Part shown: one piece after another, positions 1 to 64,000 of the stretch
Position numbering within the stretch: position 1 is the stretch's first letter
Layout: each line of letters starts with the position of its first letter
The notes under the pieces: generated by a model
The model's input: the letters and a program-made list of their open reading frames with translations, nothing else
Databases searched by the model: none
Told to the model about the DNA's origin: nothing
Made by a program: the position numbers and the translations under genes
Source of the DNA: Octopus vulgaris
Lineage: Eukaryota
Length of the DNA: 64,000 nt
NCBI GenBank assembly: GCA_951406725.2
Contig: OX597815.1
Location: 39,184,001-39,248,000, forward strand
Direction: 5' to 3'

Positions 1-2119
1 CCTTTCATGCAACCCTGTTTCCAAAGATCAGGGTATGTACATAGAGAAAGAGAGGAAAGGAGAGATTGAAGAATTCGGTGAGGGCAGAAGCGAGTTCCAA
101 GGCTCTTTCTTTGAGATTACTGAAAAGGGCACTATCAAGATCTAAAGCCTAGTTGAGTTTGAAAGAAACCAGAAGTACTTTTGCAAAGATATTAGTGAAT
201 ATAAAAAAATTACTGAAATTTATTAGAGATGTGATAAGAGATTTTATGTTGTAGACCATGCATAAGTGCTCAACAGGTTAAATTAAGAATCACAGCCAAC
301 AGATAAAGTAGAAAATAGCTTTACGTGAAACCTACAACAGAGAGCAAACTATTAGTTTTGGTTATGTAATGCATGCCAAGCAATCTGGGAAAAAGATTTT
401 ATCAAAATATTTAATAGCATTAATCTTTCAAAAGTACTTAACAGCAATATTATTCTATGACTGTTGGGTGGGAAATGTTGACACTTAAATTTTGTTCCAG
501 AAAATCTATTGAAACTATTTCATATGCATAAACAGTACTTGTATGTTTCTTTGGTTTCTGTGTATAGCACAGAAATACATTAATATAGTTTATTCAAATA
601 TTATGTTTATCATAGAAATATATTTTTATATCATCTCTGAAAAGTCTTAAAATATCTCAGAAAATTTGGCAAAATATATATTGTTCTAAGACAAATATAT
701 TCACTTTAGACAAATTACACATTTCAGATTATTTCAAGGTGATGAGTGTGAAAACAGTGAGCTATAAGAATGCTACATTTTGTAGACTGTAATTACAAAC
801 TGCTTAAATACATGAATTGATTCTAATTCAATTAGGAGATAATGCTTCAAAAGCATACATTATGGCTAAATAACTGTTTCAATCTCGTATTTTAAAAGAC
901 AATGTTGACTAAATGAGTTTGAAAACAATTACGGGTGCAATTGCTAATGCTTTTATTTTGGTGTGCAATAATGGTATACAAAAGAGCAAAAACCTGATAA
1001 CAATGAATGCCTGATGTATTATTGTTTCATACTATTCACTAACTACTGTAAAACTGGCATTATATAAGTATTAATAATAACAGGATGGTACAATTGCATT
1101 GTGCAGTAATATAATAATAATAATGCCAGTTAGTATTACAGTAAAACACTAAAACTTTAAAGACAACTCAGTTTTTAAAAAATTAATCACTAATTTGACA
1201 ATATAGTACATTTTCTAATAAGAAAGATACAACTAATAGGATTCAAATCTGTGAGGCAAATCCTATGAATGAAATCTACTAAAACAAGATTAAAATAGAC
1301 CACATCAAGGTTTGAAAGCAACCCTACATTTTTACAAGCAATTCACAAACAAAGGTTGAATGAACATCTAACCAATTCTGCATCTTCTCTAAAAGAATAC
1401 CTATCAAATAAGAGGATAGCTGATTTCAATAAATCTGTATTCATTAGCTAACTATCAGCAACATCTTGACAAAATGTAACTTGAGAGATATATTTTTTCT
1501 ACTGTGGGTGGTATCAGGAATTATGACTGATATATGATAATTGTAATTTAACATTTATCAAATTTCCTGGTACTTAAATGAATACTAATTTTCCAAATAA
1601 AAATACTTATCTTCAAATTAAAACAAGTTTCTCATTTGAATAACTCCTCCCTTAATTACTCTCATTTACTACCTCTCCTCTTCTTCAGTTCATTGTGTGT
1701 ATGTGTGTGTGTAGCATTCCTCTACTCCTTGCATATCACCAAACCTTTTATCTACCCTCAACCTGATGTTAACTCTCACTGTATTTTTCCTTTCTTTCTT
1801 TCTTCTTTTTTACTTTCTATACGATGTAAAGGATGACTAGAGGAATCAACTAACAAAGCAACCAATATTTATATCAGCCATTATTATACAGAGATGATTA
1901 TTTCATCTTTTGTGGAGTAGGACAAGTGTAGCCAAAGTTAATAGGTAAATGAAATAACTACTTAATAGACATTCACAACAGACATTGATAAATTAACATC
2001 TTGTTAAGAGTATGGACACAGAAAGATGAGTCAACAAAGTGCCTCTCCACAATAACATGGTCTGCTAAAATTAGCAGCAAAATTCCCTAACAATCATCTA
2101 ACAAAAACTTAAAAGAAAT

Positions 2120-2770
2120 ATTGAATATTGTGGGAATTATATTCATAAACCTTGAATGCCGAACCGTTAAAGAAACAAAATGCTGGCTAGGTCACAGAGC
2201 CTATGTATTGTACAAAAACACTCAACTAGCACTTCCACAAAAATCTGCATTTCTCGCCAACTCTTTCAGTCTTTATCTCTTTACATGGTTTTCCCACACC
2301 TTCCCCAAAATATATACACACCTCATATGCAGATAACATGATACATCTCCCTACTACTCACTAGACACAGTTATATAACTATTTGAACCTTAGAAACCTG
2401 CAGCTTCAAACAACAAAATAGCAACTACTAAAATTCACTGTATCCCTTCTTCTTACTAGCGGCATGAGAAAACAAACATACCCCAGACACAGAAGACAGA
2501 AAATCTTAAGGGTTACATACAACACCATAGCTTATGTGAAAACAGTAAATGAAGTAAAATAATGCACAAACATACTGAGAACACTCATTGGTACCACATT
2601 TAGCCAACAGTAGGAAACAACAAGAATACTATGTACAAACGGTATGTTAATCAAAGATTATGTCAGCTCTACCAGGGCCTTACTAATTTCTGTGCATCAA
2701 CCCTATACTAGAGGGAACACAAAATGATGTAGTCACTATATAACATCATGCCCATAGATTACATATACAA
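2120..2770 (+). mobile_element. Degenerate LINE reverse transcriptase remnant (I/Ingi-like)
   Basis: Frameshifted motifs LPQKSAFL..SLYL (PQG motif), HTSYADNM (YADD), KILRVTY and LRTLIGTTFSQQ*ET. Confidence 0.6.
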
Positions 2771-2900
2771 AAACAAAAATGGAAAAGAAAAAAAAGGGGG
2801 GGAAAGACCACCTGCAGATGGAAGATGCTTCATTTGTTGATACATCTAACTTCAACCCTAAAAATCCATACTACAACATAAAAAATTACCTCAAACATCC

Positions 2901-2936
<36 letters not shown>

Positions 2937-2938
<2 letters not shown>

Positions 2939-3144
2939 TCTTTAACATGTTTCAGTCATTTGACTGCGGCCATGCTGGAGCACTGCCTTTAGTCGAGCAA
3001 ATCGACCCCGGGACTTATTCTTTGTAATCCCAGTACTTATTCTATCGGTCTCTTTTGCCGAACTGCTAAGTGACGGGAATGTAAACACACCAGCATTGGT
3101 TGTCAAGCAATGCTAGGGGGACAAACACAGACATACAAACACAT

Positions 3145-3189
<45 letters not shown>

Positions 3190-3348
3190 TACGACAGGCT
3201 TCTTTCAGTTTCCGTCTACCAAATCCACTCACAAGGCATTGGTCAGCCCGGGGCTATAGCAGAAGACACTTGCCCAAGATGCCATGCAGTGGGACTGAAC
3301 CCGGAACCATGTGGTTGGTAAGCAAGCTACTTACCACACAGCCACTCC
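2937..3348 (-). mobile_element. tRNA-derived SINE (family 1), near full length, with internal (TA)n
   Basis: Minus strand starts GGAGTGGCTGTGTGG (A box) ... GGTTCAGTCCC (B box), then a CORE-like ttgggcaagtgtctt. Related copies occur elsewhere in the window. Confidence 0.85.
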
Positions 3349-5224
3349 AACCCTGAACACAACAACAGCATCCTAAAATCATTATTTCTCTCACTCAGCC
3401 TAGACAATGAAGGAGGGGAAAAAACCCACCATATACCCTGAGAGAGCTGAAACAACCACATGCCGGCATATGCCTCTTTAATAACCCCAGTACGTTCTTT
3501 TATTAACCCTCAAAAGATGAAATGCAAAGTTGATCCCAGTGGGAATTGAACTCAGAGGTAAAAAAAACAAAAACAAAACATCTTGACTCTGCCAGTTTGC
3601 CCATCAATAAAAAATGAAGGCAAACACCAACCATCATGCTCTGATACCAGATCAAATAAATGAAAAAAGTCAATCAAATGAAGTCTCCCATGACCTTATC
3701 CAAAGATTACCTGAACTGAATCATGACAAACCAACATAACTACTCCTGAAAACAGTGCAATACAAGCCACAGCTAGGTGGTTCAATCTAGTTTGTCAATA
3801 CAGCACTCTGCTTGAACCACGGACATTTTTAACTGACACTCTACAACACTTTGCCATATCTAGCAATTTTCAAAAAAAGTTAGAAAAAATGGGTTTTTTT
3901 TTTTTTTACTTGAATTCAAAAATGGCTTTAAAATAAAAGACAATTTTGGCATTTTCTCTAGGAGGTAAAGAAGTCCATTTTAAATTATTTAAAAAACTTT
4001 TTCAGTATTTGTCAATAAACAAACCTAACTTAATTAAAAAATGTTGCCTTTGTTCAAAGAGGATTCAAGTCCAAAATAAAAACCATTCATTTAATACCAC
4101 GTTCAATTAGTCTAACAATAAGAGGATATACAATATCAAGATCCCTTTTCACTACATATTTATAATTTTGTGTATAGGAACCTTTTAAAATGTTCCAGAC
4201 ATCATCTTAATGATTTCCAAGAATATGTCTAAGAATTCCTGCTAGAAATAAAAACTAACAGCAGCAAATAAGACATTGTAGTTAGTAATCAAGACCATAT
4301 AACAAGACAATTTAGATATGCAGGTGGTCAGTATATTCTGATTGTGCTACTCTCAAATAAATAACCAATGCTATATATGGTTACATTTTATGTCAGTTCT
4401 CTTCTATTATGTAACATTGCAGTGTATGTGTGACACCATTAATCTTTCATTAGCAAAGCAGTAGATTGATGTTAATCTCATGACCTTGATACTTATAAAA
4501 AGAAAAATGACAATTTGATTTATTTAAAAAAAACAAAAACATATACATCTCATGATTTAAACCAGTAAAATATTTACGTGTTAACAATTATATAAATTTG
4601 CTTAAAGCATTATTGAAGGAAAAATATTGATAAAAAAAAAAAGACAACAATATGAAAAACCAAAAGAAATAACAAAATATTGACAAACTTATACAAATCA
4701 ATACCACAAAGAAACTCATGCTCCAACATGTTGATCAACTGGTTAGTTATTAATGGACAAATAAGAAAGAACAATGAAAAGAAAAGCACAAATGAAACCA
4801 AACTGCAGTTCACTATAAAGCATCGAGACAAAGTATAAGTAAAATCAATGAGATAATCTACTCTGATAGGCTCTGATATATGCTAAGTTTAGCAACATGC
4901 TGAAACATATATGAAGGAGGGAAATGATTTTCTCTTATTCTTTCTACCCATTTTATGTCCACACAACCATTGGTAGAATTCAGTCATTTTAATGTTAGCT
5001 TTTTTCATGCTTGCGTTGATCAGATAAAATTCTATAACCAGATACTCTTCCTGTTGACAACCCTTACTTGTTTCCAAGCAAGTCAATATCTTCTTTAGTC
5101 CTTCCAATATAAACATAGCATAAAGGCTGGCCATGTTTTCACAATAGATTGCAAGTGATACTACTTGTATGACGATGTTTGCTTACTGTAAGCATATGTC
5201 AAGGCAAAGAGATATGTACACACA

Positions 5225-5360
5225 TGACAGTTTCATCTACCAAATTCAATTACAAGACTTAAGTAAGCCCAAGACTATAGAGGACACTGCCCCAAAATGT
5301 CTCACAGTGAGACTGAATCCGTAACCAAATGGTTCTAAAGCCAAGTTAACCACATAACCA
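5225..5360 (-). mobile_element. Degenerate SINE family 1 head fragment
   Basis: Resembles 3205-3348 (tctaccaaattca...ctatagaggacactgccc...gactgaa). Confidence 0.55.
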
Positions 5361-5594
5361 TACATAGGTTTGTAAAGTTTAGATATTTCCTCATTACCAA
5401 CAAACTGTGAAATGATGGAAACAGCATTTATTTTAAGTTGGACTGATTTAAGCATGCACAATGAACATTTAATCAAGAGACAATCCTTTGACTGTAGTAA
5501 ATTTGGAAAAGGTTGTTGTATATGACTGTAGTTCAGCAACTAAAACTCAATGTAAACTTCAATTTACTTAAGTGATGTAAATAAAGCAACTTAC

Positions 5595-5725
5595 TGTGCT
5601 ATGTCAGTAAAGCCACATGAAGCTGTAGCATGAAGAGGTGTCCAACCTTCATTATCACAGACATCAACATCAGCACCATTATCAACAAGAAACTTCACCA
5701 TGTCAATTTTGTCATCAATACATGC
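5595..5725 (-). CDS. PPP1R12A: Internal coding exon (ankyrin repeats) of myosin phosphatase targeting subunit, PPP1R12/MYPT1/Mbs family
   Basis: Minus strand reads tttcag|GCATGT...GCACA|gtaagt with canonical splice sites, 131 bp, phase 0 to phase 2. Translation ACIDDKIDMVKFLVDNGADVDVCDNEGWTPLHATASCGFTDIA closely resembles MYPT1/Drosophila Mbs (ACIDD..DMV.FLV..GA.....DNEGW.PLHA.ASCG). Missed by the ORF track. The A/B/C paralog label is nominal for an invertebrate. Confidence 0.92.
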
Positions 5726-5789
5726 CTGAAATTAGAAAAAATTAAAAGCATTTAATATTAATAAGCACACACATGCACATTTATATATT

Positions 5790-8320
5790 TCCTTGTTATT
5801 TTGTTTTATTTTTCTGTATGGTGTTAGATTACTGTACATTATGTTTGAGAAAGAGATCATTCTGTTTTTGAGTATTGCTTACATTTTGGTGGCAGCTATA
5901 TTCTGTTGAGACAAGTTGCTCTGGTGTAGAACAAACATTACAAGACATACATTAAACAAATTGCGTTTTGGGTAAGTTTCCGGTGACATTATAACAAAAC
6001 TGTTTGCTGAAAATTTTATATAGTTACATAGTAAATTGAGAATATATTTTCTGTGTTTAACATTAATAATAGAACATAGCTAACAAAATGACAAGAAACA
6101 TTAACCCTTTACCTTTAGTGCTTGCAAAATAAAGAACATGGGAAAGAGATGATGTACTGGGATGCAGCATACAATGTTGAGAAGAAATTGGTAGTTACAT
6201 TATTTCAGTCCATGACAAGCAATGCCACAGAAGGCACTTGAAAATGGATCCAGAAAAATTTTTACTGACCATACAAAACTATGACAAATTAGGTGAGTTA
6301 TCTAAAGCTCAAACAATATTCAGGTTTTAACCATATTTGACTATCAGATATCTCAAAAGCAGACTATTTGATTGAATTTGACAAAATAATTGCACAACTG
6401 AAAACATTCAAAAATATTGTTTCTTGAACATGTACTTGCATTTAAAGCTTTTCAAAGAGCAAATATGACAGCAGAGAATGAGAAACAGTAAGTGGTTTGA
6501 CATTCAAAGTAATGACTATGCAACTCATGTTCGTGACTGAAAATAAGTCAATGACAATATTCAAGGAACATTAAGATTAAGAAGGAAACAGTAGCAGATT
6601 CCAGTTGTGGGTTTCTCATTGACAACTGTTTCCAATGAGACTGTAGTTATGGACCTAAAAAAAATTCATGGACATAAAATCCTTCATCTGATAAATTATG
6701 CAACCAAATACAGTGTGGCTGTGAAGATTCTTGACAAGAGATGCATCATATGTAATCCCAAGTGCAACTTTTTAAGCACTATTTTTCATCGTCTAAGAAT
6801 TTTCTAACTGAATGTTTGACAACTAAAATCTAAATTCTTATGGACATACATCTAACCAGTTAGGTTTGTAAAATAATTCAAGTCTAGCATATATGTTGCT
6901 TAATCAGCCACTGGCTTTGCACAGAATCTCTACAACTCAGATTCATGGACAATTTGAACGAGATGAATGCACTAGGAAAACCTACTTCAAAAGTGAGTCT
7001 ATTGAAAAGACTAGAAGAGCTTCAAGACACCAGATATCACAATGGTGACCATGTGTAACACAAAAGAAATATGACTGAAAGATAGACAGGTCCTGGTTTA
7101 GTTAATGGTTTAGAAAAACAAGTAATGGTCAAACATATTAGAACATATGAGAGAATTTGCCTCTATTTGATGAATCATTTGTTAAATAATGATTGCAGGA
7201 TCTCAGGAAACTTGCTGGATTTTGATAAGAGTAAGAATAATTTGAATAAAGCTAGCAAAGCAAAAATATTTGCAAATAAGTGCGAAGTAGTCAAACTGGT
7301 GATGAGAGGAAGGATTAGTTATTGATCAGGGTCTAAGCGCATAGCACCAAAGAAGGACTGTCTGGCTTGACTGAGTTCCCTAGTTGCTCCAAAGGTTTTA
7401 GAGCCATTTTAATGTAATATGCAGCTGAATGAACAAAGTGGCATTCAGGGAGAAAGTGAAACAAATGAAGACAGGGTGTCACTTTAAAAGGTCATAAGTA
7501 ACAAAAATGCCCTTCAGTGTTCATGGTTTTAGTTCAAATCAACAAGCTTTTAGGAATTTCAACCTATTTTCCTTTCTAAATAACAAACTTCCTACTTTTG
7601 ATAGTTATCCCATTGTAACAAGTCATTTGAATTGCTAGAATAGCACTCATAGAGTGTGAATCTTACAAAGACATACACTTCAAAAACCAAATTAGCAGGG
7701 CACTTGTCCTAACTTTACAAAAATATGGTTGTCTATCAAAGATATAAGTGTAATAGATGGCTTAGACCAGAAATTCTCATAGAACAGAAGTATAAAAAAG
7801 TGCTCATCAAACAAGGAGGCACACTTATAAGAGTGCATCCATCCTGTTTAGTATACTATCCTGAAGCACATGAAAGTTCTTCAGAAGATGAACTTACCCT
7901 ACAAAACTGGTGTAATGATACTTAAAGAGTATCTACTTACAAAGAGAATGCTATGAAGTTTGAACCAGAAATTCCAACAGATGATAAATGTTGAACAGCA
8001 TCAAACTACAAGAACAAGATATAGAAGATCTAAACAAAAATCTATTTCTAAATGATTGGGCTTCCAAAACAAGGACAAACTATTAAAAGGTAACAAGCAG
8101 AGCAGGTAAAGCCATAAGTTAGAACAAATACCTAATGAATGTGAAAGAAAATGTAATAATTTTCTCTTCAAATATTGATTTGAACAAAGCAAAGACAACT
8201 TCAAAGTTGGACTAAAAATTGGATGTATTCACTGCTACTTGGATAGTAGACGCATAACAAGGTGTTCAGGATAAAGATGTTAACTAGTATTAGAACTGAT
8301 TCTCCTACATGTTTCGGAGT
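5790..8320 (+). mobile_element. Degenerate GalEa-like Ty1/copia LTR retrotransposon remnants (gag, integrase, start of RT)
   Basis: Gag-like DYLIEFDKIIAQLK...VLAFK (~6362-6450). Integrase GFSLTTVSNETVVMDLK..GHKILHLINYATKYS (6607-). C-terminal KSESIEKTRRASRHQI and VLIKQGGTLIRVHPSCL. RT start IRTDSPTC (~8290). Order is integrase before RT, as in copia. Possible PBS tggtggcagc near 5887. Confidence 0.75.
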
Positions 8321-9169
8321 GGACCATCAAGTTGTTTTTTTTTCTTGTGGCAATCACAAGATAAGGCTGTTCTCCAATAAACACAAGACAATAACCTTAT
8401 TTTTATGGCAACTGGTACTCATGGCAAAAAACATCAAGTGTGCTATGACATCAGCTAGGAACACGGTTATATAATGCAGGGATATTCTTCCTGCCAAATA
8501 TGCTTTACTATATAACTACAGCCTACCTCAATTTGATTAAGTGTCGTCACACCAAAATGACCAGACTCTAACAAGACATCATGATACCAATCTTTTCACT
8601 GCTGAACAAACTAGGCTTCTTGCCAAAATATTCTTTTGGTTAAAAACTTACATGGAAGTAACATTAAGGTATGGTCAAACTTAGAGACTTTTTTTTTTTA
8701 ATATTTCCTTGCATACACTAAGAATTCTTTCTAGTGTGATGTGCAACTTATTTTTTTTTTCATCATATAAAAATATCCAGAAATTTTAACTGTACTTTCT
8801 GGCACTTGCATCTTATATCTTGAAAGTAGACGATATGTTGTATAGGGTGAAATCTACATTTCTCACCTCTTGCATCTCCCATCTAAACAGGCATTCTTAT
8901 TTACTCAAATGTACTGAATGTTTCTAGCCATTATATGTGACATTTTAACACTTTTCCATGCTACCATGGATCTGACAGAATATGTTAAGGCAGATTTTCT
9001 ATGGCTGGATGCCCTTCCTGTTGCTAACCCTCACCTGTTTCCAAACAAGGGGTATTTCCCCGTAGTAGGAGATGTTTTCACATAAGGCTGGGAATTAAGG
9101 ATCTTACTTGTATGAAGATGATGCCCATTTACAACTATCACAGGATGTGAAGACAAAGAGATATAAATA

Positions 9170-9325
9170 CACACACACACGCAAAGTGATTTCAAGTTCC
9201 CTCTACCAAATCCACTTTGGTTGGCCTTGGGCTATAGAAGAAACTTGCTCAATGTATCATGCAAGGAGACTGAACACAAAATCATATGGCTGGAAAGTAA
9301 ACTTCTAAAGCCATACAGCCATGCT
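9170..9325 (-). mobile_element. Degenerate SINE family 1 head
   Basis: ctctaccaaatccac...gctatagaagaaacttgc...gactgaac...catacagccatgc, matching 3205-3348. Confidence 0.65.
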
Positions 9326-10755
9326 CGAAGAGTAGCTTCAAAATATGGTCTTTCCAAATTTACATAGCACTGTGGAAACAAACTGCAAGGTATTATTATT
9401 GTTCATGTTGACTTCAACTTTGCAAGTTCAAAGAACTTTCAGAGCCGAGTCAGACAGGCATAATAAATTACTTCCAGTTTGGATTAGATATTAAAAAGAA
9501 TGGGGAGGGTATAAAACTTGGGACAAGGTAATTATCTAAAGCAATTAAAATATATATACAGCAATGGAAAATAAGTTGAAAAGATAAAGATATCAACAAC
9601 AGAGATTACAGAAATTAAGTGAAAGGTCAACTAAATTGATTAGTTACAGAAACAAGACTAGAGTTTAGTTATAATGTTGGGATGAAGTTCCTTTCTAAAA
9701 CAGGAAGGTACAGAGTATATTAGATAAGTTAATAATACAGTAAATAAAGCAAAGGGAAAAAATCTCAAATAGTTATTCAAGAATTAGCAAATCTTGATTG
9801 TTTACCAATATTTGCATAGTGATGCCTTTTACCTCATTAATCAACAAGATAGGGTATTACAAGGAAACTCCATTACCTTTGTGGTTAATGACAAATAATT
9901 TTATGCCCATTGATTGGCAAAATAAAGGCATTAGAATTGTCAAAAGTACCCAGTTGTACAGTTGCAGAAACTTTGGCAATGGTTAATATGGTGGAAGTGC
10001 GTTTTTATATATAGATAGATTAGAGAGAGGGAGAGAGAGAGAGAGAGAGAGAGAACTTAGTGGGACTAAAACAGACTGAGGATAACACTGGAAATATAAA
10101 AACTTAAAAGTGATAAGTAAACAAAATTGCAAAAATTTCGATTCCAACAGATTACAAATTGCTAACTCACACACACACACACACACAGAAAAGGAATTAT
10201 CTTTTAAGATTCTTGGATTCATAACAGGGGCCTAAAGACCATTAAGTGTAATTGTTCAAGCTACATTTTCTCTTGTTCTTTTGCAGCCAAAAACTTGGTG
10301 TTAGCATTAAGCCACAGCTGCAAGGCATCCAATAAAGACAGGAAAAAAACCAAAAAAAAAAACACGGAAATATTGTTAATAATTGAAGGGAGACAATTCA
10401 TCCCTAATTACCATCCCAAGAGAAATAAGAAGGGACTTGGATGCAGAGGCAGGAACATTTGTTGATAAGTCAATTCCCTTACTGCTTTCTTCTATGTCTA
10501 AAAGTGCTGTTATCTTATATTTAACATTTACTATCAAAGGAACTGAAGTCAGTAGGACTAGTGAAGCACTTATAAATTTTACAGTCCAGCCAGTTTAGAA
10601 CAATGAACTACATCACACCATGGTATCCACATACATATTTAAGAGTTAAATAAAAGTAGTCAAAGTTTACAAACTGCTAACCACTAAGATACCAATATCT
10701 TTTCATAACTTGACCACTCACACTCCAAACTTAGAAAACATCCACACAAACATAC

Positions 10756-11645
10756 TATTAGGTTGTCAAGAAAGTTCTTGCAGAATTTTTAATTTTAGTT
10801 TTAAATTATATATTTTCAAATTAATTTTCATAAAATTATTTTGACTTTATATATCATTTTAAAGCCCGTTTTTCGCTCTATCTAATCGTGTTACATTTTT
10901 TCTTTTTGAATAATTAGGCCATTTTTTGAAGAACGTGGACAAAAAGCAAATTTGCACAATTTTCTTATGTTCAAGCTAGGCCGAAAAGCTATTGAAACAG
11001 CTTGCAATATCAACAATGTATTTGGCCCAGGAACCATTAATGTATGTACAGCACAATGGTGGTTCAAGAAATTTCATAGCGGGGACGAGAGTCTTGAAGA
11101 TGAGAAGCGTAGTGGTTAGCCATCGGATGTTGGCAACGATCAACTAAGAGCCTTAGTAGAAGCCAATCCATACACAACTGAGAGCTTATTTCTGAATTAG
11201 ACGTAACATATACAACAATTTCCAACCACTCGAGAGATTGGAAAAACAAAAATACTTGAGAAATGGGTGCTGCACAAATTGAACAACAACCAAAAAAAAC
11301 GCTGTTTTGAAGTGTCATCTTCCCTCCTTTTACGCAACAAGAATGACCCGTTTCTTGACCAGATTGTGACTTGCAATGAAAAGTGCAATCTTTACGATAA
11401 GGCTCAGCACAGTGGTTGGTTTTGCACTTCCATAAGCCAAAATTGCACCAAAAGAAGGTCATAGTGACTATTCATCCCTAATTATCCATCACAGCTTTTT
11501 GGATCCAGGTGAAACCATTACAGCAGAGAAGTACTGTCAGCAAATGGATGAAATGCATAAGAAACTCCAACAATAACAGCCAGCATTGGTCAACAGAAAA
11601 GGACCAATTCTTCTCCACGTCAACGCTCAGCCACACATCGCACTC
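10756..11645 (+). mobile_element. mariner (Hsmar1/SETMAR-like) transposon, 3'-truncated pseudogene
   Basis: TA followed by ttaggttg terminal repeat start. Degenerate transposase with AQWWFKKFHSGDESLEDE, KWVLHKL (WVPHEL), FLDQIVTCNEK (TCDEKW), GETITAEKYCQQMDEM and GPILLHVNAQPH (HDNARPH). Confidence 0.9.
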
Positions 11646-11900
11646 AATTTCATAAGCATACGCAATTTCATTTTTACCAAATAATTTAGGAAAATTAATG
11701 GGTTATTTCCCTTGGCTATATATAAGGATCCCTTCCAGGGGCTCTATTATCGATTTGTTCAACAATCTGAGTATGCCATGAGGTTTCTAGACATGAGGTC
11801 TCACATATCAAGTTTCATCAAAATCGATAAAACGATGTAGGAGGAGTTAGCTAACAACTCCACAAACGCACCCACAGACAGAATATCCCACATCTATATA
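11646..11900 (-). mobile_element. Possible non-autonomous Helitron-type fragment truncating the mariner
   Basis: aagtttcatcaaaatcg...ggaggagttag...cacagacaga layout parallels the end of the 13141-13650 element; the termini are degraded. Confidence 0.4.
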
Positions 11901-13140
11901 AAAACACTCCAATCATATGTGTGTATGAACTTCCTGTATTTTTCCATTCAGTAATCTAAGCTTGAATGAGCTAGGCTTCAGTGAGAAACCTGCAAAACTG
12001 AGTCACAGCTGAACAGAAGCTGCAACACATTAGGACAAGTGTGTGTGTGTGTGTACTGCTTCCAGCAAGCCCACCTTATTGCTCATCGCTACACCTCCCC
12101 TCCAGGACTGCCATCTTTTCATCACTAACAGCACACTCTCTTGGGTTTACAGTGATCCACCATCATTTACCTTTTACTCACCACTCACACTTACACCTCC
12201 AGGATGCCCTCTAAGCCTTTCTCCTGTACTAGCCATTACTTCTACCCACCATTCTCTCCTTCTTCACTGTCTTGCTAGCTACAATGTTTTCACAGCATTC
12301 ACACAGTGTTTTCCGTCTTACTATAGTACCCACCAGCATCTACTTACCTCTTATTTTTTCCCCTCTCCCATCGCTTCCCTGCTTCTTCAACCCCAACATA
12401 TCTAAGTGTTTACCCTCTGACTCACCTGCATGCCAACACTTTCCCTCCACTCTGGTCTACTGCTCGTTCCTTGGTACCTTGTGTTCATGCTCACCCCTCA
12501 TGTTAGAGAACACTAGACTTCCCCCAAAACAACCCACTGTACCACCTTTTCAGCTACATCTTTTCTTTTCTCTTAATCCAGTCACTGATCACTTCCTTCT
12601 CCCTTATTTCCTGCCATAAGATTGTTGTAACACCATACCTTTTTCCTTTTAATTTTCTGTGTCTTTTACTCTGTAAATTTGCTTCGTTAATATATAACTA
12701 TCTATATATTTATACTTGAATATTCAGTATCTGAAAATTTTCAGTCTTTGTTTTCTAGATTATATGCGCGCACGCGGTGCGGTCTTCTGTCTGTCAGCTC
12801 CTGTCAAATGATGATGATGTTGCATATCTAACCCAAGCAGGTTTGTTTATCGACATCATTATCGCCTATTCATCACATATAAAAAGCAAGTATACTCAGC
12901 TAAATGTATAATGTCAGTGTGCACGAGGAACTAGGCACACATGACCAGAAAGATAAATTTTGTTAAACCTTCTACAAAAGTTAAATAATTGTAACAAGTG
13001 ACAAGAAAATGTGCAAAAGAAGATCCACCCAATTCATGTAAGTGTAGAGAAGTGGACACAAACATCACAAAATATCTTTACTACAAAAGGGTTGGTGGCA
13101 TGAAGAGCATATGGGAGCTTTAAGCTAGTATTATTTAAAA

Positions 13141-13650
13141 CCAGCAGTATCGCCCGGCGTTGCTCGGGTTTGTAAGGGAAATAACTATATAAGCATTTTT
13201 AGAGAGTTACTTCCATTATAGATGCCAATTCGGGCTTTCTTAGCCATTTCTGTTTTGGTGTCTTCAAGCCATGAAGTCGTTGTTCTAAAAGAACGCTGGT
13301 CTCCTTGACAACGCTTTACGACGTTGATTTCCTTACACTCCCTTCCCCACAGCTTCACGAGGGAGGGAAGAAAGGGGAGAAGCAAACAGGTGCAGGTGTG
13401 ACCATGGACGCCAACTCCGCCGCCATCGACACACGAAAAATTATGCATTAAAATGGAATAAAAAATGTTAAATTATTTTTAAAATCGTAGACTCATCGTA
13501 GACGCGCGCTAATACTCAGACGGGCTCGATATGAATCACGACTATAAGATACCCGAATTTGGTTAAACTGCACCGCAAAATGTGGGAGTAGTTAGGAATC
13601 TAAATCGAAGGGGACAGACACTCACACAACTACAGTTTTATATATATAGA
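13141..13650 (-). mobile_element. Complete non-autonomous Helitron (510 bp)
   Basis: Minus strand: A|TCTATATAT ... CCCGAGCAACGCCGGG hairpin ... CTGG|T. This gives 5' TC, subterminal hairpin, 3' CTRR, an A/T insertion site and no TSD. CpG-rich relative to its flanks. Confidence 0.88.
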
Positions 13651-13681
13651 TTACAGATGTGTGAGAATATATATGTATATA

Positions 13682-13985
13682 TTTTACTTGTTTCAGTCAT
13701 TAGACTGCGGCCATACTGGAGTAGCACCCCGACGATCTTTAGTCAAATGAATTCCAAGTTAAGTGGGTGTAAACAAATTAACACAAATTGTCAATCGGTG
13801 GCGAGAGACAAACACAAAGACACACACACATGACAAGCTTCTTTCAGTTTCTGCCTATCAAATCCACTCACAAGGATTTGGTCAACCCAAGGCTATAGAA
13901 GACACTTACCAGAGGTGCCATGCAGTGGGACTTGACCAAGAACCATGTGGTTGGGAAGCAAACTTCTTACTACACAGCCATGCCT
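13682..13985 (-). mobile_element. SINE family 1 copy with internal deletion
   Basis: tgtttcagtcattagactgcggccat...aaatccactcacaagg...ttactacacagcca, colinear with 2937-3348. Confidence 0.8.
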
Positions 13986-14240
13986 GTGCACACACACACA
14001 CACATTTTATTGACAGTTACTTCAAAGTCCCACCAGTAGTTGGCCTCATTAGTCACAGTCAATACAATTATAAATATCAGATTACAGTTAGTGAGGCCTT
14101 AGTTCAGTAAATGCTCACAATTTTCATAATTATAAAAACCTCCATATATAAATACATGTATACTTACATACCATTGTAAACACACTGACTGGTTTTTATA
14201 TATGACAATTATTTAGAGCATGTTCGTGAAAATAAAAAGG

Positions 14241-14356
14241 TAGATAGGTAGGCAGAATTTGTAAGTGCCTGTGTACATACAAATTCTGCCTACCTATCTA
14301 TGTGAATGAGTGAGCATATAAGTGCCTGTGTACATATATGCTCACTCATTCACATA
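14241..14356. repeat. Twin perfect inverted repeats sharing an identical 14-nt loop
   Basis: Arms 14241-14263/14278-14300 (23 bp) and 14299-14320/14335-14356 (22 bp); both loops are agtgcctgtgtaca. Confidence 0.95.
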
Positions 14357-17054
14357 ATCAACCACTATAACTTACTAAATATGTGGTGCTGTGCCACAAC
14401 ATATACATATATGGATCTATTATTGCTCATGCCACAATAAAATGCATCCAGTACACTTTGTAAAGTCACTGGAGATAGGAATGGTATCCAATCATAGAAA
14501 CCAAACCAAAACTGAAACATTTAAGCAAGATGTGGTCCTTCAATCTGCTGAGGAGTATCCTAATTGTACACAAGGACTCCAACTTGACAATCTGTTCAAT
14601 TCATGTCAGCACAGAAAGTATATGTCAAAAAATAAGGTGGATGATCTATTATTGATAGAAGTAGTTATGTAGTGTGTATGTAGATAGGCAGCTGAAGGAA
14701 TCTTGAATCAAAGTTAGTGAAACCTTGGCATTTTACATTCAATAGTTTTGTGACCAGGTTATGATGATAGACATCTCCAGTCATTTATGGGATAGACATG
14801 ACTGGCTATCTAGAAGGTTGATAGAAAGTTAAATAGGTAGAGAAAGAGGTTTGATAAATAGAGAAAGGAGAAAGAGAGAGATTTAAAAACAATGATAAAC
14901 ATTTTTGCATTCAATGTTTTAAAGAGAACACACTCCAGTGATAGCCACTGTGTTAGACAAAGAAATAGACAGGACACTGCCATGAAAACAGGGTTCTAAC
15001 CCCAAATTAGGAAGAAGTTATGAAAACAAGAAATTTAGAAAAAGAGACAATGACACTACAGTTGTTAGCTCAAGAATTGTTTATCAGCAGAAATGTTTAG
15101 TCGTTCAAATGAAAGCTAACATAAGTTGATCTAAGTATCATTTCTGTTTAATTCACACTATTTGAATTCATCCAGGTGACTTAGTAAAGTTGTTGCTTGC
15201 TTGCAACACAATTTTAAAAGAATGGTTACCATTTTCCCAAGTGTTCAATCATATTAGTGAGAAAACAAGTTAATGACTCCATGAATTTAATATTATCCCT
15301 AACAATATTCATACTTTCATTGTTCATCATCATCATCATTTAACATCCCTTTCCCATACAGACAGGAGTTAGACAATGTGACAGAATCCAGCAAGCTGTC
15401 AAGCTTCAGTGTCAGCTTTCACATGTTTTCTAAAGCTGGACACCCTTCCTAACACCAACTATTTTAGTGTGCACTGGGTTTTTTTATATATATATATTTT
15501 TTTTTTTTTTTTTGCATTCTATTGAGCCAATGGCACTGGGGAGGTCACCAAGTGAGTTGCAAAACAGAAAAAGAATGAGAAAAGGAAAAATATCATAAAT
15601 TTGTACATCTTTCCTTGCATATTTCACTCTTGCTTTACTTTTTTTTTTTTGTCCCACATTATTTCTTAAACAGATGTATAATTGGGCTGATAGATATGTG
15701 GCTGTTATTTTTAGCAAGAAGATGTTGAAACATCTAACATAAAAAAATTGTAAAATATACATTATAGAATGTGACACACTCTCCATATATATATCTTGCA
15801 CATACACATACATAGAGACATATGGATATGCCCTAGTTTTCTCCTCTTCTCTATTACTCATGCATTCTATCTCTCTTCTACATAGGATAGACTTTATTAT
15901 CTTTTCACTTTGTTTTTTTTTTTAGTCACTCCTTTTTTTCTATTTGTTCCCAAGTTCCATTTTCCTTAATATCTGTATCCACAGTCATTTTATTTCCAAT
16001 GATAATAGGAGTGGATTTCTTTTAAATTATGTAGCTACTATTTCTAGGATATATGGTGATGAATAACAAAAGTATTTTATTAACAACTGAAATGTATAGT
16101 TCTAATATCAATTGTGGAACATGAAATGTGGAATGACGTGTAAGGTGGAAAGATTGTATATTGAACATGATCAATATAAACTGCAAATAGGTGGAAATTG
16201 CAGCTGATTTCTTTAGATACTTCATAAAGAAAAAGCAGGGAGTGGGAGGTGTCAAAAGACATACTAAAAAAGTTTTACACACACAAACATGCATTTATAG
16301 ATATGTTCACTCACATTACACATGTAAACACAATCACATACACACATATCCAAATTCATGTGCATACACAGACATACACAAGTCTGCATGTGTTAGAGAT
16401 GGTGGGGTATCATTTAAGCTTTTAGTTTAGCCAGCAACACTGTTTTTGGGTTTTTACCACTGTCATAGAAGTGGCAGTAGTAAGATATCCTTTGCAGGTC
16501 TCCTACATGGAGGCATACATTTATACACATAGAGAAAGACAATCACATATATACCAGGCAGACAAGCAACTGAAGTGACTCAAACTATAATATTTACATG
16601 CAAGAGAGAGGGAGGGGGAATGTGCGTATGTTTGTTTACACACATACATACATATGAAAAATTTTGATGATAAACTTATATTTTTCCTTTTAGCTTTTTT
16701 ACCCATGGCATCAGACTCTTGTATGTTTGTATGTATTCTAAAAGCAAGCTGGGTGCACATACACATGGTATTCTTGTGTAGATTCATAAGGATTTTCCTG
16801 TATGTTCCACATGCTATGACTTGCCATACATTTAAATTTCCTTCAGCGTGGAATCTGTTATAGCCCTATATCAACTAAATGTTACTTCATACCAATGTAG
16901 CACAATATTAATTAACAGTTTGTTTATAGATATGGAAATATGAAGTATTTAATAAATACAACTGTAACTAGTCAAACATAAGACCCGTACTCCATGGCAG
17001 AAGTTTGAAAATTGATCCCTCGGGTGGTGTAAAGCACTCATGGCAGAACTACGT

Positions 17055-17221
17055 AAAAGCACCCAGTACACTCTGTAAAGTGGCTGGTGTTAGGAAGGGC
17101 ATCCAACCATAGAAACTGTGCCAAAGGAGACTAGAGTCTGGTGAGGCTCTCCAGCATGCCAGCACTGGTCAAACCATGCAACACATGTCAGTATGGACAA
17201 CAGACATTAATGATGATGATA
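17055..17221 (+). mobile_element. RTE 3'-end-derived short repeat
   Basis: gtaaaagcaccc...ggtgttaggaagggcatcca...(gat)n tail, as in the 3' ends of the RTE copies. Similar fragments lie near 15325-15480 (-), 37195-37333 (+) and 56005-56180 (+). Confidence 0.7.
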
Positions 17222-17676
17222 ATCACTATAAGAGAATAATAAAAGAAAAATATGAAGCAGAGAATAATAAACCCACCAGTTCCATTACTAACATGACTAC
17301 CTATAAGAAACAAACAAATATATATATAAAAAAAAAAACACTAGTCACACTAACAATAAGCAAACAGTTGTTACAGCATGGAATGGGTACTTTTTGGATG
17401 TTGAAATTTATGAAGAGAATGTCCAGATTCAGTCTTTGCATGAGCCAAATAAGACAAGTTTTAAAAATATAAATTCTAGTCTAATATTCTTTACCACTGT
17501 CTTCTTACAACAATCACCACCACCATGGGAAACATGAATTATTTTCGTAATGTAATCATAAAAATCTAAAGATATTAACATATTACACTTCTTTATTTTT
17601 AATTCAAACATTAGCTAATTTTTCAAAGTATTTGACAACATGCAATACAAATAAGTTCAATTCAATAATAATTCAT

Positions 17677-18150
17677 TCATCATTTAACGTCCGCTTTCCA
17701 TGCTAGCATGGGTTGGACGGTTCAACTGGGGTCTGGGGAGCCCGAAAGCTGCACCAGTCCAGTCAGATCTGGCAGTGTTTCTACAGCTGGATGCCCTTCC
17801 TAACGCCAACCACTCCGAGAGTGTAGTGGGTGATTTTATGTGCCACCGACACAGGTGCCAGACGAGGCTGGCAAACGGCCACGCTCGGATGGTGTTTTTT
17901 ATGTGCCACCGACACAGGTGCCAGACGAGGCTGGCAGACGGCCACGCTCGGATGGTGTTTTTATGTGCCACCGACACAGGTGCCAGATGAGGCTGGCAAA
18001 CGGCCACGATCGGATGGTGCTTGTTACGTGCCCACAGCACGGAGGCCAGTCGATGCGGTACTGGCTACGGCCACGTTCGGATGGTTTTCTTGTGCCACGT
18101 GCCACCGGCACTGGTACCACAAAGATACAAATTCCATTGATGTTCATCTT
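17677..18150 (-). mobile_element. RTE LINE 3' end with tandem array of 62-63 bp units
   Basis: Reverse complement of the RTE tail (gcggacgttaaatgatg). Three near-identical units start at 17838, 17901 and 17963, followed by degenerate units. Confidence 0.85.
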
Positions 18151-19212
18151 TTTTGATTTGTTTTGATTTTTTTTTTTTTGATTTTTTTTTTTTTTTTTTT
18201 GATTTTCTTTAATTTTATAAAAGTTAACAAGTTTCTATTTTACTCATGATTAAGGTTTTATTATAATCTGCTCTCTAATTTTGAAACCATTGATGAACTA
18301 CAAATATTTACATGTTTATTTCAAATTTTACTAAAAATCGTTTCAAAAATATATTGAGTTATGGTTGTGGGGTGACTGCTATGCCACCACTACCATACCA
18401 ACACAACCACTAATAACAAACAACAATCTTTCCCCCTCCCTCCATTTATTACATTGGAGAACATGGCTTTTGTCATCTGGTGTTGACATTTTTGCAAGTA
18501 ATTTTGTGACACTGATTTCAAAAATGAAATCCATTTTGCTTTATCACAAAGATTTTTTACAAACTCAAATATCCATTTTGCAACATTTCCAGTATTATCA
18601 CTATTTCTAATGATAGATTTGGCTTCATCAAATTCAGACTCATGTATGGAGCATGACATAACACTGAAAACAGTTTTTCAATATCATTTGAAGTAAATGC
18701 AATTACAAAAGTGAAAACAGAAGTCATGATTTAAGTATCTTCAGTAAATAAAGCGCAGCAAACATGAGTAACTTCACTAATTTCAATGGAACCAACTTTA
18801 AATGCCATGATGACAAATATCCTTTATACAATTAGATGTTAATAAGCACATTTCTGTGGTCCTTGACATAATATGCCTCATATTTGTGGAATTTGTCTGC
18901 AGATATCACCATACTGTGCTTGATTTAATGGAACTATCATGACAAACCAGATGAGACCTGTTTTGTTGAACCTTTAACTATTTACGAAAATTGTATTTTA
19001 GATGCACCCCTTAATGTTGTGAGGTCACATGGGTCAAGGTCACTTTTTGTCAAGCATAGTCAAAGAACTGTAGAAAGAACTTCATGGTATGTATGCTCTT
19101 TATAGAATTTTACCATCACAAATCTGTATTTACTTACTTTATAACAGTTGACAATACTAAAAATGCCTTTCCCAGCTGACAACTGGCTCAATATGTTTTG
19201 CGTTTCAGAAAT

Positions 19213-19600
19213 ATGGCCAGTTGTGAGAGAAAATGCAAAAACAGCCCCAATGTCTTCTACTATATTTGTGTGCGTTACACTTTATCTCAGCAGTGAAGTA
19301 AAATCAGATTTTATGAAGAAACCATACCATACTTTAGCATGAAACTGGGTGATCAAGACAAAGCCTGGACACCTCCTATAGTGTGCAAAACGTGTGTTGA
19401 AACACTGAGACATTGACTGTTTCAAATATTTAAGCAGTGAGTTTCTAGCTTTTTCTTGTGAGAAAATTAAAGTTGGTGTGTTTAATAGGCCACAGATTAA
19501 AAGGCTATTACAAGATGAGCAGTCCTGGGAGACCATGTTTCTGGCATTAAAAAGAAGCATGGAATGCTTTTGGTGCAGTTGTGAATTCCTGTTTAACAAA
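19213..19600 (+). mobile_element. Chapaev3-like (CMC) DNA transposase remnant
   Basis: MASCERKCKNSPNVFYYIC...KLGDQDKAWTPPIVCKTCVETLR, then after a deletion EKIKVGVFNRPQIKRL; these resemble Chapaev3 transposase motifs (KLGDQDKxWAPH; K.KAG.FDGPQIR). Confidence 0.75.
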
Positions 19601-19859
19601 AAAAAAAATTGATATGATAGAAAATTTCTAAACCCAGCACCATTAAATTAAGTAGGACTATTTGTAAAAAGCAAGACAACTAAATATTTTTTTTTTAAAT
19701 GTTCCTCCATGTTATAAAATAATGAAAGCAGCTGACCAGCCCTATTACTTATGAAAAAACAACACAATTGTACTTATTCAGAGATTAAGTTGTAGAAAAA
19801 AAAACCTGATGTGATAGTTGAAAATTGACTGCAGTTTTGAAATCAGCATGACAAATTTT

Positions 19860-21338
19860 AAATACCTAGCCAAAGATAAATCTCTGTACCTGGCTTTCGT
19901 TGACATGGAGAAAGCCTTTGACAGGGTCCCCCAATCCCTTATCTGGTGGTCAATGAGGAAACTAGGGATAGAGGAATGGTTAGTGAGAGCTGTGCAAGCC
20001 ATGTACAGGGACACCGTCAGTAAGGTGAGGGTTTGCTGCAAGTACAGTGAAGAATTCCAAGTAGAGGTAGGGTCCACCAAAGTTCAGTCCTCAGCCCTCT
20101 CCTATTTATCATAGTCTTCCAGACAATAACAGAGAAATTCAAGACAGGATGCCCCTGGGAGCTCCTCTATGCTGACGACCTTGCTCTAATTGCTGAGTCA
20201 TTATCAGAACTAGAGGAGAAGTTTCAGGTGTAGAAACAAGGATTAGAATCGAAGAGCCTTAGAGTCAACCTAGCTAAAACCAAAGTCCTAATAAGTAGGA
20301 AGGCAGACAAACCACAAATTTCTTCAGGTAGATGGCCCTGCTCGATCTGTAGAAAAGGTGTAGGTAGAAACTCTATAAGATGTGCCCAGTGTAAGCTATG
20401 GAGACATAAGAGGTGCAACAACATCAAAGGAAGGCTAACTGGGAAGATAGTTTTTGTATGTGGCAGATGCTCAGGGCAATAAACAGAGAGTTCAGAGAGC
20501 TCTTACCTCTACAAGTGACAAAGGGCATCTCGCTCAGAGTAAAAGGTAGACTGTATGACGCATGTGTATGAACAGCCATGCTACATGGCAGTGAAACATG
20601 GGCCATGACTGCTGAGGATATGCGTAAGCTCACAAGGAATGGAGCCAGTATGCTCCGATGGTTGTGTAATGTCAGTGTGCATACTCAACAGAGTGTAAGT
20701 ACTTTGAGAGAAAAGTTGGACCTAAGAAGCATCAGATGTGGTGTGCAAGAGAGACGACTGCGCTGGTATGGTCATGTGGCGAGAACCAGCCCACTTATAG
20801 GTACCTTTCCTACATTGAACACTAAACTCTGTTTGCGAAGACCTGTTGAGACAAGCGAAATCAAAATCAAAGCAAATTTTCAAATTTGATGACTGGCACC
20901 CATGCCAGTAGAGCGCTGACAGCACCATCCAAGTGTGATCGCTGCCAGAGCAGCTGACTGGCTTCTGTGCCGGTGGCACGTAAAAAGCACCATTCAAACA
21001 TGGTCATTAGTAGCGTCGCCTTACTGGCACGTGAAAAACATTCGAGCAAGGTCGTTGCCAGTGCCGCTGGACTGGCTCCTGTGCAGGTGGCATGTAAAAA
21101 ACACTTGAGCGTGGCCATTGCCAGTACCAACTGACTGGCCTCAGTTGGTACTGGCAATGGTGCATGTAAAAGCACCCACTACACTATTGGAGTGGGCGGC
21201 GTTAGGAAGGGCATCCAGCTGTAGAAACTCTGCCAGGTTAGATTAGAACCTGGTGAAGCCATCTGGTTCGCCAGTACTCAGTCAGATTGTCCAACCTATG
21301 CTAGCATAGAAAGCGGACGTTAAACGATGATAATGGTG
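19860..21338 (+). mobile_element. 5'-truncated RTE-clade LINE (RT, PHD-like insert, 3' tandem array, (GAT)n tail)
   Basis: LYLAFVDMEKAFDRVP, WELLYADDL, LHGSETW and RLRWYGHV motifs; carries stops and internal deletions relative to 53838-55281. Confidence 0.92.
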
Positions 21339-21664
21339 AATTTTAGTCTAAAGCAAATGAAAAAGCAAACAACAGAAATTATGTTCAAAATTGTTCCACT
21401 CTGCTGTCTTCAATATCACCATAGCCAACACCACTATGATTCCCAACAGCTCCTTTCTGAATTACTTCCCCTTAGTATGATGAACTGTTAAAAACAAGTT
21501 ATTAATATTATGTTGGTTAGTTATTCAGGGGGAAAAAAAATCCTTTTTGCTTCTTCACTTGCTTCCCTCTCACATGTAACATGAATACTTGATCAGCACA
21601 CCACTTTTATGAAAATTGTAGTAGAAAAACCAAACCTTTTGAATATGCCCCTCTCCACCAACCA

Positions 21665-21918
21665 AATGATAGCCAATTTCTTGGATATTACATTAGCTTG
21701 TAAGATAGGTGAGCACCACACATATATGAAACCTAACAAGGAAACAGTAGACATCCATAAGAACTATCACCCCCCCCAGCTATAATTAGGAACCTACTAA
21801 CAAGCATCAATAAGAGTCTCCTACTTTTCCTACAATGAATAAATTTCTAACAAAACAGCCCCCTACAATAACAATACCTTACCTAAAAAGTGCTTTTACT
21901 TTATATGTATGTGTGTGA

Positions 21919-21954
<36 letters not shown>

Positions 21955-22160
21955 AATCTATCCCCATGCCCAAGGATTACCAGACAGCTGAAAGTAAGTC
22001 AGGTGTAATCACCCTCATAATTGATATGCCATGATAACTACTGCCAGGAACTTCCTATTTCTTGTAAAGAACTACTTTACTAACCACACACAAATACCAC
22101 AATGGTTTTAATGTTCAGAATGTTACAGCTAGCTATTCTTGTCTATATAATAATACTTCA
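21665..22160 (+). mobile_element. Penelope-like element RT/linker remnant
   Basis: ANFLDITL...YMKPNKETVDIH..HPP.IIRNL...NKTAPY and ARNFLFLVKNYF...FNVQNVTASYSC, interrupted by a (TA)n tract. Confidence 0.7.
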
Positions 22161-22619
22161 AGCATTACTTAAACTACCTTATATCTATCTGCTCAAGCCC
22201 CAACCCAGCAATGCACTTGCAGCTTGAGTAACCACACTCAAGCTTCCAATCTATCAAAAATCAATCTGGCCTTCCCCAGACTATGCCATATTTCCAAAAT
22301 AGCAAAATGCCAAAAGGTTTCAGTCCACTAACTAATACTGATGGCAGCTAGTAAAGATCTCTAGAGACAGTAGTGAGCATCACTTATGTTTTAGACGATA
22401 TTATTCTTTAAAATTTGTTCAAAATTTCCTTCAGGGAGTGCAACTAAATCAGTCTTCAGAAAAAGATATGATTATTGAAGCAAATATTTTAGTTTTTACC
22501 TTAAAGTCAGACAAAAAAAAAACTACATTTAACATGCCAGTATCACAGTCCCTAAAAGAAATTCTGAGTATTAGAGCTAAACAGATTGAAAACTAGAGGC
22601 AGGAAATTCTCTTTGCAAC

Positions 22620-22830
22620 ATTATTTTCAAAAGCAACTGGAGGCAGCTTTACCACTGAAATATACCCTTGCTTTTATACTATGGAACTGTCTCAAAATAT
22701 CAACAAATTTGGGTGGCCACCCAACTTTCCTCATACAGTCCTATTAACCATGTCAAAAGCTTTTATAAGATCAATAAACCTTTGATAGAGATCACACTGT
22801 TCAATAGATTTCTCTAGTAATTGCCAAGCA
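22620..22830 (-). mobile_element. RTE-BovB-like RT fragment
   Basis: Minus strand FIDLIKAFDMVNR...GWPPKFVDILRQFH. Confidence 0.65.
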
Positions 22831-23404
22831 GTAAAAAAAAATGTCCACTGGCTTTCCTAACATCAACAAACACTTAATAGCAGTCAATATATTTCTTTTA
22901 TAATTGTCATACAGTAAAAATTATATCCACTGGTTTTCCAGTAAGACCAACATATGATGGAGCTACATTGGATTTCTAATAAGACAGACACACACATGGA
23001 GGAGTCTATTTTTTAAAAAACCCTCAAAAGTACTTTCTTAATGACTGAAAGCAATGTGGTACACTAATAGTTTTTTTAACCCCATCCTTATATATTGACA
23101 GCCTTGGACACTAAATGCAAAAATTCATCTATTAGTCAGTGAATAGTACCAGCCAACTTATCACCTCTACATAGAATTAATGAGGGGGTTTTATCAATGC
23201 TAGTGGCATTACAAGTTCTCATTTGGCTAATCACCTTCTACAGTTTACAAGAGTTGGCTATTATCAAGCTCTTGAATGATTGCTGATTTAAAAATTGTTA
23301 ATCATTTCATTATTTACTATGGAAGGATTCCTAAGAAGATTCAAAGTTGCCAGTCCAGTACCTCAGTCAAATCTTGAAGGCCATATATGTACACATACAC
23401 ACAG

Positions 23405-23555
23405 AAGTATGGCCATGAGGTTAAGAAGTTCACTTCTCAACCATATGGTTTCAGGTCCAATTCCACAATGTGGTTCCCTGAAAAAGGGCCTTCTATAATA
23501 ACCCTGAGTCAACCAAAAACTTGTGATGGGATCTGGTAGACATGAACTGAGAGAG
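23405..23555 (+). mobile_element. Degenerate SINE family 1 head
   Basis: tggccatgaggttaagaag...ccatatggtttcaggtccaattccac...ggatctggtagac. Confidence 0.6.
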
Positions 23556-24402
23556 GCATTCTTTTTCTCTCTTTGTGCATATGTACATCAGCACAAAGGC
23601 TATACAGAGGCAGTACCCTTCAATGAGTGATGAGCAACATGTAACCTCTCCTCAGATACTGATCCACACACTCTCAGGTAATCAGTTATGATCAGAAAAG
23701 AGCTGAACATCTGATTCAGTAGCAAGACTGCCCCAGCTGAAACATTCATAAGGAGAGTTTGTTCCTACTGGCCTGGGCAGATCTGCAGGGGCATACCTTC
23801 AATAAAAAATTTAAAAAATAAAAGAATAAAAGAAGGCCCCAACAGCAGATAAAATAGATGAAGACCTATGATCTCAATGGCTGAACTGATGAAAGAAGGC
23901 AAAGCCAAATAAACTGGCTATGAAGTGTAGAACTGGCAGCAGTCCATTGTAGTTTCATCCTGCATGTCACATCTCAAACATGCTGCAGAGGATGTCTTCA
24001 AGACTACAATACATAGCTCGCTTCCTGGCAAGTAGGGATTCACCCTAATCAAAACCACGTCACCAGCATTTCTTGACCAAAAGAAATGCTCAGAAACTAG
24101 GAGCTAACGAGATTTCACACACACACAAACACATGTATGTAAATCACCAAGGCACTGTATTCTGTGAATGGATACTCTTTGTGACACTAACCCTCACTCA
24201 TTTCCCCAGGAAAGTAATATTTTCCCTTGGTCCTGGAAGGTTTCCACAGAAATCAAAGACACAAACAAAGACATGGACTTCTTTCCAACATCTGCCTACC
24301 TAATTCACTCAAGGATTTGATCATCTTGTAGCTTTCAGTGGAAGACACTTTACCCAAATTGTGCAAATTCCTTAACCACAGAACTTGAGATACAAACATG
24401 CA

Positions 24403-24438
<36 letters not shown>

Positions 24439-25379
24439 TGTATGCATATGTGCATGCGCACATGTACGCTTATGTGTAAGTGTTCATGTTTCCTGGTCAT
24501 GAAATCACATGTTAACTGCAAACAAATATCATTGCTGTAGGATATAATGTTCGCATTCTTCAGGACAAAGGGAAAATACTGTCTTGTATGAAAATTGAGA
24601 GTTGGTGACAGGAAGAACATCCAGCAAAAGGAAATCTGCATCAACTAATATCACCTAACTTTTACACAGAAAATTAAATACCAGTCTAAATACTGCAGCT
24701 GATTAATACTAACTATTCAAGGTGGTGTCGCTGAATAGCTGCAGTCCAATAAAAGGAAAGAATCCTGAATTTAGTATTAAACTAAAGGATATATATTCTT
24801 GTAAAATATTTTAAGTAATTATTTAACAGCAGAACAGTTTGCATTAGCCTTATATTCCCCCTTTAATTGCTTATTGGAGTCCTCATCAATGGACACTTAT
24901 GAAATGTTATTAAAAACAAGAAACCTAGCTCAAAACTTCTGTATTTATAATACTTGAAGTTCCAATCAAGTGTTAAGAGGTAAATAATGTTTTTCTCTCA
25001 ACACTGGCAGAAACTAGACTGAAAATATAACACGACAGTGAAGTATAATCAAAAGTATGATTATTGGTTTATTGAAGCAGAGAAAACTCAAAGAAAACTG
25101 AGTGGAAAATAAACTAATGAAACTATCTTGAAAAAATAAACACAAGAAAACTACAGTGCTTGTAATGCTGACATTACCTCCAAACAATTGAGAAAACCAA
25201 TGTTAAAAGCAATATAGAAATATATTTTAAAAAATCAACAAAAATAAACTAAAACAATATATTTAAAACATAAATATAAGTAAATAATGATGTTTTAAAA
25301 AGTTCCACACAAGGCTACAATTTTTTCAAGAGAATATACCCTATTAAATGGGTATCTGTACATGATTAGTCAATACTTT

Positions 25380-26035
25380 TCAACCTCCTGAGAGATGGAA
25401 ATAATATTTTCTGTTGTAGGCTCAAAGCCTGAAATTTGGGGTAAGAGGCTAGTGTTCAACTGGTACTTATTTTATCAACCCCAAAAGGAAGAAAATCACA
25501 ATTTCGTTTGCTGCTCCATTTTTGGAGTGATGGATTCTGGCAACAACCATTCCAAAAATGATTTGTAATAGAGGTGCAAAGTGATAAGGCAACAAGCTGG
25601 CAGAATCAGTAGCACACAAGGCAAAATGGTTTGCAGTATTTTGAGGTTAATAAAATAAGTACCAGTTGAGCACAGGGATTGATGTAATCGACTTACCCCT
25701 CTCCCCCAAAATGATGACCTTGTGCCAAAATTTGAAACCAATATAGGTGCAAGGTTATATATTTATTTACAGCTATCAAAATTTGATTAACAATTATTTT
25801 ATCAACTCTGAAGGATGAATGTGAGGATCTGAACTTGGAATGTAATGAAAAAATTGTTTCTAACATAGGCACAAGATCAGAAAAGAGAAGGAAAGGATCA
25901 GCTGATATAAAAAAAAAAAATAAATAAATCACCTCTACAATATGTTCTGGTACTTTATTGATCTTGAAAGGATGAAAAGCAAAGTTGACTTTCACAGAAT
26001 TTGAACTTAAGCCAAAACAAATATTGTAAGGCATT
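25380..26035 (-). mobile_element. Cluster of degenerate SINE family 2 (Meta-core-like) fragments in mixed orientation
   Basis: Repeated ctggtacttattttatcaaccc / aaggatgaaaagcaaagttgac motifs matching 52740-52970. Confidence 0.55.
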
Positions 26036-27217
26036 TTTTCCTATTGTTCAAGTGATTATAATGTAAAGCCTTTAGTTACGTAATCTTCCTTTTCTAGTAG
26101 CATCCACTACCCATAACATATTACAGTTTGAAGCAATTTCTTGAAACAAAGTAAATAAATTTCCTTCAGAAATGATCTGAAACAGATGAATGACCTACAT
26201 AAAGCCATTGGAATAATGAAAATTGAATTCAAAATAGAAGCTAAACATTGTTTAGACACTGACTGTAGTAGTTACCCAATGAGCTTTTAAAGTAACTTGG
26301 TGAATAATTATCTGATAATCAACAAGGAATGTAAATATATCATAAAGCTAGAGAAAGGCAAAGAATATAGGTCACTGTAACAACAACTCCCGTGCTCTGA
26401 TACTTCAAAATTAAACTATAATGCTACAGTTATGATAAACAGTTCACCTCATAATACTAAACAATATACATGTATATGTCATATATACATGTTATATACA
26501 TATATGATGTATGTACATATGTATTAAATTCTGCTTTAATGAGCCAGGTTTATGTAAAACAAATCTAAAAGAAAAGAGTCTGCTGTATTCATTTGTCTGA
26601 AATCATAATGCACAAACTGCTTCCATGAAGCTTTGAAAAAATAAAGCAGAAGATTGTTATTGCTTAAAATTGTGCTTATTCTTGAAAGTTAGTACTTCTA
26701 GTCAATAACTGTGACAACAAAGTCAGAACTTTTCAATAAGATTCATGAAAGCAAATGCAGTTTTTGTAATGAACTAATTTGAAGATGAGGCCTCAGACCA
26801 CTGTTGTATTAAAAGCAATATTACACTCAATAACCAGCACCTCCAGAAGAAGTAAAACAGCATTTTTCCTGGCTATCACTTCTTTAACAAAATCAGAAGT
26901 TACAATGCCACAACTTCTCTAGACTACTAGGAAACAACAGTAATGAGTCAAACAGCCTAACAATGAAATTACACAAAGGTACAGCACAGAAATCAGATGA
27001 CTAAGTTGACCACAGTCTTTGAATTTCATCTTGTATTACAGATGAATCAACAATAAGTTTGTGAAAAGATCTTGAGCAGTTAAGAGAAAATGAAATAAAA
27101 AGGCAATGGGAAATGACTGGCAAGTTTCAAGGAAAAATCTTGAATTCTAATTGGAAAGAGTTTTATCTTATAAGAAAGCCGCTATACTATAAACCAGAAC
27201 CAACAGGATTTGGTACT

Positions 27218-27446
27218 TTAACCCTTTTATTACCATATTTCTGTTGAGATGCTCTGTGTTTCTTTCAATTAATTTTAAATATAACAAAGAATTTAGTAAA
27301 ACAACTTAGTTATCATTCAGCTGGTGTTAGGAACATAAATTGTGACTAAGGTTTGGTGGAAGATTTTTAATTCAGAACTTTTGAAACAAGATATTATACT
27401 ACAGAGCCTGAGGCAGTTTCAGGCGGTTTGGTATCAAAAGGGTTAA
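27218..27446. mobile_element. piggyBac-type MITE, family B
   Basis: TTAA-ccctttt...aaaaggg-TTAA termini; a second copy lies in the opposite orientation at 60672-60900. Confidence 0.85.
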
Positions 27447-27526
27447 GAACTGTAGATGTATTACCTACTTATTGAGAGGCTTACAAACCAATAGGGCTAA
27501 TGGAAAGTGATGATGAAATGAATGAT

Positions 27527-30028
27527 GTAACCCTTTAGTGTTCAGATTAATTTGTCTGTTCACATTAATTTTGATTTCTTCAGGTTCAAGTGGGGTGTCC
27601 ACAATATTTGCTTGTAACTTTGTTAATTTTCAACATAACAGATTTGAAAGTTTGTAAATGGGTGCTTATATATACCAGTGGTTTATAGTTACGTAATTTT
27701 AGCTGATCTGATTAAATTTGACTTTTATGGCCAGGTAATTTTAATTAACAGGTCTAAAAACAATAACATAATGAATAAACACTAAAATTCATATTTTCAA
27801 TACATCTCCCGTTTGATTTGTTACTAAAATTATTCCAGATGTCAACCAGCAACAATTTCACATTTTTCAAGGTGAGGTACATTAATTTGAATTAATTAAA
27901 ATACAAGTGTAATTAGTACAAGATTTTATTCTTTCTCTATATTTCATTGACATTTTCATTGAAAATATAGTACAAAACCCTTACTAGTCAATATACCATT
28001 GGCTATGCACTCTTATACAATTCAATGAATTCATTTATGTAACAGAAAGCACCTAACAAAAAAAGCTCGTTAATAGGTGAAGCAAAGGAGAATATAGATG
28101 TGTAACATACTGAAAATTAATATGTATTTCTCACTTTCACATATTATTTATAATAAAATAATATAGTTATGACATATTTCTGTCATGAAACTGCCTAAAG
28201 TACCCATTACACAAGGGCACTTTGCAAAAGGAACACATATACGAAGTCTCAATCTGATACTCTTTCACAGTTTTTCTTTCTTGCAGCGAACACAGTGTTG
28301 CAAACGTTTTTTTCTTCCATTTATCTTTTCAACTTTATGAAAGTTAATATTTTCTCTGTTGACATCCATGTCATGTGAATTTTGCTTTTCTCCCAGTTCT
28401 GTGCTTTCTTGAAGAAAAGCCCTCACAAAACTGAGATGCGATGTCAATTCGTCAAATGGTCATAGTCGTGGCTTTTTACATGTACAGTATATGAATTACT
28501 ATAGCTAAATTAACTAAAAACTACTAAATGAACCTCCATTTCTTCCTAAGTCGTCCAACTGGGTAATATGCCCGATATTGGTCAGATTTATCAACCCCAC
28601 CCATATATTTGTTATAACAAATATTCACCTGGGGTTTCCCCTCAGCACCAACTCTAGGTTGTTCATTAGTAGACAGAAATAAAATCTGTCTTTTGTCTTT
28701 GAAAGCAGTAGCTAATAAAGTTTCCTTTTGCATTTGTAATATGTCCTCTTTTTTTTCATATTTTGTTTTCATTTCACAGGGTACACCTTTACAGTTGCCC
28801 ATAACAGTGCTACACATGTAAGTACTTACAAGGGCAAGATTTTCAGCTGAAGCCACTGAAGAAAAAAAAGTCAAAATAGAGGTGTCAGTGCTGATCGTGA
28901 ACTGGTTCAGTAAGAGACTTTACTACATCATGTCCCAATCTTATATGGTTTGTTTCCATTATATCTTTTACCTGTGTAAATATCGAAGTTTACACAATTT
29001 CTAGTGTCTGATTCACAAACTTCCCATACCTTCATCCCCCATTTAGTGGGTTTGGCAGGCATGTACTGCCAAAAATGTACTCTGCCCTTATAGCCTATCA
29101 TGGCTTCATCTACACTGAGATTTTTCCCAGGTAGATACAGTTTTATAACTATTAAGGAGTAAACTACAGGACGTACTTTGTACAGGAGATTGTAGTTTGG
29201 GTCATTTTTGCATTAGCAGAATCAATTAAATGTAAATACTGAGGTATTTTCGAATACCTCCTCTTCAACATTATACTTGAGATATACAGATCACCATACC
29301 TTATATCAGAACTCCAGTAGTTCTACAATGGAGGAAGCTGTTTAACACCAAACATAATATTGAATGTGAAAAACGCTCTCATTTCCACAGTATAAGTTGG
29401 CTGCTATAGTGGATCATTTCTTCCGCAAATAGAAATTATACATTGCACATACTTGTTTTCAAAAATACTTTCTAGTAAAAAATAAAAATAGATAGTCCAA
29501 TGGTTGAGGAGGAAAAATTGTGTTGTGGACCAGTGTTTTCAGTGAAATCAGGAATAGTGATAGGTGCTGTAATCTTTGACCATGTTGCTATGTTTATGAT
29601 ATCATTTTACATCACTTTCATTTTTATCACTTTCGTTCTCAAAATCTTCCTCGTCCGACAAATATTCACTAATATCGATACCAAATTCATCCAAAGACAA
29701 AATACTCATGTTTCCATCTATATTTTCTATATCATCAAGAGTAAAACCTTCAAAGTTGGAATCGCTACTTGCTGATGCCATTTCATTAAAAACTAAGGTA
29801 AAGACATCGATTCAAACATTGAGAAAACCATGTGGTCTAACAATTTCACAGTATTTATACTTGAATAAAGGCAGGAAAGGGCTTCATCTCGCATTATCTC
29901 AAAGCTACAAGAATTTAATAACTTGGTTTGTTTATTTTTTTTAGCAATTTCGTAGAGCAGCCGGATTTGGCCAGTTTGAACAAATAAAAGGGAATTAATT
30001 TTGGACGGTCTGAACGCTAAATGGTTAA
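27527..30028 (-). mobile_element. Full-length but inactivated piggyBac (PGBD4-like) transposon
   Basis: TIRs (g)taa-ccctttagtgttcaga and tctgaacgctaaatgg-ttaa. Minus-strand transposase from ~29780 has an acidic N-terminus, SVDEAMIGYKGR..QYMPAKPTKWGMKVW, YNKYMGGVDKSDQ and a C-terminal Cys-rich region (CVRC...CSFCKVPLC), with several stops and frameshifts. Confidence 0.92.
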
Positions 30029-30242
30029 GAAGCAACAAATGTACCTACTGCAAAGGAACTTCATCAGTGTTTGAAAAAAAACAAATTAATAACCACATAT
30101 CTCACAAACCATCTAACCCTGTGACTTTCTCACTCCTGTAATTCAAGTGAGAATGAAATGCATTGTGGTAATCTATAAGAGGCTATCAAGATTAGTAAGT
30201 GCTTTTAAAGATTTAATTTCTCCTTGTCCTGTTATTAGCATA

Positions 30243-30384
30243 GTTCATCGTTCGTTTGACGGATCCAGTGCCTTTCGTGGAAGCTTTCGCCCGCTTCTTA
30301 GGACCGACTAACCCGTGCTTGACCGCTGTTGGCATGGTACCCTTCTCCACTTCAGTCTTTGAAGGTCTCGTTCGAATATTTGCT
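30243..30384 (-). rRNA. Isolated 28S rRNA fragment (pseudogenic), D7 region
   Basis: Minus strand AGCAAATATTCGAACGAGACCTTCAAAGACTGAAGTGGAGAAGGGTACCATG..AACAGCGGTCAAGCACGGGTTAGTCGGTCCTAAG matches the conserved eukaryotic LSU core preceding D7a. The lower boundary is approximate. Confidence 0.85.
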
Positions 30385-30499
30385 GTGCCTCACAAACAAA
30401 ATCATATGAAGTGAAATATGATACAGAAAAGTTGAAACATAATGGAATCCAAAATACCTGTCCTAAATGCAGAGGAGTGAGCTCTGTACTCAGTCTGAT

Positions 30500-31020
30500 C
30501 ATGAGTGTGTTGCTACATTAGTCATGAACAAAGAGGCAAAAGTTTATTATTGTCAACAACACTTGACAGAATGTTATGTGAAAATAAGATTGTTCTTGGA
30601 ACAGCAACCTGAAGAATTGCTGCCAAACTTTTACTTAATAACTGCATTGTACATTCTCATTCCAAAGAACCTTTAAAGGCTGGTTACCCGAATTGCAATA
30701 TATCACCACTGAGTACAATTGGTCAGTTTATCAAACAATTCATCATAAATGAATTGGCTAAAACAGAGTGTTTGAAGCAATAGACTGTACATTCCGACAT
30801 GTCTATGAAACTGGCAGATCTGTTGGAGAAATTACAGTGGTGTTTTCTGGAAACTGGTGTCAAATTCTGAAAGTTGCACTAACATGGAGGTGGTGTGGAG
30901 GTAATTAATGTTTCAAAAGCTTTTTGAGAAGAACTACAAATCACACAATTCATCAGAAACATGCATTCAGCTAACAGCAGAAAACTTTGCAGTGCTTCTG
31001 CTTAGAACTGGCAAAGGAAT
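30500..31020 (+). mobile_element. Helitron RepHel PIF1 helicase remnant
   Basis: FEAIDCTFRHVYETGRSVGEITVVFSGNWCQILKV (compare FEALDRTLRD..FGG..V..GDWRQILPV) and AENFAVLLLRTGKG. Confidence 0.7.
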
Positions 31021-31239
31021 CAACTGAAGATGAAAGTTCTATAAAATCTTGCTTTCAAGGCCAACTTGTAAAAGAAATTTTTTTTTTAATTTTTAAAATA
31101 CAAAAAAAAAGAAAACCCACTAGAATTACTTCAACAAGGAGATAAGCAACATAAGATGAGAGGGGAGTAACAGGTTGAACACCCCAGTAGAGATGGTGTG
31201 TTCAGCCACACCTCGCAGACATAAGTGCAAAGATGCTAC

Positions 31240-31910
31240 TGTGGAGAATGGGCAGTGGCACTCACAACAGCCACACTATTTCTCAGAAAAGCTACTGTGA
31301 TTTTGCAAACGAAATCAGCAGTGCAGGGTTTGAGAACATGAGGTTTTGACAGCAACCCATACAAACAGATAATGGCTGGTCAGGTTCCAGTATTTGTTTA
31401 ACTTTCTCTCCTCTGCATTACAGGAAGGGATAGCCAGGTTTGCAGCTGATGCAGCAAGGCTGAAAACAGAGAACATGTCACAACATATTACATCGCAGAT
31501 TAGGAATTTACTTTTTTTGTATGTGAAGCAGATTATTCCATCGGAGCACTTACCACCCTGATGGTCAATGCCTGCTAGCTACAATTGTGATGAGTAACTG
31601 GCTGCATTGAGGCCACTTCTGATGCCATTCAGAGGAGTTTGTTGGGGGAACTGGCCCACATTACGGATGCAAGATACTGGATGAAGGCAGAATTCATTGG
31701 CTCCACAACATTTGTGCAGCTCACACATGCAGAGACTAAAGAGCTGGACCACTGCCACACAAGTGCACTCATGATCAAGAAGGGCACCAAATTGAGTCAT
31801 GCACTGCAGTTTGATTAAAACTTTTGCAACTGTATTTTTGCAAACCTCAAGCTGCAAATCTATGGGTTGATTCTCGCAGCATGCAATCCTTTGCCCAGCT
31901 AACAATAGTG
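31240..31910 (-). mobile_element. CRE-clade non-LTR retrotransposon C-terminal remnant (zinc knuckle and restriction-like endonuclease)
   Basis: GALLDHE...CELHKCCG..CLHPVSCIRNVGQFPQQTPLN, then GIDHQGGKCSDGII...FLICDVICCDMF (compare DGKRPDG..LVWDxTCxDT) and RNSVAVV (compare QRISIAVQRGN). Confidence 0.7.
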
Positions 31911-32355
31911 GTGTTGTACAGTTAATGATATTAAAATGACTGCTTTCCAGTTAAATCAAAAAATATTTAACCTTCTCTGGTGATATTCCTGGTTCACCAA
32001 CAATATCAAACTTGACATTCAGCTGAATTCCTGGTATAGTATGAATTGTCAAAACCATACAAAAAAAAAAACATTTAAACTAAAAATAGATCAGCCTATC
32101 AGAACTAAGGTAGGTCGAAAGTGCAGAATTAAATCTTACTCTAATTTTTTAACCATGCATATCTCACCACAGCTGAGCACTTCTGGGATGAAAATACACA
32201 AGTATAGACAGTTTACAATTAATGCTACAAAATTTATGTGAAGATAATGGGAATTTGATCAAGTATATTTTAATGACTTCAAGTTAGTTGGAGAGAGATT
32301 TGAAGTGGAAGGTGGTGATGATGAGCTTCAAATGAGGGGTCATGGTTCTCAATTA

Positions 32356-32365
32356 GGTGGTAGTG

Positions 32366-32418
<53 letters not shown>
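32356..32418. repeat. (GGT)n/(AGT)n microsatellite
   Basis: Read directly from the sequence. Confidence 0.95.
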
Positions 32419-32849
32419 TGGAGATTTTGATACAAGTTGGAATAATTTTACAGTAGCAAATATTGATTCACAGTTTTAAAAAAATTTGTAAGCTCACAAA
32501 ATATCCCGAACTTTCTAACAGCAGAAAGTACAGACAGTGGCTTTTCAAGTTTATCCTTCAATGCATTTTAGGAGAGTTTGCGCAATGTAATTTTGTAGCC
32601 TCACAAATACATGAGCTAAAGCTGAAAACATTAAAAGTTTTACACCAGTGTCACTAGATAAATGAAAGCATTCATTGACTAAAACACAAACTGGAATATC
32701 TGATTTTGAAACCATGTTATGCAGACTATAGGCTGAGTAAGGAAGGAAAAAACTGATGTTCAGAGCTGGATGTCATCAAGTTGTGATTCATGATTATTTC
32801 TTTGCTATCTAGAGATTTCTGCAAGTTATTAGTGATAGACAAAATACAC

Positions 32850-33420
32850 AATGCTGAGTGATTCGCTTCAGAAACTAAGATTGTATTATATAAGCCAAAC
32901 AAACTTAAGGAATGATATCCACCAAAAAATGCATAACTGCCAGATATTACATAAAGGGCAGACATTAGTAGAACAGAAACAGTAGAGGAGAAATTCTGTA
33001 GTTCTAGCAGACCATCTCCTGACTGTCCTACACACACACACACACGCGCAATGGGAAATGCCACGACAAGTCAAAAGCACTATCCAAAGAGTCTAAAATT
33101 GAAAAACTAACAAAACGTAGAGATTTTCGTTTTCTGTGTTGAAAGAGTTTTTTTTCATATTTAATATGGCAAGACAAAGTCAATATCTCATATGAAATTA
33201 TCACAGCTCTGATAATGTAGTCACAACAACCAGACAAGCAAAGATGGGTTTGCATTAAAATCCCAATGCCACCCAAAGTTTATCCATAACTATAATGTAT
33301 TCATGGGAGATGCAGCAAAAATAATCCAATGATGCAGCTCCACATAAGTAGAAAACACTATGTAACCACAACCATCATGAAACATACATTCTATTCGATT
33401 ATTTCATGCATAAGTTCACA
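32850..33420 (+). mobile_element. Older piggyBac transposase remnant
   Basis: IWQDK...TRQAK.G...IHNYNVFMGDA (compare WxDK...YNxxMGGVD); heavily degraded. Confidence 0.5.
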
Positions 33421-34879
33421 CAAGGGAAAGAAACATGAACATCAAGTTTCTGAAAAACTATCCTTCAATGTCAAATGCATTCAAAAGTGGGTATCTACTT
33501 AAGGGACATCAAACGCATTTTTTCAGTCAAATATATGCATTTATGTCCTGAGCATAAAAGTGGACTTACTATCATGGCAAAATGAAGAATGAAAAACTTT
33601 TTAGAGATATATTGTATATAGAGTAATTCTATAGAGACGCATGTCAGAATTAGTACATTGTATCATAACATTTTGATGATTCATTTTTCTCTTACATAAT
33701 CCAGTGTTGACATTAAAGACAAACAACAATCACTAAATACATGTAGCAGATCTTCTTACTGCATAGGACTTTTTTTTCCCCCCACTTTTTATTTGGACCT
33801 TTAAGATCTACGTACTTTCTTAACTGTTTTGACTACATAATGTGAAATACAAAATAAACTTCCTCTTAACTTTCATCTCAACAGAAGTTTGTCGAAAGCA
33901 ACACACAACAGAATCAGCCAATTGCCAATTCACATTATATCTTGATTCTATCATGCCCTAGCAGGAACTACCTGAACAAGCTCTACCAGATTCCCATCAA
34001 AGCAGCAATGAACAACATGCATTGAAAAAAAAAAAACATATTGCCAGAAGCAGACAGCCACCACAATGCCAGTTTGTAGTTAGTTAATGACTCATCAATG
34101 GTGAACTCCAGAGTTGTTGTCTACATTTGCTTCTAATAGATAAAAATGGATTTTTGCAGTGAAACATGTGAAGAACTAGTACTTTGTCGTGTAAAAGAGC
34201 AAGGCTTAAAAACTCCCTAGAGTTGAAAAAAATGATAATATTTAATCTTTGGATGAAGAGCTTACTCTTATACAGGCAATGATAGTGATTCAAATAAACT
34301 GGTGTAAGTGATGAAGAAAGTAGCAATTTGGGTGAACAAATACAGTAGTTAAGAGATAAGCCTGTCCATTAATTTGCCTGCAATCATCACTCTTGAGCTG
34401 TGTATGCAACTATTTATTTCTTTGCTCAGGAACCCAGGTGGAGAGTAAATTTAGACACAAGGGCACAGGTCTAAGAGGATTAAATAACAAGGCATGTTAA
34501 ATTACAGTAAACCATTTGACTAGAAGAAAACGTGTTAACTGAAGAGAAAAAGGATCCCAAATCTCCAAGCCACACCACCATTTTAGAAAAAATACACATT
34601 TGATAATGTAGTTCTGGCTGGAATGTCTTCAAACATAACTGTCCAATCAGGACTAACCTGGACACTAAACAACAAAGAATGTTGATTTAATTTTTGCTTA
34701 CTCAAAGTATTATTGAGGAATATGAACTTTTATTCAAACTAATATGTACCAAACTATTTTTTACAATGCCTAAATTATCCAACTGACTTGTTAAAACACC
34801 ATCAAAATCATCAGACTGTCTGGTGATAATCCACAACAATTCTCCATATATAAGGTTGTGAGTTGTATTTAAAAGTGAA

Positions 34880-35750
34880 CTGTTCTCCACCAGTGCTTTT
34901 TGTCACGAGCTAGTATGATCCACATGTGCATATCAATGTTTAATCTCCTTATGTTGCATTTAACCACACCTTATGTCACAACTGATATGTACCCTAGTTT
35001 CATACCACTAGCCAGCTACAAGTAAACTATGTCATGGTAACCAAATTTTCTCTATCCGTTAGACATACCCTAGCCAACAGAAAGTTTGCCGCACTAATAT
35101 CTGTTAATTGCTGAAGGAGCATAGTTTGGTCTTAAGAGGATGATGCTCCTGATCTTGTCTTTCTATAGTATTCCTGATCTGCCTCAGATCTTATAAATGC
35201 TTGCAGTTATTTAACCCACTTCTGGTGTAAAGCCTATGCCACTGATCTGTAAAATATGATGGGTAATGCTACTGCTCAGTACACTATGCTTCACTTGAAC
35301 TGTCACCTGCATGATGTTTGTACAGTTACTTGCTCTTTCTGTCTGCTTTCCAATGCCCAATTGGCCTTATTCACTCATCCTACACTCTAGTTAATGAGTA
35401 AGTCTACCATCCCCACTAATTATACTGCTGAAGTAAGTAAACCAGCTTACCACTAATGGCTTCTACTCTTTGATGATGATTGGCATGAAGTCACTTAATA
35501 CCTCCAACCTCTTCCACATAGTTGTACTGTCTTTTTACTCTACCTTTCTACTGCTTACTACAGTGGCCTCAGCTTTTCAGAAATAACCGATCTTATGTCA
35601 TCTTCACTCAGGCACTCTTGGCTAAAAAACACTGTGCCCAATATCCAAAGCTCAGCCAAGGCAACTCCTGAAAATATAGGCCTTTGGGCTTCCCCTTCTG
35701 CTCATTTTTGCTTACAACCATCATCTTGCAGCTATTTGAGATAAACAAAC
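34880..35750 (-). mobile_element. RTE-BovB-like LINE C-terminal remnant
   Basis: Minus strand CWLGYV*RI...LASG...VKCNIRRLNIDMHMWIILARDKKHW. The upper boundary is uncertain. Confidence 0.6.
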
Positions 35751-38514
35751 CACGTCAGTCCCATGGATTTCAAAAGCCTTTCAAAGGCCTTGAGCACACT
35801 CTCACACACTAAATCAAGTCATTAAAAAATAAATTAATTAAAATTTGTAACTAATAGGAGTGACGATAGGTCATTCTGTGGATCTGTTCAATCTTTACCA
35901 ACTTGGGAAAATGGATGTCAAAATGGCAATCATAACAGTGTATGTGCATGTTGAAACACAGCTCTATAACACAAACAGTTGTCACACTTATTTATACTCA
36001 TTCTTCTCCATGATGTGGGACAGTAATAAATGCAATGTTTTATGTAACAAGTTATAAGAAAGGTAATTTACTGTTTCTTACAGATCAGGAAAAAAAAGAA
36101 AATCAAAGAATTTTGTGTTTTGCCTACTCAAGTAAATAAAAAGTACACCTAGCAACCATGTTCTTAGAATACATGTACAAACACACATATACACACAAAA
36201 ACCTAATGCCCATCCTGCATATAGAGAAAATAAAGTTTGAATAGAAATTTTCATTTTATGCTTTGATTATTCAAATAAATTGTATTTAGGACCTACAGCA
36301 ATCCTAATAAATAATATGTGAATTCACCTTTATTTTCAAATATAGCAAAAGAAGTATAGCCCTCTTTCTGTACAGTGATGCAAAGTTATAAAAAAACCAT
36401 TCTAACAAAGAAATAAAGATACAGGTTTGATAAGAGACTGAAATACATACAGCTAAGCAAATGGACTACACAATATGAAAAAAGATATAAACTCAACCAC
36501 AACCAATTAAAAAATAAAGGGCAATAAAAGGTTCCAACAATAGATAAAAACATTGATATTAAAATTCACCAGCCAAATAAAACTTTTGCTTAGAAATCAT
36601 CCCTTGTTAGAAAATAAAACTGTTCTCAAAATAGTAGAAGCAATAATTGGTGAGAAACAAGCCATATATTGCTATGTCAAACTGGAAGCTACTACAAAAA
36701 CCTTGAAGGAAATAATGGCTCCACCTGAGTGACAATGAAATGGCATTTATGGTCTGCAAATACAGAAATAGATTAGACATGCTGTCACAAAATACAGCTA
36801 ACTTTAAACTTAAATTTGGTAGCAGCTAAAAAGATTGACAAGGGCAAAAAGAGTGCAAGCAATTAAGTACTTCTGTGTCTTTATTTAATGAAGCACTTGC
36901 AAATTTCAAGGCACCTATAAAAGCTATAGGTCATACAGTGCTATAAACCAGCAATCAAATTACAAGTTCTTTAATTTCAGGTTTAAAAATTCTAAGTTAA
37001 ACAGACAATTGATTAATTTTTTGAAAGCAAAATAAAAAATACATTTAACAACTTCCTCATTTGTTTCCTTAATTGGGTTAAAAAAATTTAATAATTTTCA
37101 AAACACAGTAAAAAAAATTTAGTTAAGTAACATTAACAGAAGTTTATAGTTTCACTTCAGGCAGATTACAAATATATTTTTGTTAAACAAGGAATGGCGT
37201 TAGGAAGGGCATCCAGCTGTAAAAACAATGCCAGATCAGACTGGAATCTGGTGCAGCCTCCTGGCTTCCCAGACCCTGGTTGAACCATTAAACCCATGCT
37301 AGCATGGAAAACTGATGTTAAACGATGATGATGAAATAGAGAAAAAGTATCATTATACAAGAAATATTCGACTGGATTGCCTACTGAACACTAATTCAAT
37401 TATTTTAATAATCCTAAAAAAATGCAAAGTAAAGTTTGAACTGTGAACATAGAAGAATGAAACTAAATACCTGAAAGCATTTAACTTGACACATTTGTGT
37501 TTCTGTTAAATTATCACCTTGATAAGCAAGAAAAATTATCTTAGAAGAATAAAGGCATTTTAAATTATTTAGACAGTTTCATGTACAACATAGACTGTGA
37601 CATTCCAACCATAATCTCAGGCAATTGCATTTTTTCTCTCCACAACCTGCATGTACACACCTTCAGAGATACATTTTTCCATGAGCAGACACTGTCTTTA
37701 ATTTAAAATAACAAAACAGACACTAGTTCAAAGTTTACCATAAAAATGTAGCCCTTAAAAAGTTATGAAGTATAATGCTGAAATAATTATGGAAACACTG
37801 TAAACAAAATGCTTTTGCCTTCAAAATCACTGATGCCCACATGGGGGTCACTGTAGTGAGTGTATAATTCACCTAACAAAGTTAAGGGATGGGTTCCCTT
37901 TTCATCTTAAATTCAATTCAAATATATTTTATACTTTAGTATTATTTGAATTTGATTGTGTGTATGTATGTACAAATGCATGTAACTGCTTCTTGGAACA
38001 AAGGTTATGGTCTTAATTGCCCGGCCTCGCCTCACCAACACTCCTCAATCACTCTCTAGCTGTGTCATTCCTCTTATATGCAATGACACTAACAGTTTTT
38101 GCTTCACTGACATTGCTGGGTGTATACCAGCTCAACTAAAATCTTGACTGTTTCATACACTTTCTCTTAATGGTAATAATATCAACAAATTGACTCTACA
38201 GAAAGCATAACTGATCTATTTTCTCAGGATAGATTGAGATACTTCAACATTAACACATGAAACATGCCCTCAACATAGAGAAGCTACTTCTCAGATCCGC
38301 ACAGCAACACTGGACATGATAGTTTAATGCCATAACAAATAGTTCAATATTATAAGATATTCAAATTTGTTAACTTGGAAGAGAATGCTGCAATGGCAAT
38401 TTGCAATAGCAAATAATTACTTTACACATTAAGTAATGCTGCTGCTTAGCTAGTTTGATATTTTCTAGATTTGGATAGAGGCCAAGCTTCAAAAGAAAGC
38501 CATATCATCTAAAC

Positions 38515-39087
38515 CAGTGGTTCCCAAGCTTTTTCGGACTGCCACCCACTTGGCACCCAGACCATGTTCCTCGTGCCCCCACCACTACCACCACCACAAG
38601 CATAGATCTCTTTCTACTGCAAATTCAAAGTAACTGTATTTCACAAATCTTCACCTAATTAACTCATTATTTTGTTTGAAAGAGTAAATTTACATCTCAC
38701 TTGTAACTACATTCTTTCATATTTTCCATGCAATGGATGTACGTTCTGAGGGGGGATCAGCTTCTTGACATCCAGCTTCAAGGTACTGAGAAATAGTCTT
38801 ATATCCCTGTGTTCAATAATCTTCAGTCTGTTTCTTTGCTTACAAAGAATCTGGGCAACTGCACTGAAGTCCTACTCTACAAAGTTTGATGTTGGAAAGG
38901 CAATAAAGTACATCTTATGAATTTTTTTGAACTTTGGTTTCAGCTCAATGTCATTCTAAAGTGAAACCCCCACTATTTTTGTTTCTTCATTACTGATAAA
39001 TAGGGATTTTATTTTATTTCAATGCCCCACCATCAAATCTTTCCATCATTACCAGGAGGGCAGTACTACCCATTTTGGGAACCATTG
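38515..39087 (-). mobile_element. Internally deleted hAT-Charlie element
   Basis: TIRs cagtggttcccaa / ttgggaaccattg. Minus-strand dimerisation domain FPTSNFVE*DFSAV..LCKQRNRLKI..RDIRLFLS...HPLH. The 8-bp TSD is not conserved. Confidence 0.8.
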
Positions 39088-39860
39088 AGTGCTTTTCCCT
39101 AATATTAGCAGCAGTAAGAGAGTCAGCAATAATTATATTAATCATAAAGTTAAAGAGGATCAATAAGGTGGAACAGTACCAAAAACAATTACTGCGTTCA
39201 TTGACAGACAGACAGATACACACATATACATAAAACATGTACGCACACAAAGTAATTATGTGTCTATAGTGATTACAATGATTCCTGTCTCATTAGGTTT
39301 CAAAAGTCTTTTAAAAAGCACTAAATAAATAAATGCAATATGAATAAAAATTGGAATTTTAAAAATCAAATAAGGCCTCTGTCAGTCCAAATACTGGTTC
39401 TTGGTGACAGATTCAGTTAGATATTAGAAAGAGGTCAAGGTTGAAGACTCAGCAAGCTTTGCTCTTTTCATTTAGAATACAAGACAAAAATATAACTAAA
39501 AATGGGAAGAATGTTTTTTTTTGTTTTTATTTTATTTTGAGAATCTAATATAGATTAGTGTATTAGATAACATTCGTAATGGTAGGAGTCAAGATAGAAA
39601 GGATTTTAATGTTTAAGTAGATAAGTATACCCAAATTGAAAAAGGTAGACATTACAGAGGAAGTGTATCAGCCATCTGATCACTTACTAATCAGGTGGAC
39701 ATGCAAGCCAAATAAATTACATGCTAAGTAACAGGTAACTGGTTGTGAAGAATGTACCGAGCAACAACCTGAGGATAAGAGCTAGCTGGACTAAGAGACA
39801 CAAGATGATTTAACAAAAGAATATGTGGAAACCAAAAGACCCTCCTGACCAGATGTAGGT

Positions 39861-40084
39861 TTAACCCTTTAGCATTTAAACCAGCCATATCCAGCCAAAA
39901 TATTCTACTTGTTTTATGTTAAAACTGGCCAGATGTGGCCCGGCACAACTACCCTACATTGTCTAAAAATTAACAGTTGCCTCATAAAAATCTGAATGTT
40001 ATAAGACAAAATATGATTAATTCAAAATAATGAGATTAAATAAGCATTACCTTTGACAGAATAATCTGAATGCTAAAGGGTTAA
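39861..40084. mobile_element. piggyBac-type MITE, family A
   Basis: TTAA-ccctttagcatt...aatgctaaaggg-TTAA; ends resemble those of 27527-30028. Confidence 0.9.
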
Positions 40085-41239
40085 AGAAGTACTTGCTAGC
40101 AAGTGCTTCATGACATGAGGAAGGAGAGCGAAACTTACAAGACAACCATAAGTTCCCACTAGAGTTGCACCAATAGGCAGAGCATCAGTATCAGCTTTTT
40201 CATCAATTAATTGGTTTTGTTAATCAGTCATCCATTGTTTTATATTATTAGTTGTTTATTATTATTAATAAGCACAAAAACCATGAGTGACAGAGAAATC
40301 TGAAAAACATATGTAAAAATACATAAAATATTATTTCCTAAGCCTATCAGTGTAATCCCAGTGTCTGAACATGATCTACGCAACTGGACTTCTCTGGAAG
40401 TATATCTCCCAATTTGTAAAAGGGTATCAAAGTAGAACGCCATCCTACTATCCTACAACTAACTTTTTCAAATGGAATTCATTTAGAAAAATCAAGGATT
40501 GTGATTACATGCTTATTTAAAAGGTATTAAAAAATTTCCCATTAATAAATGGTTCCTATTATTTAAACTCTTAAATCAACAGTATCCTTACTAACCAGTC
40601 TAGGAAATGCACTACTCTTGGGGATCTAGCTTTAACAAACTCATGAGTACAAAAGAATGAGCAGGTTATATTTAGATAGCTAATAACTAATATGTTTATA
40701 GACATGCTAAGTGTTGCCTTCTATGCACATTCAGTTAATTAAAAATACTTTTCAGTTTTGGCTTTATGCCAATATGACTACACAAACTCTGCATGTTGGT
40801 TTTACAATCACACAACTGAACAAGACAGAAACCATGGGACATGTTGCATACAGAGAGGTGTACTGTTGAATGACAAAATTCCAAAGCAATAAAAAGTACA
40901 AACTAGGGTAAAAAAAAAATTAGCCTAATTCTGTCATCAAATATTCTCAAAAACAGTACCATAACTGTAATGAATGAAATATTACCAACAATTAATTACA
41001 ACTCATATTTTCATATCATTATACATAATTACATCATAAATAATCAGTGGCCCACTAATCGATAGCAGCTGATAAGGTGAGGCCAGTTAATCAGTAATCA
41101 ACTCTTTTGCTTATCTTCAAGACAAAATGCTACAAGTAACAAACCTGATCTGTCACTCATACAAGGTTTCAGGAGCATTGCTTACCTAGAAGAAAAGACC
41201 AGTACTAGGTTAAAGTAAAAAAGTTTGCACATGTTCTGC

Positions 41240-41630
41240 ATTGAAGATCAAGTGTTTAAAGAAGAATCAAGACAGCATTAGGGAGAAGTGTGTACAGAAC
41301 AACATCAGTGAACTTGCCATCACCAACATGAGGAGAAAGGCATGGAAATGCTACTACAAAAGACGAAAGTTACTAAAATAGTTAAACTACAACTGATCAT
41401 GAACAGAATTAGCCTAGATGGTTTACTGGTTGATAGTGCCAAGAGGAAATGATGCTCTCTTCCCAGTGAAATAAACTGCAAGATAAGTACTTAGCTAAGA
41501 AGATGCTACTACTTAAATACTAGTTAACCTGCAGAAAGTCTTTCAAAGAATCTGACACTTCATAGTGGTTGCTAAGGAAACTAGAGATAGATGACTGGCG
41601 TGCAAGAGTCATGTAAGCCATCTACAGTGC
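41240..41630 (+). mobile_element. Old RTE LINE fragment
   Basis: aggaaactagagatagatgactgg...gccatctacag parallels RKLGIEEWLVRAVQAMY in the 19860 copy. Confidence 0.5.
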
Positions 41631-42427
41631 ATTTTAAACATGATAGTAATTTTATAATCAAAATCAAATGGAGTTTTTAAAATTGATTGCCTAAAAGGAA
41701 AACTGTAGCAAAGTAAATTAAAAACCATTAAAAACACACCAATAAGGTCAATAAAAAAAGGTAAAATTTGAATATCAAGTTACCTTTTAGACAAAAAAGC
41801 AATTCCAGCAAATGGAAAAAAGGTAAAGGGCATATATATCAGTCATAATCATAACTGATTAGTTTATGCCAAAAATTAGATTTGAAGACAACAGACTTTA
41901 AAGTATTAAGACAGTTTGTACTTATATAGGCCAATCAGTAAACAAATATTTTACAGTTCTAAAGTTCAAAATCTTTCAGATAATATTCCATTATTCAGAT
42001 ATTTAAATAATACAAGTACCATTATTATACACTTTACAAATATATATATACATTATATATATATGTGTGTGTGTGTGTGTGTTTAAGAAAAATAGGAAAA
42101 GAAAATGTGTTATTCCTTTTACAGAACATAACTGCAATGTAAAGGAAAAGCACATTTTCTTTTATTATTTGAGATATATAAAATAGTGTCTTCTACTATA
42201 GCCCAGGGCTGGGCTTACCAATATGTGTGAGTGTGAGTACATTTGGGTATCCTTGCCTTGACACTGTGATAGTTGTAAATGAGTGACACAGTCTGGCCAT
42301 GGGGGAATATTAGCATGTTTAGAAACAGCTGAGGGTTGGTGACAGGAAGGGCATCCGGTTGTTGAATATTTATCTCAAACTGTCTAACCAATGCAAGCAT
42401 GAGGCAGTGGACATTAAAATGATGAGT

Positions 42428-42670
42428 AACAAGTGGGCAGAATCATTGACAGAATGCCTAGCTGCATTTCTCCCAACATTGTGTTCTAAGTTCAAATACC
42501 ACCGGGGTCGATTTTGTCCTTCATTCTTTCAGGGACAATAAATAAAGTACCAGCTGAGTACTGGGATCAATGTAATTTACTAACACTCTCCCTATAAAAA
42601 TTTCAGGCCTTGTGCCAATAGCAGAAAGGATTATTATTATTATTATTATTACTATAATTATTATCATCAT
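42428..42670 (+). mobile_element. Degenerate SINE family 2 with (ATT)n tail
   Basis: ggcagaatc...gttcaaatacc...ggtcgattttgtccttcattctttc...aagtaccag, colinear with 52740-52970. Confidence 0.7.
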
Positions 42671-45600
42671 CATTTTTATTTTTATTCCTGAATGAATAAA
42701 TACAGTTAATCTAGGTAGCAAAAAAGAAAAAAAGTTTCTTCCTTTATTTTTTTAATGGCATTATGGGATGGTCTTTGCAAATTTCTATATAATTAAACAC
42801 CCAAGCAGGAAAGTGGTTGCACTCACTTTTCATGCATAGAAATTATGGCAAATTTTAACGATAGATATACATTCTAAGCCATACAGACAATATCCAGCTC
42901 AAGGTGAATAAGACTACAAATGATAAAACAGATTGTGTAAACTGACAGCGTACAAACGGAAAAACTGCCTTTATTGCTTTCTAAGCTAAAATTGCTTTTT
43001 AGCCAAACTTCTGGAAAAATTTTTTTTACCAAATAAACAGCTCAAAACTGAAACAATGACCAAGCAAATTATTTTTCATTGACATGAATATCCCAGATCA
43101 CCAACAAATTCTATATAGGCAGGAAATTTATGCACAGATCAATGATGCAGATATTTGTAACTGACATTGTTATTCCACACTTCATCTAAATTCAGTTACA
43201 AATAATAATTTTGCTACATTGGTATACAAAACTCTTAACTGAAATGGAAACTCTTTAGTTTGAAAACCTTTTCCTCACATTTTTTTTAATGTATTTTGGA
43301 AATTATTTAAGCTACCAATGTTATTTACCTGGGAATCAGAAGATAGAAGTCGTAGTCAAAAGCAATTAAAATCTACTAGACTACCAAAAGTGGCAATTTG
43401 TTTTTCTAAGTCAACTGAATTTTATTTAGATAGACATAAATGAAAAGATTACAAGTGCCCATACAATTCTTTACTCAGCAAGACAGAATTACTCCTACAT
43501 AAATGAGATTCTGCAGAACATTTTAAAATTTCCAAAAAATTTTACTTGGATCAAATTGCGTACCAAATTGTCTGGCAAACTTTCTGACATGAAGAGAAAT
43601 CATGCTTAGTGTAGTGTGTGTATGCGTGTGTGCGTGCGTACAAGTTTGGATGCCAGCCCATTAAGGCACAACTCTAAAAAGGAAATATAGAAAAAATAAA
43701 TAATAACCCAAACAATGGTACTTCTATCTTCCTAGAAGAAGCAAATGGTGACGAAGAAAGAAGCTCTTTATTAAAATGACTCAGAATGTGTGTGTGTGAG
43801 GTCAGCACAAAACTTTATGTATATTGGTTGATGAACGGCCAAGTGTCAAACTGTATTCAAGTAAACCAATGCTTATCGCAAAAAAACAAAGACGAAACTA
43901 TAAATTTTGTATCACTCCGGTTGATTAAAAAGAAAAATTTTGTAAAGAACAGAAATTTTGAGTAATTATTGTATACATATCTATCATCAAGAAACATTCA
44001 AGCTGGACTGACTTCTAGGTGAGAGTAAGCTCCAATAACCTATTTATATAGTGTCAGAAACACTGCACTATTTTCTTTCTCGCTCTTCCTTCTACCAATG
44101 GCCAAATCATTAGGAATCAAAAGAAAAACTGTCTTCAAAGCAAAGCATGGTTTCTATTTTGAACCTCATAGCAATTATCTCATCATAGCACTGAACAAGA
44201 GGATTTGTGTGGGCCTAAACTTAAATTCAACAGTCATAAACAAAAATAAGATTCAAGAAGCAGTTTGAAAGCACTTTTATCCTTAGAACATCTAACCACT
44301 GAAATATGAAATCAGACATTGCGTATTTCCTACAAGATATATGTCAATTCTCTCAATTGAATTCTACATTAAAACATTAAATGCCACTAGTCCAAAGCTG
44401 AAACTACTAACAGCTAAAGCATAGCACTGAACCTCGAGTCATATAACAGATTATATATAGTTAAGACAATTTGAAATTTGAAAGGGGGCATGAAGAATTT
44501 ATTCTTTACAAAGACATTTCTCGTGTAGCTTTCTCATTGAAAATATAGTAGTCTGCAGCATGTTTAAATTACTGTTATATATTAGCTACCATTTTATATT
44601 TTGAGTAAACAGAAATTGCATGTGAAGGTGGATTTTGTGATAGCATTCAACATTGGCTATTTTCACTGAATGTTTTTGAGATGCTATAAAACATGCTAAG
44701 TCCTACAACAGAGAACTAAATAACTTCGGCAAGATGATTAAATGAGAAACCACTAGAAATCCTAATAAATGAACAGTCAAATTCCTTCACCTCCCTACCT
44801 ACCATTTTACAAAGAGATGGAAAAGCTCCATGAGCACAACAAAAGCCAAACAAATCTGTTAATCATGAAATAGGTCAACATTTCTCAATTGAAAATCTTT
44901 ATAAAGGAACTGGAGAACAAAATAAAAGTGATTTGAAGCAGTGTGTATGTGGAAATAATTGAGGATCAGTGTCAGGTAGAGTATCCTGCCATAGAAAATC
45001 TTCCTCAAAGAATCTCATCTGACCCATGCATGTGTGGAAAAGTATACTTTAAAATGATATAGTATCTATATGATGTGAGAAAGGGAATAACTTGGATAGG
45101 TTTTGGCCAGTATAGGCACAGGCCATGTATAACTTAATAGCACCACCTGATAGTCTTTTAGTCATATATGGGGCACCATGGCCTCACCTCAAAATAACAG
45201 ATTGCAAGCCCTATGAGTAGGTGGGGTTTTTTTTAATATTATTTGAAAGTTTATGAAGGTATAATATTTAATTTCATTTATAATTATAAAAAAAAAAAAA
45301 AACTGTAGCTGTTAACTTGTAACTCACACATACACACACATTCCTGAGTTACACTTGTCTAGCAATTGATTTCATCAAGAGATTGCATCATGGTAGTGTC
45401 ATAAAATAGTCATTTAAAACACAACATATACATAGTGGTTTGTATTTTATTACTATCTTGTGTTAAACAGAATTTGAAATGTCTTGTATTCACCTATGAT
45501 CTGATCACTAAAAGTCTACAGTAGCTAAGATTATAAACATACAACTGCTGATATGTTGCTATATTACCAAACAGATGAACTACAATGTAAGTTGGAAATT

Positions 45601-46696
45601 GAAAATCATACTAATAGATTTAAAATGTTAGAGAGAAAAAAATTACTACACTGGGAAAGAATTATATTTCATAAATTAGAAAAACTAATAAAATAAATGC
45701 AATAAGTAAGGGTGTGTGCTAGAGGGAGAAAGTTTAAGCTTCCTACTGAAAAAAGAAAACAAGTTGAATATTTCTATAATTATTTTCATTTTACAGAAGT
45801 GAACAGTACACTAGAATTAACATTTCTTTGTGACTGCTAGAAGAATTGCCAGTGGTAATAAAGTATGGACTTAGTCTGAGATAAATTTTCACAATAATTA
45901 AACCATTTATAGAAGTGAAAATGGCACAATAAATAATGATCCATATATTATCAAGTTCAAATCCTGATAATCAGCCTTCTTTCTTTGCTCCTTAAAAATT
46001 CAGTTAAGTACACTTATTTCCAGGCTTTTAGTTTATTTCTCTTGGCTTTTGATAATTAAGACTATTTTAAAAAACATAGTTGCTTTAACATTTTAATAAC
46101 AGTAAATTAAGAAATAATGAGTCTCGTGGTTTAAATAAGTTCCAAAAACAACATTTGTATGACCTACAATGCAAAATATTAACCTATAAAAAAATTCTAT
46201 ACAGCAGTAGTGTGATTTAATATTTAAAAATAAATTATATGAAGACTTACAAACATGTAACTTGTTTCCTAATCAAAAATTATTAAAAAACATCTTGACT
46301 GTTTTCAAAGAGAATTTTAAAAATAAAAAATTAGTTGAAAAAACAAAACAAATTCCAAAATTATGCAGAAATTTGGGGACAAAAATTTAGAACCTCCATA
46401 AAGTTTCTCTTCAACAAATTCAACAATGAAAATAAACCATATCAATTCCTCCGGTGCAAATTAGTTCACTTTAAATCCTCCAAGCAAAATCTCTTGAACA
46501 ATAAATTGCCATTCAACTTTGAAATCTAATTATCATTCAATATATTTTAAACCCAGCAAAAACAAAATATATAAATAAATACAGTAGTTTTGTCTTTTAC
46601 TGGTCTCAATCATTGGATTGTAGCCTTGAAGAATTTCAGTTAAACATATCTACTCCAGTACTTTATATGGTACTATTTCACATTTCTCATGTTAAG

Positions 46697-46930
46697 TACA
46701 GGGATTGAACAAAATAATGAAAACACCTTAAAATTTCAAACAAATTTAATTTAATATGGAGTAGGACTGCCTTTGACAGTAATTACAGCTTGAATTCTAT
46801 GAGGTATGGACTCATACAAAGTTTTGAAGTGTTTCCAAAGGAATTTTTGTCCATTCTTCAGCTAAAACAGTCTCCAATTCTTGTAGTGATGATGGTGAAG
46901 GATATCAACTTCTTACTTGTTTTTCTAAAA
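46697..46930 (-). mobile_element. Tc1 transposon 3' end
   Basis: TA-cagggattgaacaaaataatgaaaacacc terminal repeat. Minus strand LQELETVLAEEWTKIPLET..TLYESIPHRIQAVITVKGSPTPY*. Confidence 0.8.
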
Positions 46931-46977
46931 TGTGTGTGCGTGTGTATATATATATATGTGTGTGTGTGTATATGTGT

Positions 46978-47009
<32 letters not shown>

Positions 47010-47026
47010 GTATATATGTGTGTGTG

Positions 47027-47057
<31 letters not shown>
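46931..47057. repeat. Compound (TG)n/(TA)n microsatellite
   Basis: Read directly from the sequence. Confidence 0.95.
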
Positions 47058-50000
47058 ACTGGTAGAAGTTAATTAAAATCCAAGAACTTTGAAGAATTAG
47101 ATTACTAGTTCACCTTTACAAGGGAATTAGTAATGGTGCATCATGTATGTTCTTCAGTGCACTTCAAAGCAACTAAAATGGGATTCTTTCAATACAAGTT
47201 TTCCTTTGAAAAGGACTATTACCAGAAATTCCAAACAAGTAACTTATTCTATTTAGTGTTTATTAGCAGATTGTAACTTATTCTACTTAATGTTTATTAG
47301 CAGTTTGTTTCCATATACCATGTCATCATTCTTGACAGCACTCGTCCACAGGTACACATTGCCGAAATTATCTAGTATTCTACTGTTCAAGTCGGTTTGC
47401 TATCAAAGTTTAAAGATCATACAAGCGGTGATGGTCCAGAATGGCAGAATCATTGGTTTCAAAACTTTCTATTATCATGAAGAGTATCTGCAATTGAGTA
47501 TTAATGGTGCTTCAGTTTATTTGAAACACCCGAGTCAGAACATGTCAGTTGGACACTTCATATTTTTTAACAGTCAATGATTTTGTTTTCACTCCAGATG
47601 AGACAAATTGTCATGCCAAAGTACCAGATCAACCTTGACAACTGTCTCAGTGGGGAGATATATCCCTATTCTTGGAGCTAAAGTTCTGTACCATTTCATG
47701 AAAGTGGGTTTTTATTATGTAAATGGCCTTTGGTAGATAAAATGAGTTCTTCAAATTGAACACTATCAGCATTTTGCCTGTTAACCACACTATGCATCAA
47801 ATTACAAGTAGCACTTGTCTCTTTATATAGATGTAAAATGTCTAAGAAATAACATTTTTGGTGCATGGGTTTATAAGGTGTTTTTCAAAGTAATCTAGAA
47901 ACATACAATCCAACATGCATAAGTTGTAGATTATATAACAGTTTGTCTACAATGTTACTTAAAATAGATTAATATTCAATTGAAGGAGAGAGAGAAATTT
48001 CTAATATTTGCTATGTGCTAGAGAAATGAGAATGAAGCTTTATGACATTTACCCTCACCAATGGAATTTTGACAATTTATTTACCCTATTATGAGCTTAA
48101 TCCCATTTTCACTATCCATCATTAGCTTTCATTCACTCTAATAGTAAACAGATACTTAATCTCTCTTTTATTATATGATTTGATCTAAAAAACATCATCT
48201 AAATAACTAATGTCCAAAAATACAAGTTGAAAAAAAAATATACAAAACAAACAAAACTAAAACCATTTAATATTTGGCTTCCAAGCTAGCATGGGATGTA
48301 AGCCCTCACAAGTCATTTGCCTACACTATAACAAAATAAAACATTTCTCTAGATTATATATTAAACAACAAAAGGCTTTTCACCTGCACAATAACTCTGC
48401 AGAGTCTACAATATTAAATAATGTAAATATTGAAAACAAACTGGAAATTAATTTAAACATTTCTATTAATATGGAAAATATTTTTGTAAATTTAATATCA
48501 CATAGCATTAACAATGAAAACCCACATATGATTACCATAGTAAACTCTGTGATTAGATTAATTCAATTATGCTATTATATAACTAAGCATTTTATAGCTT
48601 TGTCTTTCTCAACCCAAGTACTCTAACAGAAAACAAAAAAAAGTTATGAATGTATTGTTGTTCTGCATACCATTTTTCAGAAAACAAAAAACAATAAATG
48701 GTAGAGACCAAAATGCTAATCTGCAAAATTCTCATTGAAAACTGAATGTTATGAAGGCAAATTGCACTGAACTCACTTTTATACAGCTATCTCTGCTTAA
48801 ATAAATATTAATTGATTCAAATAAAACTAGATAAGGCAAAGAATTAGAAGCCACAGCTTCTGACATTAAGTAGAGTTTAGAAGAGAGAAAGACAGCTAGA
48901 ATGGCTTTCAAACAGGCAAAGCAAACACCTGGACTAGGTTAAGATAAAAAGTTAAAATAAATTAGAGGCTTGATAACACAAGAAAAGAAATTATACAATA
49001 TCTCTACAGAGTGCTATTAATAAATTAAAGATGATTTATGAGATAAGATAAACATTACATTAAACATTTGTATTTATTTTATTTCTATCATCATGAAAGC
49101 CTATTTTAACAATTGACAAGATAGGTTTTACAATAGTCCTGAGTGGCCTCATTCACTGGAAATATTTTGATCAAACACAGTAAACAGCCATAACATGAGG
49201 AAACAACTGTGTCTACTTCATGATCCAAGCATCTATTTTTCAGAATTAATGCAGGCTTATAGTGGCATGCTAATATTTGAAGTGATTGTTTCTATTATAA
49301 CCAATAATCTTAATGAAGCAAAAGTATATTTCATAGAAGTAACTAAAATATTGAAGTTCGGATGTTAAACGATGATGATGATGATGAAGGAAACAAATTC
49401 GTAAGAAAATGGTATGAAAAAGCTGTTAGTAATAGAAATGTTAAACCAACTGTTATCTCAAAATATTTTATTTCTTGTCTAATAGTACTAATTTATTTTC
49501 AGTCACCCACTACAGTATAATCAAAAGTAAGATATATAAACTGAGATTTTATAAAAGATTGTAGAAACATCATTCTAGATATGAAGTAAAAGGCTATTTG
49601 GCAATGGGGATCAAAACAAAAATTTAATGATCAGGTTTTTTCAAGCTGTTCAAACAAATATAGAAAAGAAATTCATGATTTAATGTTTCAATTGCTAAGA
49701 ATTGTTATCAATTCACCTAGGATTATTCTCTCTTGGCAATTTTTAAACCATTGCTATTTTTATGCTATTCTGGAATTATTGGTTACAGCTCGCTCTCACT
49801 TGAAACTAACCAGCTAGAAAGAGACCTCAAAGTGGTTCTTTGACTTGCTAGGGAAAGCAAGTTATATCTCCTTTCAATTCCACTGTATCATCTTAAATAG
49901 AAAAAATACATTTTTTTAATACCTTTGATCATAGGCCAGCTTAAGGAGGGACAATCTGGGGCTAAATAAAAACAAACCAGTTACCTCACCATATCAGTCT

Positions 50001-50109
50001 CTTTCTCTCTCTCACACCTCACAGCAAACATTATATGTAGTACTTCATTTAGAGTGCTTGACAGTGCAGTTATTTGGTGTTTTAACCAATTTTGCTGTGA
50101 GCAAAGTTT

Positions 50110-50575
50110 TACATTACCTTAGATAGGTTTCAGCCAGTAGAGGTCCCATGTCTAACTTAATAGCACACCTGGTGAAGTCTTTTAGATCTGGATTCACACC
50201 TCAGTCATATATGAGAGACCATGGTCCACTCTAGCAAAAAAGAGTTATTATTGTTGGCAACATATCTGGGTGTAGGAGGTTGGTCTGGGATTTTTTGGCA
50301 AAATTTGACCAGAGAACTTTTGAATTTTATGGGATCCGTTTCTATTTTGATGCACATATTGGTATGATATTGAAGAAAGCTGGACCGGTTGAGGTAAAGT
50401 AGCTATGTGTCTTCAGTTCAATTTTTGTTATGGGCAGATAGCACAGGAGCCAAGTCTTGGGTGGATTTTAAAACTGGTGCCAACATCACTTGTGCAATAT
50501 TGATAGAATATTTTCCACATCACACAAATGTAGCACTCACGGCAGTGCTGGAGAGAGTAGAGATTGGGTTTTTTT
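50110..50575 (-). mobile_element. CR1-group LINE 3' end
   Basis: Minus strand LYSLQHCRECY...WKI...HPRLG...TGPAFFNIIP...KIPDQPPTPRY. Its 3' UTR also appears as a fragment at ~45095-45185. Confidence 0.7.
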
Positions 50576-51903
50576 AGTTGACCCTATAATATTTGGTTTC
50601 CATTTTTAATATAGCAAGCACTGTTTTGTTTAAAAAGTAACTACACACAAAAAGCCAAGTGACTACAAATATTCCTTGCTAGCCTGTTATAACTGAAGTT
50701 CCAAGCATTGCTCTTAAATTATGTCATATTCACCATGCACTGACAAAATTCACTTTACCCATCCAGAATATTTGAATATATATATAGCCAGACTAGTTGT
50801 AATTTGCTGACTGCCACACAACAACCCATACAACCTATCATTGTATGTAGAATATGTAGCAATGTATCAGCCTACAATGATGTTTGGCATAAGTGCAAGA
50901 CCTACAAGTTACTTAAGTAGAAAGTGCTTCATTGTTTTCTCAAAGCTGCATATCTGCCCAAAGCAGATATGCCCACAGCTACTAGAAAGAAAAAAAAATT
51001 TAACTTTTCTTCCCACAATAATTTCTTCTTTGCTATAAATATCCAACAGCATAAATATAACATTCTTTGGGACATAGAAAAAAAATAATGTCAATAGCAA
51101 TCTGTTCATCCTCACCTTTATTTAATATATCCTGCTAATATGACTAAGTACCCATCATGAGGGTAAATTATATTAAACAACTGTTCTTCCATTCTTCTTG
51201 ATGTTATCTATTTTACAGCTAAATGAAATAATTCTGTTTTGTACAGATCAGTAAATTCACTAAATTCTCCACCTTCAGCCCCCTTTATCCAATTTATCAC
51301 AGAAATCAAAAAGCTGCATTCCACAACAGAATAAAACTACAAGAAATTTTAAAGGAATTTTTATAATGCTCCTATAAGTAGCCTCTACATTTCTGGATAT
51401 GGAAGCACTCTAAGAACTAGTATACACAAAGAGCACATTTCCAGAGGCTAAGTTACTAAATTCTACAAGTGACCTGTTGAATATGATCTACTTGTTTTAA
51501 GCTATACATAAAAATTAGAGCCTCAAATAAACTTGTGTTTTTCATAATATAGTTTCAATTCATATTTGGCAGCAATATATATTCCTCATATCAAATATAA
51601 GCTAATTAGGTATTAACATTTGTAATACATATTATTGTACTGGTTTATTGGTTTCAGTCTATGGACTGCTGGCTTGCTGAGATGGCCATAAAAAGTGTCA
51701 GCAAATTCTGTCAACTCCAGTACTTCAATATTTTATTGATCAAGCATGGAAGGGCAAGGTTGATCTGAGCAAGAGTTAAATTCAAATCAAAAGGAAGTGC
51801 ATGTGTCCTAAGATAAAATTGGCTTCACAACTATGCATATCAATCCTATAGGAGAGCATCTAGAGCAAAATTTGGTTAGATGACAAACTGTGCAAAAGCA
51901 CAA

Positions 51904-52596
51904 GGATAGCTGTGTGGAAAAGTGCCACACTCTATCAACTGAGGGAACCTGCGGAAGAGGTAGACCCAAGAAGACCTGGGATGAGGTGGTGAAGCACAAC
52001 CTTCGAACATAAGGCCTCACCGAGGAAATGACTAGTGACCGAGACCTTTGGAAATATGCAGTGCATGAGAAGACCCAGCAAGCCAAGTGAGACCATAACC
52101 CATGGCCTATGCCAGGAGTGTAACCAGCCCGCTTATGCGTACCTTTCTTTCATTGGACACTAAACTATGCTTGCGAAGATCTGTTGAGGCAAGTGAAATC
52201 GAAAATGAATCAAATTCAATGACTGGCACTCGCGTCAAGGGAGCACTAAGAGCACCATCTGAGCGTGATCATTGCCAAAGCAGCTGACTGGCTTCCGTGC
52301 CAGTGGCACGTACAAAAAACATTCAAGTGAGGTCGTTACCAGTGCCACTGGACTGGCACCTGTACAGGTGGCATGTAAAAAACACCATTTGAGCCACCTG
52401 ACTGGCCCTCGTGCCTGTGGCACGTAAAAGCACCCACTACACTCTCGGAGTGATTGGCATTAGGAAGGGCATCCAGCAGAAGAAATTCTGCCAGATCAGA
52501 CTGGAGCCTGGTGCAACCATCTGGTTCGCCAATCCTCAGTCAAATCATCCAACCCATGCTAGCATTGAAAGCGGACGTTAAACAATGATGATGATG
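51904..52596 (+). mobile_element. RTE LINE 3' portion with tandem array and (ATG)n tail
   Basis: EGTCGRGRPKKTWDEVVK..DRDLWKYAV; the 3' UTR is colinear with 20785-21338. Confidence 0.9.
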
Positions 52597-52996
52597 AATA
52601 TTCATACCAACACACACATATATATATATGAATGATTGTATGCTGGTGTAAACAAGTGTGTCAATGTGTCCCTTTATGCCAGTTAGGTAACAGCCAGTCA
52701 TTAAATACAGTTCATTAAACTAAGCATCATATTGTGTAAGGCGGCGAGCTGGCAGAAACGTTAGCACGCTGGGCGAAATGTGTAGCCATATTTCGTCTGT
52801 CACTACGTTCTGAGTTCAAATTCCGCCGAGGTCGACTTTGCCTTTCATCCTTTCGGGGTTGATAAATTAAGTACCAGTTACGCACTGGGGTCGATGTAAT
52901 CGGCTTAATCTGTTTGTCTGTCCTCGTTTGTCCCCTCTGTGTTTAGCCCCTTGTGGGTAGTAAAGAAATAAATGATGATGATGAATATTCATACAA

Positions 52997-53028
<32 letters not shown>

Positions 53029-53128
53029 GAATGATTGTATGCTGGTGTAAACAAGTGTGTCAATGTGTCCCTTTATGCCAGTTAGGTAACAGCCAGTCAT
53101 TAAATACAGTTCATTAAACTAAGCATCA
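52584..53128 (+). repeat. ~146/158-bp direct repeats flanking the SINE (52584-52729 and 52971-53128)
   Basis: The copies are identical apart from (CA)n/(TA)n tract length and one substitution. Confidence 0.95.
52740..52970 (+). mobile_element. Young tRNA-derived SINE family 2 (Meta-core-like)
   Basis: ggcggcgagctggcagaa...gagttcaaattcc (B box)...gcctttcatcctttcggggttgataaattaagtaccag; CpGs retained. Confidence 0.88.
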
Positions 53129-53647
53129 AGCTGAAATAAGTAGAATTAATATGATCAAATGAAAAAAACTCAAAGATTGCACGCTAGCATGACTACAGCA
53201 TAACAACTGAAACCAATGACAATAAAACACACACAGAAATATAAATGTTATAAGAGCTACAGCTTTGAATTCTCTTTCATATAGGTCATCTCCTCTAAAT
53301 CAACTAGGTAGCTTTAGAAGAAATTCAGCTAGTCAAATTATATACTCTATACAAATTATTTCATATTTAGCTAATATCTCGGCTCATATTTAATGTGGAA
53401 TATTGAATAATCTGTCAGTGTTATTTTAAAAGGATTACAGCTATTTACAGAATGAGGTGTTTTCTATTTCAGTTCTAGAAGGTGGGGCAACTAATGTATC
53501 TCCTTACTATGTTTAAATTGATGCCACAACAATTTTCAAATATCACAAAGAGTCCTTGACTCATCTGGTCAGTAAGAACTAAAATAAAAGATAAGAAAAT
53601 AAAAATATACTAAAATGTTAACGTCAATATTTTTTTAAGGATCTCTC

Positions 53648-53685
<38 letters not shown>

Positions 53686-53837
53686 GTATCATATACTCAC
53701 ATGTGTATATACATACATATATGTATACCATCATTTACCATCTATTCTCCATGTATGAGCACATGTGTCTTTCTATATTTCATGCATTAACTCAAAAGCT
53801 TCAAGATCTTGATGAAATGATCATACATTTTTTACAA

Positions 53838-55281
53838 TGTGAAGAATTCTGGGTAGGGGTCCACCAAAGATCAGTTCTCAGCCCCCTCTTATTCATCATA
53901 GACCTCCAGGCAATAACAGAGGAATTCAAGACAGAATGCCCCTGGGAGCTTCTCTATGCTGACAACCTTGCTCTAATAGCTGAGTAACTATCAAAACCAG
54001 AGGAGAAGTTTCAGGTGTGGAAGCAAGATCTAGAATCGATGGGCCTTAGAGTCTCAACCTAGCTAAAACCAAAGTCCTAATAAGTAGGAAGGCAGGCAAA
54101 CTACAAATCCCTTCAGGTAGATGGCCCTGCTTGATTTGTAGAAAAGACATAGGTAGAAACTCCATAAGATGTACCTGGTGTAAGCTATGGACACACAAGA
54201 AGTGCAGCAATATCAAAAGAAGGCTAACTAGGAAGATAGTTTTTGTGTGTGGCAAATGCTCAGGGTCAATAAGCACTGAAAATGTGCAGAAAACAGCTTC
54301 TATCACATGCCAGTGAGAAAAACTAGAAGCAGTTGATAGCTTTCGATACCTAAGTGACCAAGTCAGTAGCAGGGGTGGATGCTCTGAGAGTGTAGTTGCT
54401 AGAAGAATAGCCTGGGCAAAGTTCAGAGAGCTCTTACCTCTGCTGGTGACAAAGGGCCTCTCGCCCAGAATAAAAGGTAGACTGTATGACATGTGTGTGT
54501 GAACAGCCATGCTATATGGCAGTGAAACATAGGCCATGACTGCTGAGGAATGAAGCCAGCATGCCCCGCTGGATGTGTAATGTCTATGTGCATACATAAC
54601 AATGTAAACACCCTGAGAGAAAAGCTGGACATAAGAAACATCAGATGTGGTGTGCAAGAGAGACAATTGCACTGGTATGGTCATGGATGAAGACAGCTGT
54701 GTGAAAAAGTATCACACACTAGCAGTAGAGGGAACCTGTGGAAGAGGTAGATCCACAAAGACCTGGGATGAGGTGGTGAAGTACAACTTTCAAATGTTGG
54801 GCCTCACAGAGGCAATGACAAGTGACCAAGACATTTGGAAAGATGCTGTGCTTGAGACCATAACTGTGGCCTATGTCAGTGCAGTATAACCGGCCCATTT
54901 AAGAGTACCCTTGAATCACTGGGTTGCACTTGCAAAGACCTGTTGAGTCAAGTGAAGTCATTGTCATGGCTGATGACAGTACCACCTGATTGGCACCTGT
55001 GCTGGTGGCACTTAAAAAGCACCATTCAAGCATGGTTGATGCCAGTGCCAACTGACTGGTCCCATGCCAGTATCACGTAAAAAGCACCATTCATGTGTGG
55101 TCGATGCCAGTACCGCCTGACTGGCCTGCGTGCCAGTGGTACATAAAAAGCACCCACTACACTACACTCAGATCAGATTGCCGGATCAGACTGGAGACTG
55201 GTGCAGCCTTTTGGCATGCTAGGCCTCAGTCAAACTGTCCAACCCATGCCAGCATGGAAAGCAACGGTTGATGATGACGAC
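53838..55281 (+). mobile_element. 5'-truncated RTE-clade LINE
   Basis: VGVHQRSVLSPLLF, WELLYADNL, PHD-like Cys cluster, FRYLSD, EGTCGRGR, 3' tandem array and (GAT)n tail. Confidence 0.92.
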
Positions 55282-55299
55282 TGTAGGGCAGGTGTGAAA

Positions 55300-55492
55300 G
55301 GTTGGATATCCAGTCCAAATATTCTACCTGTTTTATGTTCAACCAACCAGATCTGGGCTCTCAAACCCAACTTAAAAGAAATAAACAAACAATATTGAAA
55401 TCTCAAAGCTATGAGATAATGCATGATTAATTCAAAATGTGAATAAATAAGTATTATACACGTCAGAGTAATCGGAATGCTAACAAGTTAAA
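55300..55492. mobile_element. Partial piggyBac MITE family A
   Basis: aaatattctacctgttttatgttc...gcatgattaattcaaaatg...gaatgctaa..gttaa matches 39861-40084. Confidence 0.7.
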
Positions 55493-57509
55493 CCATAAGC
55501 TGTTAATACTATCCCACCATTTTTTATCAATATACACCAACAGCTCATTATTTTCTTTATACAAGAGCTGAGCAAACAATGGAACTGGGTGATAAATTAA
55601 TAAATTCTATAAATCTTTACTGATACTTATTTAAATATCCAACTTTATACATTCACTGGAATCTCTAACAACAGAGAGGACTACATCTGTACACTGTACT
55701 GATGTTGCATCTCGCATAGCATCAATCACGAGCAAGTGGCTGCCTTACTCAGTAGCATTCAACAGTCTGTATTATCCCATCTGCTAGCAACCAACACCAG
55801 TTGACAGTTATCAACTCCACTACACGACGTAAACCAGCTAATGAGACTAAGCCTTACTCATCATCAAATAACCTGCCTTACCTAGAAGCTGTGAAAGCCT
55901 TTTTACTCAAAAGCAAACATCCAAAGACTGAAGAATGTTTTTCTCATTTCTGTGAAACTGGTTAATGCAATTCTGAATCTAACCGTTAACACAAACAACT
56001 GTGGCATGAAAAAAAGCACTCAATAACACACTGTAAAGTGGTTGGTGTTAGGAAAAACATCCAGCTGCAGAAAGCATGCCTACGCAGATAGAGCACAATG
56101 AAGTTTTTGGATCCATCAGACCTGTCAACCTATTCAACCCACACCAGTATGAACAGGGACATTAACTGATGATAATGGTGATGTGTGTGTGTATGTGTGT
56201 GAGTTACATGCCCACACTCAAGAGAAAGAGACAGATAGGGCAGGTGGTGTAGAATTAAATGTTAGGCAAAAGAGAGGGATTAAATATACCACACCCAATT
56301 GACAGAATCAATGACACAAAGCATCATTGAAGTAAACTTTTCATCTACAAATGCTGCCCATAGGATAAATACTGGTTACACTCACTATAAAATCAGATAT
56401 GTAAGAAAACTAAAACAAGATGCAACTTATACATCTCAAATTTAACATTGTCTATAAAACTGCTAGCAGTAACTTTTTAATGAACAAAGTTCCAGACAGT
56501 CACTATGACTCAACAGAGTATCATATTAGACACAGACTAGAAAGAAGCTTCATAGTTTAACATTAACATTCAGCATTTCAATAACAATAGAACCTATGGC
56601 ATTTTTAGACAGAAAAAACAAAATTAAATTGGTTTATGATTAATCCTTAATTTCATTATTTAGGTTAATCATCATAATTTCCATCATTACTTTCAATATC
56701 AGTCTATTTTTCTCTTGATGAGGCTGCCCAAATGTTTGAATTTTCCTCTTGATTGCTGACATCTTTTTCCAGTTGCCATACTTTTACAAATGATTTTCCA
56801 AGTACATACTAAATGTTTTTGTGCTCACTAAGCAATATTTTTTTCAGTTGCTTTCAGAAATCTTATACACTATCAATTTATGAAATTTACATACACATGT
56901 CTAAGTTCAAAGTTTGTATTTATCTTATTATTTTAAGTGTTTTGTATTGAATATCTAGACTGCACTACGTTTCACATCAGACAGAAAGAAAACAATTTTA
57001 CCCTTATATTTTGATCTGAGATTTTTCTTTTATAAGTTAAGCAGTTGCAATTCATACGAAATAAACTTGAGTCATCCATTTACATCAATTCACATGAGAT
57101 ATTCTATAAACGATTACTTCTAAATTTAGTCCAAATAACTTCAAAATCATCAATTTATGACATAACTATGTATTCATAAAAGAAGTTAACAGAAAGAGAT
57201 TTTTAAATTGTGTTATTAAATACTTTAATTTGTAGCTATCATATATCTAAGCTAAAATCACTAGACCAGCAAAGGTATCGGAGTGACAAAGAGAGTGCAG
57301 GGCAAAATAAATTGTGATCATTCAGTCGCTTTCTATTCCAAGTTGACATCACACCTGTGAAGCTAATAAGTACTGATACAAAATCATATGCAGTGTCTCC
57401 TCCATACTCACTAAAGCCTTGTTGACTTGTTCGGAAAGCTCAATTCTACTAGAAAACAGACACATTTTCTCATTTGAAAAAAGAAAAAAAAAACACTCTT
57501 AGTTGAGAC

Positions 57510-57855
57510 AGGAATAGTTGTGTAGTTAAGCTCACTTTGCAACCAAGCAGTTTTTGCACAGGTTAAGTCCCACAGTGCAGCACCTTGAGCAAGTGTCTTC
57601 TACTCAGGCCAACCAATGCCTTGAGTGAATTTGGTGGAAACCTATATGTTTTTATGTCTATGTATAGAGGGTCTTCGTACCCCATGCACCACTCAACAAC
57701 CAGTAATGGCTTGTTTACACCCTTGTAACTAACCAGTTCAGCAAAAGGGGCCAATAGAATGTCAGATTTAAAAAATAAGGTCGATTTATGTGACTGAACC
57801 CTTTTTGACAGTGACCCAGCATAACAGCAGTCCAATAGAAAATTGAAAAAGGATA
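57510..57855 (+). mobile_element. Degenerate SINE family 1
   Basis: ggttaagtcccacagtgcagcaccttgagcaagtgtcttctact...ccaatgccttgagtgaatttgg. Confidence 0.7.
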
Positions 57856-60671
57856 AAAATTAGAAATAATACATGAGCAAACTGCTCACTAATAATATTT
57901 CAAATAGCTAAATTGTACTGTGTCCAAGTCAAACAATTCTTGAAGGACAAATTATTGGATAAAAAAAAGAGAAAAGAAAAGGTGCAGCCTTTTCACAAAT
58001 AATCACAATTAAACTTCCATCTACACACAGATGTCAACAGCAAACAAACTAGCTATGTAGACATTTATGGCCAAATCAAAATATAAAAAGGACTACAAAG
58101 AGACAATTTAATTTAATTATTGTTAATAAAACTATCAAAATTTGAGATGAGATTGGTTATTTGCAAAGTTGGCAGAAACTTATAGAAACTAAAAACATTG
58201 CAAATTATTAAATAATAAAAAAATAAGTACACAATGCTCATTGAAAATACTTCATGCCATAGAATTTCTGAATGTATTTTAATTCTCAACATTATGAAGA
58301 ATAGAGGACAATGTTAAAAAGAATAAAGAAAAGAATCAACAAAATCTGTATATGAAAGAAGTGAAAATGATTAACAGCAGTTAAGCCCCATTTAGGTACC
58401 TCCAAAACTCAATTCCTCTAATGTCAAAAACATAATTGAGTAGTTTTGAGTAATCTCTAGTATTTGAGCTAAACCTGCCAAACTAACATCCATCAATGAG
58501 TCAATGATGAGCTTCTATGCCAACAGTCGACAAGTAGCCTAATTTTTCACTAGTCTTAAAAAGGAACTGACACATTAGATAATATAGTTCTGAATACAGT
58601 ATGTCTGCAGAAAGATGAAGTTAATCAGACATAATCATTCCATTTTTCAGAAGCAAGCACGGCAGTATAGTTAAGAAGTTCACTCTCCAGTGGTATCGGG
58701 TTGTCTCACAGCATGAAACCTTGGGTGTCACTTACAGCTTCAGACTGACCAAAGCTTTGTGAGTGAATTTGAAAGATGAAATATGAAAGCCCATATTTCA
58801 CTCCTGAGCTTCAAAGCAGTATAGCTGTAATTCCTGTGAACAAATCATAAAACTTATCTGGCACCTTTGGAGAAATGTGAAATAAGAGATCACTGACAAG
58901 AAAACCAACTAGGGGTTAGCAACAAGGGCATCTGGTAGTAAAACCATGTCACAATAATATATTTGATTCATGCAAGCATTGAAAACTGGATGTAAAATAA
59001 GTGTATTTAGGTCTATATTAAATGATCATACTTTGGCCATACATGACCTTGGGTTAAACAAATAACACTCATCAGTTCTACAAAGTTCCTACAACTAACA
59101 GTAAACAGTATCCTAACCAACTGAGTGGTTTATGTAGGGGGAAAAAAAACTGGCAGACAGAAGTTGCAATTTTATCAATAGCATCACAGTTTATAATTAC
59201 AACAATGTAACTCTTTCAGGAAAGAGCAAGTTACTGTAATTGTCAGATTTCTATAAAAGATATAGATAATTTGAAATTTGTTTTGTGTGCAGAGGAAGTA
59301 CATTTTTGCATAAAAGAACAGATAGAAATCTGGGAAAAGCCTTCTGAGATAGTTACATATTTTGAGAAATTTCGCACATATTTTATAAATATTCTCAGCC
59401 CCCAACAAGAATTTGAAAAAAAAAAAAAAAAAAAAAATCAACTCCATTACTAAACTATCCATAAAATGTTTAAATCATATTCCCTCTTACCCAGAAGCAA
59501 TCCTTTTATCCTATTTTCTCTCTCATACACTAAATTTTCTTATCCGACAGATCAGAAATATGTGTACATTAACACTTCATATATTTTCTATCTCATGAAA
59601 TGCTTTAAGGTAAGTTATTTTAAATATAATATAGAATTTACATCTTAATGCATGGGTAAGAGAGAGAAAGGAGACAAAGAGAAAGAGAACAGATAATTTC
59701 TTCAAAATACCACAAGAAATTTTTTTTTTCTGATAGGACTCGAGATAGAAAACATTTCTACTGTATGTCCAATAAGGTTTAGTTGTTTAATAATTCACTG
59801 AACTAAACCTTCATAACATGTAAACTAAAATGCTTACAATGTGGCTTTATAAAGCATGAGTAATTTCAGTTAAAGGGTATTTTAACTCAGTTACCTGCCA
59901 GCATGATTCCTAACATTCTTTGTATAATAAATTGAACATGTTGACTACAGCCAAAGTACAGGTGTAGCAACATTAATAACATTTGATCAAACTTAGTACA
60001 CTAACCAAAATAAAATGGTTACAAGAAAAAACTAAACAAACATTAAAAGTAAGATACTAAAAATTAAAAATAGCTTTCAGACACATAGGTAATCCAAAAA
60101 CATCTGTTCTTTTCTAGGCTTTAGGAATGAAAACTATAATGCATTATAATATTAAAATTAATATTTCACAAGTCTAAGTCCAAACTGAGTTAATTTTTTT
60201 ATTTTTTATTGCTCCAAGTTTCAGATATGTAACATCATATAAAAAGCATTTATCATTAACTATTTAAGGGAGGAGGAAGGGCTACAGCAGCAAAATGTCA
60301 TAAATACAGCCAAACAAAACTTTCCAGATGCTCAAGTGATTAGTCCAAAACCAAAGCAAGGCAGCCTTTTTAAGACAACTAAAAACAAGCCATTTCTAAA
60401 TAATTCTTCCTAATAATTAAAATACAGGCCATGAGGTTGAAGTGCTATTCCACTGACTCTACATAGGCATACAGTTATTATGTTGAGCTCCAAGATGAGA
60501 CACACAATTAGCATGTGTGGCTAATTGGAAAATTTCCTTTTACCCCTTGTGGCCAGATGGCTTTTATTAGATGGTCTGATAGCTAAGCAAACATTGCTCT
60601 GATATTATATAATTGCTCAAACTCTCAAAATATTTATGGTTCCAAACATAATTCAATGGTGTATATATCTA

Positions 60672-60900
60672 TTAACCTTTTTGTTACCAACCCAGCTGAA
60701 ACCAGCTCTGGCTCTGAGTATAAATATCTTGTTTTCATAAGTTTAGAATTAAAATCTTCCACCAAACCATAGTCACAATTTATGTTCCTAACACTAGCTG
60801 AATGATGACTAAGTTATTTTACTAAATTCTTTTGTTATATTTCAAGCAACTGAAAAAAATACAGAACATCTCAAAACAAATACAGTAATGAAAGGGTTAA
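60672..60900. mobile_element. piggyBac-type MITE family B (reverse orientation)
   Basis: TTAA-flanked; reverse-complement match to 27218-27446. Confidence 0.85.
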
Positions 60901-60930
60901 GGCAAGTTGACCATAGGATGAGATTCCCTT

Positions 60931-61161
60931 TTAATCATTTAGCAGTCAGAGTACTCCATCAAATGTAATGTTTATTCATTAACATAGTTTTCAATTAATT
61001 ATGCATTATCTCATAGCTTCAAGATTCCTATGATGTGAATGTTTATTTTTAGAATGATATTGCAGGGTAGGTGTACAAGGCCAAATCTGGTTGGTTTGAC
61101 CGTAAAACAGGCAGAATATTTGGTTTGGATGCAATTGGTTTAAATGCTAAATAAAGGGTTA
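60931..61161. mobile_element. piggyBac-type MITE family A (reverse orientation)
   Basis: ttaatcatttagcagtcaga...tttaaatgctaa..aagggtta; reverse match to 39861-40084. Confidence 0.75.
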
Positions 61162-61189
61162 TATGTCGTGTTAATTAGCCCATCTATTT

Positions 61190-61390
61190 TGGTGAGTTGG
61201 CAAAATCATTAAAGATTCAGAAAAAATCTGTTATTTGTTTAAAATTTATACATTGAAATTCTGTCAGTCAACTTTGCCTTTCATCCTTTTGGTGTAGATA
61301 AAATAAAGTACAGTCAATTACTAAAGTCAATAGTATCAACTAAGCCCTTCTCCTCAAAACTTGTCCTTGTGCCTAAATCAGAAACTATTT
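61190..61390 (+). mobile_element. Degenerate SINE family 2
   Basis: ggtgagttggcaaaatc...tcaactttgcctttcatccttttggtgtagataaaataaagtac. Confidence 0.65.
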
Positions 61391-64000
61391 TGCTTCTAAA
61401 TGGGGAAGAAACTATTTCATACTTAGTTACTTTAAAATCAACAGTTGAATTAATTAATACTCTGAAGTAATTAAGAAAGAAATAATTTTTCCATCACAAA
61501 AATAAGTAAAATGGATTGGCCTACCAAAATTTAGTTTACATTAGTATAGAAACATACACAAGTCTATATGCATGGATAGAATTCAGCTTATGCATATGAG
61601 TGTGCAAGCATGTATACACAAAAACACATTGATTTTTCCTGTCTTTTGACATTACCCTCCAACAGCTAATCTTACTATTCACGTTATTGCTTTCAGCTTA
61701 CTAGTTCTTTTAGAATTACAATCATAATTATAACCAACATCGATAATCTTCATTTAACTTATCAACATCTCTTTAGATATTCTTCCAATATTTTGTCAGC
61801 ATCTACATTTCATTTATTTTACATTAAAATTACAATTCATGAGAAAAAAACACTCCTTTGTCTTGCATTGCAGGCGAAGGACACATGCACAGCTCCCCAA
61901 ATGAATTCTCAGTGAGTATGTCAGAATGCAAACAGGTACGAATAAACCAATGACAATTAGATTACGTATTTCACAGAAAATGTGTTAATGAGAATAGCAA
62001 ACATCAATGAAGAATGCTGATAATTTACTGCTTCAAAATGGAAAAGATTTGCTGCATTAAACACACTCTCCAAACTCAAAGCTGTCATAACTACAATTCA
62101 AGGTACCAAAAAATGTTAACCAGTAGAACATAAAGGCAAAAGTGAGAAATGGACAATGACAAGATCTGTGGTGAAATACTGAACATAAATTATAATAATG
62201 ATTGGGAGATTTTGGAAGAATTCTTGTCAAATTTAACTAAATCACACCAATCATTTTCAAACCTTTTTACTGTAGCTAAATCAATAAACTGTCATTATTT
62301 AGCTCTTCAAGCTGAAATTTGAACTAATTATGGAACTTCAAATGTTTTTTTTTACTTTTTCATTTGCTAATAAAATGTGTGTATGTGTGTTATTAATATA
62401 ACTACTTATTTTTAATTCCCTGAAACATGTAAGCTATTTTTGGAGTCACCAAATTAGAAATTAGGTAAATCTATAAAACCTTAAAACCTCATATTTGCCA
62501 AAAGAGCAATATTCATTTATCAATAAGAATCAAGCTTTTCATCAGCAAGAACTGGGACTCAAGGAACTTTCACATTCTAATTTTGATTATTTCTTTGATT
62601 TTATTCCATACTTAAGGTAGTTTCTAAGATTTGAACTTAAAATACAAACAACATGACAAGCAGAATATTATAGATTGTATATCATAATGAACTGTAATTC
62701 GTATTTAGTCACACAAACTTAATTTACAGAGGTCATCTTTACTAATGCCAACAAAATATTAAAAAAAAAAACATTACACAACTAGCTGTTAAATTCCAAA
62801 TTATCAAATTAGTTCTTTATGTTAAGAATATTTCCATTAAAATTATACCAACCACCACAGTTACCTACCACACCAATTCATCTATTTCACTTTTTGAATT
62901 AGGTGCAGTAATCTAAGAAATTACTTCACTGTTTCTCCCCAGGGCTTCTTTAAACAAGTATTATAACAGGTGCATTTTATTTTGATTTTAAGTATTTTTC
63001 TTTATTTTTCTTTGTTACCTATCATATATTAACCATTCATATTACATGCCCATACAAGTTCAACCATTTCGACTGTAAGCATTAGTTAAAGACTAATTCT
63101 CAGCTGATCTTTCAACTTACTGCATTTAACCATTCATATAGACATTGCACAAGCTAACAAGGGAAGCTTTATGTGGCTGCTCAACCTCTTAAAAATAGCA
63201 GCCAAATATCCATCATCTTAATAATTTTTACCTTAGAGACAAGAGACTGCTTGGATAAAATAGGAGATATTCATAGCCAGAGTACTTTTTATAAATCTGC
63301 TCAAGCAAAGTAGAGCTGGGACCAAACAACAATTTTGCACATGTAAGATTAGATTCCTTTTCTCACAAGTTTCCATTATTTCAATCATACATTGTCCAAT
63401 TATAACACTTCATATATTTCATGCAGTTTGCACGAGGTGACCAGAAGTAACAACTCCCTTAAAAATGTCCACTCTCACAAGCTAATGAGGATACTTCAAA
63501 TCAGTCACTCAAAACATGTTAGAAATAGCAATAAACTCCCTCTCAAATCACATCCCAACTTGAAACTTAGAATAATGTAGTTTTAGGATTAAAAAAAAAA
63601 TGTCTTTCATCTAGAGAAAACTCTTAGCTGTTTAACTTGTCACAGGCAAAGTTGAAAATCAAAGCCATACAACTGAAGCATAATACATACAGTATGTATT
63701 TATCTTTCTTTTAGCTGTCTCACATAAAAATGTAGGATTTGACAATGACAAAACAACATGCCTACATTGTTGTTTGAATTTTAATACATCCCCAGAACTT
63801 CATAGAAAAAAAAAGATGCTTCTATTACACATAGACAAGCACCCATTGATTTTATTTCAGAAGTATCCTTACTACTTTTTCTTTGATACACCAAAAGTTT
63901 CAGTACTTTGATATATCATTACTTTTAGTGTACCCATTGGTAGTATTGGGCAACCATATTAAATTCCTAGCCATTTCTTTCATATTGAGCAAAGCAACTT

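What the first reader, a model, noticed from the sequence alone, without database searches (positions are those of the whole stretch)
14241..14356. Twin perfect hairpins with different stems but an identical loop (A-L-A'-B-L-B')
Seen: tagataggtaggcagaatttgta-[agtgcctgtgtaca]-tacaaattctgcctacctatcta overlaps by 'ta' with tatgtgaatgagtgagcatata-[agtgcctgtgtaca]-tatatgctcactcattcacata. Both stems are mismatch-free (23 and 22 bp) and unrelated to each other, and the loop lies in an 18-nt direct repeat (14262-14279, 14319-14336). Inference 1: an ancestral A-L-B' locus was cut in a staggered way, leaving 14-18 nt 3' overhangs (LINE TSD size). Each end folded back and copied its own flank, and the two extensions joined at a TA microhomology. 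That would be a symmetric double snap-back repair scar, resembling polymerase-theta templated insertion or an aborted retrotransposition. Inference 2: transcribed within the intron, it forms two ~60-nt pre-miRNA/shRNA-sized hairpins, so such scars could seed new small RNAs or ADAR substrates in an editing-rich lineage.
Basis: partly seen in the sequence, partly recalled or inferred. Interest (0 to 1): 0.8.

Follow-up and report, generated by a model that had tools for sequence, protein, structure and literature searches.

The report
Two-sided fold-back scar in octopus intron
Two perfect back-to-back DNA hairpins in an octopus intron are real, a related octopus has the same spot without the 57 extra bases, and they are most likely the scar of one broken-DNA repair in which both ends folded back and copied their own neighbours; no function is shown.

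Summary
It lies in a >58-kb intron of octopus PPP1R12A/MYPT1. I laid 4 of 24 listed public runs. Three (organism labels B, C, D) carry the whole structure in one contig at a single locus. The most divergent (E) joins across, skipping exactly 57 nt: the predicted A-L-B' allele. So it is neither an artefact nor a dispersed transposon. No single template switch yields it (best 13 mismatches in 39 nt). Most likely mechanism (0.6): a staggered break left the 14-18-nt repeat on both ends, each end folded back, copied about 20 nt of its flank, and the two joined at TA. Multi-jump replication switching gives the same letters. One-sided versions are published (yeast; L1 breaks); I found no paper on the symmetric two-sided form. 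An unchecked earlier scan note reports twin hairpins with a shared loop in another animal genome. A small-RNA role is untested; the stems are short for Drosha.

The parts
14241..14263 (+). Arm A: original left flank, template of the first inverted copy
   Evidence: covered by the contig of organism E; organism D has T>C at 14249
14262..14279 (+). First copy of the 18-nt direct repeat (TA + 14-nt loop L + TA); weak quasi-palindrome
14278..14300 (+). Arm A': perfect inverted copy of A; 21 nt (14280-14300) are new relative to the empty allele
14299..14300 (.). TA shared by A' and B: the 2-nt microhomology at the inferred joint
14299..14320 (+). Arm B: perfect inverted copy of the right flank B'; 20 nt (14299-14318) are new
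14319..14336 (+). Second copy of the 18-nt direct repeat (target-site-duplication-like)
14335..14356 (+). Arm B': original right flank
14268..14324 (.). The 57 nt absent from the contig of organism E (the joint may slide 12 nt to the right)
   Evidence: table 5
5594..5731 (-). Open frame holding coding exon 2 (about aa 83-126) of the host gene PPP1R12A/MYPT1; the finding lies 8.5 kb upstream in the preceding intron, whose 5' exon is outside the window
21115..21160 (+). Separate one-sided perfect hairpin (20-bp arms, 6-nt loop) inside a repeat unit; paralogous units lack the right arm; likely an independent fold-back scar

Best explanation
The element is a 57-nt insertion made only of an 18-nt duplicated target and inverted copies of both immediate flanks, and it likely arose in one germline repair event in which both ends of a staggered break folded back and primed on themselves. 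Shown: the anatomy; the empty allele in the most divergent relative laid; a single locus; two separate templated pieces are needed. Inferred steps: (1) opposite-strand nicks 14-18 nt apart left the repeat on both ends; (2) each 3' end paired its terminal TA (helped by a further GT/AC pair after one mismatch) with the other end of the same repeat; (3) a polymerase (Pol theta-like or Pol delta, not resolved) copied 21 and 20 nt of the adjacent flank; (4) the new 3' tails, both ending in TA, annealed, were filled in and ligated. The allele is present in organisms A-D and is probably neutral intronic sequence.
For: Empty allele with exactly 57 nt missing and no letters between in X15. B, C and D carry the full form at one locus, with flat depth over 14192-14431. 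The 39-nt core is wholly reverse-complement copies of 14241-14261 and 14337-14356. The best single four-point template switch leaves 13 mismatches in 39 nt and the best forward copy 20. The double fold-back route rebuilds the window exactly with a TA join. Both hairpins use the same spacer, and the copied tracts are nearly equal (21 and 20 nt), which fits one symmetric event. Each step has a published one-sided precedent: 5-34-bp fold-back inverted duplications at yeast breaks, joined with a median 2-bp microhomology (PMC11724301); L1-made staggered breaks with a kept target duplication plus an inverted duplication primed by a 2-bp TA/AT (10.1101/2024.12.14.628481); snap-back SD-MMEJ from short primer repeats (PMC5728401); small tandem duplications from 3'-overhang breaks (PMC8355091).
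Against: The same letters result from a tandem duplication plus inversion or from several template switches; '4 before 1' switches that create direct repeats are common in apes (PMC7954356). The 18-mer does not fold as DNA on either strand (0.0 kcal/mol). Its self-complementarity is only mildly unusual: 831 of 63,925 18-mers, but 831 of 5,059 (16%) given the two terminal pairs, and 13.7% of positions at some length of 17-30. Polarity rests on one outgroup run; a precise deletion between the direct repeats in E is possible, and copy identity cannot date the event (P of 0 mismatches 0.13-0.38). Snap-back is a minor class of Pol theta inserts in worms (PMC5068794). No RNA-derived sequence or tail marks a retrotransposition.
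Confidence: 0.6

Rival explanations
1. Replication template switching without a two-ended break: either one nascent strand jumped three times (fold back on A, jump at TA onto B', return to the start of L), or two successive short template switches used the same weak quasi-palindrome.
For: Every jump has at least a 2-nt TA microhomology. Events with return point 4 before 1 give direct plus inverted repeats in apes (PMC7954356). Multi-switch and twice-hit hairpin loci are reported (10.1101/2023.04.19.537475). A one-sided hairpin of this kind sits 7 kb away.
Against: A single four-point switch fails. Three jumps, or two rare events at the identical spacer with near-equal tract lengths, are less parsimonious. 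No intermediate among the 4 runs laid.
Confidence: 0.24
2. A 57-nt tandem duplication of A-L-B' (TA microhomology) was followed by in-place inversion of the 43-nt B'-A segment between the quasi-inverted ends of the two L copies.
For: Rebuilds the window exactly. Small tandem duplications are the commonest short insertions (PMC8355091). In-place inversions by template switch are described (PMC5453318).
Against: Needs two independent events and exact inversion ends. No tandem-duplicated intermediate among the 4 runs laid.
Confidence: 0.08
3. Whatever its origin, the twin hairpin is now a selected intronic RNA element (young miRNA/siRNA source or ADAR substrate) in the PPP1R12A pre-mRNA.
For: On the gene-sense strand the two hairpins fold at -38.2 and -35.6 kcal/mol. 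Present in 4 organism labels (window plus B, C, D). The one arm change seen (14249, organism D) leaves a G-U pair on the sense strand. Template-switch hairpins have become miRNAs, and most octopus editing is intronic or in 3'UTRs.
Against: The stems are 22-23 bp and abut, against a ~35-bp preferred stem. No compensatory change at 14292, and the change rests on one contig of depth 4.87. Absent from E. Only 57 of 6,054 suitable primate template-switch hairpins are annotated miRNAs. All Rfam matches are far below gathering scores.
Confidence: 0.06
4. Assembly or library fold-back artefact, or a dispersed miniature transposon or DNA-transposon excision footprint.
For: Perfect hairpins are a classic artefact, and the insert is flanked by a target-site-like repeat.
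Against: Present in one piece in 3 independent runs, and no other contig covers it at >=80% identity in those runs. The loop occurs exactly only here in the window. The insert is a copy of its own flanks, so it cannot be a dispersed element. hAT-type footprints invert the terminal bases themselves (my own knowledge), whereas L is repeated in direct orientation.
Confidence: 0.02

Closest known systems
Local fold-back inverted duplications at DSBs in yeast (Yu et al., PMC11724301; abstract, passages and section 15 read)
   Same: A 3' end folds back on imperfect inverted microhomology, copies ~5-34 nt, unwinds, and is joined to the other end with ~2-nt microhomology; gives a perfect stem with a spacer.
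   Different: One end only, no target duplication, Pol delta plus NHEJ, 10-bp primer repeat. Here both ends carry a copy, share one spacer that is duplicated, and the primer is 2 nt plus a weak extension.
Inverted duplications at L1 ORF2p staggered breaks (10.1101/2024.12.14.628481; passages and section 9 read)
   Same: Target-site-like duplication kept; inverted duplication of the flank primed by a 2-bp TA/AT in a small hairpin.
   Different: There an L1 cDNA is inserted and only one end is remodelled. Here nothing foreign is inserted and both ends are folded back; no LINE role is shown.
SD-MMEJ / Pol theta snap-back templated insertions (PMC5728401, PMC4912351, PMC5068794; passages read)
   Same: In-cis snap-back from short inverted primer repeats, reverse-complement insert from the flank, microhomology join.
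   Different: Usually accompanied by deletion and one-sided; here no base is lost and the event is symmetric.
Short-range template-switch mutations, four-point model (PMC5453318, PMC7954356 passages; 10.1101/2023.04.19.537475 parts 1-3 of 4)
   Same: One-step birth of perfect hairpins from unstructured DNA; some become miRNAs; direct repeats arise when point 4 precedes 1.
   Different: One contiguous inverted tract per event. Their two-repeat type 3-1-4-2 inverts the spacer, whereas here two non-contiguous tracts and a directly repeated spacer are needed.
Small tandem duplications at 3'-overhang breaks (PMC8355091; passages read)
   Same: Duplication of the stretch between two opposite-strand nicks.
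   Different: Fill-in by CST-Pol alpha-primase, with no inverted flank copies described between the repeats in the passages seen.

Membership tests
Fold-back/snap-back templated insertion at a DSB | Insert is a reverse-complement copy of the immediate flank | tested here: met
   Both halves of the 39-nt core map to 14241-14261 and 14337-14356
Fold-back/snap-back templated insertion at a DSB | A pre-insertion allele exists | tested here: met
   X15 contig skips 57 nt with no letters between
Fold-back/snap-back templated insertion at a DSB | Inverted primer microhomology at the fold-back point and short microhomology at the final join | tested here: met
   TA/TA plus GT/AC in the 18-mer; TA at the A'/B join; weak, 16% of comparable 18-mers do as well
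Fold-back/snap-back templated insertion at a DSB | Made at a double-strand break by Pol theta or Pol delta | not testable with these tools
   Sequence alone cannot separate break repair from replication switching
Single four-point template-switch mutation | Derived allele = prefix + one contiguous inverted tract + suffix | tested here: not met
   Best solution 13 mismatches in 39 nt
Aborted LINE target-primed insertion | Target-site duplication of LINE size | tested here: met
   14-18-nt direct repeat; 4-15 bp overlaps in the L1 examples
Aborted LINE target-primed insertion | RNA-derived insert or tail, or endonuclease site at the nick | tested here: not met
   The insert is all flank-derived; the edges show no clear T-run/A site on the expected strands (L1 consensus recalled, octopus LINE specificity unknown)
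Dispersed transposon (MITE/SINE) | Multiple copies in the genome | tested here: not met
   Flat single-contig depth over 14192-14431 in X4, X5 and X8 at 80% likeness; self-BLAST of the window finds only self-inverted hits
microRNA gene | About 35-bp stem with single-stranded basal flanks | tested here: not met
   22-23-bp perfect stems that abut; preference quoted
microRNA gene | Match to a curated family | tested here: not met
   0 Rfam matches at gathering score; 39 sub-threshold matches, best 33.2 bits against 56
microRNA gene | Phased ~22-nt reads from both arms | not testable with these tools
Conserved structured RNA | Compensatory changes in the stems | tested here: inconclusive
   One arm change in 3 carriers (14249, organism D), uncompensated but G-U compatible on the sense strand

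The most novel reading that the evidence does not exclude
A-L-A'-B-L-B' is a recurrent, stereotyped germline mutation signature of animal genomes: a staggered break (possibly cut by a LINE endonuclease without retrotransposition) whose two ends both fold back and are joined tail to tail, creating two perfect hairpins with one shared loop in a single step. It would be invisible to four-point template-switch scans and countable genome-wide; in octopus, where this 64-kb window has two perfect-hairpin loci, it could supply raw material for new miRNAs and ADAR substrates.
Probability: 0.3. Interest if true: 0.65.

Novelty: new variant of a known kind. Interest (0 to 1): 0.4.

Why it matters
It is an unusually clean natural record of both ends of one break being extended in cis, with the before and after alleles in hand. 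The pattern is specific enough to be counted in any pair of related genomes, which would test whether symmetric fold-back repair of staggered breaks is a regular germline process and whether LINE endonucleases make such breaks. The origin of the many new octopus miRNAs is stated to be unknown (PMC9699675), so the birth rate of perfect intronic hairpins in this lineage is worth measuring. This single locus is probably neutral.

Tried and rejected
No whole genome is held, so recurrence could be scanned only in the window: 1 two-sided case among 138 direct-repeat pairs. No RNA holder was listed by the run search; this is no evidence on expression. A 26-nt stretch found 0 exact matches in metagenome contigs. 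Sequence look-up among earlier findings: nothing; place look-up: nothing. The likeness of L to the end of the SINE-like repeat at 13979-13992 (3 mismatches) was dropped: 14 other places in the window match with up to 3 mismatches. Cruciform extrusion at the empty site was dropped as trigger because the site barely folds as DNA (0 to -0.1 kcal/mol). ODIRA and hAT-footprint models were dropped because they predict different junction layouts (reasoning, own knowledge). The supplementary tables of PMC9699675 show no miRNA sequence sheet in their sheet list (part 1 of 3 read); its data zip and PDF were not opened, and bioRxiv supplements (Fig. S3 of the miRNA preprint on multi-switch cases) are closed and may hold a precedent. 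Searches for a printed two-sided precedent: searches returned 0 papers, 41 two unrelated, 49 three (two read in passages); others gave one-sided precedents. The library lacks most subscription papers. A Pfam scan of 17 window ORFs did not run and was not repeated.

Full report
Observation. A (14241-14263) and A' (14278-14300) are perfect reverse complements over 23 nt, B (14299-14320) and B' (14335-14356) over 22 nt, both around the same 14-nt loop, which lies in an 18-nt direct repeat spaced by 57 nt; A' and B share TA. Chance is excluded: about 1e-6 such arms are expected in the window, fold z-scores are -9.8 to -14.8, and four Markov controls gave at most one hairpin, of score 13. The loop occurs exactly only at these two places in the window.

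Context. The frame at 5594-5731 on the minus strand is 100% identical to PPP1R12A (MYPT1) of Octopus vulgaris and O. sinensis and 98% to O. bimaculoides. It is the only coding exon of that protein found in the window, so the element most likely lies in the preceding intron, over 58 kb long, 8.5 kb from the acceptor, and is transcribed from the minus strand. No Rfam family reaches its gathering score anywhere in the window; at relaxed threshold 39 weak matches appear around the element, as expected for any perfect hairpin.

Independent data. The run search listed 24 runs, 20 holding some of the stretch. I laid 4, one each of organism labels B, C, D and E, leaving out the three flagged as a possible source. 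X4, X5 and X8 each carry the stretch, twin hairpin included, in one contig, with flat depth over 14192-14431, so it is real and single-locus. They differ from the window by 1-2 listed substitutions and one shared 3-nt indel. X8 has T>C at 14249 in arm A with no change at its partner 14292 (a mismatch on the plus strand, G-U on the gene-sense strand; depth 4.87, so possibly an error). X15, the most divergent (6 listed substitutions and 3 indels in about 370 nt; up to 13 'other letters' counted), has one 1,142-nt contig of depth 19.8 that joins 14267 to 14325, skipping exactly 57 nt with nothing between. The joint can slide 12 rather than 18 nt, which suggests that E differs at 14267; the letter was not shown. 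By parsimony the 57 nt were gained after the split from E. With one outgroup a clean deletion between the direct repeats in E remains possible, and the identity of the copies cannot decide it (P 0.13-0.38). All four are short-read contigs; no long reads were seen.

Mechanism. The 39-nt core between the repeats is entirely the reverse complement of the 21 nt left of the repeat and of the 20 nt right of it, overlapping by TA. An exhaustive search for one four-point template switch leaves at best 13 mismatches in 39 nt, and a forward copy 20, so two templated tracts are required. A model in which both ends of a staggered break keep the repeat, fold back, extend and anneal at TA rebuilds the window exactly; so does a 57-nt tandem duplication followed by inversion of the middle 43 nt; by reasoning, so do three template jumps or two successive switches. 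I favour the one-break model (0.6) because it explains at once the duplicated spacer, the use of the same spacer by both hairpins, the near-equal tract lengths and the loss of no base. Against it, the 18-mer has no stable DNA fold on either strand, and its self-complementarity (5 of 7 outer pairs) is matched by 831 of 63,925 18-mers, or 16% of those with the same two terminal pairs; priming would need an enzyme that works from about 2 bp. Which polymerase acted and what made the nicks are not shown; nothing RNA-derived is inserted, so a LINE role is only a possibility.

Comparison with known work. One-sided versions are documented. Yeast breaks give 5-34-bp fold-back inverted duplications joined with a median 2-bp microhomology, by Pol delta and NHEJ (PMC11724301; abstract, passages, section 15). 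L1-made staggered breaks give inverted duplications primed by a 2-bp TA/AT while keeping the target duplication (10.1101/2024.12.14.628481; passages and section 9). Snap-back synthesis is part of SD-MMEJ and Pol theta repair (PMC5728401, PMC4912351, PMC5068794; passages), a minor class in worms. Small tandem duplications arise at 3'-overhang breaks (PMC8355091; passages). Template-switch scans in apes find hairpins and '4 before 1' direct repeats but model one tract per event (PMC5453318, PMC7954356; passages). Complex break-site inverted duplications also accompany telomeric insertions in horse (PMC7215372; passages). PMC10622511 was seen only in a search listing. My searches showed no paper on the symmetric two-sided form, but the library is incomplete and preprint supplements are closed.

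Function. On the sense strand the hairpins fold at -38.2 and -35.6 kcal/mol, but they are 22-23 bp and abut, against the ~35-bp stem preferred by the miRNA machinery, and only 57 of 6,054 suitable template-switch hairpins in the human lineage are annotated miRNAs (10.1101/2023.04.19.537475; parts 1-3 of 4 read). The octopus miRNA study kept only families present in two octopus species and says that their source is unknown (PMC9699675; passages, supplement list and part 1 of 3 of the tables; found by search; one search added nothing). Small-RNA or editing evidence could not be examined. I put a present function at about 0.06.

A second, one-sided perfect hairpin (20 bp) at 21115-21160 sits in a repeat unit whose paralogues in the window lack the right arm. 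Two such loci in 64 kb hint that fold-back events may be frequent here, but one window is no rate.

Verdict. Real, polarised by one relative, and best read as a probably neutral two-sided fold-back repair scar: a new variant of a known kind of mutation. Interest 0.4; about 0.65 if a genome-wide scan shows it to be a recurrent single-event signature (probability 0.3).

Noticed in passing
window 21115-21160: Perfect 20-bp hairpin with a 6-nt loop inside a ~65-nt repeat unit; paralogous units (55044-55164, 52341-52488, 17777-17936) lack the right arm, so likely an independent one-sided fold-back scar.
   Followed up: partly
window 42097-42163 and 43152-43204: Weaker inverted repeats (23-nt arms with 2 mismatches; 13-nt perfect arms); possibly older scars or chance.
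   Followed up: no
window 14066: All four runs laid have 3 extra letters here, so the window's lineage carries a private 3-nt deletion.
   Followed up: no
   Followed up: no
window 5732-64000: No further PPP1R12A coding exon found, so the intron before coding exon 2 exceeds 58 kb if the assembly is right.
   Followed up: partly
window 28170-29811 (-): Broken frames that look like a piggyBac-type transposase (recognised from memory; not scanned).
   Followed up: no
window 10750-11700, 19800-20800 and 53600-54700: Decayed mariner-like and LINE reverse-transcriptase-like remnants (recognised from translations and the sequence; not scanned).
   Followed up: no
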